The translations under genes were made by a program, and so were the position numbers. DNA of 44,281 bases, from the sequence record SRR31156797_3911; one strand, 5' to 3'. Every line of letters begins with the position of its first letter. Positions within the stretch are counted from its first letter, which is position 1. Shown here piece after piece: positions 1 through 44,281 of this stretch. The notes under the pieces are model-generated. The model was not told the origin of the DNA, made no database searches, and worked only from the letters and a program-made list of their open reading frames with translations.

Positions 1-229
1 TTGTTATTAAGGGTGTTTGTTTGTTGGGATAGTTGTTAACTCACTGATTATTTTATATATAATAAGTTTAAAATAATGTTTAATTCATCTTAAAGGGGAG
101 TGGATAAAGAAATTCTAATCGTCTAACCAAAGTTATTAACAGGTTATAAACAGGCTTTTAAAAATAATATTAAGAATGGGCTTTTAAACATGAAAAATCC
201 CAAAAATTAGATAAATAATAGACTTTGTC
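1..229. promoter_or_regulatory. AT-rich non-coding region with clustered DnaA-box-like 9-mers (candidate oriC / DnaA-box cluster)
   Basis: AGTGGATAA (99-107), tandem TTATTAACAgg TTATAAACAgg (133-141, 144-152) and TGTTATTAA (2-10) resemble TTWTNCACA on either strand; very AT-rich; parS and parAB about 24 kb away. Confidence 0.4.
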
Positions 230-1357
230 ATGCAAAAAAAAGGGAAGGGAAGGGAAGAAAAATTACTTAGGGATCTTTGTCAATCAGGAGTAGATAAAGC
301 CTGTTTTTCAGGTTGCATGGCGGGTGTAAGTGTTGGCAGCGGTGATGATTGTCAGAGGTTTATTGCAGGTGCAGGGAAATGCAGCTATGAAGCAAATGCA
401 CCAATAGTGAAAAGAAACACCATTTTCGATCTAGCATCTTTGACCAAACCTTTATGTACAACCCTTTGTATATTGATTCTTGTCCAAAAAGGAGAGCTTA
501 AGTGGGAGACACCCCTTGCAGATTGCTTAAAAGAATTTAAAAATGATCCATATAAAAGAAATATTAGGATAGAACACCTTCTGACACATAGTTCTGGTTT
601 AAAGGCATACAGGCCTTATTTCAGGTTTTTCAAAAGTGTTTTTGAAGAGGAAAATAAAGCAAGACTGTTAAACTATATTCATTATGAGAAAAAGGCGTAC
701 GCCCCTGGTACCCAGAATATTTACAGTGATTTGGGATATATTCTATTAGGTGAAATAATTGAAAGGAAAACAGGTCAAACACTCGATTACTTTTTTGCAG
801 AGCAAGTAACTCGGAAACTTAACCTGGAAAATGATCTCTTTTTTATTCCGCTTAATAAACAACGTGGAGTCCGATCAGCTCAGGATTTTGCTGCTACAGA
901 GAAGTGTCCATGGCGAAGTCGGGTTATTCATGGGGAAGTGCATGATGAAAACTGCTGGGTGATGGGTGGTATTGCTGGACATGCCGGATTATTCGGTACA
1001 ATAGACGGAGTGCTGCGAATATGTGGCTTGATACTGGACCGGTGGGTGGGAAAAGGAGATACTCTTTCTTTGTCGAAAGAGCTTTTTAATCAACTTTTTA
1101 CAACTCCTAATACGCGGTTAAATTGGTACAGAGGGTTTGACAGGCCTACGCCTGGTGGATCAAGCAGTGGACGTTATTTTTCTGAAAAGAGTGCAGGACA
1201 TCTGGGATTTAGCGGCACTTCGTTTTGGATAGATCCAGAAAAAAAAATAATAGTTGTTTTGTTGACTAACAGAGTCCATCCATCACGGGAAAATATACAA
1301 ATACGTTCTTTTAGACCTTGGTTCCACGATAAAATAATGGAAAGTATTCTTAAATAA
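230..1357 (+). CDS. Serine hydrolase, beta-lactamase class C / esterase family
   Basis: FDLASLTK (SxxK), LLTHSSGL, YSDLG, GHAGLF, GHLGFSGTSFWIDP motifs. Confidence 0.9.
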   Translation: MQKKGKGREEKLLRDLCQSGVDKACFSGCMAGVSVGSGDDCQRFIAGAGKCSYEANAPIVKRNTIFDLASLTKPLCTTLCILILVQKGELKWETPLADCLKEFKNDPYKRNIRIEHLLTHSSGLKAYRPYFRFFKSVFEEENKARLLNYIHYEKKAYAPGTQNIYSDLGYILLGEIIERKTGQTLDYFFAEQVTRKLNLENDLFFIPLNKQRGVRSAQDFAATEKCPWRSRVIHGEVHDENCWVMGGIAGHAGLFGTIDGVLRICGLILDRWVGKGDTLSLSKELFNQLFTTPNTRLNWYRGFDRPTPGGSSSGRYFSEKSAGHLGFSGTSFWIDPEKKIIVVLLTNRVHPSRENIQIRSFRPWFHDKIMESILK

Positions 1358-1388
1358 AAAAAGCCCTGCCAAAAGCAGGGCTTTTTTT
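1356..1388. terminator. Bidirectional intrinsic terminator
   Basis: AAAAAAAGCCCTGC-CAAAA-GCAGGGCTTTTTTT between convergent genes. Confidence 0.85.
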
Positions 1389-1416
1389 ATTTACATGCTC
1401 ATTTGAGCTGTAAGAT

Positions 1417-1605
1417 CTACCACCAGCAAACAGTCTTGTCTGCAGCATATATTTTCTGCACCAGGACATCGTAGTTAGGCTGGTCTAAATAGAGTTTGAA
1501 TTCATCAGCATCGCGGTCGCGATTGAGAACTCCAACAAGTGTTTCTACATCACTGGTTGGCTCTGAGCGGTAAACCTGCAGGATTTTCATTTTTTCGTCA
1601 CTCAT
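1417..1605 (-). CDS. Small conserved protein, DsrH/TusB-like (sulfur relay cluster)
   Basis: 62 aa; C-terminal 'NYDVLVQKIYAADKTVCWW' resembles the DsrH/TusB end; GAGGAGG RBS; last gene of the tusA operon. Confidence 0.65.
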   Translation of the reverse strand: MSDEKMKILQVYRSEPTSDVETLVGVLNRDRDADEFKLYLDQPNYDVLVQKIYAADKTVCWW

Positions 1606-1617
1606 GGTTCTACCTCC

Positions 1618-1965
1618 TCAACCACCGCATGCCGCTGGCGGCTCATGGGATCCTTTGGGCATTCCAAAAGGAATAATAACATCTGCATCGCGCATTTTTT
1701 CGCCGAGTTCTTCCAAAGAAACATTTTCTATTTCAGAACCTTCAGGCATATCTGTTGGTGCTTCAGCGCCACAGCTATACACCTGACCTTCCATATCTGC
1801 GATCCAGGCAATGTTTTCCGTCATATACTCTGTCATATTCGGAAATTCGCCATTCATGATAACCGGGTACGCATAATGATTTTCAACAGCTAGACCCAAT
1901 CCGGAGCGAATACCGTCATTGTATATACGGTTGCCTATCAGGATATATACTTTTAATGATTCCAT
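1618..1965 (-). CDS. DsrE/DsrF-fold protein (sulfur relay cluster)
   Basis: 'DGIRSGLGLAVENH' and 'VSLEELGEKMRDADVIIPF' match the DsrE/F pattern; AAGGAG RBS; operon context. Confidence 0.65.
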   Translation of the reverse strand: MESLKVYILIGNRIYNDGIRSGLGLAVENHYAYPVIMNGEFPNMTEYMTENIAWIADMEGQVYSCGAEAPTDMPEGSEIENVSLEELGEKMRDADVIIPFGMPKGSHEPPAACGG

Positions 1966-1977
1966 ATCGGTATCTCC

Positions 1978-2310
1978 TTACATTACGATATACTTTTCAC
2001 ACTGCTCAAGAATTGCGCCGTGAAAAGCCTGGGTACGCATCTGCTTGTCAACGAGACCACGAGGAATATCTTTTTCGTGATCAAACCCTTCACAGATGTA
2101 GCTGTCAGTACAAATTGCCAGGTCTTCGGTTTTGATGAGCTGTGCCAGCTCCCAAAATTCAGGGCTTTTTGTAAGATGAACAGATTTAAAAGTAAAAAAG
2201 ATCATTACTTCCTTACCAGCGCGTATAGCAGCCTGGGTCAGACCGAGGATGTGACGCATATTCTGGGGGCAGGTAACAAAAATACCGAATTTATTAGCAT
2301 CAGCAGCCAT
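1978..2310 (-). CDS. DsrE-family sulfurtransferase-like protein
   Basis: 'AAIRAGKEVMIFFTFKSVHL' and 'AICTDS' with the conserved Cys; AAGGAGG RBS. Confidence 0.75.
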   Translation of the reverse strand: MAADANKFGIFVTCPQNMRHILGLTQAAIRAGKEVMIFFTFKSVHLTKSPEFWELAQLIKTEDLAICTDSYICEGFDHEKDIPRGLVDKQMRTQAFHGAILEQCEKYIVM

Positions 2311-2349
2311 TAGCTTTTGCCTCCTTAAAAGGATTTGTTAACGATTTAA

Positions 2350-2607
2350 TTATCCTTTCTTGATGAAAAAGCTAATATATCCACTTTCTTCTTTCTCGCC
2401 CAGATACTCGTGACCAGCGCGATCACACCAACCAGGAATGTCGTTTCTGGAACCTGGGTCAGTTCCCATTATGTGGAGAACATCGCCGGCAGCAAGTTTA
2501 CCCATTTCTTTCTTGGTACGGAGCAACGGCATTGGACAGCTCAATCCTTTTGCATCGAGTACGGAAGCAGGCTCGATACCTTCAGGTGCAACTTTTACAT
2601 CACTCAT
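2350..2607 (-). CDS. tusA: Sulfur carrier protein TusA/SirA family
   Basis: LDAKGLSCPMP and TDPGSRNDIPGWC motifs; start moved to ATG at 2607 after AGGAGG. Confidence 0.9.
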   Translation of the reverse strand: MSDVKVAPEGIEPASVLDAKGLSCPMPLLRTKKEMGKLAAGDVLHIMGTDPGSRNDIPGWCDRAGHEYLGEKEESGYISFFIKKG

Positions 2608-2895
2608 TTTTTCCTCCTGATAAAATAACAATTTTAATTGTCTGTTTTGAACATGAAAAAAGACAGTTAAAGGTATAGAAAAAAGGTTTTTTTGTCAAGG
2701 TGAATCAAAAACAAACTGAATAGCTATTCATACAGTGTTTTTCCGTTACTTTTAGTGAATGAATATTCAATGTTGTGTTATAATGGTCTGTTTCATTGAG
2801 GTTATTGACAAATTGAGAGGCTACAGGTATCTTTACCACCTTTTGAGGCTTTTTGAAAAAAAAGGTACTTTATAAAGGGTTTAAGGAGGCAGTGA

Positions 2896-4164
2896 ATGGA
2901 AGACATCAAGATTTTTTGGGACAAAATTAAAAAGTTATATAAAGCCCTCTGCCAGGATGAATGGAGCGCTACTACGACAGGTATTGTTGTAGCACTTCTC
3001 ACAATCCTGATCATGGCATGGTGGCGGCCGTGGGGAGCTGTGGGCGCAATCCGTAACTGGGGTGACTGGATGCTGCATGGTGTTGGTATCTTTAGTGGAG
3101 ATCTCGCTGAATTGACAGGTTTTATTGATGAAGATGGCGATTCTTTGCTCAAGAAGTCCGTTTGGTATAATACTGGATCAGTGATTGGTTTGGGACTTGT
3201 CGGCGGTGCTTTTATTTCAGCGTGCCTGGGCGGACAGTTTGCTTTTCGTTTTCCACCGGTCCGAGAATATGTGAAAGCGATGGTAGCCGGTGTACTGATG
3301 GGTATCGGTGCTGCCTTGGCTGGCGGATGTAATGTTGGCGGTATGTATAATGCCATAGGTAATTTGGCCGCTAATGGCTTTGCCATGTGGGTTGGTCTTA
3401 TTCCTGGAGCATTGTTTGGCCTTTGGCTGCTCTATAAAGAGATGGAACATGTAAGCTGGGGTGGCGGCGGTTCTTTTACCCTGAATATACCTTATCCTGT
3501 CCAATTTGTTTTCGGTGTAGCTGGTATAGGCATTCTTATCTGGGGAGCTGCAAAATATGCAGGGTATGAAGGGGACGACTTTGAAGAGTACATTGCTTCT
3601 CTTTCCGGTCTGGTTCTCATCGCGACTGGTATAGGTTATGCGATGCAGAGAGGTCGCTGGTGCATGATTCAGGGTTTCCGTGAACCGCATATGACCGGTG
3701 ATTCTACCATGGCCAGGTCAGTTGCCCTTTCCATCCTCATAGTAGCGGTTGGTGCTGCAGTATTGAAATATGGGGTTCCTGCTCGTCTTGATGGCGAAGC
3801 GGTTCTGGCTCCTATGAATTATGTTCGCGGCACTTTTGGCTGGGGTGGTGTTGTTGGCGGTTTTGTTTTTGGTGTTGGTGCTATGATGGCTGGTGGCTGC
3901 GGCTCCGGAACACTTTGGCGTGTTGGTGAGGGACAGATAAAACTGTGGTTGGTTGTTCCATTTTTTGCCATCTCCAACTCACTTGTTATTGCCTTATTTA
4001 AGAATTTTGATGTTGAAGCCAATGGTTGGTTGGGTAAGTATGTTTACCTACCGGATGTTTTTGGTTATGGATACACCCTTGGCATTATAGTTCTGTTTGC
4101 TGCACTTTGGTATCTGATAGTGTCGTGGAACGAAGACAGTAATAAGTTGTTGTTGCCTATGTAA
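2896..4164 (+). CDS. YeeE/YedE family thiosulfate/sulfur-compound transporter
   Basis: Multi-TM protein with duplicated GxGAxLAGGC motifs (GGCNVGG, GGCGSG) and RWCM; divergent from tusA. Confidence 0.9.
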   Translation: MEDIKIFWDKIKKLYKALCQDEWSATTTGIVVALLTILIMAWWRPWGAVGAIRNWGDWMLHGVGIFSGDLAELTGFIDEDGDSLLKKSVWYNTGSVIGLGLVGGAFISACLGGQFAFRFPPVREYVKAMVAGVLMGIGAALAGGCNVGGMYNAIGNLAANGFAMWVGLIPGALFGLWLLYKEMEHVSWGGGGSFTLNIPYPVQFVFGVAGIGILIWGAAKYAGYEGDDFEEYIASLSGLVLIATGIGYAMQRGRWCMIQGFREPHMTGDSTMARSVALSILIVAVGAAVLKYGVPARLDGEAVLAPMNYVRGTFGWGGVVGGFVFGVGAMMAGGCGSGTLWRVGEGQIKLWLVVPFFAISNSLVIALFKNFDVEANGWLGKYVYLPDVFGYGYTLGIIVLFAALWYLIVSWNEDSNKLLLPM

Positions 4165-4186
4165 TTTTTTCTTTGTCAGTCTTGGT

Positions 4187-4224
4187 AAAAAGGCGGTATC
4201 CTTAATTGGATACCGCCTTTTTTT
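4187..4224 (+). terminator. Intrinsic terminator
   Basis: AAAAAGGCGGTATCC-TTAATT-GGATACCGCCTTTTTTT. Confidence 0.9.
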
Positions 4225-4234
4225 ATGTAATAGT

Positions 4235-4370
4235 TACCGTAGCTATTCAGCAGGAAAGTATAGCTTACCATAGTTCTTCAGCTTGCCTGTGTCGATCTGG
4301 AGTACTGTAGAGCAGTTACATTTCAAGGTAAGGTTGAGGGGTGTGTTATCCGATGAATAGTTACTAGGTA
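4235..4370. repeat. Long imperfect hairpin bounded by GTAGCTATTCA...TGAATAGTTAC (MITE-like element or structured RNA)
   Basis: Terminal inverted repeat 4239-4249 / 4354-4364 plus inner complementarity (CTTCAGCTTGCCT / AGGTAAGGTTGAGG). Confidence 0.45.
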
Positions 4371-4384
4371 TCTTTCTTAACTTT

Positions 4385-4999
4385 ATGCAGCAGTCGTATC
4401 CGAACATTAACAAACAAGAATTGCGCCGCACTTGTTCTGCAGTCCGTGATAAAATGAGTGAAGAGGAGCAAAAGAATAAAAGCGTTAAAATTTTAAATAA
4501 ATTTATTGATAATTTTGGATTGAAGTCTTCAAAATGCTTCTTCGTTTATATTGATTATCGAAGTGAAGTGCAGACAGCTGAAATTATAAATTTTATTATC
4601 CAGCAGGGCGGAATAGCCTGCGTACCGGCAGTTTCCTCGAAAAACACAAAAATGGTTGCTGTGCGGATAAGCAATCCCGATGAAGATCTGGCTCCAGGTT
4701 TTAAAGGTATCCCGGAACCATTACCTGAACTGCGTCGTCATTGTATTGTAGATGCTGTAAATATTGATGTAGCGGTTATTCCTGGGCTTGCGTTTGATCA
4801 AACCGGCGGAAGAATCGGGTATGGAGGTGGATACTATGATAGATTTCTAAAAAATGATGCCCCCCAGGCCCTGCGGGTGGGGTTGGCATATAAACTACAG
4901 ATGGTTGCAAAAATTCCTATGGAAGGTCACGATGTATTAATGGATTATATTATCTGCGAGCATTCAACCTATAAGATTAAGGCAAGAGGAAAGAGGTAA
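4385..4999 (+). CDS. ygfA: 5-formyltetrahydrofolate cyclo-ligase
   Basis: KQELRR, GIPEP, IPGLAFD, RIGYGGGYYDRFL motifs. Confidence 0.92.
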   Translation: MQQSYPNINKQELRRTCSAVRDKMSEEEQKNKSVKILNKFIDNFGLKSSKCFFVYIDYRSEVQTAEIINFIIQQGGIACVPAVSSKNTKMVAVRISNPDEDLAPGFKGIPEPLPELRRHCIVDAVNIDVAVIPGLAFDQTGGRIGYGGGYYDRFLKNDAPQALRVGLAYKLQMVAKIPMEGHDVLMDYIICEHSTYKIKARGKR

Positions 5000-5118
5000 A
5001 AGGCATGGCTAATAGGATGATTACCACAACTATCCAATGATACCTCTAGATCAGACAAGCCGCCAGTTAGTGAAATATATATATTGAGTTTTTAAACGAC
5101 TTTTATAGCGGATAATTT

Positions 5119-6174
5119 ATGGATTCAAAAGTCCTCATCGCAGATGATGATACCCTTGTCAGAACTGCGATAAAGAAAATATTAACAATGTTTGGCCATG
5201 AGGTTGTTGGTGCGGAGTCGGGCCATGAAGCCCTCTCTTTGATTAATGATGATTTTGATGTCATTATTCTTGATATAAATATGCCGGATTTGGATGGATT
5301 TGAGACACTGGAAAGATTGAATCAGCGCAATATAGATATTCCGGTGCTTTTTCTTACCGGAGCAGGCTCTATGGATTATGCGGTTAAGGCTATTAATCTT
5401 GGAGCCTATGATTTTTTAACCAAACCCATCGCTGATTTGGAGATGTTTCATGTTAAGGTGAAGCGGGCAATTGAGAAGCGTCATTTTTTGCGAAACCAAC
5501 AGCTCTATCAACAAAATCTTGAGACAGAGATTAGTGATAAAACCAAGGAGCTGGCAGAAAAAAATGTCTTGCTTGAACAATATAGTGAGCATCTTGAAAA
5601 TGCCACTGTACAAATAATGTCCAGTCTTCAGGCTGCCATGGAAGAGAAGGATGAATATACTGCAGGCCATACCAATCGGGTCACTGAGTATTCGATGCTG
5701 CTGGCAGAAGCAGCCAAACTGTCTAAAGATGACAGTCTAACACTGAAGAGGGCTGCCCAATTTCACGATATAGGTAAGCTGGTTATTGATCTTTCTTGTA
5801 TCCAGAAACCAGGACCGCTGACCCTTGAAGAATGGGAGCTGATAAAAAAGCATCCAGAAATTGGCGCGAGTATTATTGAGCCGTTAAGTTTTATGGATAG
5901 AGAAAGAAAAATTATCCGTCATCACCATGAAAAAATCGACGGTTCTGGATACCCTGACGGTTGCACAGGTGATGAACTTGATATCCTGACTAGAATTATT
6001 ACTATAGCCGACAGTTATGATGCTATGACATCCAAACGTAATTATAGAAGAAATCTTACCAGGGTAGAAGCTGTAGCCGAGTTGCGGCGCTGCAGTGGAT
6101 CACATTTTGATAGAGATATGGTTGAAATATTCGCCAGGGTTGTTCTTTCTGCCCGATCACTGTATAAACAGTAG
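5119..6174 (+). CDS. Response regulator with REC + HD-GYP domain (c-di-GMP phosphodiesterase, RpfG-like)
   Basis: N-terminal REC (ADDD, LDINMP, FLTG, KP); HDIGK and HHEKIDGSGYP. Confidence 0.92.
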   Translation: MDSKVLIADDDTLVRTAIKKILTMFGHEVVGAESGHEALSLINDDFDVIILDINMPDLDGFETLERLNQRNIDIPVLFLTGAGSMDYAVKAINLGAYDFLTKPIADLEMFHVKVKRAIEKRHFLRNQQLYQQNLETEISDKTKELAEKNVLLEQYSEHLENATVQIMSSLQAAMEEKDEYTAGHTNRVTEYSMLLAEAAKLSKDDSLTLKRAAQFHDIGKLVIDLSCIQKPGPLTLEEWELIKKHPEIGASIIEPLSFMDRERKIIRHHHEKIDGSGYPDGCTGDELDILTRIITIADSYDAMTSKRNYRRNLTRVEAVAELRRCSGSHFDRDMVEIFARVVLSARSLYKQ

Positions 6175-6223
6175 CTGTTTTTTTCTTATATTTATCTTCT
6201 TGTTCGTTCTGTGGAAAAGACCT

Positions 6224-6511
6224 ATGAAAATAACCCGTGAAGAAGTCCAACATGTTGCTAATCTCGCCCGGCTTCAGCTCAGTGAAAATGAAACTGAGCG
6301 GATGACCGAGCAGCTTGATACAATTTTAAGTTATGTCGAAAAGCTTGATAAGGTCGATACTGAAGGAGTTCCGGTAACTACCCATACCCAGCAGGTGGTC
6401 AATGCTTTTAGAGAGGATGTGGTTAAGCCCTCTCTGGATAGAGGTGCCGTTCTTAGTAATGCCCCTGAGGATAACGGAGAATCTTTTACCGTTCCCCGTA
6501 TCATAAGTTAG
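6224..6511 (+). CDS. gatC: Asp/Glu-tRNA amidotransferase subunit C
   Basis: MKITREEVQHVANLARL...FREDVV...NAP...FTVPRII; true start is ATG 6224. Confidence 0.95.
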   Translation: MKITREEVQHVANLARLQLSENETERMTEQLDTILSYVEKLDKVDTEGVPVTTHTQQVVNAFREDVVKPSLDRGAVLSNAPEDNGESFTVPRIIS

Positions 6512-6596
6512 CGTCTATCTTCTGCTTACGTATTTAGCTCTAAATTCGCTGGCAACCATAACCGTTATCGTTCTATCTCAATTACAATAAAATACC

Positions 6597-8066
6597 ATGG
6601 AATATTATTCGCTTACCCTTTGCGAGGCTCTACGGCTGCTGGAAAGTGGGGAAACCACTTCGGTCGCACTCACCCAATCAGTACTTTCCCGGATAGAAGG
6701 TGTTGAAGATACGGTTAAAGCCTATCTCAACATTGATAAAAATAGGGCCATACAACAGGCTGAGAGGGCAGATGATCTTCGCCGCCAGGGCAAAGGCGGT
6801 CCTTTGTGCGGTATTCCGCTGGCAGTAAAGGATGTGTTGTGTACCACAGATTTTCCTACAACCTGCGGTTCACGTATTCTTGAACATTTCACTCCCCCGT
6901 ATAATGCAACGGTCATTGATAAACTGCAAAAAGCCGGTGCTGTTATTGTGGGAAAGCTCTCCATGGATGAATTTGCCATGGGATCCACCAATGAAAACTG
7001 TGCGTTTACTGTCCCAGAGAACCCGTGGAGGGAAGGGTTTGTTGCCGGTGGTTCCAGTGGTGGTTCAGCAGCAGCGGTTGCAGCTGATGAATGTTTTGCC
7101 GCCTTGGGATCTGATACGGGGGGATCTGTTAGACAGCCTGCTTCGTTGTGCGGTGTTGTGGGCATGAAACCTACCTATGGAAGGGTTTCTCGTTATGGAT
7201 TGGTTGCTTTTGCCTCTTCCCTTGATCAGGTGGGACCATTGACAAAAGATGTCCGTGATTGTGCTCTGATGATGAATGTTATCTCCGGATATGACGAGCT
7301 TGATTCCACCTCGATCAATACCTCGGTTCCTGATTATACCCTTGCCCTTGAAAAAGGACTGGAGGGGATACGGATAGGTATTCCCAAGGAATACTTCGGG
7401 GATGGCTTGGATAGTGAAGTTGAGGCGGTTATCCGTAAGGGAATAGCAATGCTTGAGGAGCTGGGTGCAGAAGTAAAAGAGGTAACCCTCCCCCATACAG
7501 AGTATTGTGTTGCTGTCTATTATCTTATTGCCCCTGCTGAGGCCAGTTCCAACCTGGCCAGGTATGATGGTGTCCGTTACAGTGTTCGCGATGCTGAAGC
7601 CGTGTCATTGATGGATATGTATAAGCAATCTCGATCCAAAGGATTTGGTGATGAGGTAAAGCGACGTATTCTCATAGGCACCTACGCCCTTTCAGCAGGC
7701 TATTATGATGCTTACTACAAAAAGGCATCCCAGGTACGAACCTTAATCAAACAGGACTTTGAAAAGGTTTTCCAGGAGTGCGACCTCATTGTTTCACCGG
7801 TAACTCCTGGCCCTGCATGGCCTATCGGAGAAAAAGCAGATGACCCGCTAGCGATGTATATGTCTGATATTCTCACTCTATCTGCAAACCTCGCTGGTAT
7901 ACCAGGGCTTTCTGTTCCCTGTGGTTTCACCACCTCAGGCCTGCCGGTGGGCATGCAGATGCAAGCGGCCCACTTTAACGAGGAAGTGTTGTTAAAGGCT
8001 GCTTATAATCTTGAGCAACAGGCAGGAATCGTCAATCAAAAACCCACGATAGGCGACGGAAAATGA
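6597..8066 (+). CDS. gatA: Asp/Glu-tRNA amidotransferase subunit A
   Basis: Amidase signature GGSSGGSAAAVA, GSDTGGSVRQPA, EASSNLARYDG. Confidence 0.96.
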   Translation: MEYYSLTLCEALRLLESGETTSVALTQSVLSRIEGVEDTVKAYLNIDKNRAIQQAERADDLRRQGKGGPLCGIPLAVKDVLCTTDFPTTCGSRILEHFTPPYNATVIDKLQKAGAVIVGKLSMDEFAMGSTNENCAFTVPENPWREGFVAGGSSGGSAAAVAADECFAALGSDTGGSVRQPASLCGVVGMKPTYGRVSRYGLVAFASSLDQVGPLTKDVRDCALMMNVISGYDELDSTSINTSVPDYTLALEKGLEGIRIGIPKEYFGDGLDSEVEAVIRKGIAMLEELGAEVKEVTLPHTEYCVAVYYLIAPAEASSNLARYDGVRYSVRDAEAVSLMDMYKQSRSKGFGDEVKRRILIGTYALSAGYYDAYYKKASQVRTLIKQDFEKVFQECDLIVSPVTPGPAWPIGEKADDPLAMYMSDILTLSANLAGIPGLSVPCGFTTSGLPVGMQMQAAHFNEEVLLKAAYNLEQQAGIVNQKPTIGDGK

Positions 8067-9175
8067 AGTTGCATACTCCTGAAAATATTAGCCGGATAAT
8101 ACCCTATCCACCAGGCAAACCCCTTGATGAACTGGAAAGGGAATACGGGATCACAGATTCCATAAAACTTGCCTCCAATGAAAACCCCTGGGGTCCATCG
8201 CCCAAAGCTGTGCAGGCCATAGCTGAGATGCTCACCGGTCTACACCGTTACCCTGATGGATCTTCCTACTATTTGACCCAGGCTCTTGCAGACTGGACAG
8301 GAGCTGCCCCGGAAGAAATTGTTCTTGGCAACGGGTCCAACGAGGTTATTGAATTTTTGGTAAAGGCTTTTGTTGCTCCCGGAGATGAGGTGATCACCTC
8401 GCATCCGTCTTTTCTCATGTACCAGAAATTCGTCCAGGTACGAGGCGGGGTAAACACAGTATTTGACCTGCGGGAGTTGCAGCATGACCTGACACTGATT
8501 GCCGACTCGGTGAGTCAGAAAACCAGGCTCATTTTTATTGATAATCCCAACAATCCCACAGGTACCCTGATAGATAAGGAAGCTTTTGCAACATTTATGG
8601 ATGCATTGCCGGAAACGGTTATTGTCGTTCTTGATGAAGCGTATGTGGATTTTGTTGCAGAGGAAGAACGGATAGATATCCTCTCCTACATTCAAAATCC
8701 GCAGGAACGACCTGGGCTAGTGAGTTTGCGCACCTTTTCAAAGGCATTTGGTTTGGCAGGTTTGCGGGTCGGGTTTGGTATTATGCCTCAAGAGATTGCA
8801 AATCTACTCCACCGTGTTCGCCAACCCTTTAATATCAATCTGCCGGCACAGGTCGGTGCTTTAGCAGCCCTTTCAGATAAAGATCACTATACTAAGACCC
8901 TAAATGAGACTAGCAATGGGCTCCAGTGGTTATCACAGCAGGTGAGTAAGTTGGGATGTACTCCGTATCCTTCCCACACCAACTTTTTTCTGATTGATGT
9001 TATCGGTGATGCGACCAAGCTGTATGAGGCAATGCTCTATAAAGGGGTTATTGTTCGTTCAATGAAGGCATATGGATTTCCTTCCTTTATTCGCATTACC
9101 ATTGGTACTGAAGAGGAAAACATTCGTTTTATCAATGCGCTGAAAGATTGTCTCAAAGAGCTGGGTTATGTCTGA
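8063..9175 (+). CDS. hisC: Histidinol-phosphate aminotransferase
   Basis: KLASNENP, NPNNPTG, DEAY, RTFSKAFGLAGLRVG. Confidence 0.94.
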   Translation: MKLHTPENISRIIPYPPGKPLDELEREYGITDSIKLASNENPWGPSPKAVQAIAEMLTGLHRYPDGSSYYLTQALADWTGAAPEEIVLGNGSNEVIEFLVKAFVAPGDEVITSHPSFLMYQKFVQVRGGVNTVFDLRELQHDLTLIADSVSQKTRLIFIDNPNNPTGTLIDKEAFATFMDALPETVIVVLDEAYVDFVAEEERIDILSYIQNPQERPGLVSLRTFSKAFGLAGLRVGFGIMPQEIANLLHRVRQPFNINLPAQVGALAALSDKDHYTKTLNETSNGLQWLSQQVSKLGCTPYPSHTNFFLIDVIGDATKLYEAMLYKGVIVRSMKAYGFPSFIRITIGTEEENIRFINALKDCLKELGYV

Positions 9176-9860
9176 AAGAATGGAAGTTGTCACCATTGAT
9201 GGCCCAGCCGGCGGCGGTAAATCAACGGTTTCCAGAAAATTGGCAAAAAAACTGGGTTTCACCTATCTGGATACTGGCGCTATGTACAGAGCTGCTGCCT
9301 TTGCCTGCAGGGAGCAAAAAGTCGATCCTAAAGATTACAAAAGGTTAAAGAACCTGTTGACTCAGTTGATCATAGAGTTGTTTCCCGCCGAAAATGGTGC
9401 CAGTGATGTGCAGGTAGTAGTAAATGGAAATGAGGTAGGAGAGCAGATTCGAACTCCGGAGATGGGAATGCTCGCCTCCACAGTTTCAGCCATTCCTGCG
9501 GTTAGGGACCACCTGACCCTGCAGCAGCAGATGATGGGAAGAACGGGAAAGATCGTTGCCGAAGGAAGAGACACCGGGACCGTTGTTTTTCCAAATGCAG
9601 CTTGGAAATTTTTTCTGGATGCAAAGCCGGAAATCAGGATGGTGAGAAGGGCGGATCAACTTCGCAGTCAGGGAGCGGAAGTGGATGAACAGCAACTGCT
9701 GGCCCAGATTATAAAAAGGGACAAGGACGACAGTGAGCGCACTGTGGCGCCTTTAAAAAAGGCAACCGATGCCATATATATTGATTCTTCAGATAAGGGC
9801 GCTGAAGAGGTCATATCTCTCATGTATGACCATATTTTAAGCTCTGGCCCCACACTATAA
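9168..9860 (+). CDS. cmk: Cytidylate kinase
   Basis: IDGPAGGGKST, YLDTGAMYRA, EGRDTGTVVFP. Confidence 0.96.
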   Translation: MSERMEVVTIDGPAGGGKSTVSRKLAKKLGFTYLDTGAMYRAAAFACREQKVDPKDYKRLKNLLTQLIIELFPAENGASDVQVVVNGNEVGEQIRTPEMGMLASTVSAIPAVRDHLTLQQQMMGRTGKIVAEGRDTGTVVFPNAAWKFFLDAKPEIRMVRRADQLRSQGAEVDEQQLLAQIIKRDKDDSERTVAPLKKATDAIYIDSSDKGAEEVISLMYDHILSSGPTL

Positions 9861-9993
9861 GACTGTAAGAGCATTTTTAACCCCACGCTTTCATCCGTTA
9901 TAAAAGCGACTTTCACCGATTTTTCACCAGATGTAAAGCTGGGGTAATGTATGTCCTGCCTAAGTTTAAATTTTTCTTTCATCAGGAGAAAAT

Positions 9994-10260
9994 ATGTCAG
10001 ATTTCTATGAAGCTCTCTTCATTGGTGCAGTTATTGGCACGGTTTCTTTCATTTTTCCCTGGTTGTATAAAAAGCACCGGTTCAACCGGGATTCAGCAAA
10101 AATAATCACTTTTATTCGAGATTCGAAATATACCTTCAGAAGTACCCAGGCCATAGTTGAAAAGACCAACCTGAGCCAAGGGAAGGTGGAAGAAATATGC
10201 CATAGAAACAAGCAGATCATTCAGAATAAGAAGAATCCGCATACTTGGCGCATTCTGTAA
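9994..10260 (+). CDS. Small hypothetical protein with an N-terminal TM helix
   Basis: AGGAG RBS; hydrophobic N-terminus followed by a basic soluble domain. Confidence 0.6.
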   Translation: MSDFYEALFIGAVIGTVSFIFPWLYKKHRFNRDSAKIITFIRDSKYTFRSTQAIVEKTNLSQGKVEEICHRNKQIIQNKKNPHTWRIL

Positions 10261-10305
10261 GAAAAGCAATATGTGGTGTTGCTTGAGAAGTTAAAGTGAA
10301 TCTGA

Positions 10306-10339
10306 TTATCCCGGATGATAGATGCATCATCCGGGATAA
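10306..10339. terminator. Perfect 14-bp inverted repeat between convergent genes (terminator; resembles the MITE end)
   Basis: TTATCCCGGATGAT-agatgc-ATCATCCGGGATAA. Confidence 0.7.
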
Positions 10340-10346
10340 AAAACAT

Positions 10347-11567
10347 TTATATGACCGACTCCACGTCCTTACCGGCCATGTGATCTGCCATACTTCTGGC
10401 AACGGTGCGACCTAGTTCGACGCACTCATCCAGATCTTTTTCCTGAGGCACATACTGAACCTTGACCCCTTTGTGGCACATGGTGAACTTCATCTCTTTA
10501 AGGGATTCATTCATCAATTTAACCGATTCACCAGACCAACCGTAAGATCCAAAACTTGCACCAATTTTGTTTGTGGGTCTAAGACCTCTCATGTACATGA
10601 GAAAACCTGCCATTCTTGGCAGCATGCCGTTGTTTAGGGTAGGGCAGCCGAGTACCACTGCACTGGACTCTAAGACATCAGTCATAACATCACTACGATG
10701 GTTGACTTGGAGATCTATCAGTTTGTAACTGATACCTTCTTCCTGTAACCCTTCTGCAACTTTTTCAGCCATTAAACGAGTTGACGTCCACATCGTATCG
10801 TAAACGATAACAGCCTTGCCATTACCTTCATTGTTGCACCAATGGGTGTATGCCTCAATGATTTTACCAGGATTGTCGCGCCAGACAACACCATGGTCAG
10901 GAGCGAGCATTTTGATGGGTAAATCCATCTCTTGCACTTTAGCCAGCAATTTCTTTATCAGTGGTGAATAGAGGGTGAGGATATTGGCATAATACTTGGT
11001 TGCCTCGTGCATCAGGATGTCCTGATTAACCTCATCGTCAAATCGTTCACTGGTTGCCAGGTGTTCACCAAAGGCATCACTGGTAAAAAGAATCTGGTCT
11101 TCCTTAACATAGGTGAACATGGAATCTGGCCAGTGAAGCATGCGGGTTTCAAGAAAACGAAGAGTTCTTTCGCCCAGGCTTATCTCTTCGTCTGATGAAA
11201 TGATGTGATAGGGCCAGTCTTCCCGGTGATAGTGCTGTACCAGGGCCTTTTGGCCCATTTTTGAGCAAATGATTTTTTCTGGATTGATAGCTTCAACTAC
11301 CTCGGGAATAGAGCCGGAATGATCCATTTCCACATGGTTGACGACCAGATAATCAATTTTTTTCGGATCAATGATGGAACTGATATGGTACATGAGATCC
11401 TTGTAATAAGGCCTTTTGACCGTATCTATCAGGGTTACTTTTTCATCAATGATCAGGAAGGCATTATAGGTCGTACCACGGTTGGTTGAATATCCATGGA
11501 AATCACGGGTTAACCAGTCAATGGCACCTACCCAGTATATATTTTCAGCGAGTTGCACAGTTTTCAT
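10347..11567 (-). CDS. fprA: Flavodiiron protein (FprA / rubredoxin:oxygen oxidoreductase)
   Basis: NHVEMDHSG, HWPDSM, SDAFG, PDHG metallo-beta-lactamase motifs plus C-terminal flavodoxin (FGSYGWSGE). Confidence 0.93.
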   Translation of the reverse strand: MKTVQLAENIYWVGAIDWLTRDFHGYSTNRGTTYNAFLIIDEKVTLIDTVKRPYYKDLMYHISSIIDPKKIDYLVVNHVEMDHSGSIPEVVEAINPEKIICSKMGQKALVQHYHREDWPYHIISSDEEISLGERTLRFLETRMLHWPDSMFTYVKEDQILFTSDAFGEHLATSERFDDEVNQDILMHEATKYYANILTLYSPLIKKLLAKVQEMDLPIKMLAPDHGVVWRDNPGKIIEAYTHWCNNEGNGKAVIVYDTMWTSTRLMAEKVAEGLQEEGISYKLIDLQVNHRSDVMTDVLESSAVVLGCPTLNNGMLPRMAGFLMYMRGLRPTNKIGASFGSYGWSGESVKLMNESLKEMKFTMCHKGVKVQYVPQEKDLDECVELGRTVARSMADHMAGKDVESVI

Positions 11568-11599
11568 ATTAATTATCCTCCAGGGAGATATAAAATTCT

Positions 11600-11947
11600 T
11601 TAAAAAGTTATAACGTTATAGCCCTTTGAAATATAATCAGCCATCGACGGATGACCTGACATTTCACCTATCAAGGCTATCTTTTCCGTTTCAATAGCCT
11701 GCACAGCACCGAGCTTATGGGAGCATGCTTTGCAGGCACCAACAATCAAATTGCGATCTTTTACTTTTGTATAGAGCTGGTTGAGGAAATGGTCTGGTTT
11801 AGCCATTTCGTTGACCAGAGTAACTGCTTCTCCTTCAAGCACTATATTACCGCCCATCCCTTTTTCGTCCATATCCAGACTGTTGAGCAGTACATGGATG
11901 AAACATAATGGATCACCGCGGAAAGCAAAGAATACTGTTTTATTCAT
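11600..11947 (-). CDS. DsrE-like cytoplasmic protein with CxxC
   Basis: 'LEGEAV', 'ACKACS', 'GHPSM...GYNVITF' typical of DsrE-like small proteins. Confidence 0.75.
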   Translation of the reverse strand: MNKTVFFAFRGDPLCFIHVLLNSLDMDEKGMGGNIVLEGEAVTLVNEMAKPDHFLNQLYTKVKDRNLIVGACKACSHKLGAVQAIETEKIALIGEMSGHPSMADYISKGYNVITF

Positions 11948-12128
11948 GGGTTTTCTCCTTTAGTGGTAATCTCTCCACTATTGGAAGTTGAATTATTTAT
12001 TGATGCCTCTGTTGAGGAGAAATAAGGAGGTAAAGGATCCTTGACCTGAGCGGGCAACCCCTAGTTGAGAGGAGATCGGCTACACTTGGAAAGTGGTGCG
12101 CAATGCATTAATTCAACTTCCAATAACG

Positions 12129-12165
12129 AAAAAACCTCCGGTAACCTTAGTTAACCGGAGGTTTT
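12129..12165 (-). terminator. Intrinsic terminator / stabilising hairpin after rubredoxin
   Basis: AAAAAACCTCCGGT...ACCGGAGGTTTT. Confidence 0.8.
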
Positions 12166-12168
12166 CAA

Positions 12169-12327
12169 TCACGCTTCTTCGAACTGGTCTTTACCCGCAC
12201 CACATATGGGGCAGGTCCAGTCATCTGGGATATCCTCAAAAGCAGTTCCTGCTGCTACTCCGTTATCGGGGTCACCAGCTGAAGGATCATATTCATAATC
12301 ACAGATAACACATACGTATTTTTTCAT
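12169..12327 (-). CDS. Rubredoxin (52 aa; absent from the ORF track)
   Basis: Manual translation [52 protein letters not shown] with two CxxC knuckles. Confidence 0.97.
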
Positions 12328-12355
12328 TGTTTACACCATTTAATATTTGAGCCCT

Positions 12356-12594
12356 TTAGGACTGATTGTTCATCGTTCAGGCGGCATCATATTCAAAGTT
12401 TTTAGCTGCTAAGAGGTAAGCGCAGACTCCCATAGTAGCTGCTATTCATAGCTAAAAGATTGAGGAACATTATGCCGCCTGACTGACCTTTGGTGAACAT
12501 TGTAAAAGTTTAACTGCACCTAACTTTGCATAATATATCTAAATTACAAGAAATTGAGCAAGTTTACACAATGTTCATGAGAAATCCGGGTTAG
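12356..12594. mobile_element. MITE-like element, copy A
   Basis: TTAG at both ends; right end TGAGAAATCCGGGTTAG; two internal hairpins; sequence similarity to 40688-40915. Confidence 0.6.
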
Positions 12595-12965
12595 GCTTTC
12601 CATAGACCGTGGAGGTTACAGAATTCTCTAGCTGTCACTTCCGATGCCTCTATACAAAAGAATGCTTCCGGAGTCTCGCCTGGATTCAGGTTCTGACGAT
12701 AGACTTTTCCGTCAGCGATGAGCTCTATAAATTCAATATAGTGTTTTTCTTCCATAGGATGAGGTACGGAACCCACAGTTACTTTGTAGCCATTTGCAAC
12801 TTTTTCAATAACAGGAACATGCTTTTCCTGGGCAGCATCTACGCTGTTTTCAGCCAGTAAATCCATTCCTTGTCCGCAGCAAACTAACTCCCCTGCACCG
12901 ACATGGAGTACTTCAACGATGTTACCGCACAGAGCACATTTGTATACTTCGTTTTTCTTGGTCAC
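12591..12965 (-). CDS. dfx: Desulfoferrodoxin (2Fe superoxide reductase)
   Basis: YKCALCGN...LVCCG desulforedoxin domain; EKHVP, PHPM, H-YIE, CNLHGLW. Confidence 0.96.
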
Positions 12966-13192
12966 GAGTTACCCTCCTTAGAAAAATCTAAATGTTCATT
13001 TGGTATATCTCAAATGGAGAAACCAAAAACATACTAAACTATCTTTTTCATTGCATCAAAGAGTATTTTTATCCTCTTTAGAGGATAAAAATTTGATGCA
13101 TGGTTCCAGTTAGCTGTTTACCAACGGAAAACAGCTATTAACTTTCATGTATAATAGTACTGTCACTCTCCCTTTACTCTTTTTGACAGAGA

Positions 13193-13834
13193 CTAAATAA
13201 GAGCTTCCTTTCCTTCCGGTGTAATTTCGTATTTACATCGCACAGGACTTGCCACATACCCTTTCTTTTTCAGTGCTGTTACCTGGCAGCTTATTTGTTT
13301 AGGTTCAAGACTGGTTGCACCTGCAATATCTTTACTGCCGCATGGCTCGGTACTGTTTGCCAAGGCCTCAAGTACTTCCCTTTGTTTGTCGCTGAGTTGC
13401 TTGGGGTTACAAGCCATATTCTTAACTCCTTGCTGTTTTTTCGTATTTGCATGTTTGCATTTTGGGCATAGTCCATAAAATTCTACCCTACACCCTGATA
13501 TATCGTATCCTTTGCTTTGCACAGAGTGGAGAGGACCCAGTTTTTTTTTCTCCAGTTCAATATTATCGACTCTGTGGCATTGCACACAGTAAATATGGTT
13601 ATGTTCTGCCAACTCCCAGTCAAAACGTTTTTGCCGTCCACTAATCTCCAGTTTGCGTATCATTCCGGCTATGGAGAGTATTTCCAGATTTCTATAGACA
13701 GTTGCCAGGCTGATACGAGGCAGCTTTTTTTTCACCTTTTCATAGAGCTCGTCTGCTGTGGGATGGGATTTCGTTTTTTTAAGTTCAGCAAGTATAATCT
13801 CTCGCTGATGGGTCATGCGCAGTTTTTGTTCCAT
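13193..13834 (-). CDS. fur: Fur-family regulator fused to a C-terminal winged-helix domain
   Basis: HPTADELY, ISLATVYRNL, HNHIYCVQC, CPKC, then about 74 extra aa; start placed at MEQKLRMT (13834) after GGGAG. Confidence 0.85.
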   Translation of the reverse strand: MEQKLRMTHQREIILAELKKTKSHPTADELYEKVKKKLPRISLATVYRNLEILSIAGMIRKLEISGRQKRFDWELAEHNHIYCVQCHRVDNIELEKKKLGPLHSVQSKGYDISGCRVEFYGLCPKCKHANTKKQQGVKNMACNPKQLSDKQREVLEALANSTEPCGSKDIAGATSLEPKQISCQVTALKKKGYVASPVRCKYEITPEGKEALI

Positions 13835-13874
13835 AAATGAGAGTCGCTCCCAGTTGATATTTGAAAGCATTTGT

Positions 13875-13895
13875 ACTTGATAATCATTATCAAGT
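13875..13895. promoter_or_regulatory. Fur box
   Basis: Perfect palindrome ACTTGATAAT-C-ATTATCAAGT containing the 7-1-7 TGATAATnATTATCA motif, directly upstream of the fur gene. Confidence 0.85.
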
Positions 13896-14267
13896 CAACA
13901 AAAAAATAGACTCCTGCAAGGTACCTGCAGTTTATAAATGCGGCGTTTTAAAAAAGATACGATTAAAAAATAAAGAATGGTTTAATAAAATAGTTTTCGA
14001 TCTAGACAAGGCAGCCTCGACCTAAAGGCGTTGGGATAATTTTACCACGGATAAATATCTGATAGAGATGCACACAAGCATCTGGATACCTGTCGCAATA
14101 CTTTGTTTTCCTGCCGGTCGTGCGTGGAGGTATGCGCAAACACGGTGCGGTGCCAGAAGAGGTAGGAAAAAAATATTTCAAGGTGGCCGCCCAATGGTCC
14201 GCAGCTGCGAAATGTGCCGCAAAACTCAAGTTTTTGAAACGAACGAGGATAAAAAAATGGAGGAAGG

Positions 14268-14300
14268 CCGGCCAGTGAAGATTTGAAACTCCACTGGCCG
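14268..14300 (-). terminator. Hairpin downstream of pal (probable terminator)
   Basis: CCGGCCAGTG...CACTGGCCGG. Confidence 0.6.
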
Positions 14301-14323
14301 GGAAATGAGATGTTTTCTAGTGC

Positions 14324-14944
14324 CTATTCGATAATGAAATCATCACGTCTGTTTTGAATATAGTCAGATTCTGTTTGACCGGTAAACAGAGGGCGCTCTT
14401 CACCAAAGCTTACCGTTCTGATGCGATAATCCTCAACCCCAAGTTCAATAAGGTAATTTTTTGCAACTTGCGCCCGCCGCTCACCAAGGGCAAGGTTGTA
14501 TTCGTTGGTACCTCTTTCATCGCTGTTACCTTCGATGACTACATTACTTGCCGGGTTGCTTTTCAGGTAACCGGCGTTATGCTCCATCCTTGATATTTGG
14601 TCATCGCGGATAATTGATTGGTCAAAATTAAAATAGACAGGCTGCATCTGGACAGAAGAGCGGCCATAGGTTTGCTTGTATTCGTCGCTATTTTGATCAT
14701 TATTAATGGAAAAACTACCTATGGTTTCTCCATTGGCGCCTGTTGAATCAAGAGCTTCTTCACCGGGACTGATTTCCTCGGTAATGGTTCCCTGAGATCC
14801 TGAGTAATCAATGGATTTACCTTCCGGCATGTTGGTTTGGGGTGGGGTGGAGTAGGGGCTGATGTTTTTGTCGCTGCACCCTCCTGCAAAGAGCAGGATT
14901 CCTGTTACTGCACAGGTCATGACCAACCGTGTCGAAGCGTTCAT
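14324..14944 (-). CDS. pal: Peptidoglycan-associated lipoprotein Pal (OmpA-like domain)
   Basis: Lipobox FAGGC; YFNFDQS, IEGNSDERGTNEYNLALGERRA, VSFGEERP, NRR. Confidence 0.9.
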   Translation of the reverse strand: MNASTRLVMTCAVTGILLFAGGCSDKNISPYSTPPQTNMPEGKSIDYSGSQGTITEEISPGEEALDSTGANGETIGSFSINNDQNSDEYKQTYGRSSVQMQPVYFNFDQSIIRDDQISRMEHNAGYLKSNPASNVVIEGNSDERGTNEYNLALGERRAQVAKNYLIELGVEDYRIRTVSFGEERPLFTGQTESDYIQNRRDDFIIE

Positions 14945-15423
14945 AGAATTTCCTCTTTATTGTAGGCATTTATCAAGAAAGTAACACTATTTGTATACCG
15001 GTTTCCCGTCTATGCCGTCAAGAGAAACCTCTTATTTGCTACAGAGGTATTTGGGATCGATTGTTCGCGATAATCTTTTACGGGTAGAGCTTTTTTCCCC
15101 TTTAACCATATCTCCCATTAACATTGCGTCAAGTTGTTCAAAGACACCCATTTTTAAAGTTGTATAAAGTTAAATAGATTGACAACCTTTACAAAATATC
15201 AATTTATCCTGGAGTATTTTTTCAGTATTGCGCATTTATATTCAGCCCATTGGAAGCTACGACGGGCCGTAACCTATGCTTACCTACTCATAGGCCAAAG
15301 CTGTTAAAGGTGACGGTGTCAATACTGATGAGATTTCAAGAGTAACCTTTTTATTTGCCTGCTGCTCACTTGAATGGTACATGAAAAGAGATTTCACTCA
15401 CTATTTAGCCAAAGGAGATAACT

Positions 15424-16158
15424 ATGTTGAAAAGAGTACTATTTACCCTGGTATGCCTGGCAGTATTGTGTAACTCGGCGTGGGCACAAAAGACTATCGT
15501 TTTTGCGACCGATGCTACTTGGCCTCCGATGGAATTCGTTAATGATAAAAAAGAAGTAGTTGGGTACGCCATTGATTTCATGACAGCGGCAGCGAAAGAA
15601 GCCGGATTTACAGCAGTCTTTAAGAATACTGCCTGGGATGGCATTTTTGCAGGGCTTGCTTCAAACAGATACGATGCCATTGTCTCGTCAGTTACCATTA
15701 CCGATGACCGTAAAAAGGCAATGGACTTTACCGAATCCTATTTCAGTGTCCGCCAGGCCTTGATAGTCAATAAAAAATCAGATGCACAAAGCCTGGCCGA
15801 CCTGAAAGGAAAGAAAGTAGGGGCCCAGATAGGAACAACCGGCTATTTTGCGATCAAGGCTGTTGAAGGGGTTGAGGCAAAATCCTATGATGAGATCGGC
15901 TTGGCAATGGAAGACCTGAATGTGGGCCGGATCGTAGCCGTTGTTTGCGATGATCCTGTAGCCGCCAACTATGCTCTTACCCGATATAAAGATACGCTGA
16001 AAATTGCTGCAGTTATGGAAGGGGCTGAGGTCGAGAATTACGGAGTAGCTGTTAAAAAGGGGAATAAGGAGCTTGTAGAGCTGATAAATAAAGGTATCAA
16101 AGGTGTTAAGGCAAAGGGTATAGATCTTGAGCTGAAGAAAAAGTGGATCGGTCAGTAA
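15424..16158 (+). CDS. Polar/basic amino-acid ABC transporter substrate-binding protein
   Basis: Signal peptide; DATWPPMEF, WDGIFAGL, VTITDDRKK, GAQIGTTG. Confidence 0.92.
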   Translation: MLKRVLFTLVCLAVLCNSAWAQKTIVFATDATWPPMEFVNDKKEVVGYAIDFMTAAAKEAGFTAVFKNTAWDGIFAGLASNRYDAIVSSVTITDDRKKAMDFTESYFSVRQALIVNKKSDAQSLADLKGKKVGAQIGTTGYFAIKAVEGVEAKSYDEIGLAMEDLNVGRIVAVVCDDPVAANYALTRYKDTLKIAAVMEGAEVENYGVAVKKGNKELVELINKGIKGVKAKGIDLELKKKWIGQ

Positions 16159-16174
16159 TTCCTGTTGAATGAGT

Positions 16175-16201
16175 AGCCGGGCTGCCCAGCCCGGCTTTTT
16201 T
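16175..16201 (+). terminator. Intra-operon hairpin with U-tract
   Basis: AGCCGGGCTG-CC-CAGCCCGGCT followed by TTTTT. Confidence 0.75.
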
Positions 16202-16309
16202 ATTTTGATGGCATCACTCAAACTTTTAATATGCAGGTAGCGCTTGTAAGATTGAGCCGTCTTTTTGATGATGGGCTGTGTTTTTGACCATCGTACTTAT
16301 GTGAAAAAT

Positions 16310-17098
16310 ATGTCAGATCAGGAAATAACCAAGATTGAAGTAGGGGATGGAGCAGCTATTCCTAATCCGGAAGACAAGGGTCTTGTTTCTGCATGGTGGA
16401 TTGCCCTTGTAGGCACGGTGTCGTTGTTAATTATTCTACCAATGGTGAAGCCGGATCCCTATTTGAGGATTCTGAAATTTGTTCCGGATGGAATTCTCGT
16501 CACCTTTAAGGTGACGATTTTTTCAATTTTACTAGCCATTGTTATCGGATTGTTGACCGGTCTGGGAAGGATTTCTAAAAACCCCATTATTAATATGATT
16601 GCCTCCCTCTATGTTGAGGTTGTGCGCGGCATACCCCTTTTGGTACAACTTTTTTATATCTATTTTGCTTTGGGGCGTATAATCCAGGTTCCCGATATTG
16701 TTGCCGCGATTGTGGCTATGGCTTTCTGTTATGGTGCCTATATGGGTGAAGTTTTTCGCGCAGGGATTAAATCCATTGATTTCGGCCAGACAGAAGCCTC
16801 TCTTTCCCTGGGATTTAACCATCGCCAGACTATGGCCTATGTTATCTTGCCTCAGGCGTGGAGAACCATCTTGCCCCCTGTCGGAAATGAGTTTATCGCC
16901 CTTTTAAAAGATACATCATTGGTCTCCATTCTTGCTGTTTCAGATATTTTGCGTCGTGGTCGTGAATTTGCCGCAGAAAGTTTCAATTATTTTGAAACCT
17001 ATACAATGATTGCGCTTATCTACCTGTTGATCACCCTGCTTCTTTCCAAACTCATCAGTATTATGGAGCATCGATTAAGCCATTATGAACGCCGTTGA
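16310..17098 (+). CDS. Amino-acid ABC transporter permease (HisM/GlnP type)
   Basis: [37 protein letters not shown]; start probably ATG 16310. Confidence 0.92.
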
Positions 17099-17825
17099 CC
17101 CCATTATTAAGATCGAAAATGTCAATAAGTACTTTGGTACTTTTAAGGCACTCGACGATGTCAGTCTGAATGTAAATACCGGTGAGAAGGTTGTGGTGCT
17201 AGGTCCTTCAGGGTCTGGAAAGTCGACCTTGCTTCGCTCGATCAACCGCCTAGAAACCATCAACTCTGGAACGATTTCCATAGATGGTCGTGATATTAAT
17301 AGCCCAAAAGAAGATATTAATCGGGTTAGGATGGAACTGGGCATGGTCTTTCAGAGTTTCAACCTGTTTCGGCACAAGACTGTGCTCGAAAATCTGACTC
17401 TGGCACCGATAAAGCTCAAAAAAATGCCGAAAAAAGAGGCGGAAAAACTGGCTATGAGCCTTTTGGAAAAAGTTGATATTCCAGAACGGGCAAACCATTA
17501 TCCTATCCAACTCTCAGGCGGGCAGCAGCAGAGGGTCGCCATTGCCCGAGCGCTGGCCATGGAACCAAAAATTATGCTTTTTGATGAGCCAACCTCAGCT
17601 TTGGATCCGGAGATGATTAATGAGGTCTTGGATGTTATGACTGCTCTGGCCCGTGAAGGGATGACCATGGTTGTGGTGACGCATGAGATGGGATTTGCCC
17701 GTGAGGTGGCAGACCATGTTGTGTTCATGGACCAAGGTGCTGTGGTTGAAAAATCCACCCCAGATGTTTTTTTCAACCAGCCTCAGCACCAGCGTAGCAA
17801 AATGTTTCTTGAGCAGATACTGTAG
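17085..17825 (+). CDS. Amino-acid ABC transporter ATP-binding protein (GlnQ-like)
   Basis: [35 protein letters not shown]. Confidence 0.95.
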
Positions 17826-17837
17826 GGAGAAGAGGTC

Positions 17838-18302
17838 GTGGCCAGTACTGAAAAGCAAGGTGTTACCGCCACTGAAAACTTGGTCGTGATCACCCCTTCC
17901 CTTGCCATTCCTTTGCGCGAATTTGAGTTTCGTTTCTCGCGTTCTGGCGGCCCAGGGGGACAGAACGTCAATAAGGTTAACAGCAAAGTGACCCTTTCTT
18001 TTAATGTCCCCCTTTCCCCATCTCTTAATGACAGCCAGAAGTCACTTTTGTTGTTTCGTCTGGCATCGCGCATTTCTCAGCAGGGAGTCCTGAAGCTTAC
18101 CGCCAGTGAACACCGGACACAGAAAGCAAACCGTGATGCTGTGCTCATTCGGTTTGCCAATCTTGTTAAGCAAGCATTGGTTGTCCAAAAGCCACGCAAA
18201 AAAACCAAACCTAGCCGTGGTTCCAAGGAGCGGCGCATTGCATCCAAAAAAAAACGAGCGGTCGTCAAACAACACCGACAGAAGGTCAACAGCTCCTCGT
18301 AG
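17838..18302 (+). CDS. arfB: Alternative ribosome-rescue peptidyl-tRNA hydrolase ArfB
   Basis: SRSGGPGGQNVNKV, R-TQ-NR, basic C-tail RKKTKPSRGSKERR. Confidence 0.92.
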   Translation: MASTEKQGVTATENLVVITPSLAIPLREFEFRFSRSGGPGGQNVNKVNSKVTLSFNVPLSPSLNDSQKSLLLFRLASRISQQGVLKLTASEHRTQKANRDAVLIRFANLVKQALVVQKPRKKTKPSRGSKERRIASKKKRAVVKQHRQKVNSSS

Positions 18303-18388
18303 CATCTTTAGCCAGTAACCTTGAAAATAGAGGGTGGGCGCAACGCTTCCTCTCTCATCCCGCCTTAATTATGACGGAGTAATCTTTT

Positions 18389-18730
18389 ATGCATTCCCTC
18401 AATGAACCAGATCTGCAGGGCTATCACCAAGTAGCACCTGGTGTTTTTTTGCGAACCCTGGAAGCCGGAAAAAATACCCATATGGTGGCTTTTCGCCTGT
18501 TGGCCGGGAAACAGATTCCTTCCCATTCCCACCCCCATGAACAATGCGGCTACCTTGTCTGCGGCAGGATAGCGATGGCGCGGGCGGATCGAGAGCAGGA
18601 AATCTTCAGCCCAGGAGGCAGCTGGGTCATCCCCGGCGGTATCGAACACGGGGTGGAGGTGATGGAGGATGCCTTGGTCATTGAGGTGTTCTCGCCTGTT
18701 AGAGAGGATTACCTTGCTCTGGATGAGTGA
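18389..18730 (+). CDS. Cupin-domain protein
   Basis: HSHPHEQ...IPGGIEH...EVFSPVREDY. Confidence 0.88.
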   Translation: MHSLNEPDLQGYHQVAPGVFLRTLEAGKNTHMVAFRLLAGKQIPSHSHPHEQCGYLVCGRIAMARADREQEIFSPGGSWVIPGGIEHGVEVMEDALVIEVFSPVREDYLALDE

Positions 18731-18746
18731 TTTTAAACGGGTACCA

Positions 18747-19439
18747 TTAACCCCATGGCGCTAGCAACGGATTCCAGTTGATTGACAGGGTTTCTTGTGT
18801 GTCTGGCATAATTATCACCGGTGATTCCATATCGTATTCCTTAAGCGCTCTACGACATTCATTAAGGGTGTCCTGTACGATTGCTGGCTCACTTGGGCTG
18901 TGGAGGTTGTACACAAGGCCCAAGAAAGGAATTTGGCGGCTTTTTATGGCTTCAAGGCTTAACCTGGTATGGTTGATAGACCCCAGCTTTGATGAAGTGA
19001 CAAGAACCAGTGGGTATTTTTTCTCTTTCAGGTAGTCCAGCAGAAGCAGTTCACTGCTCAGCGGCACCAATAAACCACCTGCGCCTTCAACCAGAAGCCA
19101 CTCATACTCGTCTTGCAGAACGTTGGCGGCACGGTCGAGCACTTCTGTTTCAATAACCTTTTTCGCCTGTTGGGCTGCCAGTCTTGGTGAAGCGGGCAAA
19201 GGAAAGAGATAGGGGCAGGTTATGCCTTGCTCATCCTGTTTGGTCAAGGGTATCCCCATGAGTCTTCTGTGGAGGAGTATGTCATCTGACTGATTGGTAC
19301 AGCCCGTCTGCACGAGTTTGAGGGTGGTCACCTTTTTCTTCTGGAGGTGTAGATGCCTTGCAATAAGGCCTGTAACCACTGATTTTCCAACATCCGTATC
19401 TATGCCGACTATGGCAAGTGTTTTCGCATGCCCATCCAT
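18747..19439 (-). CDS. bioD: Dethiobiotin synthase
   Basis: GIDTDVGKS, KLVQTG, ASPRLAA, VEGAGGLLVP, LGSINHT. Confidence 0.93.
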   Translation of the reverse strand: MDGHAKTLAIVGIDTDVGKSVVTGLIARHLHLQKKKVTTLKLVQTGCTNQSDDILLHRRLMGIPLTKQDEQGITCPYLFPLPASPRLAAQQAKKVIETEVLDRAANVLQDEYEWLLVEGAGGLLVPLSSELLLLDYLKEKKYPLVLVTSSKLGSINHTRLSLEAIKSRQIPFLGLVYNLHSPSEPAIVQDTLNECRRALKEYDMESPVIIMPDTQETLSINWNPLLAPWG

Positions 19440-19793
19440 AAGTCTATCTCCAAAGTATTTTGCGCCTGAGGCATTTAAAGAAAATCTAAAATATTTGCTG
19501 TTGCTTCTTCATTGAAAGGGGGTCGCTCCATTTATCCAATGTTGGTCGGAGTTGACGGTGCTTACCCTGTTCAGGTGGGAACCGTTCCCTAACCGGTTCC
19601 AGGCCGGTGCTGAGGCGAACATCGAATGTAATGAAGTCAGGTAGGGAATGCTTGCCTCAAAGGCGGGAGGGGGCTTTCCGGGAAGTATTCCCTCAATCAA
19701 CTGGGACCGGTTTAAGTCGTAGGAAAGAAAAGTACGGCGCATCCCATTAGTACTCTCAGGTCATGTCTACCTATATGCAGGGGAAATTTTGTC

Positions 19794-20588
19794 TTACCCC
19801 TTGGGTTGTGCGATAAAATACATGGGGTGGTAGGTCAGTCTGACAGCGCCGTCAATTGTGTAGCGTTGTGCATATTCCTGGCTGAATAATCCTAACTGTT
19901 TTCGTGTCCAAGCTTTTGTGCCGATGGCATTTACACCTGTCTGTCGCAAATGCTGAAGTGTTGCAAGAGGACTGCCAAACCAGAGGGTTTCTAGGGTGTG
20001 GGCAGAATCAATGACCGAAAATTTTTCTTCAGTGGAGCGGAGCAGGGAACTGAAATCTTTATAAGGGAGCCCTATTCCAGTTATTGTTCTGATCTCTTTG
20101 AGATTTTCCGAGCCATAGATTGAATAGGCAAGCAGGCCCTGTGGGGTGAGAAGGTCGTGGAGCTTTCTAAACAACTGCGGGAGATCATGAATCCAATGGA
20201 ATGTGGAGGAGGATATGATCAGGTCGTATTTTCTGGGAAAATTGAGTTGTTCTATGTCGCCTGCAATAAATGTTGCTCTGCTTGAAAGAGGGCGGGTTTT
20301 TTCCTCAATATAAGGTTTAAAAGAAGAGACCAGGTCTGATGCAGTAAAGTGTTGTATATTGGGAAATCGCTTGACAAGCTTTGCGGTAAGCAGACCGGTG
20401 CAGCAACCAATTTCTAAAACGGATAATGGCTCTTGCGTAAGCGAGTTGTCAAGCATTGTGAGTAACTTTTCGGCTACTACATGTTGGATATCAGCTTGTT
20501 CTTCGTAGGTACGAGCAGCTTTAGCAAAGCGCTGCTCAATAAGATGTTTATCAGGAATCATCGTTGGCTGTAATGTTTGTGAGTGCAT
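19794..20588 (-). CDS. bioC: Malonyl-ACP O-methyltransferase
   Basis: RFAKAARTY, VLEIGCCTG, LIISSSTFHW, HLRQTGVN, LTYHP; next to bioD; start may be 20561. Confidence 0.88.
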   Translation of the reverse strand: MHSQTLQPTMIPDKHLIEQRFAKAARTYEEQADIQHVVAEKLLTMLDNSLTQEPLSVLEIGCCTGLLTAKLVKRFPNIQHFTASDLVSSFKPYIEEKTRPLSSRATFIAGDIEQLNFPRKYDLIISSSTFHWIHDLPQLFRKLHDLLTPQGLLAYSIYGSENLKEIRTITGIGLPYKDFSSLLRSTEEKFSVIDSAHTLETLWFGSPLATLQHLRQTGVNAIGTKAWTRKQLGLFSQEYAQRYTIDGAVRLTYHPMYFIAQPKG

Positions 20589-20723
20589 AAAGGGAACAGA
20601 CTATAACCGATGCACCACAATTGTGAAACCATGAACATGGCTGAACAGGAGCACCGCAACAAATTTCAGGGTGCTCCTCTTTTGCCTGCGAAAAGAGTAC
20701 TTTTCTCTTGATAAAAAAAGGGG

Positions 20724-21188
20724 TTAAAAACCCCAGAGCAGGCTGCGTTTAACCCACCCATTAACACCTTTATCGTGTTCTATATGGACCCATCCGCTTT
20801 TTTGCTCAATAGTCGTAAATACAACTCCATAATAAGCCTTGGCCACAATGCGACTGTTTGTTCCAGGGCCACTGCGTACGTTGATTCTTTTTTTTGATTT
20901 TTTATTTACTTTAACGATCATGTGCTTTTTGCGGCTTGTGACGTTGCGATGTATCCACCCAATGCTGCCTTCAAAATCCTGCACCCTGTACCAACTTCCT
21001 TTTTTACGGAGTACTTTAAGCGGAAAGCCAGATCCCAATTTCCACAGCACCTTGTACTTGGTACCTGGGCCTGAGCGCATATTTATGTCATCCCCTTTGA
21101 TTGAAACCATTTCCGCAAGGGCTGCCGAGGAAGAGGTGAAAACAAGAGAAAAGAAAATCAGAAAAATGAGAGCGTATTTGTATTTCAT
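20724..21188 (-). CDS. Secreted tandem SH3b-domain protein
   Basis: Signal peptide; two NMRSGPGT/NVRSGPGT repeats; GWV...LLWG. Confidence 0.88.
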   Translation of the reverse strand: MKYKYALIFLIFFSLVFTSSSAALAEMVSIKGDDINMRSGPGTKYKVLWKLGSGFPLKVLRKKGSWYRVQDFEGSIGWIHRNVTSRKKHMIVKVNKKSKKRINVRSGPGTNSRIVAKAYYGVVFTTIEQKSGWVHIEHDKGVNGWVKRSLLWGF

Positions 21189-21211
21189 GGAGAACAAATT
21201 ATCTGTCAATG

Positions 21212-22102
21212 TTACCTGGTCGTAACTTTTTTGCTTTGGGGAAACATGGTGTACCCCGCTAGATCCAGAGAAATTGCGTTAAAAGTACAAGCTTCGTTCA
21301 TGCATTTCAAGCAATTGATACATTCACCGCTGTTTGGTGTCTCGTTAAATCGAATTTCTACCGGACAAACCGTGTGACATGCACCGCATGAAGTACATCT
21401 TTTTTTGTCTAGTTTCAGTTGAATGAGACTGAAACGGTTGAAAAAGGCGTAAAAAGCACCAAGAGGGCAGGTCGTTCGACAAAAAGGCCGGGAGGCCACT
21501 ATGGACCAACCAATATAAAAGAAGGCTATGGAAAGCTTGCTGGCAAAAAGCCACCCTACCGTTGGTCTTAACTCGGGAAGGAGAAGCAGCATGGGAATTC
21601 CAGCCTCCAGTGTACCTGCAGGACAGATGTACTTGCAAAACCAGGGAAGGCCCATGCCGGAAGCATCAACTGCCAGCAGCGGAAGGAGGATAACAAAAAA
21701 AAGGAGAAAAATGTATTTTCCCCACCGCAGAGCCGGAGCAACCGCATATTTGGGAGAGGGTATTTTATACAGGAGTTCCTGTAAAAGGCCGAAAGGACAG
21801 GCCCAACCACAAATAAATCGCCCAAAAAGAGAGCCCAGGATGCCTATCGAGGCAACCACGTAAGTGCCGAAATAGTACCCCCCTGTCTGCAGGGTGAACC
21901 GGATAGTGACTAACAGCTGCTGGAGACTGCCTAAAGGGCAGTAAGTAGTTGCAGCGGGGCAGGAGTAGCAATTCAAACCTGGTGAGCAGATAACCTTTAA
22001 CGGACCTTGGTACAAGGACTTTGAAAAAGGAAAAAGAAGGTAACTGTTAGTGATGAGGAGCCAAAACCACTGGACCCACATTCGGATGGTTTTTATGGTC
22101 AC
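21212..22102 (-). CDS. Membrane-bound 4Fe-4S binding protein (NapH/MauN/YccM-like polyferredoxin)
   Basis: CYSCP, CPLGSLQ, CGWACPFG, CKYICPAG, CRTTCPLG, CTSCGACHTVCP, CINCLKC. Confidence 0.88.
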   Translation of the reverse strand: MTIKTIRMWVQWFWLLITNSYLLFPFSKSLYQGPLKVICSPGLNCYSCPAATTYCPLGSLQQLLVTIRFTLQTGGYYFGTYVVASIGILGSLFGRFICGWACPFGLLQELLYKIPSPKYAVAPALRWGKYIFLLFFVILLPLLAVDASGMGLPWFCKYICPAGTLEAGIPMLLLLPELRPTVGWLFASKLSIAFFYIGWSIVASRPFCRTTCPLGAFYAFFNRFSLIQLKLDKKRCTSCGACHTVCPVEIRFNETPNSGECINCLKCMNEACTFNAISLDLAGYTMFPQSKKVTTR

Positions 22103-22108
22103 CGACTT

Positions 22109-22258
22109 TTACCCGATACCTATACAGGCAAGGCAAATTGTTTTTGCTTGTTCTAAAACCCGCTCAGGTTCCTCCACATTAATTCCGACCATTAGCAGCA
22201 GTAGGAACAATGAAAGGAGTAGAAAAGGCGCTGTACGCAGAGGTGATTTATTTTTCAT
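22109..22258 (-). CDS. Small CXXC membrane protein (CD1871A-like; absent from the ORF track)
   Basis: Manual translation MKNKSPLRTAPFLLLSLFLLLLMVGINVEEPERVLEQAKTICLACIGIG*; the C-terminal ICLxCIGIG end is typical and it lies directly upstream of the 4Fe-4S gene. Confidence 0.85.
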   Translation of the reverse strand: MKNKSPLRTAPFLLLSLFLLLLMVGINVEEPERVLEQAKTICLACIGIG

Positions 22259-22300
22259 TGCTTCACCATGAGCTTGAAAAGGGAAAAATACTTTCCACCG

Positions 22301-23170
22301 TTAACGTGAGAGAAGGCTTACCAGTCTATCCAGATCATCGTTAGAAAAATAATCTATTTCAAGTTTGCCTCTTTCGCCACTCTGGACGATCCTAACCTTG
22401 GTGTTGAGATGATTGGTTATTTGGTTTACCACTGTTGTGCAGTAATTTTGTGGGAGTGCATCAACGGGTTTTTTGGAGGGATTTTCAACAGGTGCCTCCT
22501 GCTTCAATATTTTTTTACAGAGAGCCTCTGTGGCCCGAACCGAGAGTTCTTCTGCGACAATTCGATCGCGAACTTCCACGAGGAGTGCCGGGTCATCTTT
22601 TAACCGCAGCAGCACTCGTGCGTGTCCCTCTGTCAGGCTTCCTGTTATCACATCCTTTTGAATGGGACCTGGGAGATGAAGTAAGCGAAGGACATTAGTG
22701 ATGGTGGATCTTTTCTTCCCTACTCTCCTGGCTACATCTTCCTGGGTGAGTTTAAACTCATCTAAGAGGCGTGCATAAGCCGTTGCCTCTTCAATGGGGT
22801 TGAGGTCATGGCGCTGGATATTTTCAATGAGGGCCAGTTCAAGATTTGTACTGTCGCTCTTATTTTCCATGACCACCACTGGGACTTCATCCCTGCCAGC
22901 CATTTTTGCGGCTCGAAGGCGCCGCTCACCAGCGATAAGGTCATATCGATTTCCTTTGGTGCGAGTGACGAGTAGGGGTTGAATGACACCCTTTTCTTTA
23001 ATGGATTCAGCTAGTTGTGCGAGTTTTTCTTCGTTGAAGTAACTCCGCGGTTGGTCTGGGTTGGGAGCTATCTTCTCAATATCACACATGAAAAAGCGGT
23101 CATCTTCCTCTTGGGTATCTGTTTGCAGCAGTGCGCCAACCCCTCTCCCTAGGACACTTTTTTTACTCAT
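22301..23170 (-). CDS. parB: Chromosome partitioning protein ParB/Spo0J
   Basis: LGRGVGALL, NPDQPR, LIAGERRLRA, ENIQRHDLNPIEEA, HTH. Confidence 0.96.
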   Translation of the reverse strand: MSKKSVLGRGVGALLQTDTQEEDDRFFMCDIEKIAPNPDQPRSYFNEEKLAQLAESIKEKGVIQPLLVTRTKGNRYDLIAGERRLRAAKMAGRDEVPVVVMENKSDSTNLELALIENIQRHDLNPIEEATAYARLLDEFKLTQEDVARRVGKKRSTITNVLRLLHLPGPIQKDVITGSLTEGHARVLLRLKDDPALLVEVRDRIVAEELSVRATEALCKKILKQEAPVENPSKKPVDALPQNYCTTVVNQITNHLNTKVRIVQSGERGKLEIDYFSNDDLDRLVSLLSR

Positions 23171-23172
23171 AG

Positions 23173-23949
23173 CTACATTTCCTGTTTTAATCTTTGCAAG
23201 AACTCTGTCCCCAACTTGGTATAGGCTTTTGCTCCGCTGGAACTTTTATCGTATTCAATGATAGTTTTACCATGGCTGGGGCTTTCACTAAGTCGGACAT
23301 TACGAGGTATAACCGTCTTGAAAACCTGATCGCCAAAGTGATTTTTGACCTCTTCTGCTACTGAATGTGTCAGCTTGTTTCTTCCGTCATACATGGTCAG
23401 AAGGAGTCCCTCTATATACAGTTCCCGGTTGAGTGTTTTTTTGACCTTGCGAATAGTGGAAATAAGTTGAGCCAAACCTTCAAGGGCGAAATATTCACAT
23501 TGGAGCGGGATCAGTATGGAGTCAGCCGCCGTAAGGCTGTTTAATGTAAGAATACCCAGGGACGGTGGACAATCAATAATGATAAAATCGAATTCTTCTT
23601 TGAGTGAGCGGAGAATAGCTTTGAGTTTTTTTTCTCTGTTCTCCTGAGAGATCAGTTCGACTTCCACACCAACCAGGTCAATAGAAGAAGGAAGGATCGA
23701 GAGGTTTTTTAGACGAGTTTTTTGGACACAGTTTTTTGCTTGCCCCTCATCGGTGTAACACGTGTAGATATTCTCATCCCCAACGGTATCAAAAACACCG
23801 ACTCCACTTGAAGCGTTACCCTGTGGATCAGAGTCAACGAGCAGTACTTTTTTTCTTTTGGCAGAAAGAACAGCAGCCAGATTAAGGGCTGTGGTGGTTT
23901 TGCCGACCCCACCTTTTTGGTTAGCCACAGCTATTGTTTTTGCGTACAA
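23173..23949 (-). CDS. parA: Chromosome partitioning ATPase ParA/Soj
   Basis: NQKGGVGKTTT, DPQGNAS, DCPPSLG, IPRNVRLSESPSHG. Confidence 0.96.
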   Translation of the reverse strand: MYAKTIAVANQKGGVGKTTTALNLAAVLSAKRKKVLLVDSDPQGNASSGVGVFDTVGDENIYTCYTDEGQAKNCVQKTRLKNLSILPSSIDLVGVEVELISQENREKKLKAILRSLKEEFDFIIIDCPPSLGILTLNSLTAADSILIPLQCEYFALEGLAQLISTIRKVKKTLNRELYIEGLLLTMYDGRNKLTHSVAEEVKNHFGDQVFKTVIPRNVRLSESPSHGKTIIEYDKSSSGAKAYTKLGTEFLQRLKQEM

Positions 23950-23968
23950 CGGTATTCCTCTCTTGTTT

Positions 23969-23995
23969 CTAGCCCGGATGAGAAATCCAGGCTAA
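23969..23995. mobile_element. Collapsed MITE remnant (ends only)
   Basis: CTAGCCCGGAT-GAGAA-ATCCAGGCTAA; right half matches the TGAGAAATCCGGGTTAG end of copy A. Confidence 0.5.
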
Positions 23996-24077
23996 CTTTA
24001 TTGACGAAAACAGCAAACAGTATACTATAATCGGTCCCATGAGCATACATTTCTCTTGGGGGTAAATTTAAAAAAAA

Positions 24078-24093
24078 TGTTTCACGTGAAACA
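24078..24093. promoter_or_regulatory. parS: parS centromere site
   Basis: Exact consensus TGTTTCACGTGAAACA; the palindrome extends over 24074-24097; 130 bp from parA. Confidence 0.95.
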
Positions 24094-24110
24094 TTTTATA
24101 GCAGGAGCGT

Positions 24111-25724
24111 GTGATGGAGTTTGATAGTGATGTCCTTATCATTGGCAGTGGCGTTTCCGGTTTGTCCTATGCCTTAAAAGTAGCCAGGTTTGCAACGGTG
24201 ACCATTGTGACCAAAAAGGCCAAAGCGGATACTGCAACTAATCTTGCCCAGGGGGGCGTGGCAGCGGTGTTGTCTGTTGAAGACTCTATAGATGCGCATG
24301 TAGAGGACACACTTGTGTCGGGGGATGGGTTGTGTGACGAGGAAATCGTACGCATTGTAGCGACCGAGGGGCCTGATAGGGTGAGGGAGTTGGTTGACCT
24401 TGGGGTCGATTTTCACAAGAAAGAAGACGGTACCTTTGATCTGGGTATGGAGGGCGGTCACTCTGTACGCAGGGTGGCGCATGCCTACGATTTGACCGGT
24501 CGAGAAATAGAACGGGCACTTCTGGACCAGATAGCGGCTAATCCTAAAATCACTGTTTTGGAGAATCATCTTGCTATTGATTTGTTGGTGGAGTCAAGGG
24601 CTATGGGGGCGAGTGTTGGCTCTTCCCAAGGGGAACGGTGTCTCGGTGCCTACGTACTTGACCGGGAAACGGGAAGGGTGGAGGTGCGTCAGGCACGGGT
24701 GACCGTGCTTTGTACAGGCGGGTGCGGGAAAGTATACCTGTATACAACCAACCCTGATATCGCGACTGGAGATGGAGTCGCTATGGCATACAGGGCAGGA
24801 GCAAAGGTGGCTAATATGGAGTTTATCCAGTTTCATCCTACCTGTTTTTTCAACTGGGAAGCGAAAAACTTTCTCATTTCTGAGGCTGTTCGAGGCGAGG
24901 GGGGGGTGCTGGTTGATGAACAGGGAACCCCGTTTATGGAAAAATATGATGCCAGAGGGGACCTGGCAACTAGGGATGCTGTGGCACGTGGAATAGATGC
25001 GGAGATGAAAGCAAGTGGTGCTGACTGTGTGTACCTGGACATAACCCACAAGTCTCGCGATTTTTTGCGAGAAAGGTTTCCAACCATTTATAGGACCTGT
25101 AAACAGTACGGGGTGGATATTGCCAACCGGCCTATACCTGTTGTTCCTGCAGCACACTACATGTGTGGCGGTGTACTGGTAGATGAATGGGGGCAAAGCT
25201 CTTTGGGGAATTTACTTGCTTTTGGTGAAACAGCCTGTACCGGGCTTCACGGTGCAAATCGGCTTGCAAGTAACTCCTTGCTTGAAGCTGTTGTTTTTGC
25301 CCATCGAGGGGCAATGATGTTGGAAGAGAAAATAGAGAACCTGCGGGCACTGCAAAAAGTGAAGGTCGCACCATGGCGAACAGGGGGGGCTTCGTCCCTG
25401 AACGAGTCAATTCTGGTGAACCACAACTGGGATCAGTTGAGACGCCTGATGTGGAACTATGTTGGTATTGTCAGGAATACAAAACGGCTGGACTTGATGC
25501 AGAGACGTCTGCAATCGATGTTGGACGAAATAAAAGAGCACTTTTTTGACTATCTTTTAACTCCGGATTTAGTGGAGTTGAGAAATTTAGCAGTGATCGC
25601 CGATCTCATAGTGAGGAGTGCAGCTCAGCGGAAGGAATCCAGGGGGCTCCATTACACACTGGATTACCCCTCTCATGATGACAAGACGTGTCGCATAGAT
25701 ACGGTCCTGCAGCGAAAGGGGTAA
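24111..25724 (+). CDS. nadB: L-aspartate oxidase
   Basis: IIGSGVSG, AQGG, EGGHS, QFHPT, SEAVRGEG, AAHYMCGG, GLHGANRLASNSLLE, ESRGLHY. Confidence 0.95.
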   Translation: MMEFDSDVLIIGSGVSGLSYALKVARFATVTIVTKKAKADTATNLAQGGVAAVLSVEDSIDAHVEDTLVSGDGLCDEEIVRIVATEGPDRVRELVDLGVDFHKKEDGTFDLGMEGGHSVRRVAHAYDLTGREIERALLDQIAANPKITVLENHLAIDLLVESRAMGASVGSSQGERCLGAYVLDRETGRVEVRQARVTVLCTGGCGKVYLYTTNPDIATGDGVAMAYRAGAKVANMEFIQFHPTCFFNWEAKNFLISEAVRGEGGVLVDEQGTPFMEKYDARGDLATRDAVARGIDAEMKASGADCVYLDITHKSRDFLRERFPTIYRTCKQYGVDIANRPIPVVPAAHYMCGGVLVDEWGQSSLGNLLAFGETACTGLHGANRLASNSLLEAVVFAHRGAMMLEEKIENLRALQKVKVAPWRTGGASSLNESILVNHNWDQLRRLMWNYVGIVRNTKRLDLMQRRLQSMLDEIKEHFFDYLLTPDLVELRNLAVIADLIVRSAAQRKESRGLHYTLDYPSHDDKTCRIDTVLQRKG

Positions 25725-25746
25725 TCGTTAAAATGATGGGGGTGGG

Positions 25747-26634
25747 TTATTCGCCGAAAAGCCCTTTAAGCATTTTTAGTCCCTGCTCCATTTCCTGCGT
25801 CATCTCTTCCTGTGCTGGTTGATTGTCCTGCTGGTTAGGGGGCACTTGCTGCTGTGTAGGTGCTCCCATACCTGTAGGGAAGGGGGTGAGTGGGGTATTT
25901 TTGAGTTGTTTGGCGCCATCTGGTTGCTTGAGTTTGCTCATTATAGAGTGGATCATCGATGTTATCATTGCTTCTGCTTCTTGATCATGGATGACCTCAA
26001 TGTCTTGAGGCCCCTTGAAAGCACTTTCGGGAATGGATGACTTGGTATCCACAGAGGTGGCGGTGATATTGGTGGACATACCCATGACAGAGGTTTCGCT
26101 CAGGAGGGGGATGTCGGTTCCATGCATGGTGTAGATTTTGGTGAAACCTGCGACCTCTGTCAAGTCGCAGGAATGACCAAGGATTTTTTTTGCATTTGGA
26201 AGGCTGGTACCGCCCATGCTCATAAGAGAAGCACCAAGTTCTTCGGAATTTTTTTCAACATTCCGTTTTTCTTCTTTGGTGAGTTTGTTGTACTCAGCGG
26301 AGAAAATTTTTGCAGGGTTGGTTGTTTTGTTTCCAGTTTTATCCACTAAATCGTAGCTGATGACCCAGTCTGGTGTCACTATTTCTATGGTGTTCGTTTT
26401 GGTGGTCATTCCCATCATGGACATGGTTGTGTCATGGTGAGTCGCCCTTTGTTTCCCTTTGTTTTTGATGAAAAGTGTTTCGGTGCCTGCTTCATTACCG
26501 CTTACGGTGTAGTGGATAGTAGCGCTCTTAAAGGGCAGTGGCATATCCCAAGGAAGGGCTTTTGCAAACAGCGGCACTGTAAAAAAGAGGAGGAGGATAC
26601 TGACAGTAGGGAAAATAGTGCGTAGTTTATACAT
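25747..26634 (-). CDS. Secreted hypothetical protein (beta-rich, DUF4412/LolA-like by inference)
   Basis: Signal peptide (PLFA-K); 'KKILGHSC' motif; low-complexity P/Q tail ending LKGLFGE; AAGGAG RBS. Confidence 0.7.
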   Translation of the reverse strand: MYKLRTIFPTVSILLLFFTVPLFAKALPWDMPLPFKSATIHYTVSGNEAGTETLFIKNKGKQRATHHDTTMSMMGMTTKTNTIEIVTPDWVISYDLVDKTGNKTTNPAKIFSAEYNKLTKEEKRNVEKNSEELGASLMSMGGTSLPNAKKILGHSCDLTEVAGFTKIYTMHGTDIPLLSETSVMGMSTNITATSVDTKSSIPESAFKGPQDIEVIHDQEAEAMITSMIHSIMSKLKQPDGAKQLKNTPLTPFPTGMGAPTQQQVPPNQQDNQPAQEEMTQEMEQGLKMLKGLFGE

Positions 26635-26740
26635 GGTTCTCCTTATTGATGGTGATTGGGGTAGGTGCTTTTGTTAGATTAGCACAAAATTCCTAATTAA
26701 ATAAACTCTATATGTTACACAACAAGATACCATTGTCTAT

Positions 26741-27124
26741 ATGCTGACTGCAATACACTTTATAGCCGAACGTCGAATAGAAAAAGCCATGGCAGAGGGG
26801 ACTTTGCCCGATCTTTCACATTGGAAAAATAAACCAATGCCCAAGGATGACATGGAACATGTGCCCCCTGATTTAAGGATGGGATACCGGATATTGAAGA
26901 ATGCCGGGTATGTTCCGGAGGAGGTCGGTTTGCGTAAAGAAATACGCCAAACAGAGGATCTGCTTCGTCACTGTACAGATGAAAAAAGTAAATATAAACA
27001 GATGAAAAAATTGGAATACTTGCGGTTCAAGCTGGAGTTCCGAATGGGAAAGAAACTCCAGCTTGATGATGAATCCTGTTACTATGAAAAAGTCGTAGAC
27101 TCCCTGACGGTTAAAGGGAAATAA
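26741..27124 (+). CDS. DUF1992 / DnaJ-C28-like domain protein
   Basis: IAERRIEKAMAEG...LRMGYRILKNAGYVPEEV. Confidence 0.85.
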   Translation: MLTAIHFIAERRIEKAMAEGTLPDLSHWKNKPMPKDDMEHVPPDLRMGYRILKNAGYVPEEVGLRKEIRQTEDLLRHCTDEKSKYKQMKKLEYLRFKLEFRMGKKLQLDDESCYYEKVVDSLTVKGK

Positions 27125-27141
27125 GAACAATATGTTACCTT

Positions 27142-30066
27142 TTACAGACTAATGGTGTCGTCAAAGACTGTTTTTGCCCCACCGATCTTTTCCCCGTTGC
27201 CAATAGTTGCTCGGTAGGCGTTTTCTTTGAATCGGCTGAATAAAGGCGCGTACTCACGAAGGGCGTTGATATCTGTACTTATAACTTCGCTTATCCGCTG
27301 CTGTTTGAATGCAGGTGTAATCCCTGAAAGATACTCATTGCGCGCCACAGCTCCACGGGAAGCAGGCCCTTGGTGGGGGGTAAGGTTACCGTAGGTTCCG
27401 ATTATCAGTTGACTGAGCATGTCGTTGCTGATATCAAGGTTGGCAACCGTATCTTGCATTGCATCATAAGCTGCGTAGGTTTTGTCTACCTGCGGGTCCC
27501 GGTAGCTTACAACTCCAAAGTTACCTGTTAAATGGTTGAATTGGATGAAGCAGCCATAAGCCCCTCCTTTTTGGCGGACGGTATTCCACAGGTAATCCCT
27601 CGAAATCCATGTTTTCAGCACTTCAAAACTGCCTTTGTAGCTTTCTGTAGTAGGGAAAAGGGTGCAGCCCTGTACATTGTAAACCACTTCCGCAGAGGTC
27701 GAAAATGCCTGATTTGCAGGCAAGTCGATAAACGCAGATTGGGTTGGTGTTAAAGGACTATCATCCAGGCTAGAAACAATAGCTGGAGCTAATTGCTGAA
27801 AATTTTGTATGTCCTGATGATCTGCTGTGGTGGATATAACCAGTCCCTCTTTCTTGAGCAGAGTATCCTTGATGACCCCAAGAGCCTGCAGGAAATCCTG
27901 CTCCATTTTGTCGTAGTTCAATGCCAACTGCTTCAGTTTGAGGTAAGCGTGCGCGCCGTTAATGTATTCATTGTATTTCCCGGCAATGCTCAGGTTAGAA
28001 AAAACCCTGGTAGAGGCCAGTATGTATCCTTCACTCTGTACAGAATGCTCAGCCCAGGCATATTCCCGCTGCACTATTTCGCGGATACGCTGCCGATTGG
28101 TGAGGTCAACGTCGTTGAAGACCTCCGTTAACAGGTTGAGGGCTCTCTCCAGGTTAGTGGAAAGTGACTTGATGTGAAACCATTGTATAGGCCTGACAGA
28201 GTCCTTGGAGCCAGTTTGGATATAGGCATTGAAGGAGTGAGAGAATCCACCTGTGTACAAGTTTACATCCTTAGTGAATTGCATGTAGTCTTTACCTGCA
28301 GTTCCAATTTCAGTGAAAATGGTGCCGAATAAATCCAGGTAGGGGAGAAGGTCTGTCGAAATGCCTGAACAATCAAGTCCAAAGTCCAGGTAGCAGATTC
28401 CGTTGGTTGGGAGTTCGTTGATGAGAAGTTCGGTGTCGGCAAGACGTTGCGCGGTAGTTGCATATTGTTCGGGGGCCGGGTCAAGGTCGTTAACAATGAG
28501 CCGTGGGAGGAGTTGGAGATTAGAAGGGGAGGGAGGGGTTGATTGAAGTTTTATAAGTTCATGGGTACGTGTTACCAGCGATTGCCGTTGCTGCTCATTG
28601 AGTTGCTGTTCATATTTATGCAGGCGCTCTTGCTCGTGAGTCAAATTTTGCTGTAGTTTATCTGGGTCCGGAGTCAGGGTAACTACGGCTGATGCCTGAT
28701 TGTCAAGAAGGTGCTCTTGGATAAGCTGTTCAAAGTAACCATTTTCAAGGGCATCTCTTCTTATCTCAGCAAACAGTTCTTCCACCTGAAGGGCGGAAAA
28801 GGGGTCTAGCCCGTATTTCATGGCAGGCAGCGCCTTGCCTATAAGGTCTAATCCTCGCTGTGCCTTATTCATTTCTTCCCTGACTGAAAATTCATATTTA
28901 TTCAGCTCAGATAAAACAAGTTCCTGATCGAGTTTCTGGTCGACCATGTTGGCTAGAGTTTTCTGGTAGAGCTTGAGGAAGGCGTCTCTTTTTTCTGGAT
29001 CTGAGCCTATGAGGTAGGTCATCATGATTGTGGTATAGGTGGAGTTATCGAGAAAAAGACCACCAAAGTCATGACACAGACGCTCCTCAATGATAGCATT
29101 TTTAAGAGGAGAGGCATCAGAGTTAAAAAGAATGTGGGCGATAATCTGGAAGGCGGTATTTTTTTTACGCTCGCTCGCAGTCCCGATAATGCTGCTTACA
29201 GCGAGAAACGTTTTTTGAGCCAGTTCTGTGTCGGGTTGAACAGGGTAGCCAGCATCTCTGGAAACCGTATTCTGAACAGGGGTTCCCTGAACTATTTCAG
29301 CACGGGGAACGGGCTCAGGAAACTTACAAAGAAAATTGTTCTCTATAAAAGCAAGCTCCTCGGCAAGTGGTGCATCACCGTAGAAGAAGAACGTGGCATT
29401 TGAGGGATGATAATGATCACGGTGGAATTGAACAAACTGTTCGTAGGTGAGATCCGGAATAGAGGCAGGGGCGCCGCCGGATTCGTGAGCATAGGTTGAG
29501 CCAGGCAATAACCCCTGGTACGTTTGGTGAAAGAGGGAACGAATGGGGTCAGAAAAAGCACCTTTCATTTCATTGAGCACCACTCCGGAATACTCGATTT
29601 TTTCTTCAAGCTTCTCTATATGATAGTGCCACCCTTCCTGTTCAAAAGTTGTTTGCTGCAGCAGAGGATGCAGGGTGACATCACAGTAAACATCCATGAT
29701 GTTAAAATACTCTTTGTTGTTACGGGTGGCAAAAGGGTACCAGGTGGTATCAGCACCGGTCATGGCATTTAGAAAGGTCATTAGCCCACCTTTATTAATT
29801 TCACCAAAAACATCGTGCACCGGATACTTCTTTGACCCCATGAGTACAGAGTGCTCCAGGATATGTGCAACACCTGTCGAATCTTCAGGCACTGTCATAA
29901 AGGAAACGCAGAAGGTTTTGTTGGGATCACCGTTCTTTATGGCAAAGGCGGTGCAGCCAAGGGTGTTGTGTTGGAAACGATAAACAGTGGAATGGATTTC
30001 GGCGATATCCTGTTTGTTGATAAGGGTGAAGTTACTGTATGTATTTCCTTGGATAAATTCAGTCAT
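27142..30066 (-). CDS. M16C family metallopeptidase (presequence protease / insulinase-like)
   Basis: HILEH inverted zinc motif, FLNAMT, NEMKGA, SGG-P, VRQKGGAYG, SYRDP. Confidence 0.93.
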   Translation of the reverse strand: MTEFIQGNTYSNFTLINKQDIAEIHSTVYRFQHNTLGCTAFAIKNGDPNKTFCVSFMTVPEDSTGVAHILEHSVLMGSKKYPVHDVFGEINKGGLMTFLNAMTGADTTWYPFATRNNKEYFNIMDVYCDVTLHPLLQQTTFEQEGWHYHIEKLEEKIEYSGVVLNEMKGAFSDPIRSLFHQTYQGLLPGSTYAHESGGAPASIPDLTYEQFVQFHRDHYHPSNATFFFYGDAPLAEELAFIENNFLCKFPEPVPRAEIVQGTPVQNTVSRDAGYPVQPDTELAQKTFLAVSSIIGTASERKKNTAFQIIAHILFNSDASPLKNAIIEERLCHDFGGLFLDNSTYTTIMMTYLIGSDPEKRDAFLKLYQKTLANMVDQKLDQELVLSELNKYEFSVREEMNKAQRGLDLIGKALPAMKYGLDPFSALQVEELFAEIRRDALENGYFEQLIQEHLLDNQASAVVTLTPDPDKLQQNLTHEQERLHKYEQQLNEQQRQSLVTRTHELIKLQSTPPSPSNLQLLPRLIVNDLDPAPEQYATTAQRLADTELLINELPTNGICYLDFGLDCSGISTDLLPYLDLFGTIFTEIGTAGKDYMQFTKDVNLYTGGFSHSFNAYIQTGSKDSVRPIQWFHIKSLSTNLERALNLLTEVFNDVDLTNRQRIREIVQREYAWAEHSVQSEGYILASTRVFSNLSIAGKYNEYINGAHAYLKLKQLALNYDKMEQDFLQALGVIKDTLLKKEGLVISTTADHQDIQNFQQLAPAIVSSLDDSPLTPTQSAFIDLPANQAFSTSAEVVYNVQGCTLFPTTESYKGSFEVLKTWISRDYLWNTVRQKGGAYGCFIQFNHLTGNFGVVSYRDPQVDKTYAAYDAMQDTVANLDISNDMLSQLIIGTYGNLTPHQGPASRGAVARNEYLSGITPAFKQQRISEVISTDINALREYAPLFSRFKENAYRATIGNGEKIGGAKTVFDDTISL

Positions 30067-30078
30067 GGTCTGTGGTGG

Positions 30079-30528
30079 TTAAAAGGTTTTATGGGAATCA
30101 AGAAGCAGGGTAACGGGGCCTTGGTTGGTAAGAGTAACCTCCATTTCTGCCTGAAAAGTCCCAGTTTGTGGAGGAAATCCTATGCGGGTGCACTCGTCTA
30201 TGAAATCAAGATATAATTGTTGTGCCTTCTGCGGCGGAGCTGCAGACGACCAAGAGGGGCGACGGCCTTTACGACAATCACCATACAGGGTGAATTGAGA
30301 AACGACAAGTAATTGACCGTTCACATTGTTTAAGGACAAGTTCATGATACCATAAGGATCATCGAAAATACGGAGATTGATAATTTTTTCGGCAAGCCAC
30401 TTTATATCCTTATCGGTATCGGTAGAGTGAACACCGAGAAGGATAAGGAGTCCTTTTTCGATGGCTCCAGTGACAACATTATCTACCTTAACATTTGCTT
30501 GGGAAACCCTTTGGATTACAGCTCTCAT
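30079..30528 (-). CDS. dtd: D-aminoacyl-tRNA deacylase
   Basis: MRAVIQRV, SQFTL, GRRPS, NQGPVT; start ATG 30528. Confidence 0.95.
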   Translation of the reverse strand: MRAVIQRVSQANVKVDNVVTGAIEKGLLILLGVHSTDTDKDIKWLAEKIINLRIFDDPYGIMNLSLNNVNGQLLVVSQFTLYGDCRKGRRPSWSSAAPPQKAQQLYLDFIDECTRIGFPPQTGTFQAEMEVTLTNQGPVTLLLDSHKTF

Positions 30529-30691
30529 TGGATGAAATTGGATGTTGGTTATGGAGAAGAGGGGAAGAAAATTCCGAGTGGACCTGAATGACAGGACATG
30601 TTGACGACAATTCGTCATTGGTAATGCCAGGTCTTCGCCTTGTAGTTTGATAGTTAGTAATGGATTGGGTGGATGGCCATGTAGCCAGCCA

Positions 30692-31438
30692 TCAGTTCCT
30701 GGTCGGGACGGAGGCGTATTGGTGACCTGCAGCTAAGACATACTGGATTATAGAGACAGCTGCAATGGTAGCTGTCTCTCCGCGTAAAATGGAGGGCCCT
30801 AGCGAGAAGGGAAGAAAGCCTGATTCAAGGAGGGTGTCTACCTCTTGCCGGTGCCATCCACCTTCTGGACCTATGCAGATGCAAATGGGTCCAGGTTGTC
30901 TGTACATATCAAGGGGGAGAATAGAGGATTCCTCTTTTTCCCACGCGATGTATTTTTGGGTAAAAAAAGAAAAATCAATCTCTTCCAAAGAAGTCTGCTT
31001 ACCGATGTGCATGGGAGTAGGGCGCTTTGACTGTTTGCACGCTTCTACCATGATTCGCTGCCATCGTGAACGCCGATTTTCGTTCTTGGGGTTATGTTCA
31101 CAAAATTGGGTGCAAAGGGGGAGGAGTTGGGCAACTCCAAGTTCGGTCGCTTTTTGAACAACCATTTCCATTTTTTTTCCTTTGAGGACACCCTGGGCCA
31201 AAGTTATGGGAAAAGGGGATTCATGCTCGATTTGTCTTTTCCCAATTACCAGGGCGCGAACTGACTTTTTTGCAGACATATCAAGGGTGGCCAGGTAGAC
31301 ATGTCCGGATCCATCAATAAACTCAACCTGATCACCAGGTTGGAGACGCAAAACGGTTGAAATATGATGGGCTTCTGAGCCGGATATGGTGATACAGTTA
31401 TCCTGAATGGATTCAGGAGTAATAAAAAATCGACGCAT
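30692..31438 (-). CDS. rsmE: 16S rRNA m3U1498 methyltransferase
   Basis: HHISTVLRL, QKATELGV, EACKQS, IGPEGG, LGPSILRGETA. Confidence 0.94.
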   Translation of the reverse strand: MRRFFITPESIQDNCITISGSEAHHISTVLRLQPGDQVEFIDGSGHVYLATLDMSAKKSVRALVIGKRQIEHESPFPITLAQGVLKGKKMEMVVQKATELGVAQLLPLCTQFCEHNPKNENRRSRWQRIMVEACKQSKRPTPMHIGKQTSLEEIDFSFFTQKYIAWEKEESSILPLDMYRQPGPICICIGPEGGWHRQEVDTLLESGFLPFSLGPSILRGETATIAAVSIIQYVLAAGHQYASVPTRN

Positions 31439-31553
31439 GGAGTGTACTTGGACCGAAGAATGAGGAAAACGATACGATTATTAGAGCATACCGACTATCC
31501 TAATGACTCTGACATGTTGATGCAACCGGGAAAACAAAGGAATCTAAACTACC

Positions 31554-31590
31554 AAAAAAAAGGGCACCCCTTTTTCAAGAGGTACCCTTT
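31554..31590 (-). terminator. Intrinsic terminator of the selenopeptide gene
   Basis: Minus strand AAAGGGTACCTCTT-GAAA-AAGGGGTGCCCTTTTTTTT. Confidence 0.85.
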
Positions 31591-31622
31591 GTATCATACG
31601 TGCAACCTGCACGCGCTTATTT

Positions 31623-31958
31623 TTAGCTTCAGCCGCTTTTTCCAACTGGCTTTTTTACTTGTTCCCCAGTCTTATCTATGGCTTTTCCCGTTTCATCTTT
31701 GGCAGCATCTGTGGCGGTATCGACTGCTTTGTCGACCGTTTCGTTTACGTGTTTTTCAGCGCTCCCGGCGCTGGTTTTATCACCACCTCAGCCACTCGTT
31801 CCAGCAGGCTTCTTGACTTCGCTAGCGCTCCCGGCGCTAGGCTTGGCACCTCAGCCGCTGCCAGCGGCGTGTGCATTCGGTATCGAAACACCTCCTGCAC
31901 TGATCAGGCCGGCAACGCTAAGCCCGGCAAGCAACTTGTGGAGTTCTTTTTTCTTCAT
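31623..31958 (-). CDS. Predicted triple-selenocysteine secreted peptide / RiPP precursor, SbtA ('selenobiotic') family-like (111 aa, UGA at codons 36, 57, 110)
   Basis: AGGGAGG RBS; MKKKELHKLLAGLSVAGLISAGGVSIPNAHAAGSG-U-GAKPSAGSASEVKKPAGTSG-U-GGDKTSAGSAEKHVNETVDKAVDTATDAAKDETGKAIDKTGEQVKKPVGKSG-U-S-TAA; a hairpin 10-14 nt after each UGA; own terminator. Confidence 0.85.
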
Positions 31959-32111
31959 AACATCCTCCCTGAAAGGAAATTAATGAGGAGAAAAACAGAA
32001 AGAGTTCACCTATGGCTCACTGCTTTTCCATAGGAATACTATATTTGAATTTGAAAAGATGTCAAGGGGGGCTGGGCAGCATAGAGTTGAGGTAGCCAGC
32101 AGTGAAGATTT

Positions 32112-32588
32112 TCAAGAGATCCGCTTGTATTCAGTTATTCTATAGTTAATGGGACCAAGGGAGTGGACGGTACCGACAGCTTTGAACTTTTTGGAAGGGA
32201 TATTGGGAAAAAAAGTGTCCCCTTCAAATTCCTGTTCGATGAGGGTGATTAAAAGCGTATTTGCCCTGTCCATGGCATCTTTATAGAGCTGGGCACCACC
32301 GATAATGAAAACACGACTGTCTTTTGCACATAAGGACAGGGCATGTTGCAGTGTTGGAACAAAAATACAACCATCAAAGAGACCTTTTTTCCTGCTGGTG
32401 ATGATAATATTTTGTCTCCCAGGTAGTGGTCGGCCGATAGACTCGAAGGTCTTACGGCCCATGATGATGGGGTGCCCCATTGTAATATGTTTGAAAAAAT
32501 ACTGCTCAGATGGGAGGTGCCATGGGATGGCGTTCTTGTAGCCAATAACACCAGTTGGAGTCATGGCTGCAATGATGATTATTTCCAA
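32112..32588 (-). CDS. folA: Dihydrofolate reductase
   Basis: IIAAM...VIG...IPWHLP, IMGRKTFESIGRPLPGRQN, IIGGAQLY, GDTFFP; start probably TTG 32588. Confidence 0.93.
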   Translation of the reverse strand: MEIIIIAAMTPTGVIGYKNAIPWHLPSEQYFFKHITMGHPIIMGRKTFESIGRPLPGRQNIIITSRKKGLFDGCIFVPTLQHALSLCAKDSRVFIIGGAQLYKDAMDRANTLLITLIEQEFEGDTFFPNIPSKKFKAVGTVHSLGPINYRITEYKRIS

Positions 32589-32709
32589 AACAAGACCTTG
32601 TTGTTGCAAAATAGAAATGAGCGCTTGCAAATATTTTATGATCCATTTTAAGGTGCTTCTGTTTTTTGAGCAAGCAAAGTTAACAAATTATAATACAGAG
32701 GAGTGGGCT

Positions 32710-33657
32710 ATGCGATTTTTAATATATGGAGCAGGGGCTTTGGGACAGGCAATTGGCTGCATGCTGGCTACTAAGGGACACGAGGTTGACCTCGTGTTGC
32801 GAGAACGTTTTAAAAAAGTTCTCGAAAGTAAAGGACTTAAGGTGACCGGCATTTTTGGCGATTACGAGGTAGCTCCAGGTACGTTGAATTTGGTAACGAA
32901 TTTGAGTTGTCTTGACGGCAGTCCATATGAGTATGTCCTTATTACAACCAAGGCATATGACACAGAAGGGGCAGTCAAAGACATCGCAAACCTTGATGGC
33001 TTTACCGGTATGGTTGTCTCCATGCAAAACGGATGTGGAAATGTGGAACAGGTCGTGGCAGCTTTTGGCCTTGATCGAACGCTGGGTGCCAGGGTGATTA
33101 CAGGGTTTGAAATTGAGCGTCCTGGCACTGTCCGGATAACTGTCTCGGCCGATGATGTACATGTGGGTGGATGTCAACAGGGACATATCCCAGAGGCAGC
33201 GGTCCGGTTTGCCGAGGCTATCCATGGAGCAGGCCTGCCTTGTTGTGCAGTGGACGCTATCTACAAGGACCTGTTTGCTAAGCTGCTATATAATTGTGCC
33301 CTAAACCCTTTGGGGGCGATATTGGGGGTACACTATGGTGCGCTGTCTGATAGTGACGATTGCAGAGATATCATGGACAAAGTGATTGAAGAGACCTTTA
33401 TGGTCATAGATGCCATGGGATTTACGACCCACTGGCCGTCAGCTAGAGACTATAAGGATATTTTTTACGGTAAATTGGTTCCAATAACCTATGATCATAG
33501 GCCTTCTATGTTGCAAGATATTGAACACGAAAAGCCAACTGAAGTGGAAGCGCTCATCGGCTATGTTGCTGCACAGGGAAAGAAACGAGAGGTGGCGACA
33601 CCAACCTGCGATGTCCTTGCGGCACTTGTACGTTTCAAAGAGAAGCAAACATGTTAA
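32710..33657 (+). CDS. panE: 2-dehydropantoate 2-reductase (ketopantoate reductase)
   Basis: IYGAGALG, TKAYD, MQNG, KLLYNCALNP, SMLQD, TEVEALIG; start ATG 32710. Confidence 0.9.
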   Translation: MRFLIYGAGALGQAIGCMLATKGHEVDLVLRERFKKVLESKGLKVTGIFGDYEVAPGTLNLVTNLSCLDGSPYEYVLITTKAYDTEGAVKDIANLDGFTGMVVSMQNGCGNVEQVVAAFGLDRTLGARVITGFEIERPGTVRITVSADDVHVGGCQQGHIPEAAVRFAEAIHGAGLPCCAVDAIYKDLFAKLLYNCALNPLGAILGVHYGALSDSDDCRDIMDKVIEETFMVIDAMGFTTHWPSARDYKDIFYGKLVPITYDHRPSMLQDIEHEKPTEVEALIGYVAAQGKKREVATPTCDVLAALVRFKEKQTC

Positions 33658-33736
33658 ACAAAGAGCGGGGTTAGTGGCTCTTATAGCAAGGGAGCCTTGA
33701 AGTAATTGTTTGGTGGCTGGAGTGGAAAAAGAGGAG

Positions 33737-33782
33737 AAAAAAAAGACGCTTTCCTTGTCTATGATACAAGGGAAGCGTCTTT
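33737..33782 (-). terminator. Intrinsic terminator after recA
   Basis: AAAAAAAAGACGCTTTCCTTGT...ACAAGGGAAGCGTCTTT. Confidence 0.8.
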
Positions 33783-33810
33783 GGATAAGAAGAGAACAGA
33801 AAGAAATGGG

Positions 33811-34869
33811 CTAGTTCTGGGGAGGCTCTTTTGTCGGTTCCTTCGCCTCAGCACCTTGAGGCGCCATGCCTAAACCAAGACGCAACTTAGTATCAATGTC
33901 CGCGAGCATGTCAGGGTGCTCTTTGAGGAATTTTTTGGCGTTTTCACGTCCTTGGCCAATTCGTTCGTCCTGGTAAGAGTACCAGGCACCGCTTTTATCG
34001 ACCAGCTCATGCTCTACACCGAGATCAAGAAGATCACCTGTCTTTGAAATTCCTTCCCCATAGACCATATCAAATTCAGCAAGTTTAAAAGGTGGCGCGA
34101 CTTTGTTTTTGACCACCTTGACCTTGGTTCGGTTACCGATAACCTCTTGCCCGTCTTTGATTTGGGTCATCCTTCTAATATCGATCCGGATGGAACTATA
34201 AAATTTAAGAGCATTCCCGCCGGTTGTGGTTTCAGGGTTGCCAAACATGACTCCAATTTTCATCCGTATCTGGTTGATGAAAATAAGAACAGTATTGGTT
34301 TTTTTCAGGACACCTGCAAATTTTCGCATGGCATGAGACATTAATCTGGCCTGCAGGCCGACATGCTGGTCCCCCACGTTGCCGTCAATTTCGGCGCGCG
34401 GTACTAGTGCGGCCACCGAGTCTATGACGATGACGTCTATTCCACCACTTCGCATCAGAATTTCGGTAATCTCTAGGGCCTGTTCGCCAAAGTCAGGTTG
34501 GGAGATCAACAAGTTGTCCACATCGACACCTAAACGCTCGGCATAGGTTGTGTCCAAGGCATGTTCCGCATCAATAAAGGCCGCATTACCTCCCAACCTT
34601 TGCGCTTGGGCGATGACATGCAGGGCAAGTGTTGTTTTTCCTGATGACTCCGGCCCGTATATTTCTGTTATCCTTCCCCGGGGAAATCCTCCTACCCCCA
34701 GGGCAAGATCTATTGAGAGGACCCCGGTGGGGATAGCGGGAATATTTTCCCGTTCGTCAGATCCAAGGCGCATGATGGCACCTTTACCGAACTGACGCTG
34801 TATCTGAACCATTGCATTATCAACACTTTTTAATCTGCCTTCAGCAGCAGTTTCCTTGGACACAGCCAT
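33811..34869 (-). CDS. recA: Recombinase A
   Basis: [49 protein letters not shown]. Confidence 0.99.
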
Positions 34870-34892
34870 GGGATCTCCTTAGCGTGGTTATT

Positions 34893-36137
34893 TCAATTTT
34901 CGAGAAGAGCTCGGCGTACAGTATCAAGAGCTGTGTACGCTGTTTTTTCTTGTACTTGGTGACGGTTCCCTGTGAAGTTATATAATGTCTCTGTCACCTT
35001 GTTATTGTGAAAAAGACCGATATACACAGTCCCGACAGGTTTTTCATCCGAACCGCCACCAGGCCCGGCAATACCGGTAACGGACACGGCGGTGCTGCAT
35101 TTCAGTTTTGTTGCCAGTCTTGCTGCCATGGCTCTGGCTGCCTGCGGGCTGACTGCTCCGTAGTTTTTAAGCAGTGCTTGGTCAACGTTGAGCAGTGTTT
35201 CCTTGAGAGCATTAGAATAAGCGATAACACCACCGGCAAACCATTGTGAACTGCCTGCCACCTGGGTTAATTTGGAGCAGATCAACCCACCTGTGCACGA
35301 TTCCGCCGCACAGAGCAAAGCGTTCCTTCCACTTTTCAGCATGAGATTACCGACTGTTTCAGCCATGGATTGCTCACCTGTACCATAGAGGTAAGTCCCT
35401 AGCGATGAGCGAATGGTATCATCAGTCGCAGAAAAAAGTGTGGCGGAAGTCTTTTGGTTATTTGTTTTGATAGTTAAGCTCACATGCACTTCACAGCCAA
35501 CCGGGTAATAGCCGATCTGGATGGAATCGGTTTCTTCCAGCTTGACCAGACGTGCATTGATTTCTGTTTCCGGCAGGCCAAAGGTCCGGTATAACTGCTG
35601 ACAAATATGGTGGTTACTTTGTGGGTACCACTCCTCCAGTGCCGGCAGAACTTTGTCGGAGAGGAGGTGCTCCATTTGGGGAGGTACACCGGGAAGAAAA
35701 AACAAGGGCTTGGACGCGTAGGGAAGCAGGTATCCTGCCATTCGGTAGGTCTCGTCGAGAATGGTCGCGTTTTCAGGAAGCCACGCAAGCTTTTCCACAG
35801 CAGCGCGCTTGCAGGCATTCATATTGGTCAGTCGTTTTTCAATATTAGCAACGACCTGGCCATGCATTACTCCTTTGAGTTGGAGTGACTCGATAACGGC
35901 TTGGTTGGTGAGGTCGTCAGTTGTACAGCCAAGACCGCCGGTGACGATGATAAAGTCAGCGTGTTCAAGACTCTGTTTTATCGTTGGCCCTATGAGAGCA
36001 AATGAGTCACCAATGGTATGAATAGACCTTATTACATGACCAGCTGCATGGAGCTTCTGGGCTGCATACCCGCTGGTAGTATTGTTGATCCTGCCTGTTG
36101 TCAGCTCGTCGCCGATGGCAATTATTTCCCCTATCAT
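34893..36137 (-). CDS. cinA: CinA family protein (MocF-like + NMN deamidase PncC domain)
   Basis: IGDEL..G, TGGLGCTTDDLT, LPGVP, AESCTGG, GAVS, TGIAGPGGG..KPVG; upstream of recA. Confidence 0.92.
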   Translation of the reverse strand: MIGEIIAIGDELTTGRINNTTSGYAAQKLHAAGHVIRSIHTIGDSFALIGPTIKQSLEHADFIIVTGGLGCTTDDLTNQAVIESLQLKGVMHGQVVANIEKRLTNMNACKRAAVEKLAWLPENATILDETYRMAGYLLPYASKPLFFLPGVPPQMEHLLSDKVLPALEEWYPQSNHHICQQLYRTFGLPETEINARLVKLEETDSIQIGYYPVGCEVHVSLTIKTNNQKTSATLFSATDDTIRSSLGTYLYGTGEQSMAETVGNLMLKSGRNALLCAAESCTGGLICSKLTQVAGSSQWFAGGVIAYSNALKETLLNVDQALLKNYGAVSPQAARAMAARLATKLKCSTAVSVTGIAGPGGGSDEKPVGTVYIGLFHNNKVTETLYNFTGNRHQVQEKTAYTALDTVRRALLEN

Positions 36138-36170
36138 CTGTTTCGTCTCCCTTTTTGAACAGGGGGCACT

Positions 36171-37505
36171 TTACTTGTTAACCTGGTTTTCCTCAAGCAA
36201 CTCTTCAGCAATCTTGCCGATTGGTTGTCCTTTATCAAACCCGGTAAAGTTGACAGGTACGACCTGGTGGATCGTGTTAGTGGGGCCTGAAAAAAGTAAG
36301 GGGATATAATTTTCAGAAAAGCCCTGTAAAAGGCCGCTTGCTTTATGGCGCCGCTCCACGAGGACCTGGCACTGGGTTCCAAGTTGGCGTTTGTAAAAGT
36401 TATGGCGTAGTTGTTCATCCAGTTCGCGTAACCGTTTTACCCGTTTACTTTTTACAGGTCCTGGTATTTGATCACGAAATGAGGCTGCCAGGGTACCTTG
36501 GCGTTTGGAGTAGGGAAAAACGTGCAGATAGCTGATTGGTAGATCATGTATGAATTGGTAGGTGTTGTCAGCCTCGGAATCGGTCTCACCGGGGAAGCCA
36601 CCAAGAATATCACAACCTATAGCCGCATGTGGTATGGCCGCATGGATAGACAGGACAGCTTCCCTAAAAGTGGCAGTTGTGTATTGGCGGTACATACGCC
36701 GCAACACGTTTTCATCACCACTTTGGAGCGGGATATGGAGATGCGGCATAAAGTTGTTGTGGGTCACCACCAGGTTCAGTAACTGGTCGTTTACTTCTGT
36801 GGGTTCTATGGAGCTTAACCTGATCCGCATTGTAGGAAATTGTGTACAGAGACAATCAAGTAAAGAGTAGACGGTCTCCCCCTCATCAAGATCAAGGCCA
36901 TATTTCCCGATGTTTATCCCCGTAATGACTAACTCCCGATAGCCTTCTTCTTGAAAAATGGCTGCCTGATGAAGGATGGTCGCTATTTTTTCACTTCTGC
37001 TCGGCCCTCTGGTATAGGGAACGATGCAGTAAGTACAGAAATTATTACACCCGTCCTGGATACGCAGGTAAGCACGGGTACGCCCTGTAAAGCGTTTTAC
37101 CGGTAACTCGCAGATATTCTGTTGATTGCTGATTTTACCCATGAGTACGACCAGGTCTGGAGCCGTTTCCTTGAGGGCAGTGTCCACGATGAGGTGTTTA
37201 TAGTCATTGCCAACCATACAACCTTTGTCGCCGATAATCTCCAGGACAGTTGCAGGATCCATCTGGACGTAACACCCCGTAACAATAACTCTTGCTTGGG
37301 GGTTGGTTTGCAAGGCACGGCGAATAAGCTGACGAGACTGCTGACCGGCTTTAGCTGTTACTGTGCAGGTATTGATAACATAAATATCTGCTTTGTCAGC
37401 AAAAGGTACCAATGTACAGTCAGCTTCCTGAAAGCCGGTTGTAAAAGAGGCTGATTCAAATTGATTGACCTTGCAGCCAAGGGTGGTGATGGCAATTTTT
37501 TTCAT
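36171..37505 (-). CDS. mtaB: tRNA t6A37 methylthiotransferase
   Basis: TLGCKVNQFES, NTCTVT, QDGCNNFCTYC radical-SAM motif, RLSSIEP. Confidence 0.93.
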   Translation of the reverse strand: MKKIAITTLGCKVNQFESASFTTGFQEADCTLVPFADKADIYVINTCTVTAKAGQQSRQLIRRALQTNPQARVIVTGCYVQMDPATVLEIIGDKGCMVGNDYKHLIVDTALKETAPDLVVLMGKISNQQNICELPVKRFTGRTRAYLRIQDGCNNFCTYCIVPYTRGPSRSEKIATILHQAAIFQEEGYRELVITGINIGKYGLDLDEGETVYSLLDCLCTQFPTMRIRLSSIEPTEVNDQLLNLVVTHNNFMPHLHIPLQSGDENVLRRMYRQYTTATFREAVLSIHAAIPHAAIGCDILGGFPGETDSEADNTYQFIHDLPISYLHVFPYSKRQGTLAASFRDQIPGPVKSKRVKRLRELDEQLRHNFYKRQLGTQCQVLVERRHKASGLLQGFSENYIPLLFSGPTNTIHQVVPVNFTGFDKGQPIGKIAEELLEENQVNK

Positions 37506-38575
37506 GAACAAGAGGGAACAGTTGATCTGTGTTGTTGATATTTTTCTATTATACCGCTGCCGATCAGCTTGTCACCATCATAAAATGCAGCATATTGACC
37601 AGGAGTGATTGCCCGTTGGGGTTTTGTGAAGACGATTCTGGCTCGCTTGCTGCCTGCTAGCGTCAGCTTCGCCCTGACAGGGGTATGGCGAGAACGGATT
37701 TGGACAGCACCTTGCCACGGAAAAAGAGCTGGTTTCCTGTGCCATTGCAGGGAATGAACCGTAAGCGCCTCATGCAGGAGTTCCTCATTTTTGCCGATGA
37801 TAATTTGATTGTTGGGCGGGTCAATGGCGGTGACGTACCAGGGAGTTGTATCCGGTACCCCAAGCCCCCTGCGCTGGCCAATGGTGTAGTGCCAAATTCC
37901 TTGGTGGTTGGCGAGGTGAGTGCCATTGGAGGTGATAATTTTACCGCGGCGCTCTTTCAGTCCCCGGGAAGAAAGAAAAGAATGAAGGTCGCCGGGAAGA
38001 AAACAGACGTCCTGGCTTTCCTGGCCTTGGAAATCAAATCCCATGGATTTTGCTTTTTGATAGGTCTGTTGTTTGCTCCATTGGGCAAGAGGAAAAATGT
38101 GGTCATCAAGCTGGTGTGACTTAACCCGGCAGAGGAAGTAGGACTGGTCTTTGAAAGAGTCCGGTGATCTGGTGATTATTGACTGCCCTTGGTCGGCGGT
38201 AATCTGCGCATAATGACCAGAGGCTGTTTTTCTCATTCCGAGAGCTGTCATGGCACGTAGGAATGAACCGAATTTAATATATTGGTTACAATAAATACAT
38301 GGGTTGGGCGTCAACCCATGTTGATAGGCTGAGAGGAAATAATCGATTACAGTATCTGTAAAGTGTTTTTCCAGTTCAATAAACTGGAGTGGTATCCGTA
38401 AAGTTTCTGCCACTCTCGAAACTCTTTCTTGTTGAGCTTCCAGTTCTGGGACGGGGAGAAGCATGAAAAAACCGTAAACGGCATACCCTTGCTCTTTGAG
38501 AAGAGCAGCCGCAACCGTAGAGTCAACGCCTCCACTCATCGCCATACCGATTTTCAATTTTTTGTTGTTGCCCAT
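37502..38575 (-). CDS. mnmA: tRNA 2-thiouridine(34) synthase
   Basis: MSGGVDS, TPNPC..CN..IKFG, SGHYA, KDQSYFL, ESQDVCF, TIGQRRGL, TPGQ. Confidence 0.95.
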   Translation of the reverse strand: MGNNKKLKIGMAMSGGVDSTVAAALLKEQGYAVYGFFMLLPVPELEAQQERVSRVAETLRIPLQFIELEKHFTDTVIDYFLSAYQHGLTPNPCIYCNQYIKFGSFLRAMTALGMRKTASGHYAQITADQGQSIITRSPDSFKDQSYFLCRVKSHQLDDHIFPLAQWSKQQTYQKAKSMGFDFQGQESQDVCFLPGDLHSFLSSRGLKERRGKIITSNGTHLANHQGIWHYTIGQRRGLGVPDTTPWYVTAIDPPNNQIIIGKNEELLHEALTVHSLQWHRKPALFPWQGAVQIRSRHTPVRAKLTLAGSKRARIVFTKPQRAITPGQYAAFYDGDKLIGSGIIEKYQQHRSTVPSCS

Positions 38576-38802
38576 TTGTCAGTGTTTTTTTATGAACACC
38601 CTCTTTGTCTTTGTGCATCAAGGGAAGGGAAACAGGTGATACACTTAGGGTGACAGGATTAGTGGGAGAAAGAGCCGCTGAAGTGGAAGTACCGTATAGA
38701 GAGAAGAACCGTCAGGCTACTTGGCGGTTACATAGAAACAGAACCTGTGCTGCTAAATACACCACAGCTTATGCCACGGTGCCTGCGATAAGTGGTGGAG
38801 GG

Positions 38803-39174
38803 TTAGAGCAAGGACCTGAGTACTTCGCATTCACGACAAACACTCATTTTTTCTTTCCATGTCTTTTCCGCTGTGCAATCACAAAGGGTACCACTTAGAA
38901 ACCAACAAAGATGACCGGCTTGAAATTCCCAGGCGGGACATTTCTTTTTCTGGTCACATTTTTTTAGGGTCCAGCAGTCCTTACGCTTCTGTTGAGTTTT
39001 ACCTCGCTGGTTAACCAGTAAGAAGTAAAGTTGCCGTTCCACATGGATCGGAATTGAACGCCAGCCTTGCTCGTAACTTTGCACGGCCTTTAATGAAACC
39101 CCAAGAAGTGCAGCAAGTGTTTTCTGGGTTTTACCTAAAGTGGCTCTAAATTGAATAAATGTTTCACGATCCAT
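38803..39174 (-). CDS. XRE-type HTH regulator with a Cys/Trp-rich C-terminal domain
   Basis: TQKTLAALLGVSLKAVQSYEQGWR HTH; CW..KKC....CPA.......CW...GTLC.C...C..C. Confidence 0.8.
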   Translation of the reverse strand: MDRETFIQFRATLGKTQKTLAALLGVSLKAVQSYEQGWRSIPIHVERQLYFLLVNQRGKTQQKRKDCWTLKKCDQKKKCPAWEFQAGHLCWFLSGTLCDCTAEKTWKEKMSVCRECEVLRSLL

Positions 39175-39411
39175 ATTTTTTCCTAACTTTCAATCTTAAT
39201 AGTTCTATCAATACCACAAGGTGCTGGAGGCAGCAATTTATTTCTTTCTTTGATGGGGCAGCTTTTTAATAATTAGGACGCCCCCATTAATTGAAGGAAA
39301 AAGTCATGTCCTTCAAGTATGAGATTGTGTAGTTTGCTACAAGCAATAACAGGCAAAGGACCTTTAGTTGTAACTTTCTTTTTAACACAATTACGAAGGT
39401 GATATTTTATA

Positions 39412-39795
39412 ATGTCTGAGCAACCAGGTACGAACAAACCGCATGGGGCGGGTTACTCCCGCGTGATCAAGGCCTTTTATTGTTCTCTTGCCGGAATAAG
39501 GGAGGCTTGGCATCACGAGGCTGCTTTTCGCCAGGAAGTACTGCTTTGTATGCTGCTTTTTCCCGTAGCTTTTTTATTGGGTAATAACGGTGTTGAGAAA
39601 GCACTTCTAGTCAGCTGCCTTTTTCTTGTTCTCATCACGGAAATTATGAATACAGCTATTGAAGCAGCTATAGACAGGGTTGGTCCTGAACGAAATCAAT
39701 TGTCCAAGCTGGCCAAGGATCTCGGGTCTTCAGCTGTTTTTTTATCAATAATACATTGTGCCGTGGTCTGGTTGGTTATTTTTTTAAGTGATTAA
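39412..39795 (+). CDS. dgkA: Diacylglycerol kinase
   Basis: EAAFRQE, EIMNTAIEAAIDR, AKDLGSSAV. Confidence 0.93.
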   Translation: MSEQPGTNKPHGAGYSRVIKAFYCSLAGIREAWHHEAAFRQEVLLCMLLFPVAFLLGNNGVEKALLVSCLFLVLITEIMNTAIEAAIDRVGPERNQLSKLAKDLGSSAVFLSIIHCAVVWLVIFLSD

Positions 39796-39925
39796 AAGAA
39801 TGGAGTTTTTTTGCCCTGATCATTTGACTCGGAGAATAAAGTTGTTATAATAATAATAGGTTTGTGGACAGTGAGCTGCTGGTACGAGCTACTGATATCC
39901 GTTTCACTAACGAGAGGAGGTGTAA

Positions 39926-40213
39926 ATGGCTGTAAAAGTATTGATCAGAAGAAACGTGTCCGACGATAAGCAAACAGAACTTTCGGGATTACTGCGAGAG
40001 CTCAGAACCTTAACCACAAATAGAAAAGGCTATATTTCTGGAGAAACTTTTGACCGTTTTGATAAGCCCGGGGAAAGTTTGGTTGTCAGCACTTGGCAGT
40101 CTGCTGATGATTGGCGTGAATGGGTGCTCTCTCCAGAACGTCAAGCGCTGCAGGGTAAGATTGATGCCTTGCTTGGTAAAGAAACCACCTATGAAATTTT
40201 TGAGTATGCATAA
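39926..40213 (+). CDS. Antibiotic-biosynthesis-monooxygenase (ABM) family protein
   Basis: GYISGET, LVVSTWQS..DW..W..SPER; GAGGAGG RBS. Confidence 0.85.
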   Translation: MAVKVLIRRNVSDDKQTELSGLLRELRTLTTNRKGYISGETFDRFDKPGESLVVSTWQSADDWREWVLSPERQALQGKIDALLGKETTYEIFEYA

Positions 40214-40285
40214 AGCTGTCAGTATGTTTTAAACTAACTATGAAGGAGCTGTAACCGGCTGCCTGAAAATGGTTGAGTCGATGGT

Positions 40286-40323
40286 AACGGTCTATTGCAT
40301 TTGATTAACAATAGGCCGTTTTT
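40286..40323 (+). terminator. Probable intrinsic terminator
   Basis: AACGGTCTATTG...CAATAGGCCGTT-TTT. Confidence 0.6.
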
Positions 40324-40687
40324 ATATTCTTCATTTCTCCAAAGTTAAAGGAAGGAATGTAACTCAGTCAAACAAAATGGCAGTACCATAAATACACAGT
40401 CCATTGTTATAATAAACATAATTCCACTTAACGGGAATTGTCCTTTTCCTTCCTGCCTAAATCAGTCAAGCAACGGTCATACAAATTCGATTATGGCCAT
40501 CACGAAACCTAACGCATCGCTGTAGCCCTTGCGTTTAGGTGGTAGAGTTTGATTCTGCCTGCATTAACGGCGAAATTCTCCCCTTGCCCGGAAACAGGGA
40601 ATAAAGAGGTGGCTGTAACTCTTCTGAAAACCTGAAAAAAAAATTTACATTTGTCTGAAATTACTTATATTATTTGTAAAGGTGCTA

Positions 40688-40915
40688 TTAGTCCGTATTT
40701 CTCATCAGTTCAGGCGGTGCCAGGTTCATAGTTTTTGGTAGTAAATCATAGTGGACTTTTTTTACTGCCAACGAACTGAAGAAGATGGTGCCGCATGGCA
40801 CTGACTTTTGATGAGCCTTTTGTTCATTTTATATCTGGTTAATTTTAATAGTACAGATTTGAAATAACAGATTTTTTAGAAAATGAACAAAATGCTCATG
40901 AGAAATTTAGGTTAG
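40688..40915. mobile_element. MITE-like element, copy B
   Basis: TTAGTCCGTATTTCTCAT...ATGAGAAATTTAGGTTAG terminal inverted repeats with TTAG at both ends; two internal hairpins; similar to 12356-12594. Confidence 0.65.
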
Positions 40916-41028
40916 ACCAAGAAATGGAGAGCAGGGTACTTACCTTTCTATTTTGATAAGAGCATCATGACGGAGACTGCGGACCCCGTTCTTAGGTGGG
41001 GTAAGACTACAACAGGAGAGGATGCGAT

Positions 41029-42207
41029 ATGAGCAGCGAAGTGCATGTGAAAAACATCGGCTTGCGGGGGGTAACTGTCGCCGATTCGGCAATTAGCTTC
41101 ATAGATGGTGAAAAAGGCGTACTCATTTATCGCGGCTACCGCATAGAAGATCTTGCTGACAATTCCTCATACATGGAAACAGCGTACTTGTTGCTCCATG
41201 GGACCTTGCCAACCATTGAACAGGAGCAGAGGTTTATTGAGCAGGTCAAAGCTGCTCGACAGGTTCCTGATTTTGTTTATCAGAGTATGAAGCAGCTGCC
41301 AGTAGATGCGGAACCGATGGACATCTTACAGGCCGTTGTCCCTATGCTGTCCATGGCTGATGAGTATGGGGATATTTTTGAAAGAAAGATAAATATAGAT
41401 CGCTCCATCGGTTTAATCGCCAAATTACCAACCATAACTGCAGCCTGGCATCGGATTCGAAATGGTTTGGAACCTTTACCACCAGACGAAAGCCTCGATC
41501 ATGCGGCCAATTTTTTATGGATGCTGCAGGGGGAAAAACCGGATGCAGCAACTGCCCGTGAACTGGACATTTGTCTGGTGCTGCATGCAGACCATACCTT
41601 TAATGCTTCGACCTTTGCCGCCCGGGAAGTGGTTTCTACTAGGGCTTCGCTTTATGCAGGAGTTGCTGCAGGGCTGGGGGCCCTCTCTGGCAGTTTGCAC
41701 GGCGGAGCCAATACCAGGGTTATGAAAATGCTGTTAGAGCTGGAGCATGAGCCAGATATAGCGGCCTGGGTTAAGGATTGGTTAGCAAAGGGACATAAGG
41801 TTATGGGGTTTGGGCACGCAATCTACAAGACCGGCGACCCTCGAGCTGTGTACTTGAAGAAAATGGGGAAGAGGCTAGGGGAGCAAACCGGAGAAAATTG
41901 GTTCACTATCTCTGAACAGGTTGAGCGAGCAACCCTTGCAGAGTTTGCTCAGAAAGGTAAAACAACCATTTTGCCCAACGTTGATTTCATGAGTGCTCCT
42001 GTCTATTACATGATGGGCATCCCCATGGACCTGATGACTCCTATTTTTGCTATCTCCAGAGTAGCAGGATGGTGCTCACATATAATTGAGGAGCAGTTTG
42101 CAGATGCCCAGGAAAAACCGGCTCTCTATCGGCCCAAAGCACAATATGTGGGCGAGTACTGTGGTTTAATGGGATGTGAATACTCACCGCCTGCTGAGCG
42201 AAAGTAA
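41029..42207 (+). CDS. gltA: Citrate synthase (Si-type, citrate/methylcitrate synthase family)
   Basis: GLRGV, YRGY, HADHTFNASTF, LSGSLHGGAN, MGFGHAIYK.GDPRA, PNVDF, SRVAGW. Confidence 0.9.
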   Translation: MSSEVHVKNIGLRGVTVADSAISFIDGEKGVLIYRGYRIEDLADNSSYMETAYLLLHGTLPTIEQEQRFIEQVKAARQVPDFVYQSMKQLPVDAEPMDILQAVVPMLSMADEYGDIFERKINIDRSIGLIAKLPTITAAWHRIRNGLEPLPPDESLDHAANFLWMLQGEKPDAATARELDICLVLHADHTFNASTFAAREVVSTRASLYAGVAAGLGALSGSLHGGANTRVMKMLLELEHEPDIAAWVKDWLAKGHKVMGFGHAIYKTGDPRAVYLKKMGKRLGEQTGENWFTISEQVERATLAEFAQKGKTTILPNVDFMSAPVYYMMGIPMDLMTPIFAISRVAGWCSHIIEEQFADAQEKPALYRPKAQYVGEYCGLMGCEYSPPAERK

Positions 42208-42252
42208 GGGGGCGTGAAAAAGTATTTACCTGTTATGCTTTTATAAAGGTTG

Positions 42253-43980
42253 TCACCAAGTCTGAGAAGTTAAGTTAACGATGTTCTGTGTTATCAGGTG
42301 AATACAGGCATCAACGCTTGCTGGGTGATATTTGACTCCTCGGCCTGCCCGTATCTCATTGAGTGCTGCTTCTATGCCAAGCGATGGGCGGTAAGGCCGA
42401 TGGGAGGATATGGCCTCCACCACATCGGCTACGGTCAGGATTTTTGCTTCCAGTAGAATCTCCCCATCTTTAAGACCGCGCGGATAGCCAGAGCCATCCA
42501 GCACTTCATGGTGCTGGTATACAATTTGTGCTACCGGCCATGGAAACTGAATATTTTTCAGTATCTCATACCCCACTTCCGTGTGGCATTTAATGATTGC
42601 CCGTTCTTGGCTGGAAAGGGCAGTTGGTTTGGCCAAATACTCGGCCGGTAGTGATATTTTCCCTATATCATGCAGAATGGCTGCAAAATGCAGCCCCTCT
42701 ATCCGGTCATCACTCAATCCCAATTCTCTGGCAATGGCACATGCCAGCTCATCAACTCGGAGTTGATGACCGGCTGTATAAGGGTCACGCTTTTCCGCCG
42801 CTGATGCGAGCGACTTGACAGTTTGCTCCAAACTTGATCGCAACCTCTCGCTACTTTTTTTCAGTTGCTGCATCACAGCCTTTCGTTCGGTAACATCCCG
42901 AGCGACTCCTCGGAACACAGTAAATCCTTCGCTGTCACTTATGTCACAGATGGGGATGGCATTAAATTCAATGACCACTTGCTGGTTGTCTTTTGCCAGA
43001 CAAGTTACTTCAAAGCCGTGAAATGGTGTTTCCTTGACAAGCAGGTTCTGAAAAGAGCTCTCGATATGTTTTTTTTCCTTGGCAATACAGAGATCGACAA
43101 GGGTTTTACCCAGGATGTTTTCGGCTGTATAGCCAAGTATATTTCTAACGTTAGGGCTTGAATAGGTGAAATATCCGGTATGGCTCATTTCCCAGATCCA
43201 GTCACTTGTTGTCTCCACCAGAGAGCGGTAACGTTCTTTACTTTTTTCAATATCCTTAATCAGGCGCCCTCGCTCCTCCCAAATACGAACACGGACTCGG
43301 TCTGCCAGGATCGTATGACGAATACTGTAGAGAGCCAACAGGATAGCTGCGACCAGAAACAGGGTGGAGACAGCGGTTAATCGTTTCCGTATTTTCGCAA
43401 CCTCGGCCTGGACTTCTTCGAGGTAAACTCCGGTACCAAGTACCCATCCCCATGGTTCGAAAAATTTTACATAAGAGAGCTTGGGCAATATTTTTTCAGG
43501 TGAATCCAGCCATTGCCACATATATTCAACATAGCCTGCTCCCTGCTGCTGGGCAATTTGGACAAATTCGACAAATATTCGTTTTCCTGTAGGATCCTCA
43601 AAAGTGGTGCTGTCATCTCCTTCCATATCTGATCGATACGGATGCAAAACCAGTCGATGCTCCAGGTCGTTAATCCAGAAATAATTCATGGCATTGTCGC
43701 CATAGCGGAAATGACGAATAAGGTCAATTGAGTGACGCTGAGCCTCCTCACGGGTGAGAATGCCGTCCTGTTCCCAGGAGTGATGCGTGGCAAGAACATT
43801 CCAGGAAGTCTCTATGAGTTCCTTGATCATTTCACGCTTACCAGCCATGAAACTCTTTTCCAGGGAAGGGAGAATGACCAGAAAAATAGAGACGATAAAA
43901 AGAAGAATGGTAAGCAGTGCCGGTAAGGCAATACGTAGGGAAATAGCTCTTGAAAGCCTTTTCATCCCTTTATTTTCCAT
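42253..43980 (-). CDS. Membrane Cache_2 + PAS + HD-GYP c-di-GMP phosphodiesterase
   Basis: TM-Cache (YFWIND, HPY, KLSYVKFFEPWGWVLGTG)-TM, PAS, HDIGK, HHEVLDGSGYP, HRPYR; start ATG 43980 after AGGAG. Confidence 0.9.
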   Translation of the reverse strand: MENKGMKRLSRAISLRIALPALLTILLFIVSIFLVILPSLEKSFMAGKREMIKELIETSWNVLATHHSWEQDGILTREEAQRHSIDLIRHFRYGDNAMNYFWINDLEHRLVLHPYRSDMEGDDSTTFEDPTGKRIFVEFVQIAQQQGAGYVEYMWQWLDSPEKILPKLSYVKFFEPWGWVLGTGVYLEEVQAEVAKIRKRLTAVSTLFLVAAILLALYSIRHTILADRVRVRIWEERGRLIKDIEKSKERYRSLVETTSDWIWEMSHTGYFTYSSPNVRNILGYTAENILGKTLVDLCIAKEKKHIESSFQNLLVKETPFHGFEVTCLAKDNQQVVIEFNAIPICDISDSEGFTVFRGVARDVTERKAVMQQLKKSSERLRSSLEQTVKSLASAAEKRDPYTAGHQLRVDELACAIARELGLSDDRIEGLHFAAILHDIGKISLPAEYLAKPTALSSQERAIIKCHTEVGYEILKNIQFPWPVAQIVYQHHEVLDGSGYPRGLKDGEILLEAKILTVADVVEAISSHRPYRPSLGIEAALNEIRAGRGVKYHPASVDACIHLITQNIVNLTSQTW

Positions 43981-44199
43981 ATGAAATCTCCTGTGAGGAG
44001 CTCTTCTGCGCCCATCGCACATAGAGTGTATGTTTAATTAATAGACCTTTTAATAAGTATGTATCAACAACTCAATATAATCAATGACGATTTCCCCTTC
44101 CTGTTCCCAAACAAAAATCCTCCTTTGGTGACAGATAGAATCCAAGGAATGATTCATCATACATTTTACTTGACTTCTTGAAGGTCTTTTTGTTTTAGT

Positions 44200-44281
44200 A
44201 ATTAGGTACATTTCAGGATCCTTAATGGATGAAAAGGGAACTCCGTGCGAATCGGAGACGGGCCCGCCGCTGTAACCGGGG
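44200..44281 (+). ncRNA. Cobalamin riboswitch (5' part, truncated by the window end)
   Basis: TAGGT...GAAAAGGGAA-CTCCG-TGCGAAT-CGGAG-ACGGGCCCGCCGCTGTAA matches the conserved B12-element core. Confidence 0.88.

Follow-up and report, generated by a model that had tools for sequence, protein, structure and literature searches.

A stand-alone sbtA gene with three in-frame TGA codons and its predicted tri-selenocysteine precursor in a Desulfobulbaceae bacterium

Introduction

A reading frame on the minus strand of the 44,281-nucleotide stretch of DNA analysed here (the window) runs through three TGA codons before it reaches a TAA. The question raised by this locus is whether the TGAs end translation or encode selenocysteine (Sec), and what product is made if they encode Sec. 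An earlier note, made from the sequence alone, had proposed a secreted multi-core selenopeptide of the SbtA family. The present analysis suggests that the three apparent stops most likely encode selenocysteine. It is very probable that the locus is a monocistronic sbtA gene of a Desulfobulbaceae bacterium and that it encodes a 111-residue tri-Sec precursor of the SbtA family (TIGR04081) with one SECIS hairpin for each UGA. The precursor is probably modified by SbtM and exported.

Neither the family nor the SbtM chemistry is new. TIGR04081 has been tabulated as 'Selenobacteriocin' with the motif SGUG, two Sec, and the entry WP_074187118.1 (review PMC13188914, Table 1). SbtM is reported to turn Gly-Cys/Sec into a thio(seleno)oxazole (PMC9204691, PMC11002830). 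The maturase chemistry came out in 2021 (Lewis et al. 2021, Biochemistry, as cited in PMC9204691, PMC11002830, and PMC13188914), and 'at least two SeCys' is already stated for the family in PMC9204691. The novelty implied by the earlier note was therefore overrated. The window gene adds a probable tri-Sec member with no sbtM next to it. The name SbtA is also borne by a cyanobacterial bicarbonate transporter.

Gene structure and leader

The sbtA gene stands alone between rsmE and folA, a conserved housekeeping neighbourhood, with its own promoter-like site and terminator-like hairpin, and all of its features lie on the minus strand. The promoter-like site is of the sigma-70 type (TTGACA-16 nt-TATAGT, 32065..32038) and was assigned purely by consensus, with 11 of 12 matches. 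An AGGGAGG ribosome-binding site (31970..31964) that is unchanged across three orthologues lies 5 nt upstream of the ATG (31958..31956). The coding sequence (31623..31958) gives 111 residues when TGA is translated as U, and it ends at a TAA (31625-31623); neither TAA nor TAG occurs in the frame over the 111 codons. TGA 1 is codon 36 (31853-31851, AAGSG-U-G), TGA 2 is codon 57 and lies 63 nt past TGA 1 (31790-31788, KKPAGTSG-U-G), and TGA 3 is codon 110 (31631-31629, KKPVGKSG-U-S-stop). In this translation all three are preceded by Ser-Gly (SG-U-G, SG-U-G, and SG-U-S). Downstream there is an intrinsic-terminator-like hairpin of 14 pairs, six of them G-C, followed by T8 (31590..31559). The ribosome-binding site, ATG, three TGAs, TAA, and terminator had all been seen in the earlier note, and every coordinate proved correct, as did the repeated contexts AAGSG-U, KKPAGTSG-U, and KKPVGKSG-U-S. 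The core of the predicted precursor is Gly-Sec in an SGUG-type motif (motif, PMC13188914 Table 1; Gly-Cys/Sec as the modified pair, PMC9204691).

The leader belongs to the SbtA family. Residues 1-27 (31878..31958) match positions 1-27 of the 27-position profile TIGR04081, the NCBIfam 'SbtA family thio(seleno)oxazole RiPP natural product precursor', scoring 45.5 bits where the cut-off is 30.5 (E 4.4e-12), and the family that the earlier note had named was thus the right one. A Pfam search of the 111-residue protein (P0001) gave chance-level matches only. The precomputed label PF27804.1 is found on all 18 public homologues.

The same leader is signal-peptide-like. Counts of hydropathy and charge give a net charge of +3 over the first 9 residues and a mean hydropathy of 2.35 across residues 9-19, and AHA is found at residues 29-31. 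It resembles a Sec-pathway signal peptide that closes with AHA and has A as the next residue, which suggests that SbtA may be secreted in the window lineage. Position 29 is a lipobox Cys in 3 of 16 aligned family leaders, while the others have AxA-type ends.

Orthologues and family survey

The frame is conserved past the TGAs. Two syntenic Desulfobulbaceae orthologues, L001 (91% amino acid identity) and L002 (79%), keep the three TGAs, the frame, and all of the hairpins, and TGA 3 is kept within the same TGA AGC TAA. The window is collinear with both, at 87% and 82% nucleotide identity, respectively. Two 3-nt indels are found among the sbtA orthologues, and all indels are in multiples of 3. 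Past TGA 1 and TGA 2 the substitutions fall mostly at third codon positions. Between the window and L001, the counts at first, second, and third positions are 1, 0, and 6 from TGA 1 to TGA 2 and 4, 1, and 14 from TGA 2 to TGA 3; between the window and L002, they are 7, 4, and 16 from TGA 2 to TGA 3.

Other family members have Cys at the same S/G-G-x motif, as SGC, SCG, or TGC (loci L054, L063, L064, and L042/L046/L051), and a second sbtA copy in genome G311 is all-Cys at the motif. Homologues with UGA, among them L001 and L002, and homologues with Cys were thus both found, and the earlier note had staked its reading on their existence. Weak loci in Rhodopirellula (L003) and Rikenellaceae (L004) from the homologue search are assumed to be low-complexity matches.

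Three TGAs are typical of the family, since 26 of 29 family precursors that were translated through their TGAs have two to four of the motif TGAs. Among 26 precursors that have a terminal motif TGA, 24 show a TAA or TAG 3-33 nt past it. The tails after this TGA are of about a dozen types, 1-11 codons long, with the same kind of hairpin past the stop. Elsewhere in the window, DsrE/TusA-like ORFs at 1618-2631 were considered as a hidden Sec gene and rejected; their TGA acts as a normal stop codon and is followed by the ribosome-binding site and ATG of the next gene.

SECIS-like hairpins

Each TGA of sbtA is followed by a GC-rich hairpin that starts 13-17 nt downstream. Hairpin 1 (31820..31842, minus strand, as are the other two) is (C)UAGCGC-CGGGA-GCGCUA(G), with a stem starting 13-14 nt past the U of TGA 1, and it is unchanged in the orthologues. 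Hairpin 2 (31754..31776) is CAGCGC-CGGGA-GCGCUG, with a stem from 17 nt past TGA 2. Both fall within the coding region, where they specify the peptide SAGSA. Hairpin 3 (31595..31617) is GCGUGC-AGGUU-GCACGU, with a stem from 17 nt past TGA 3, and it is in the 3' untranslated region, past the TAA stop. Its sequence, CGCGTGCAGGTTGCACGTAT, is invariant across three species, while the flanking untranslated region varies.

These hairpins stand out from the rest of the window. Its two strands together hold 1668 TGA trinucleotides. At eight of them a stem of 6 bp that encloses a 5-nt xG(G/T)xx loop follows at +12..+19, and three of the eight are the in-frame TGAs of sbtA. This pattern was picked post hoc, with the data already seen. 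The independent test is a covariance model (R1) of 37 hairpins from remote members of the family, excluding the window and its three closest relatives. The three best R1 matches on both strands of the whole 44 kb are sbtA hairpin 2 (25.1 bits, E 0.001), hairpin 1 (21.2 bits, E 0.0092), and hairpin 3 (17.3 bits, E 0.085), and the next match has 10.6 bits. Both results favor the argument of the earlier note that three chance stops would not recur in one repeated motif. R1 also detects three, three, and four sbtA hairpins in L001, L002, and L038, respectively.

Pairing is supported by covariation among the 37 family hairpins (alignment A2). The loop nucleotide G11 is invariant, and two-sided changes occur in all 7 pairs (66 cells). 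For covariation the alignment scores 0.620 versus 0.247 for shuffles, a value that was reached by 0 of 500 shuffles. Paired cells amount to 89.2%, a percentage that is inflated because the hairpins were selected by folding and 7 of 44 distant hairpins were dropped.

Some searches weigh the other way. The 54-nt stretches past each TGA fold no better than shuffles (z of +1.42, -0.65, and -0.46), and, given how short the hairpins are, fold energy was set aside as a test. An Rfam scan of 30500-33000 at E<=10 gave chance-level matches only, with no SECIS family among them. The selD SECIS elements of the relatives (loci L035 and L036) are not detected by R1, showing that the sbtA hairpins are family-specific in sequence. 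These selD elements share the geometry, with a stem from +15, 8 bp, and a GG-containing loop.

Selenocysteine machinery and SbtM

The closest relatives possess the machinery for Sec as well as SbtM. Both G001 and G002 have selA, selB, and a TGA-containing selD over cut-off, and SbtM (TIGR04082) scores 654 and 667 bits in them against a cut-off of 350. A tRNA-Sec is over cut-off in G002 (72.4 bits), and there is no tRNA-Sec match over cut-off in the metagenome-assembled genome G001. The 44-kb window has no selA, selB, selC, or selD and no tRNA gene, and TIGR04082 has no match among its ORFs of at least 90 aa.

In this lineage the precursor and the maturase are encoded apart. In G001, G002, and G162 they fall on separate contigs, and the usual colocalisation is not seen in the window; in 26 of 28 other genomes sbtA and sbtM are adjacent, within about 1 kb. 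A single SbtM is over cut-off in each of G001, G002, and G162, and G001 and G002 each have a single sbtA match over cut-off. Among 401 genomes, SbtA and SbtM co-occur in 28, only 2 have SbtM without SbtA, and the 2 with SbtA without SbtM are weak or false matches; SbtA is present in 28 of the 30 sampled SbtM genomes. Since SbtM is not adjacent, the link between enzyme and substrate in the window lineage rests on this co-occurrence in relatives. Four canonical sbtA-sbtM loci have no flanking gene in common and no shared exporter or protease gene.

A predicted structure of the G002 SbtM suggests how the leader may be recognized. Its N-terminal 140 residues (pLDDT 91.5) are modelled as beta3-alpha3, and among the top 18 structural matches of this domain, 13 come from RiPP pathways and have a leader-binding (RRE) domain. 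Their Z values of 3.6-8.0 are modest and apply to the SbtM of a relative of the window organism. The matches include TglI (8.0), TbtB (6.7), MibB (6.6), lasso B1 (5.9), TigE (5.1), CteB (4.2), and PqqD (3.6). The best whole-chain matches of the model are SkfB (Z 25.1), SuiB (24.3), and CteB (23.2). The core of the model also matches the anaerobic sulfatase-maturating enzyme (anSME) anSMEcpe (4K38) with Z 23.4 and an rmsd of 3.4 over 304 residues. The anSME matches start at residue 160 of the model, so they do not cover the extra N-terminal RRE-like domain.

These observations are consistent with the following pathway. Each of the three in-frame UGAs would be read as Sec by means of its own bacterial-type hairpin 13-17 nt downstream. 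SbtM, encoded elsewhere in the genome, probably binds the conserved N-terminal leader via its RRE-like domain. This radical-SAM/SPASM enzyme would then convert up to three Gly-Sec sites to thio(seleno)oxazole. Since the leader looks like a Sec-pathway signal peptide, the modified peptide of about 80 residues is probably exported, with the leader removed by signal peptidase.

Alternative explanations

Two alternatives accept Sec insertion and differ in what is made. TGA 3 could be a true stop, so that a two-Sec protein ends in KKPVGKSG. The GGUU hairpin of the 3' untranslated region would then have another use, for example in mRNA stability. Hairpin 3 is the weakest of the three in R1, a single codon separates TGA 3 from the TAA, and the terminator is close downstream. 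However, the KSG-TGA context is the same as at both internal sites, hairpin 3 is still the third-best R1 match in 44 kb and is invariant where the neighbouring region varies, and a terminal TGA 1-11 codons before TAA or TAG with a similar hairpin past the stop is the rule in the family (24 of 26). A two-Sec product is therefore considered unlikely. It is slightly less probable still that a secreted tri-Sec selenoprotein is made and not processed by SbtM, with the modification lost on unlinking and the N-terminus acting merely as a signal peptide. The absence of sbtM from the window and its place on another contig in G001, G002, and G162 fit such a loss, and the signal-peptide features and the lipobox Cys at position 29 in 3 of 16 leaders fit such an N-terminus. 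On the other hand, all three genomes keep one SbtM over cut-off, G001 and G002 each keep one sbtA, the Gly-Sec target motif is kept at three sites, and the modelled SbtM keeps its RRE-like domain. In addition, the leader matches the TIGR04081 profile because it is conserved beyond generic signal-peptide properties.

The other two alternatives deny Sec altogether. If the first TGA were a real stop, only a 35-residue peptide would be made and the downstream conservation would have another cause. Public gene calls agree with this length, as 14 of the 16 short public homologues were called at 33-35 aa and the call on the 27,516-bp contig of L001 is 35 aa, which is the truncation that the earlier note had predicted. 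Gene callers, however, end at TGA by design, and the only two near-length public calls put W at the TGAs. Moreover, the frame, the 3-nt indels, and the third-position bias run 76 codons further in three species, neither of the other two stop codons, TAA and TAG, interrupts the 111 codons, every TGA has its hairpin, and Cys replaces TGA in other family members. These points make the short peptide very improbable. The least credible alternative, with almost no weight in our assessment, is that an antisense ORF or a non-coding RNA is the real feature and that the sense ORF arose by chance. ORFs of 101-124 aa on the plus strand overlap sbtA, one antisense frame of about 118-122 codons is open in the window, L001, and L002, and third-position bias by itself does not distinguish an antisense frame that shares third positions. 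Against this, a Pfam search at E<=1 gives no match for the antisense ORFs, the sense strand has the promoter-like site, ribosome-binding site, ATG, curated family match, and terminator-like hairpin, and the family recurs beside sbtM in 26 of 28 genomes.

Discussion

The tri-Sec SbtA reading agrees with the multi-core selenopeptide of the earlier note, which is supported by the conserved TGAs, the SECIS-like hairpins, the Cys members, and the Sec machinery and SbtM of the relatives. The locus shares with the described SbtA/SbtM system a leader over the profile cut-off, the S-G-U-G motif, a SECIS directly past the UGA, an origin in Desulfobacterota, and a single SbtM in relatives. In contrast to that system, it has three predicted Sec where two are listed, a single residue follows the last Sec and the SECIS of that Sec is past the stop codon, and sbtA lies between rsmE and folA with sbtM on another contig in the three relatives. 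The catalogued picture of two Sec and an adjacent sbtM is thus extended to members with three or four Sec and one hairpin for each Sec. The last hairpin can sit past the end of the coding sequence, and precursor and maturase can be encoded at separate loci.

Parallels are found in several other systems. The sulfatase substrates of anSME have a signal peptide and are modified in the cytoplasm prior to export. On our reading SbtA would be similar, with a signal peptide and cytoplasmic modification before export. Both anSME and SbtM oxidise a Cys-type side chain, but the SbtM product is a heterocycle rather than formylglycine and the enzyme acts on a short peptide of low complexity. RRE-containing radical SAM clusters for RiPPs usually include exporter or protease genes. 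SkfB, SuiB, CteB, and TigE are, like SbtM, radical SAM/SPASM enzymes; they contain an RRE, and the N-terminus of the SbtM model matches TigE 3-86, CteB 1-69, and leader-bound lasso B1. In contrast, the Cys-containing precursors of these enzymes receive thioether or C-C cross-links, and no selenocysteine is involved. Animal selenoprotein P is a multi-Sec polypeptide with distal SECIS elements in the 3' untranslated region. SbtA similarly would have several Sec in one polypeptide, but sbtA has one adjacent hairpin per UGA in the bacterial manner, and its internal hairpins are also coding. In the bacterial UXX-star and KCU-star families of C-terminal-Sec selenoproteins the SECIS is in the 3' untranslated region. 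These families are named in PMC13188914 Table 1, and their Sec adjoins the stop codon, as would the third Sec of SbtA. The parallel between SbtM and anSME has been drawn in PMC9204691.

As a tentative proposal, which we regard as possible but less likely than not to be right in full, SbtA peptides are housekeeping factors rather than antibiotics of the bacteriocin type. They would be periplasmic metal(loid)-binding or redox factors, exported by the Sec pathway and in some species lipid-anchored, with two to four seleno-oxazole or selenol groups, and they would be made by a two-gene module. The groups may be borne on flexible charged linkers, and the module may work without a dedicated exporter or protease. 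Changes in the number of Sec would arise through tandem duplication of a 'UGA + SECIS + linker' cassette of 63 nt. Two to three Sec are stated for prokaryotic selenoproteins in a 2026 review (PMC13188914), and if the housekeeping proposal is true the four-Sec members of the family exceed this number.

Most of the SbtA family is hidden by gene calling based on stop codons. Among 5.8 billion protein clusters, close relatives are represented almost entirely by stubs of 33-35 residues or by the two Trp calls. Desulfogranum marinum DSM 2058 is cultivable and carries the orthologue of 79% identity, and it offers a place to identify the mature product.

The sbtA gene and its neighborhood

The sbtA gene at 31958..31623 on the minus strand is real and encodes a true precursor of the SbtA family, and its three UGA codons very probably all specify selenocysteine (Sec). 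Reading the minus strand and translating TGA as Sec (U) reproduced the elements reported in the earlier note: an RBS (AGGGAGG) 5 bases 5' of an ATG at 31958, in-frame TGAs at codons 36, 57, and 110, and a TAA at 31625-31623. The frame has 111 residues (MKKKELHKLLAGLSVAGLISAGGVSIPNAHA-AGSGU-GAKPSAGSASEVKKPAGTSGU-GGDKTSAGSAEKHVNETVDKAVDTATDAAKDETGKAIDKTGEQVKKPVGKSGU-S). It has its own promoter-like site (TTGACA-16-TATAGT, 32065..32038, minus strand) and a hairpin resembling a terminator, with a T-run (31590..31559, minus strand), and therefore sbtA looks monocistronic.

Residues 1-27 match NCBIfam TIGR04081, titled 'SbtA family thio(seleno)oxazole RiPP natural product precursor' (E 4.4e-12; 45.5 bits, curated cut-off 30.5), so the family had been recognized correctly from the sequence. 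Its novelty was overstated: the family is already known, the window gene adds another member, and an entry in a 2026 review reads 'Selenobacteriocin, TIGR04081, SGUG, 2, WP_074187118.1' (PMC13188914). The radical SAM/SPASM maturase SbtM is reported to colocalize with a Sec-containing peptide, for which newer annotations suggest 'at least two SeCys'. In a minimal synthetic peptide substrate it takes 4 Da off a Gly-Cys/SeCys motif, which becomes a thio(seleno)oxazole, by chemistry akin to that of anSME (PMC9204691; the same work is summarized in PMC11002830).

On the sbtA strand, the genes downstream are the housekeeping genes rsmE, dtd, and an M16 peptidase gene, and upstream are folA (same strand) and panE (opposite strand), then recA, cinA, mtaB, and mnmA. 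The 44 kb window contains no tRNA genes and no match to SbtM (TIGR04082), selA, selB, or selD. Some RiPP precursors are processed by M16-family peptidases; the M16 (pitrilysin-like) gene here, of 974 aa (27142-30066), lies 1.5 kb 3' of sbtA, and its synteny is kept in the two closest relatives. A sulfur/selenium-handling cluster at 1618-4164 comprises a TusA-like gene (2350-2631) and two small ORFs (1978-2310 and 1618-1965) on the minus strand and a YedE/FdhT/TsuA-like membrane protein on the plus strand (2896-4164). A hidden Sec codon was looked for in it and not found; the TGA that follows ...ACGG is a normal stop codon.

Coding constraint beyond the UGA codons

Comparison with orthologs indicates that the sbtA frame is under coding constraint past the first TGAs. 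Scanning a single genome for each species turned up two close relatives, L001 from a Desulfobulbus sp. MAG (91% identity) and L002 from Desulfogranum marinum DSM 2058 (79%). Roughly 20 kb of each is collinear with the window (nucleotide identity 87% and 82%). All three TGAs are in frame in both, and the DNA alignment has two indels of 3 nt each. Substitutions 3' of TGA 1 and TGA 2 fall mainly at third codon positions (by codon position, [1,0,6] and [4,1,14] against L001 and [3,0,3] and [7,4,16] against L002), and thus the frame is constrained as coding sequence beyond the 'stops'. This bias may instead come from an antisense frame, as one is open in all three sequences and third-position bias alone is compatible with antisense coding. 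However, the antisense ORFs have no match in a Pfam search and lack the signals of the sense strand. The sense reading also has family support of the kind the earlier note had proposed seeking, since in several family members the motif at the TGAs contains Cys.

SECIS-like hairpins

Each TGA of the window gene is followed on the minus strand by a SECIS-like hairpin, at +13/14 from TGA 1 (UAGCGC-CGGGA-GCGCUA), +17 from TGA 2 (CAGCGC-CGGGA-GCGCUG), and +17 from TGA 3 (GCGUGC-AGGUU-GCACGU). The hairpin that would serve the terminal Sec thus lies beyond the stop codon. The hairpin sequences are invariant across the window, L001, and L002, apart from a single loop base in L002, and the 3'-UTR segment CGCGTGCAGGTTGCACGTAT is invariant in all three, with variable flanks. 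The two internal hairpins encode the peptide SAGSA, and therefore part of what had been described as a motif repeated at every TGA is an RNA constraint; the upstream Ser-Gly remains a peptide-level feature.

The 54-nt stretches 3' of each TGA fold no better than shuffles, so energy alone is no test and the family was compared instead. Reading 29 family precursors through TGA listed 78 TGAs, and for 67 of them the MFE fold contains a hairpin of 5 bp or more that begins 8-30 nt 3' of the TGA. Some of the other 11 are read-through artefacts past the true end, and in the remainder a hairpin is visible and the MFE picked another fold. The window, L001, L021 (the same as L002), and L038 were set aside, and 44 distinct hairpins were collected from distant members; seven were dropped for having a loop of an uncommon type (L042_210, L046_210, L051_213, L053_291, L061_117, L061_234, and L063_381). 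The remaining 37 align without gaps, and loop position 2 is G in 37/37. For these segments, which were picked by folding, the 7-pair helix is 89.2% paired, with changes on both sides in every pair (66 cells), compared to 27-47% in slid registers. Covariation scores 0.620, compared to 0.247 +/- 0.022 for shuffles (0/500 as high).

A covariance model built from this alignment, with the window and its close relatives left out, provides an independent test. With filters off it gave nine matches in the window at E<=10, and the best three are the sbtA hairpins (25.1, 21.2, and 17.3 bits; next 10.6). Among sequences outside the model, it found 3, 3, and 4 sbtA hairpins in L001, L002, and L038. A post hoc pattern count agrees: 8 of 1668 window TGAs have such a hairpin, and three of the eight are the sbtA TGAs. 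D. marinum has one further match away from sbtA (L002:8106-8128, 13.5 bits), with no counterpart among the window's matches. In both relatives selD itself encodes a selenoprotein (VxAAG-U-AAKLGPGDL, L035:1531 and L036:1531), with an 8-bp hairpin beginning 15 nt after the TGA. The model found no match in these selD loci, whose bona fide SECIS has the same geometry (8-bp GC stem from +15, GG-containing loop) and a different sequence.

Number of Sec codons

Counts of credible Sec codons, made by reading the 29 precursors, gave four in 4 (L038, L040, L041, and L053), three in 11, including the window, two in 11, one in 2, and none in 1. By these predicted counts, therefore, three Sec are typical of the SbtA family; against the two catalogued, the window has three and its relatives up to four. 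Prokaryotic selenoproteins are described in the review as having mostly one Sec, with 2-3 in a small subset (PMC13188914), a range that the four-TGA precursors would exceed. In genomes G162 (L038), G201 (L040), G260 (L041), and G311 (L053), each of the four motif TGAs has a family-type hairpin.

From the sequences, duplication of a cassette made up of UGA, SECIS, and linker appears to alter the Sec count. The TGA-to-TGA unit is exactly 63 nt, and it occurs twice in tandem in L038 (1605-1770) and once in the window (31790-31853, TGA 1-2). Five loci (L045, L047, L049, L050, and L053) have tandem motif TGAs 9-15 nt apart (SGUG-xSGUG, SSU-SSU) followed by a single hairpin, and here two UGAs at unequal distances may share a SECIS.

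Sec machinery and the maturase

Both closest relatives, the MAG (G001) and D. marinum (G002), have exactly one TIGR04081 match over cut-off, SbtM (654.2 and 666.7 bits against 350), selA (partial, at a contig end, in the MAG), selB, and selD with one in-frame TGA. A tRNA-Sec was found in D. marinum (72.4 bits, gathering score 47), and none over cut-off in the MAG. Among 401 sampled Desulfobacterota genomes, 30 have TIGR04081 leader matches (27 over cut-off) and 30 have SbtM over cut-off. The two occur together in 28; SbtA without SbtM is limited to weak or false matches in G230 and G284, and SbtM without SbtA to G172 and G382.

In the Desulfobulbaceae lineage of the window sbtA stands apart from the maturase gene. 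The two genes are within about 1 kb of each other in 26 of the 28 genomes, and the two exceptions, D. marinum and G162, are the window's closest relatives. They are on separate contigs in D. marinum (C55 and C22) and in the MAG (C200 and C46), and an additional unlinked sbtA copy is found in G171, G201, and G260. Four canonical sbtA-sbtM loci have no exporter, protease, immunity, or other gene in common. A gene for an ABC-F type ATPase is found close to sbtM twice, in unrelated contexts (L005:3-938 in D. marinum and L083:8870-10810 in G222), probably by coincidence. In G060 (C33:6850-8600) a second SbtM (702.9 bits) adjoins a second leader match (35.1 bits). This match falls within an open frame of 391 codons and may belong to an extended or fused form of SbtA.

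Proposed maturation

The predicted structure of D. marinum SbtM supports, but does not prove, RRE-type recognition of the conserved SbtA leader. In the model (pLDDT 83), residues ~138-480 align with radical SAM/SPASM peptide maturases and anSME (SkfB Z 25.1, SuiB 24.3, anSME 23.4, CteB 23.2). The N-terminal 140 residues folded alone (pLDDT 91.5) adopt a beta3-alpha3 arrangement, and 13 of their 18 best matches are RiPP-pathway proteins, aligned at leader-binding regions with modest Z scores (TglI 8.0, TbtB 6.7, MibB 6.6, lasso B1 with leader 5.9, TigE 5.1, TbiB1 4.9, NisB 4.6, MccB 4.4, CteB 4.2, PqqD 3.6).

The SbtA leader resembles a signal peptide, with a basic start, hydrophobic residues 9-19, and AHA at 29-31; three of 16 aligned family leaders have a lipobox Cys at position 29, and the others have AxA-type ends. 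Together with the canonical loci having no dedicated exporter or protease, this suggests that SbtA would be modified in the cytoplasm and that the product would then leave via the Sec pathway, an order like that of anSME and its sulfatases.

Public gene calls

Genes of the sbtA family are near-universally truncated in public calls. A collection of 5.8 billion protein clusters has only two near-length relatives (P0002 and P0003), from short metagenome contigs of 929 and 1089 bp. Both have W at all three motif positions (SGWG), most likely since the gene caller used a TGA=Trp code; if so, the genetic code was mis-assigned owing to Sec codons. Truncation at 35 aa had been predicted correctly, as 14 of the 16 shorter matches have 33-35 aa. 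Three are named 'radical SAM modification target selenobiotic family peptide' by JGI, and one 35-aa call is on a contig of 27,516 bp, equal in length to the L001 contig.
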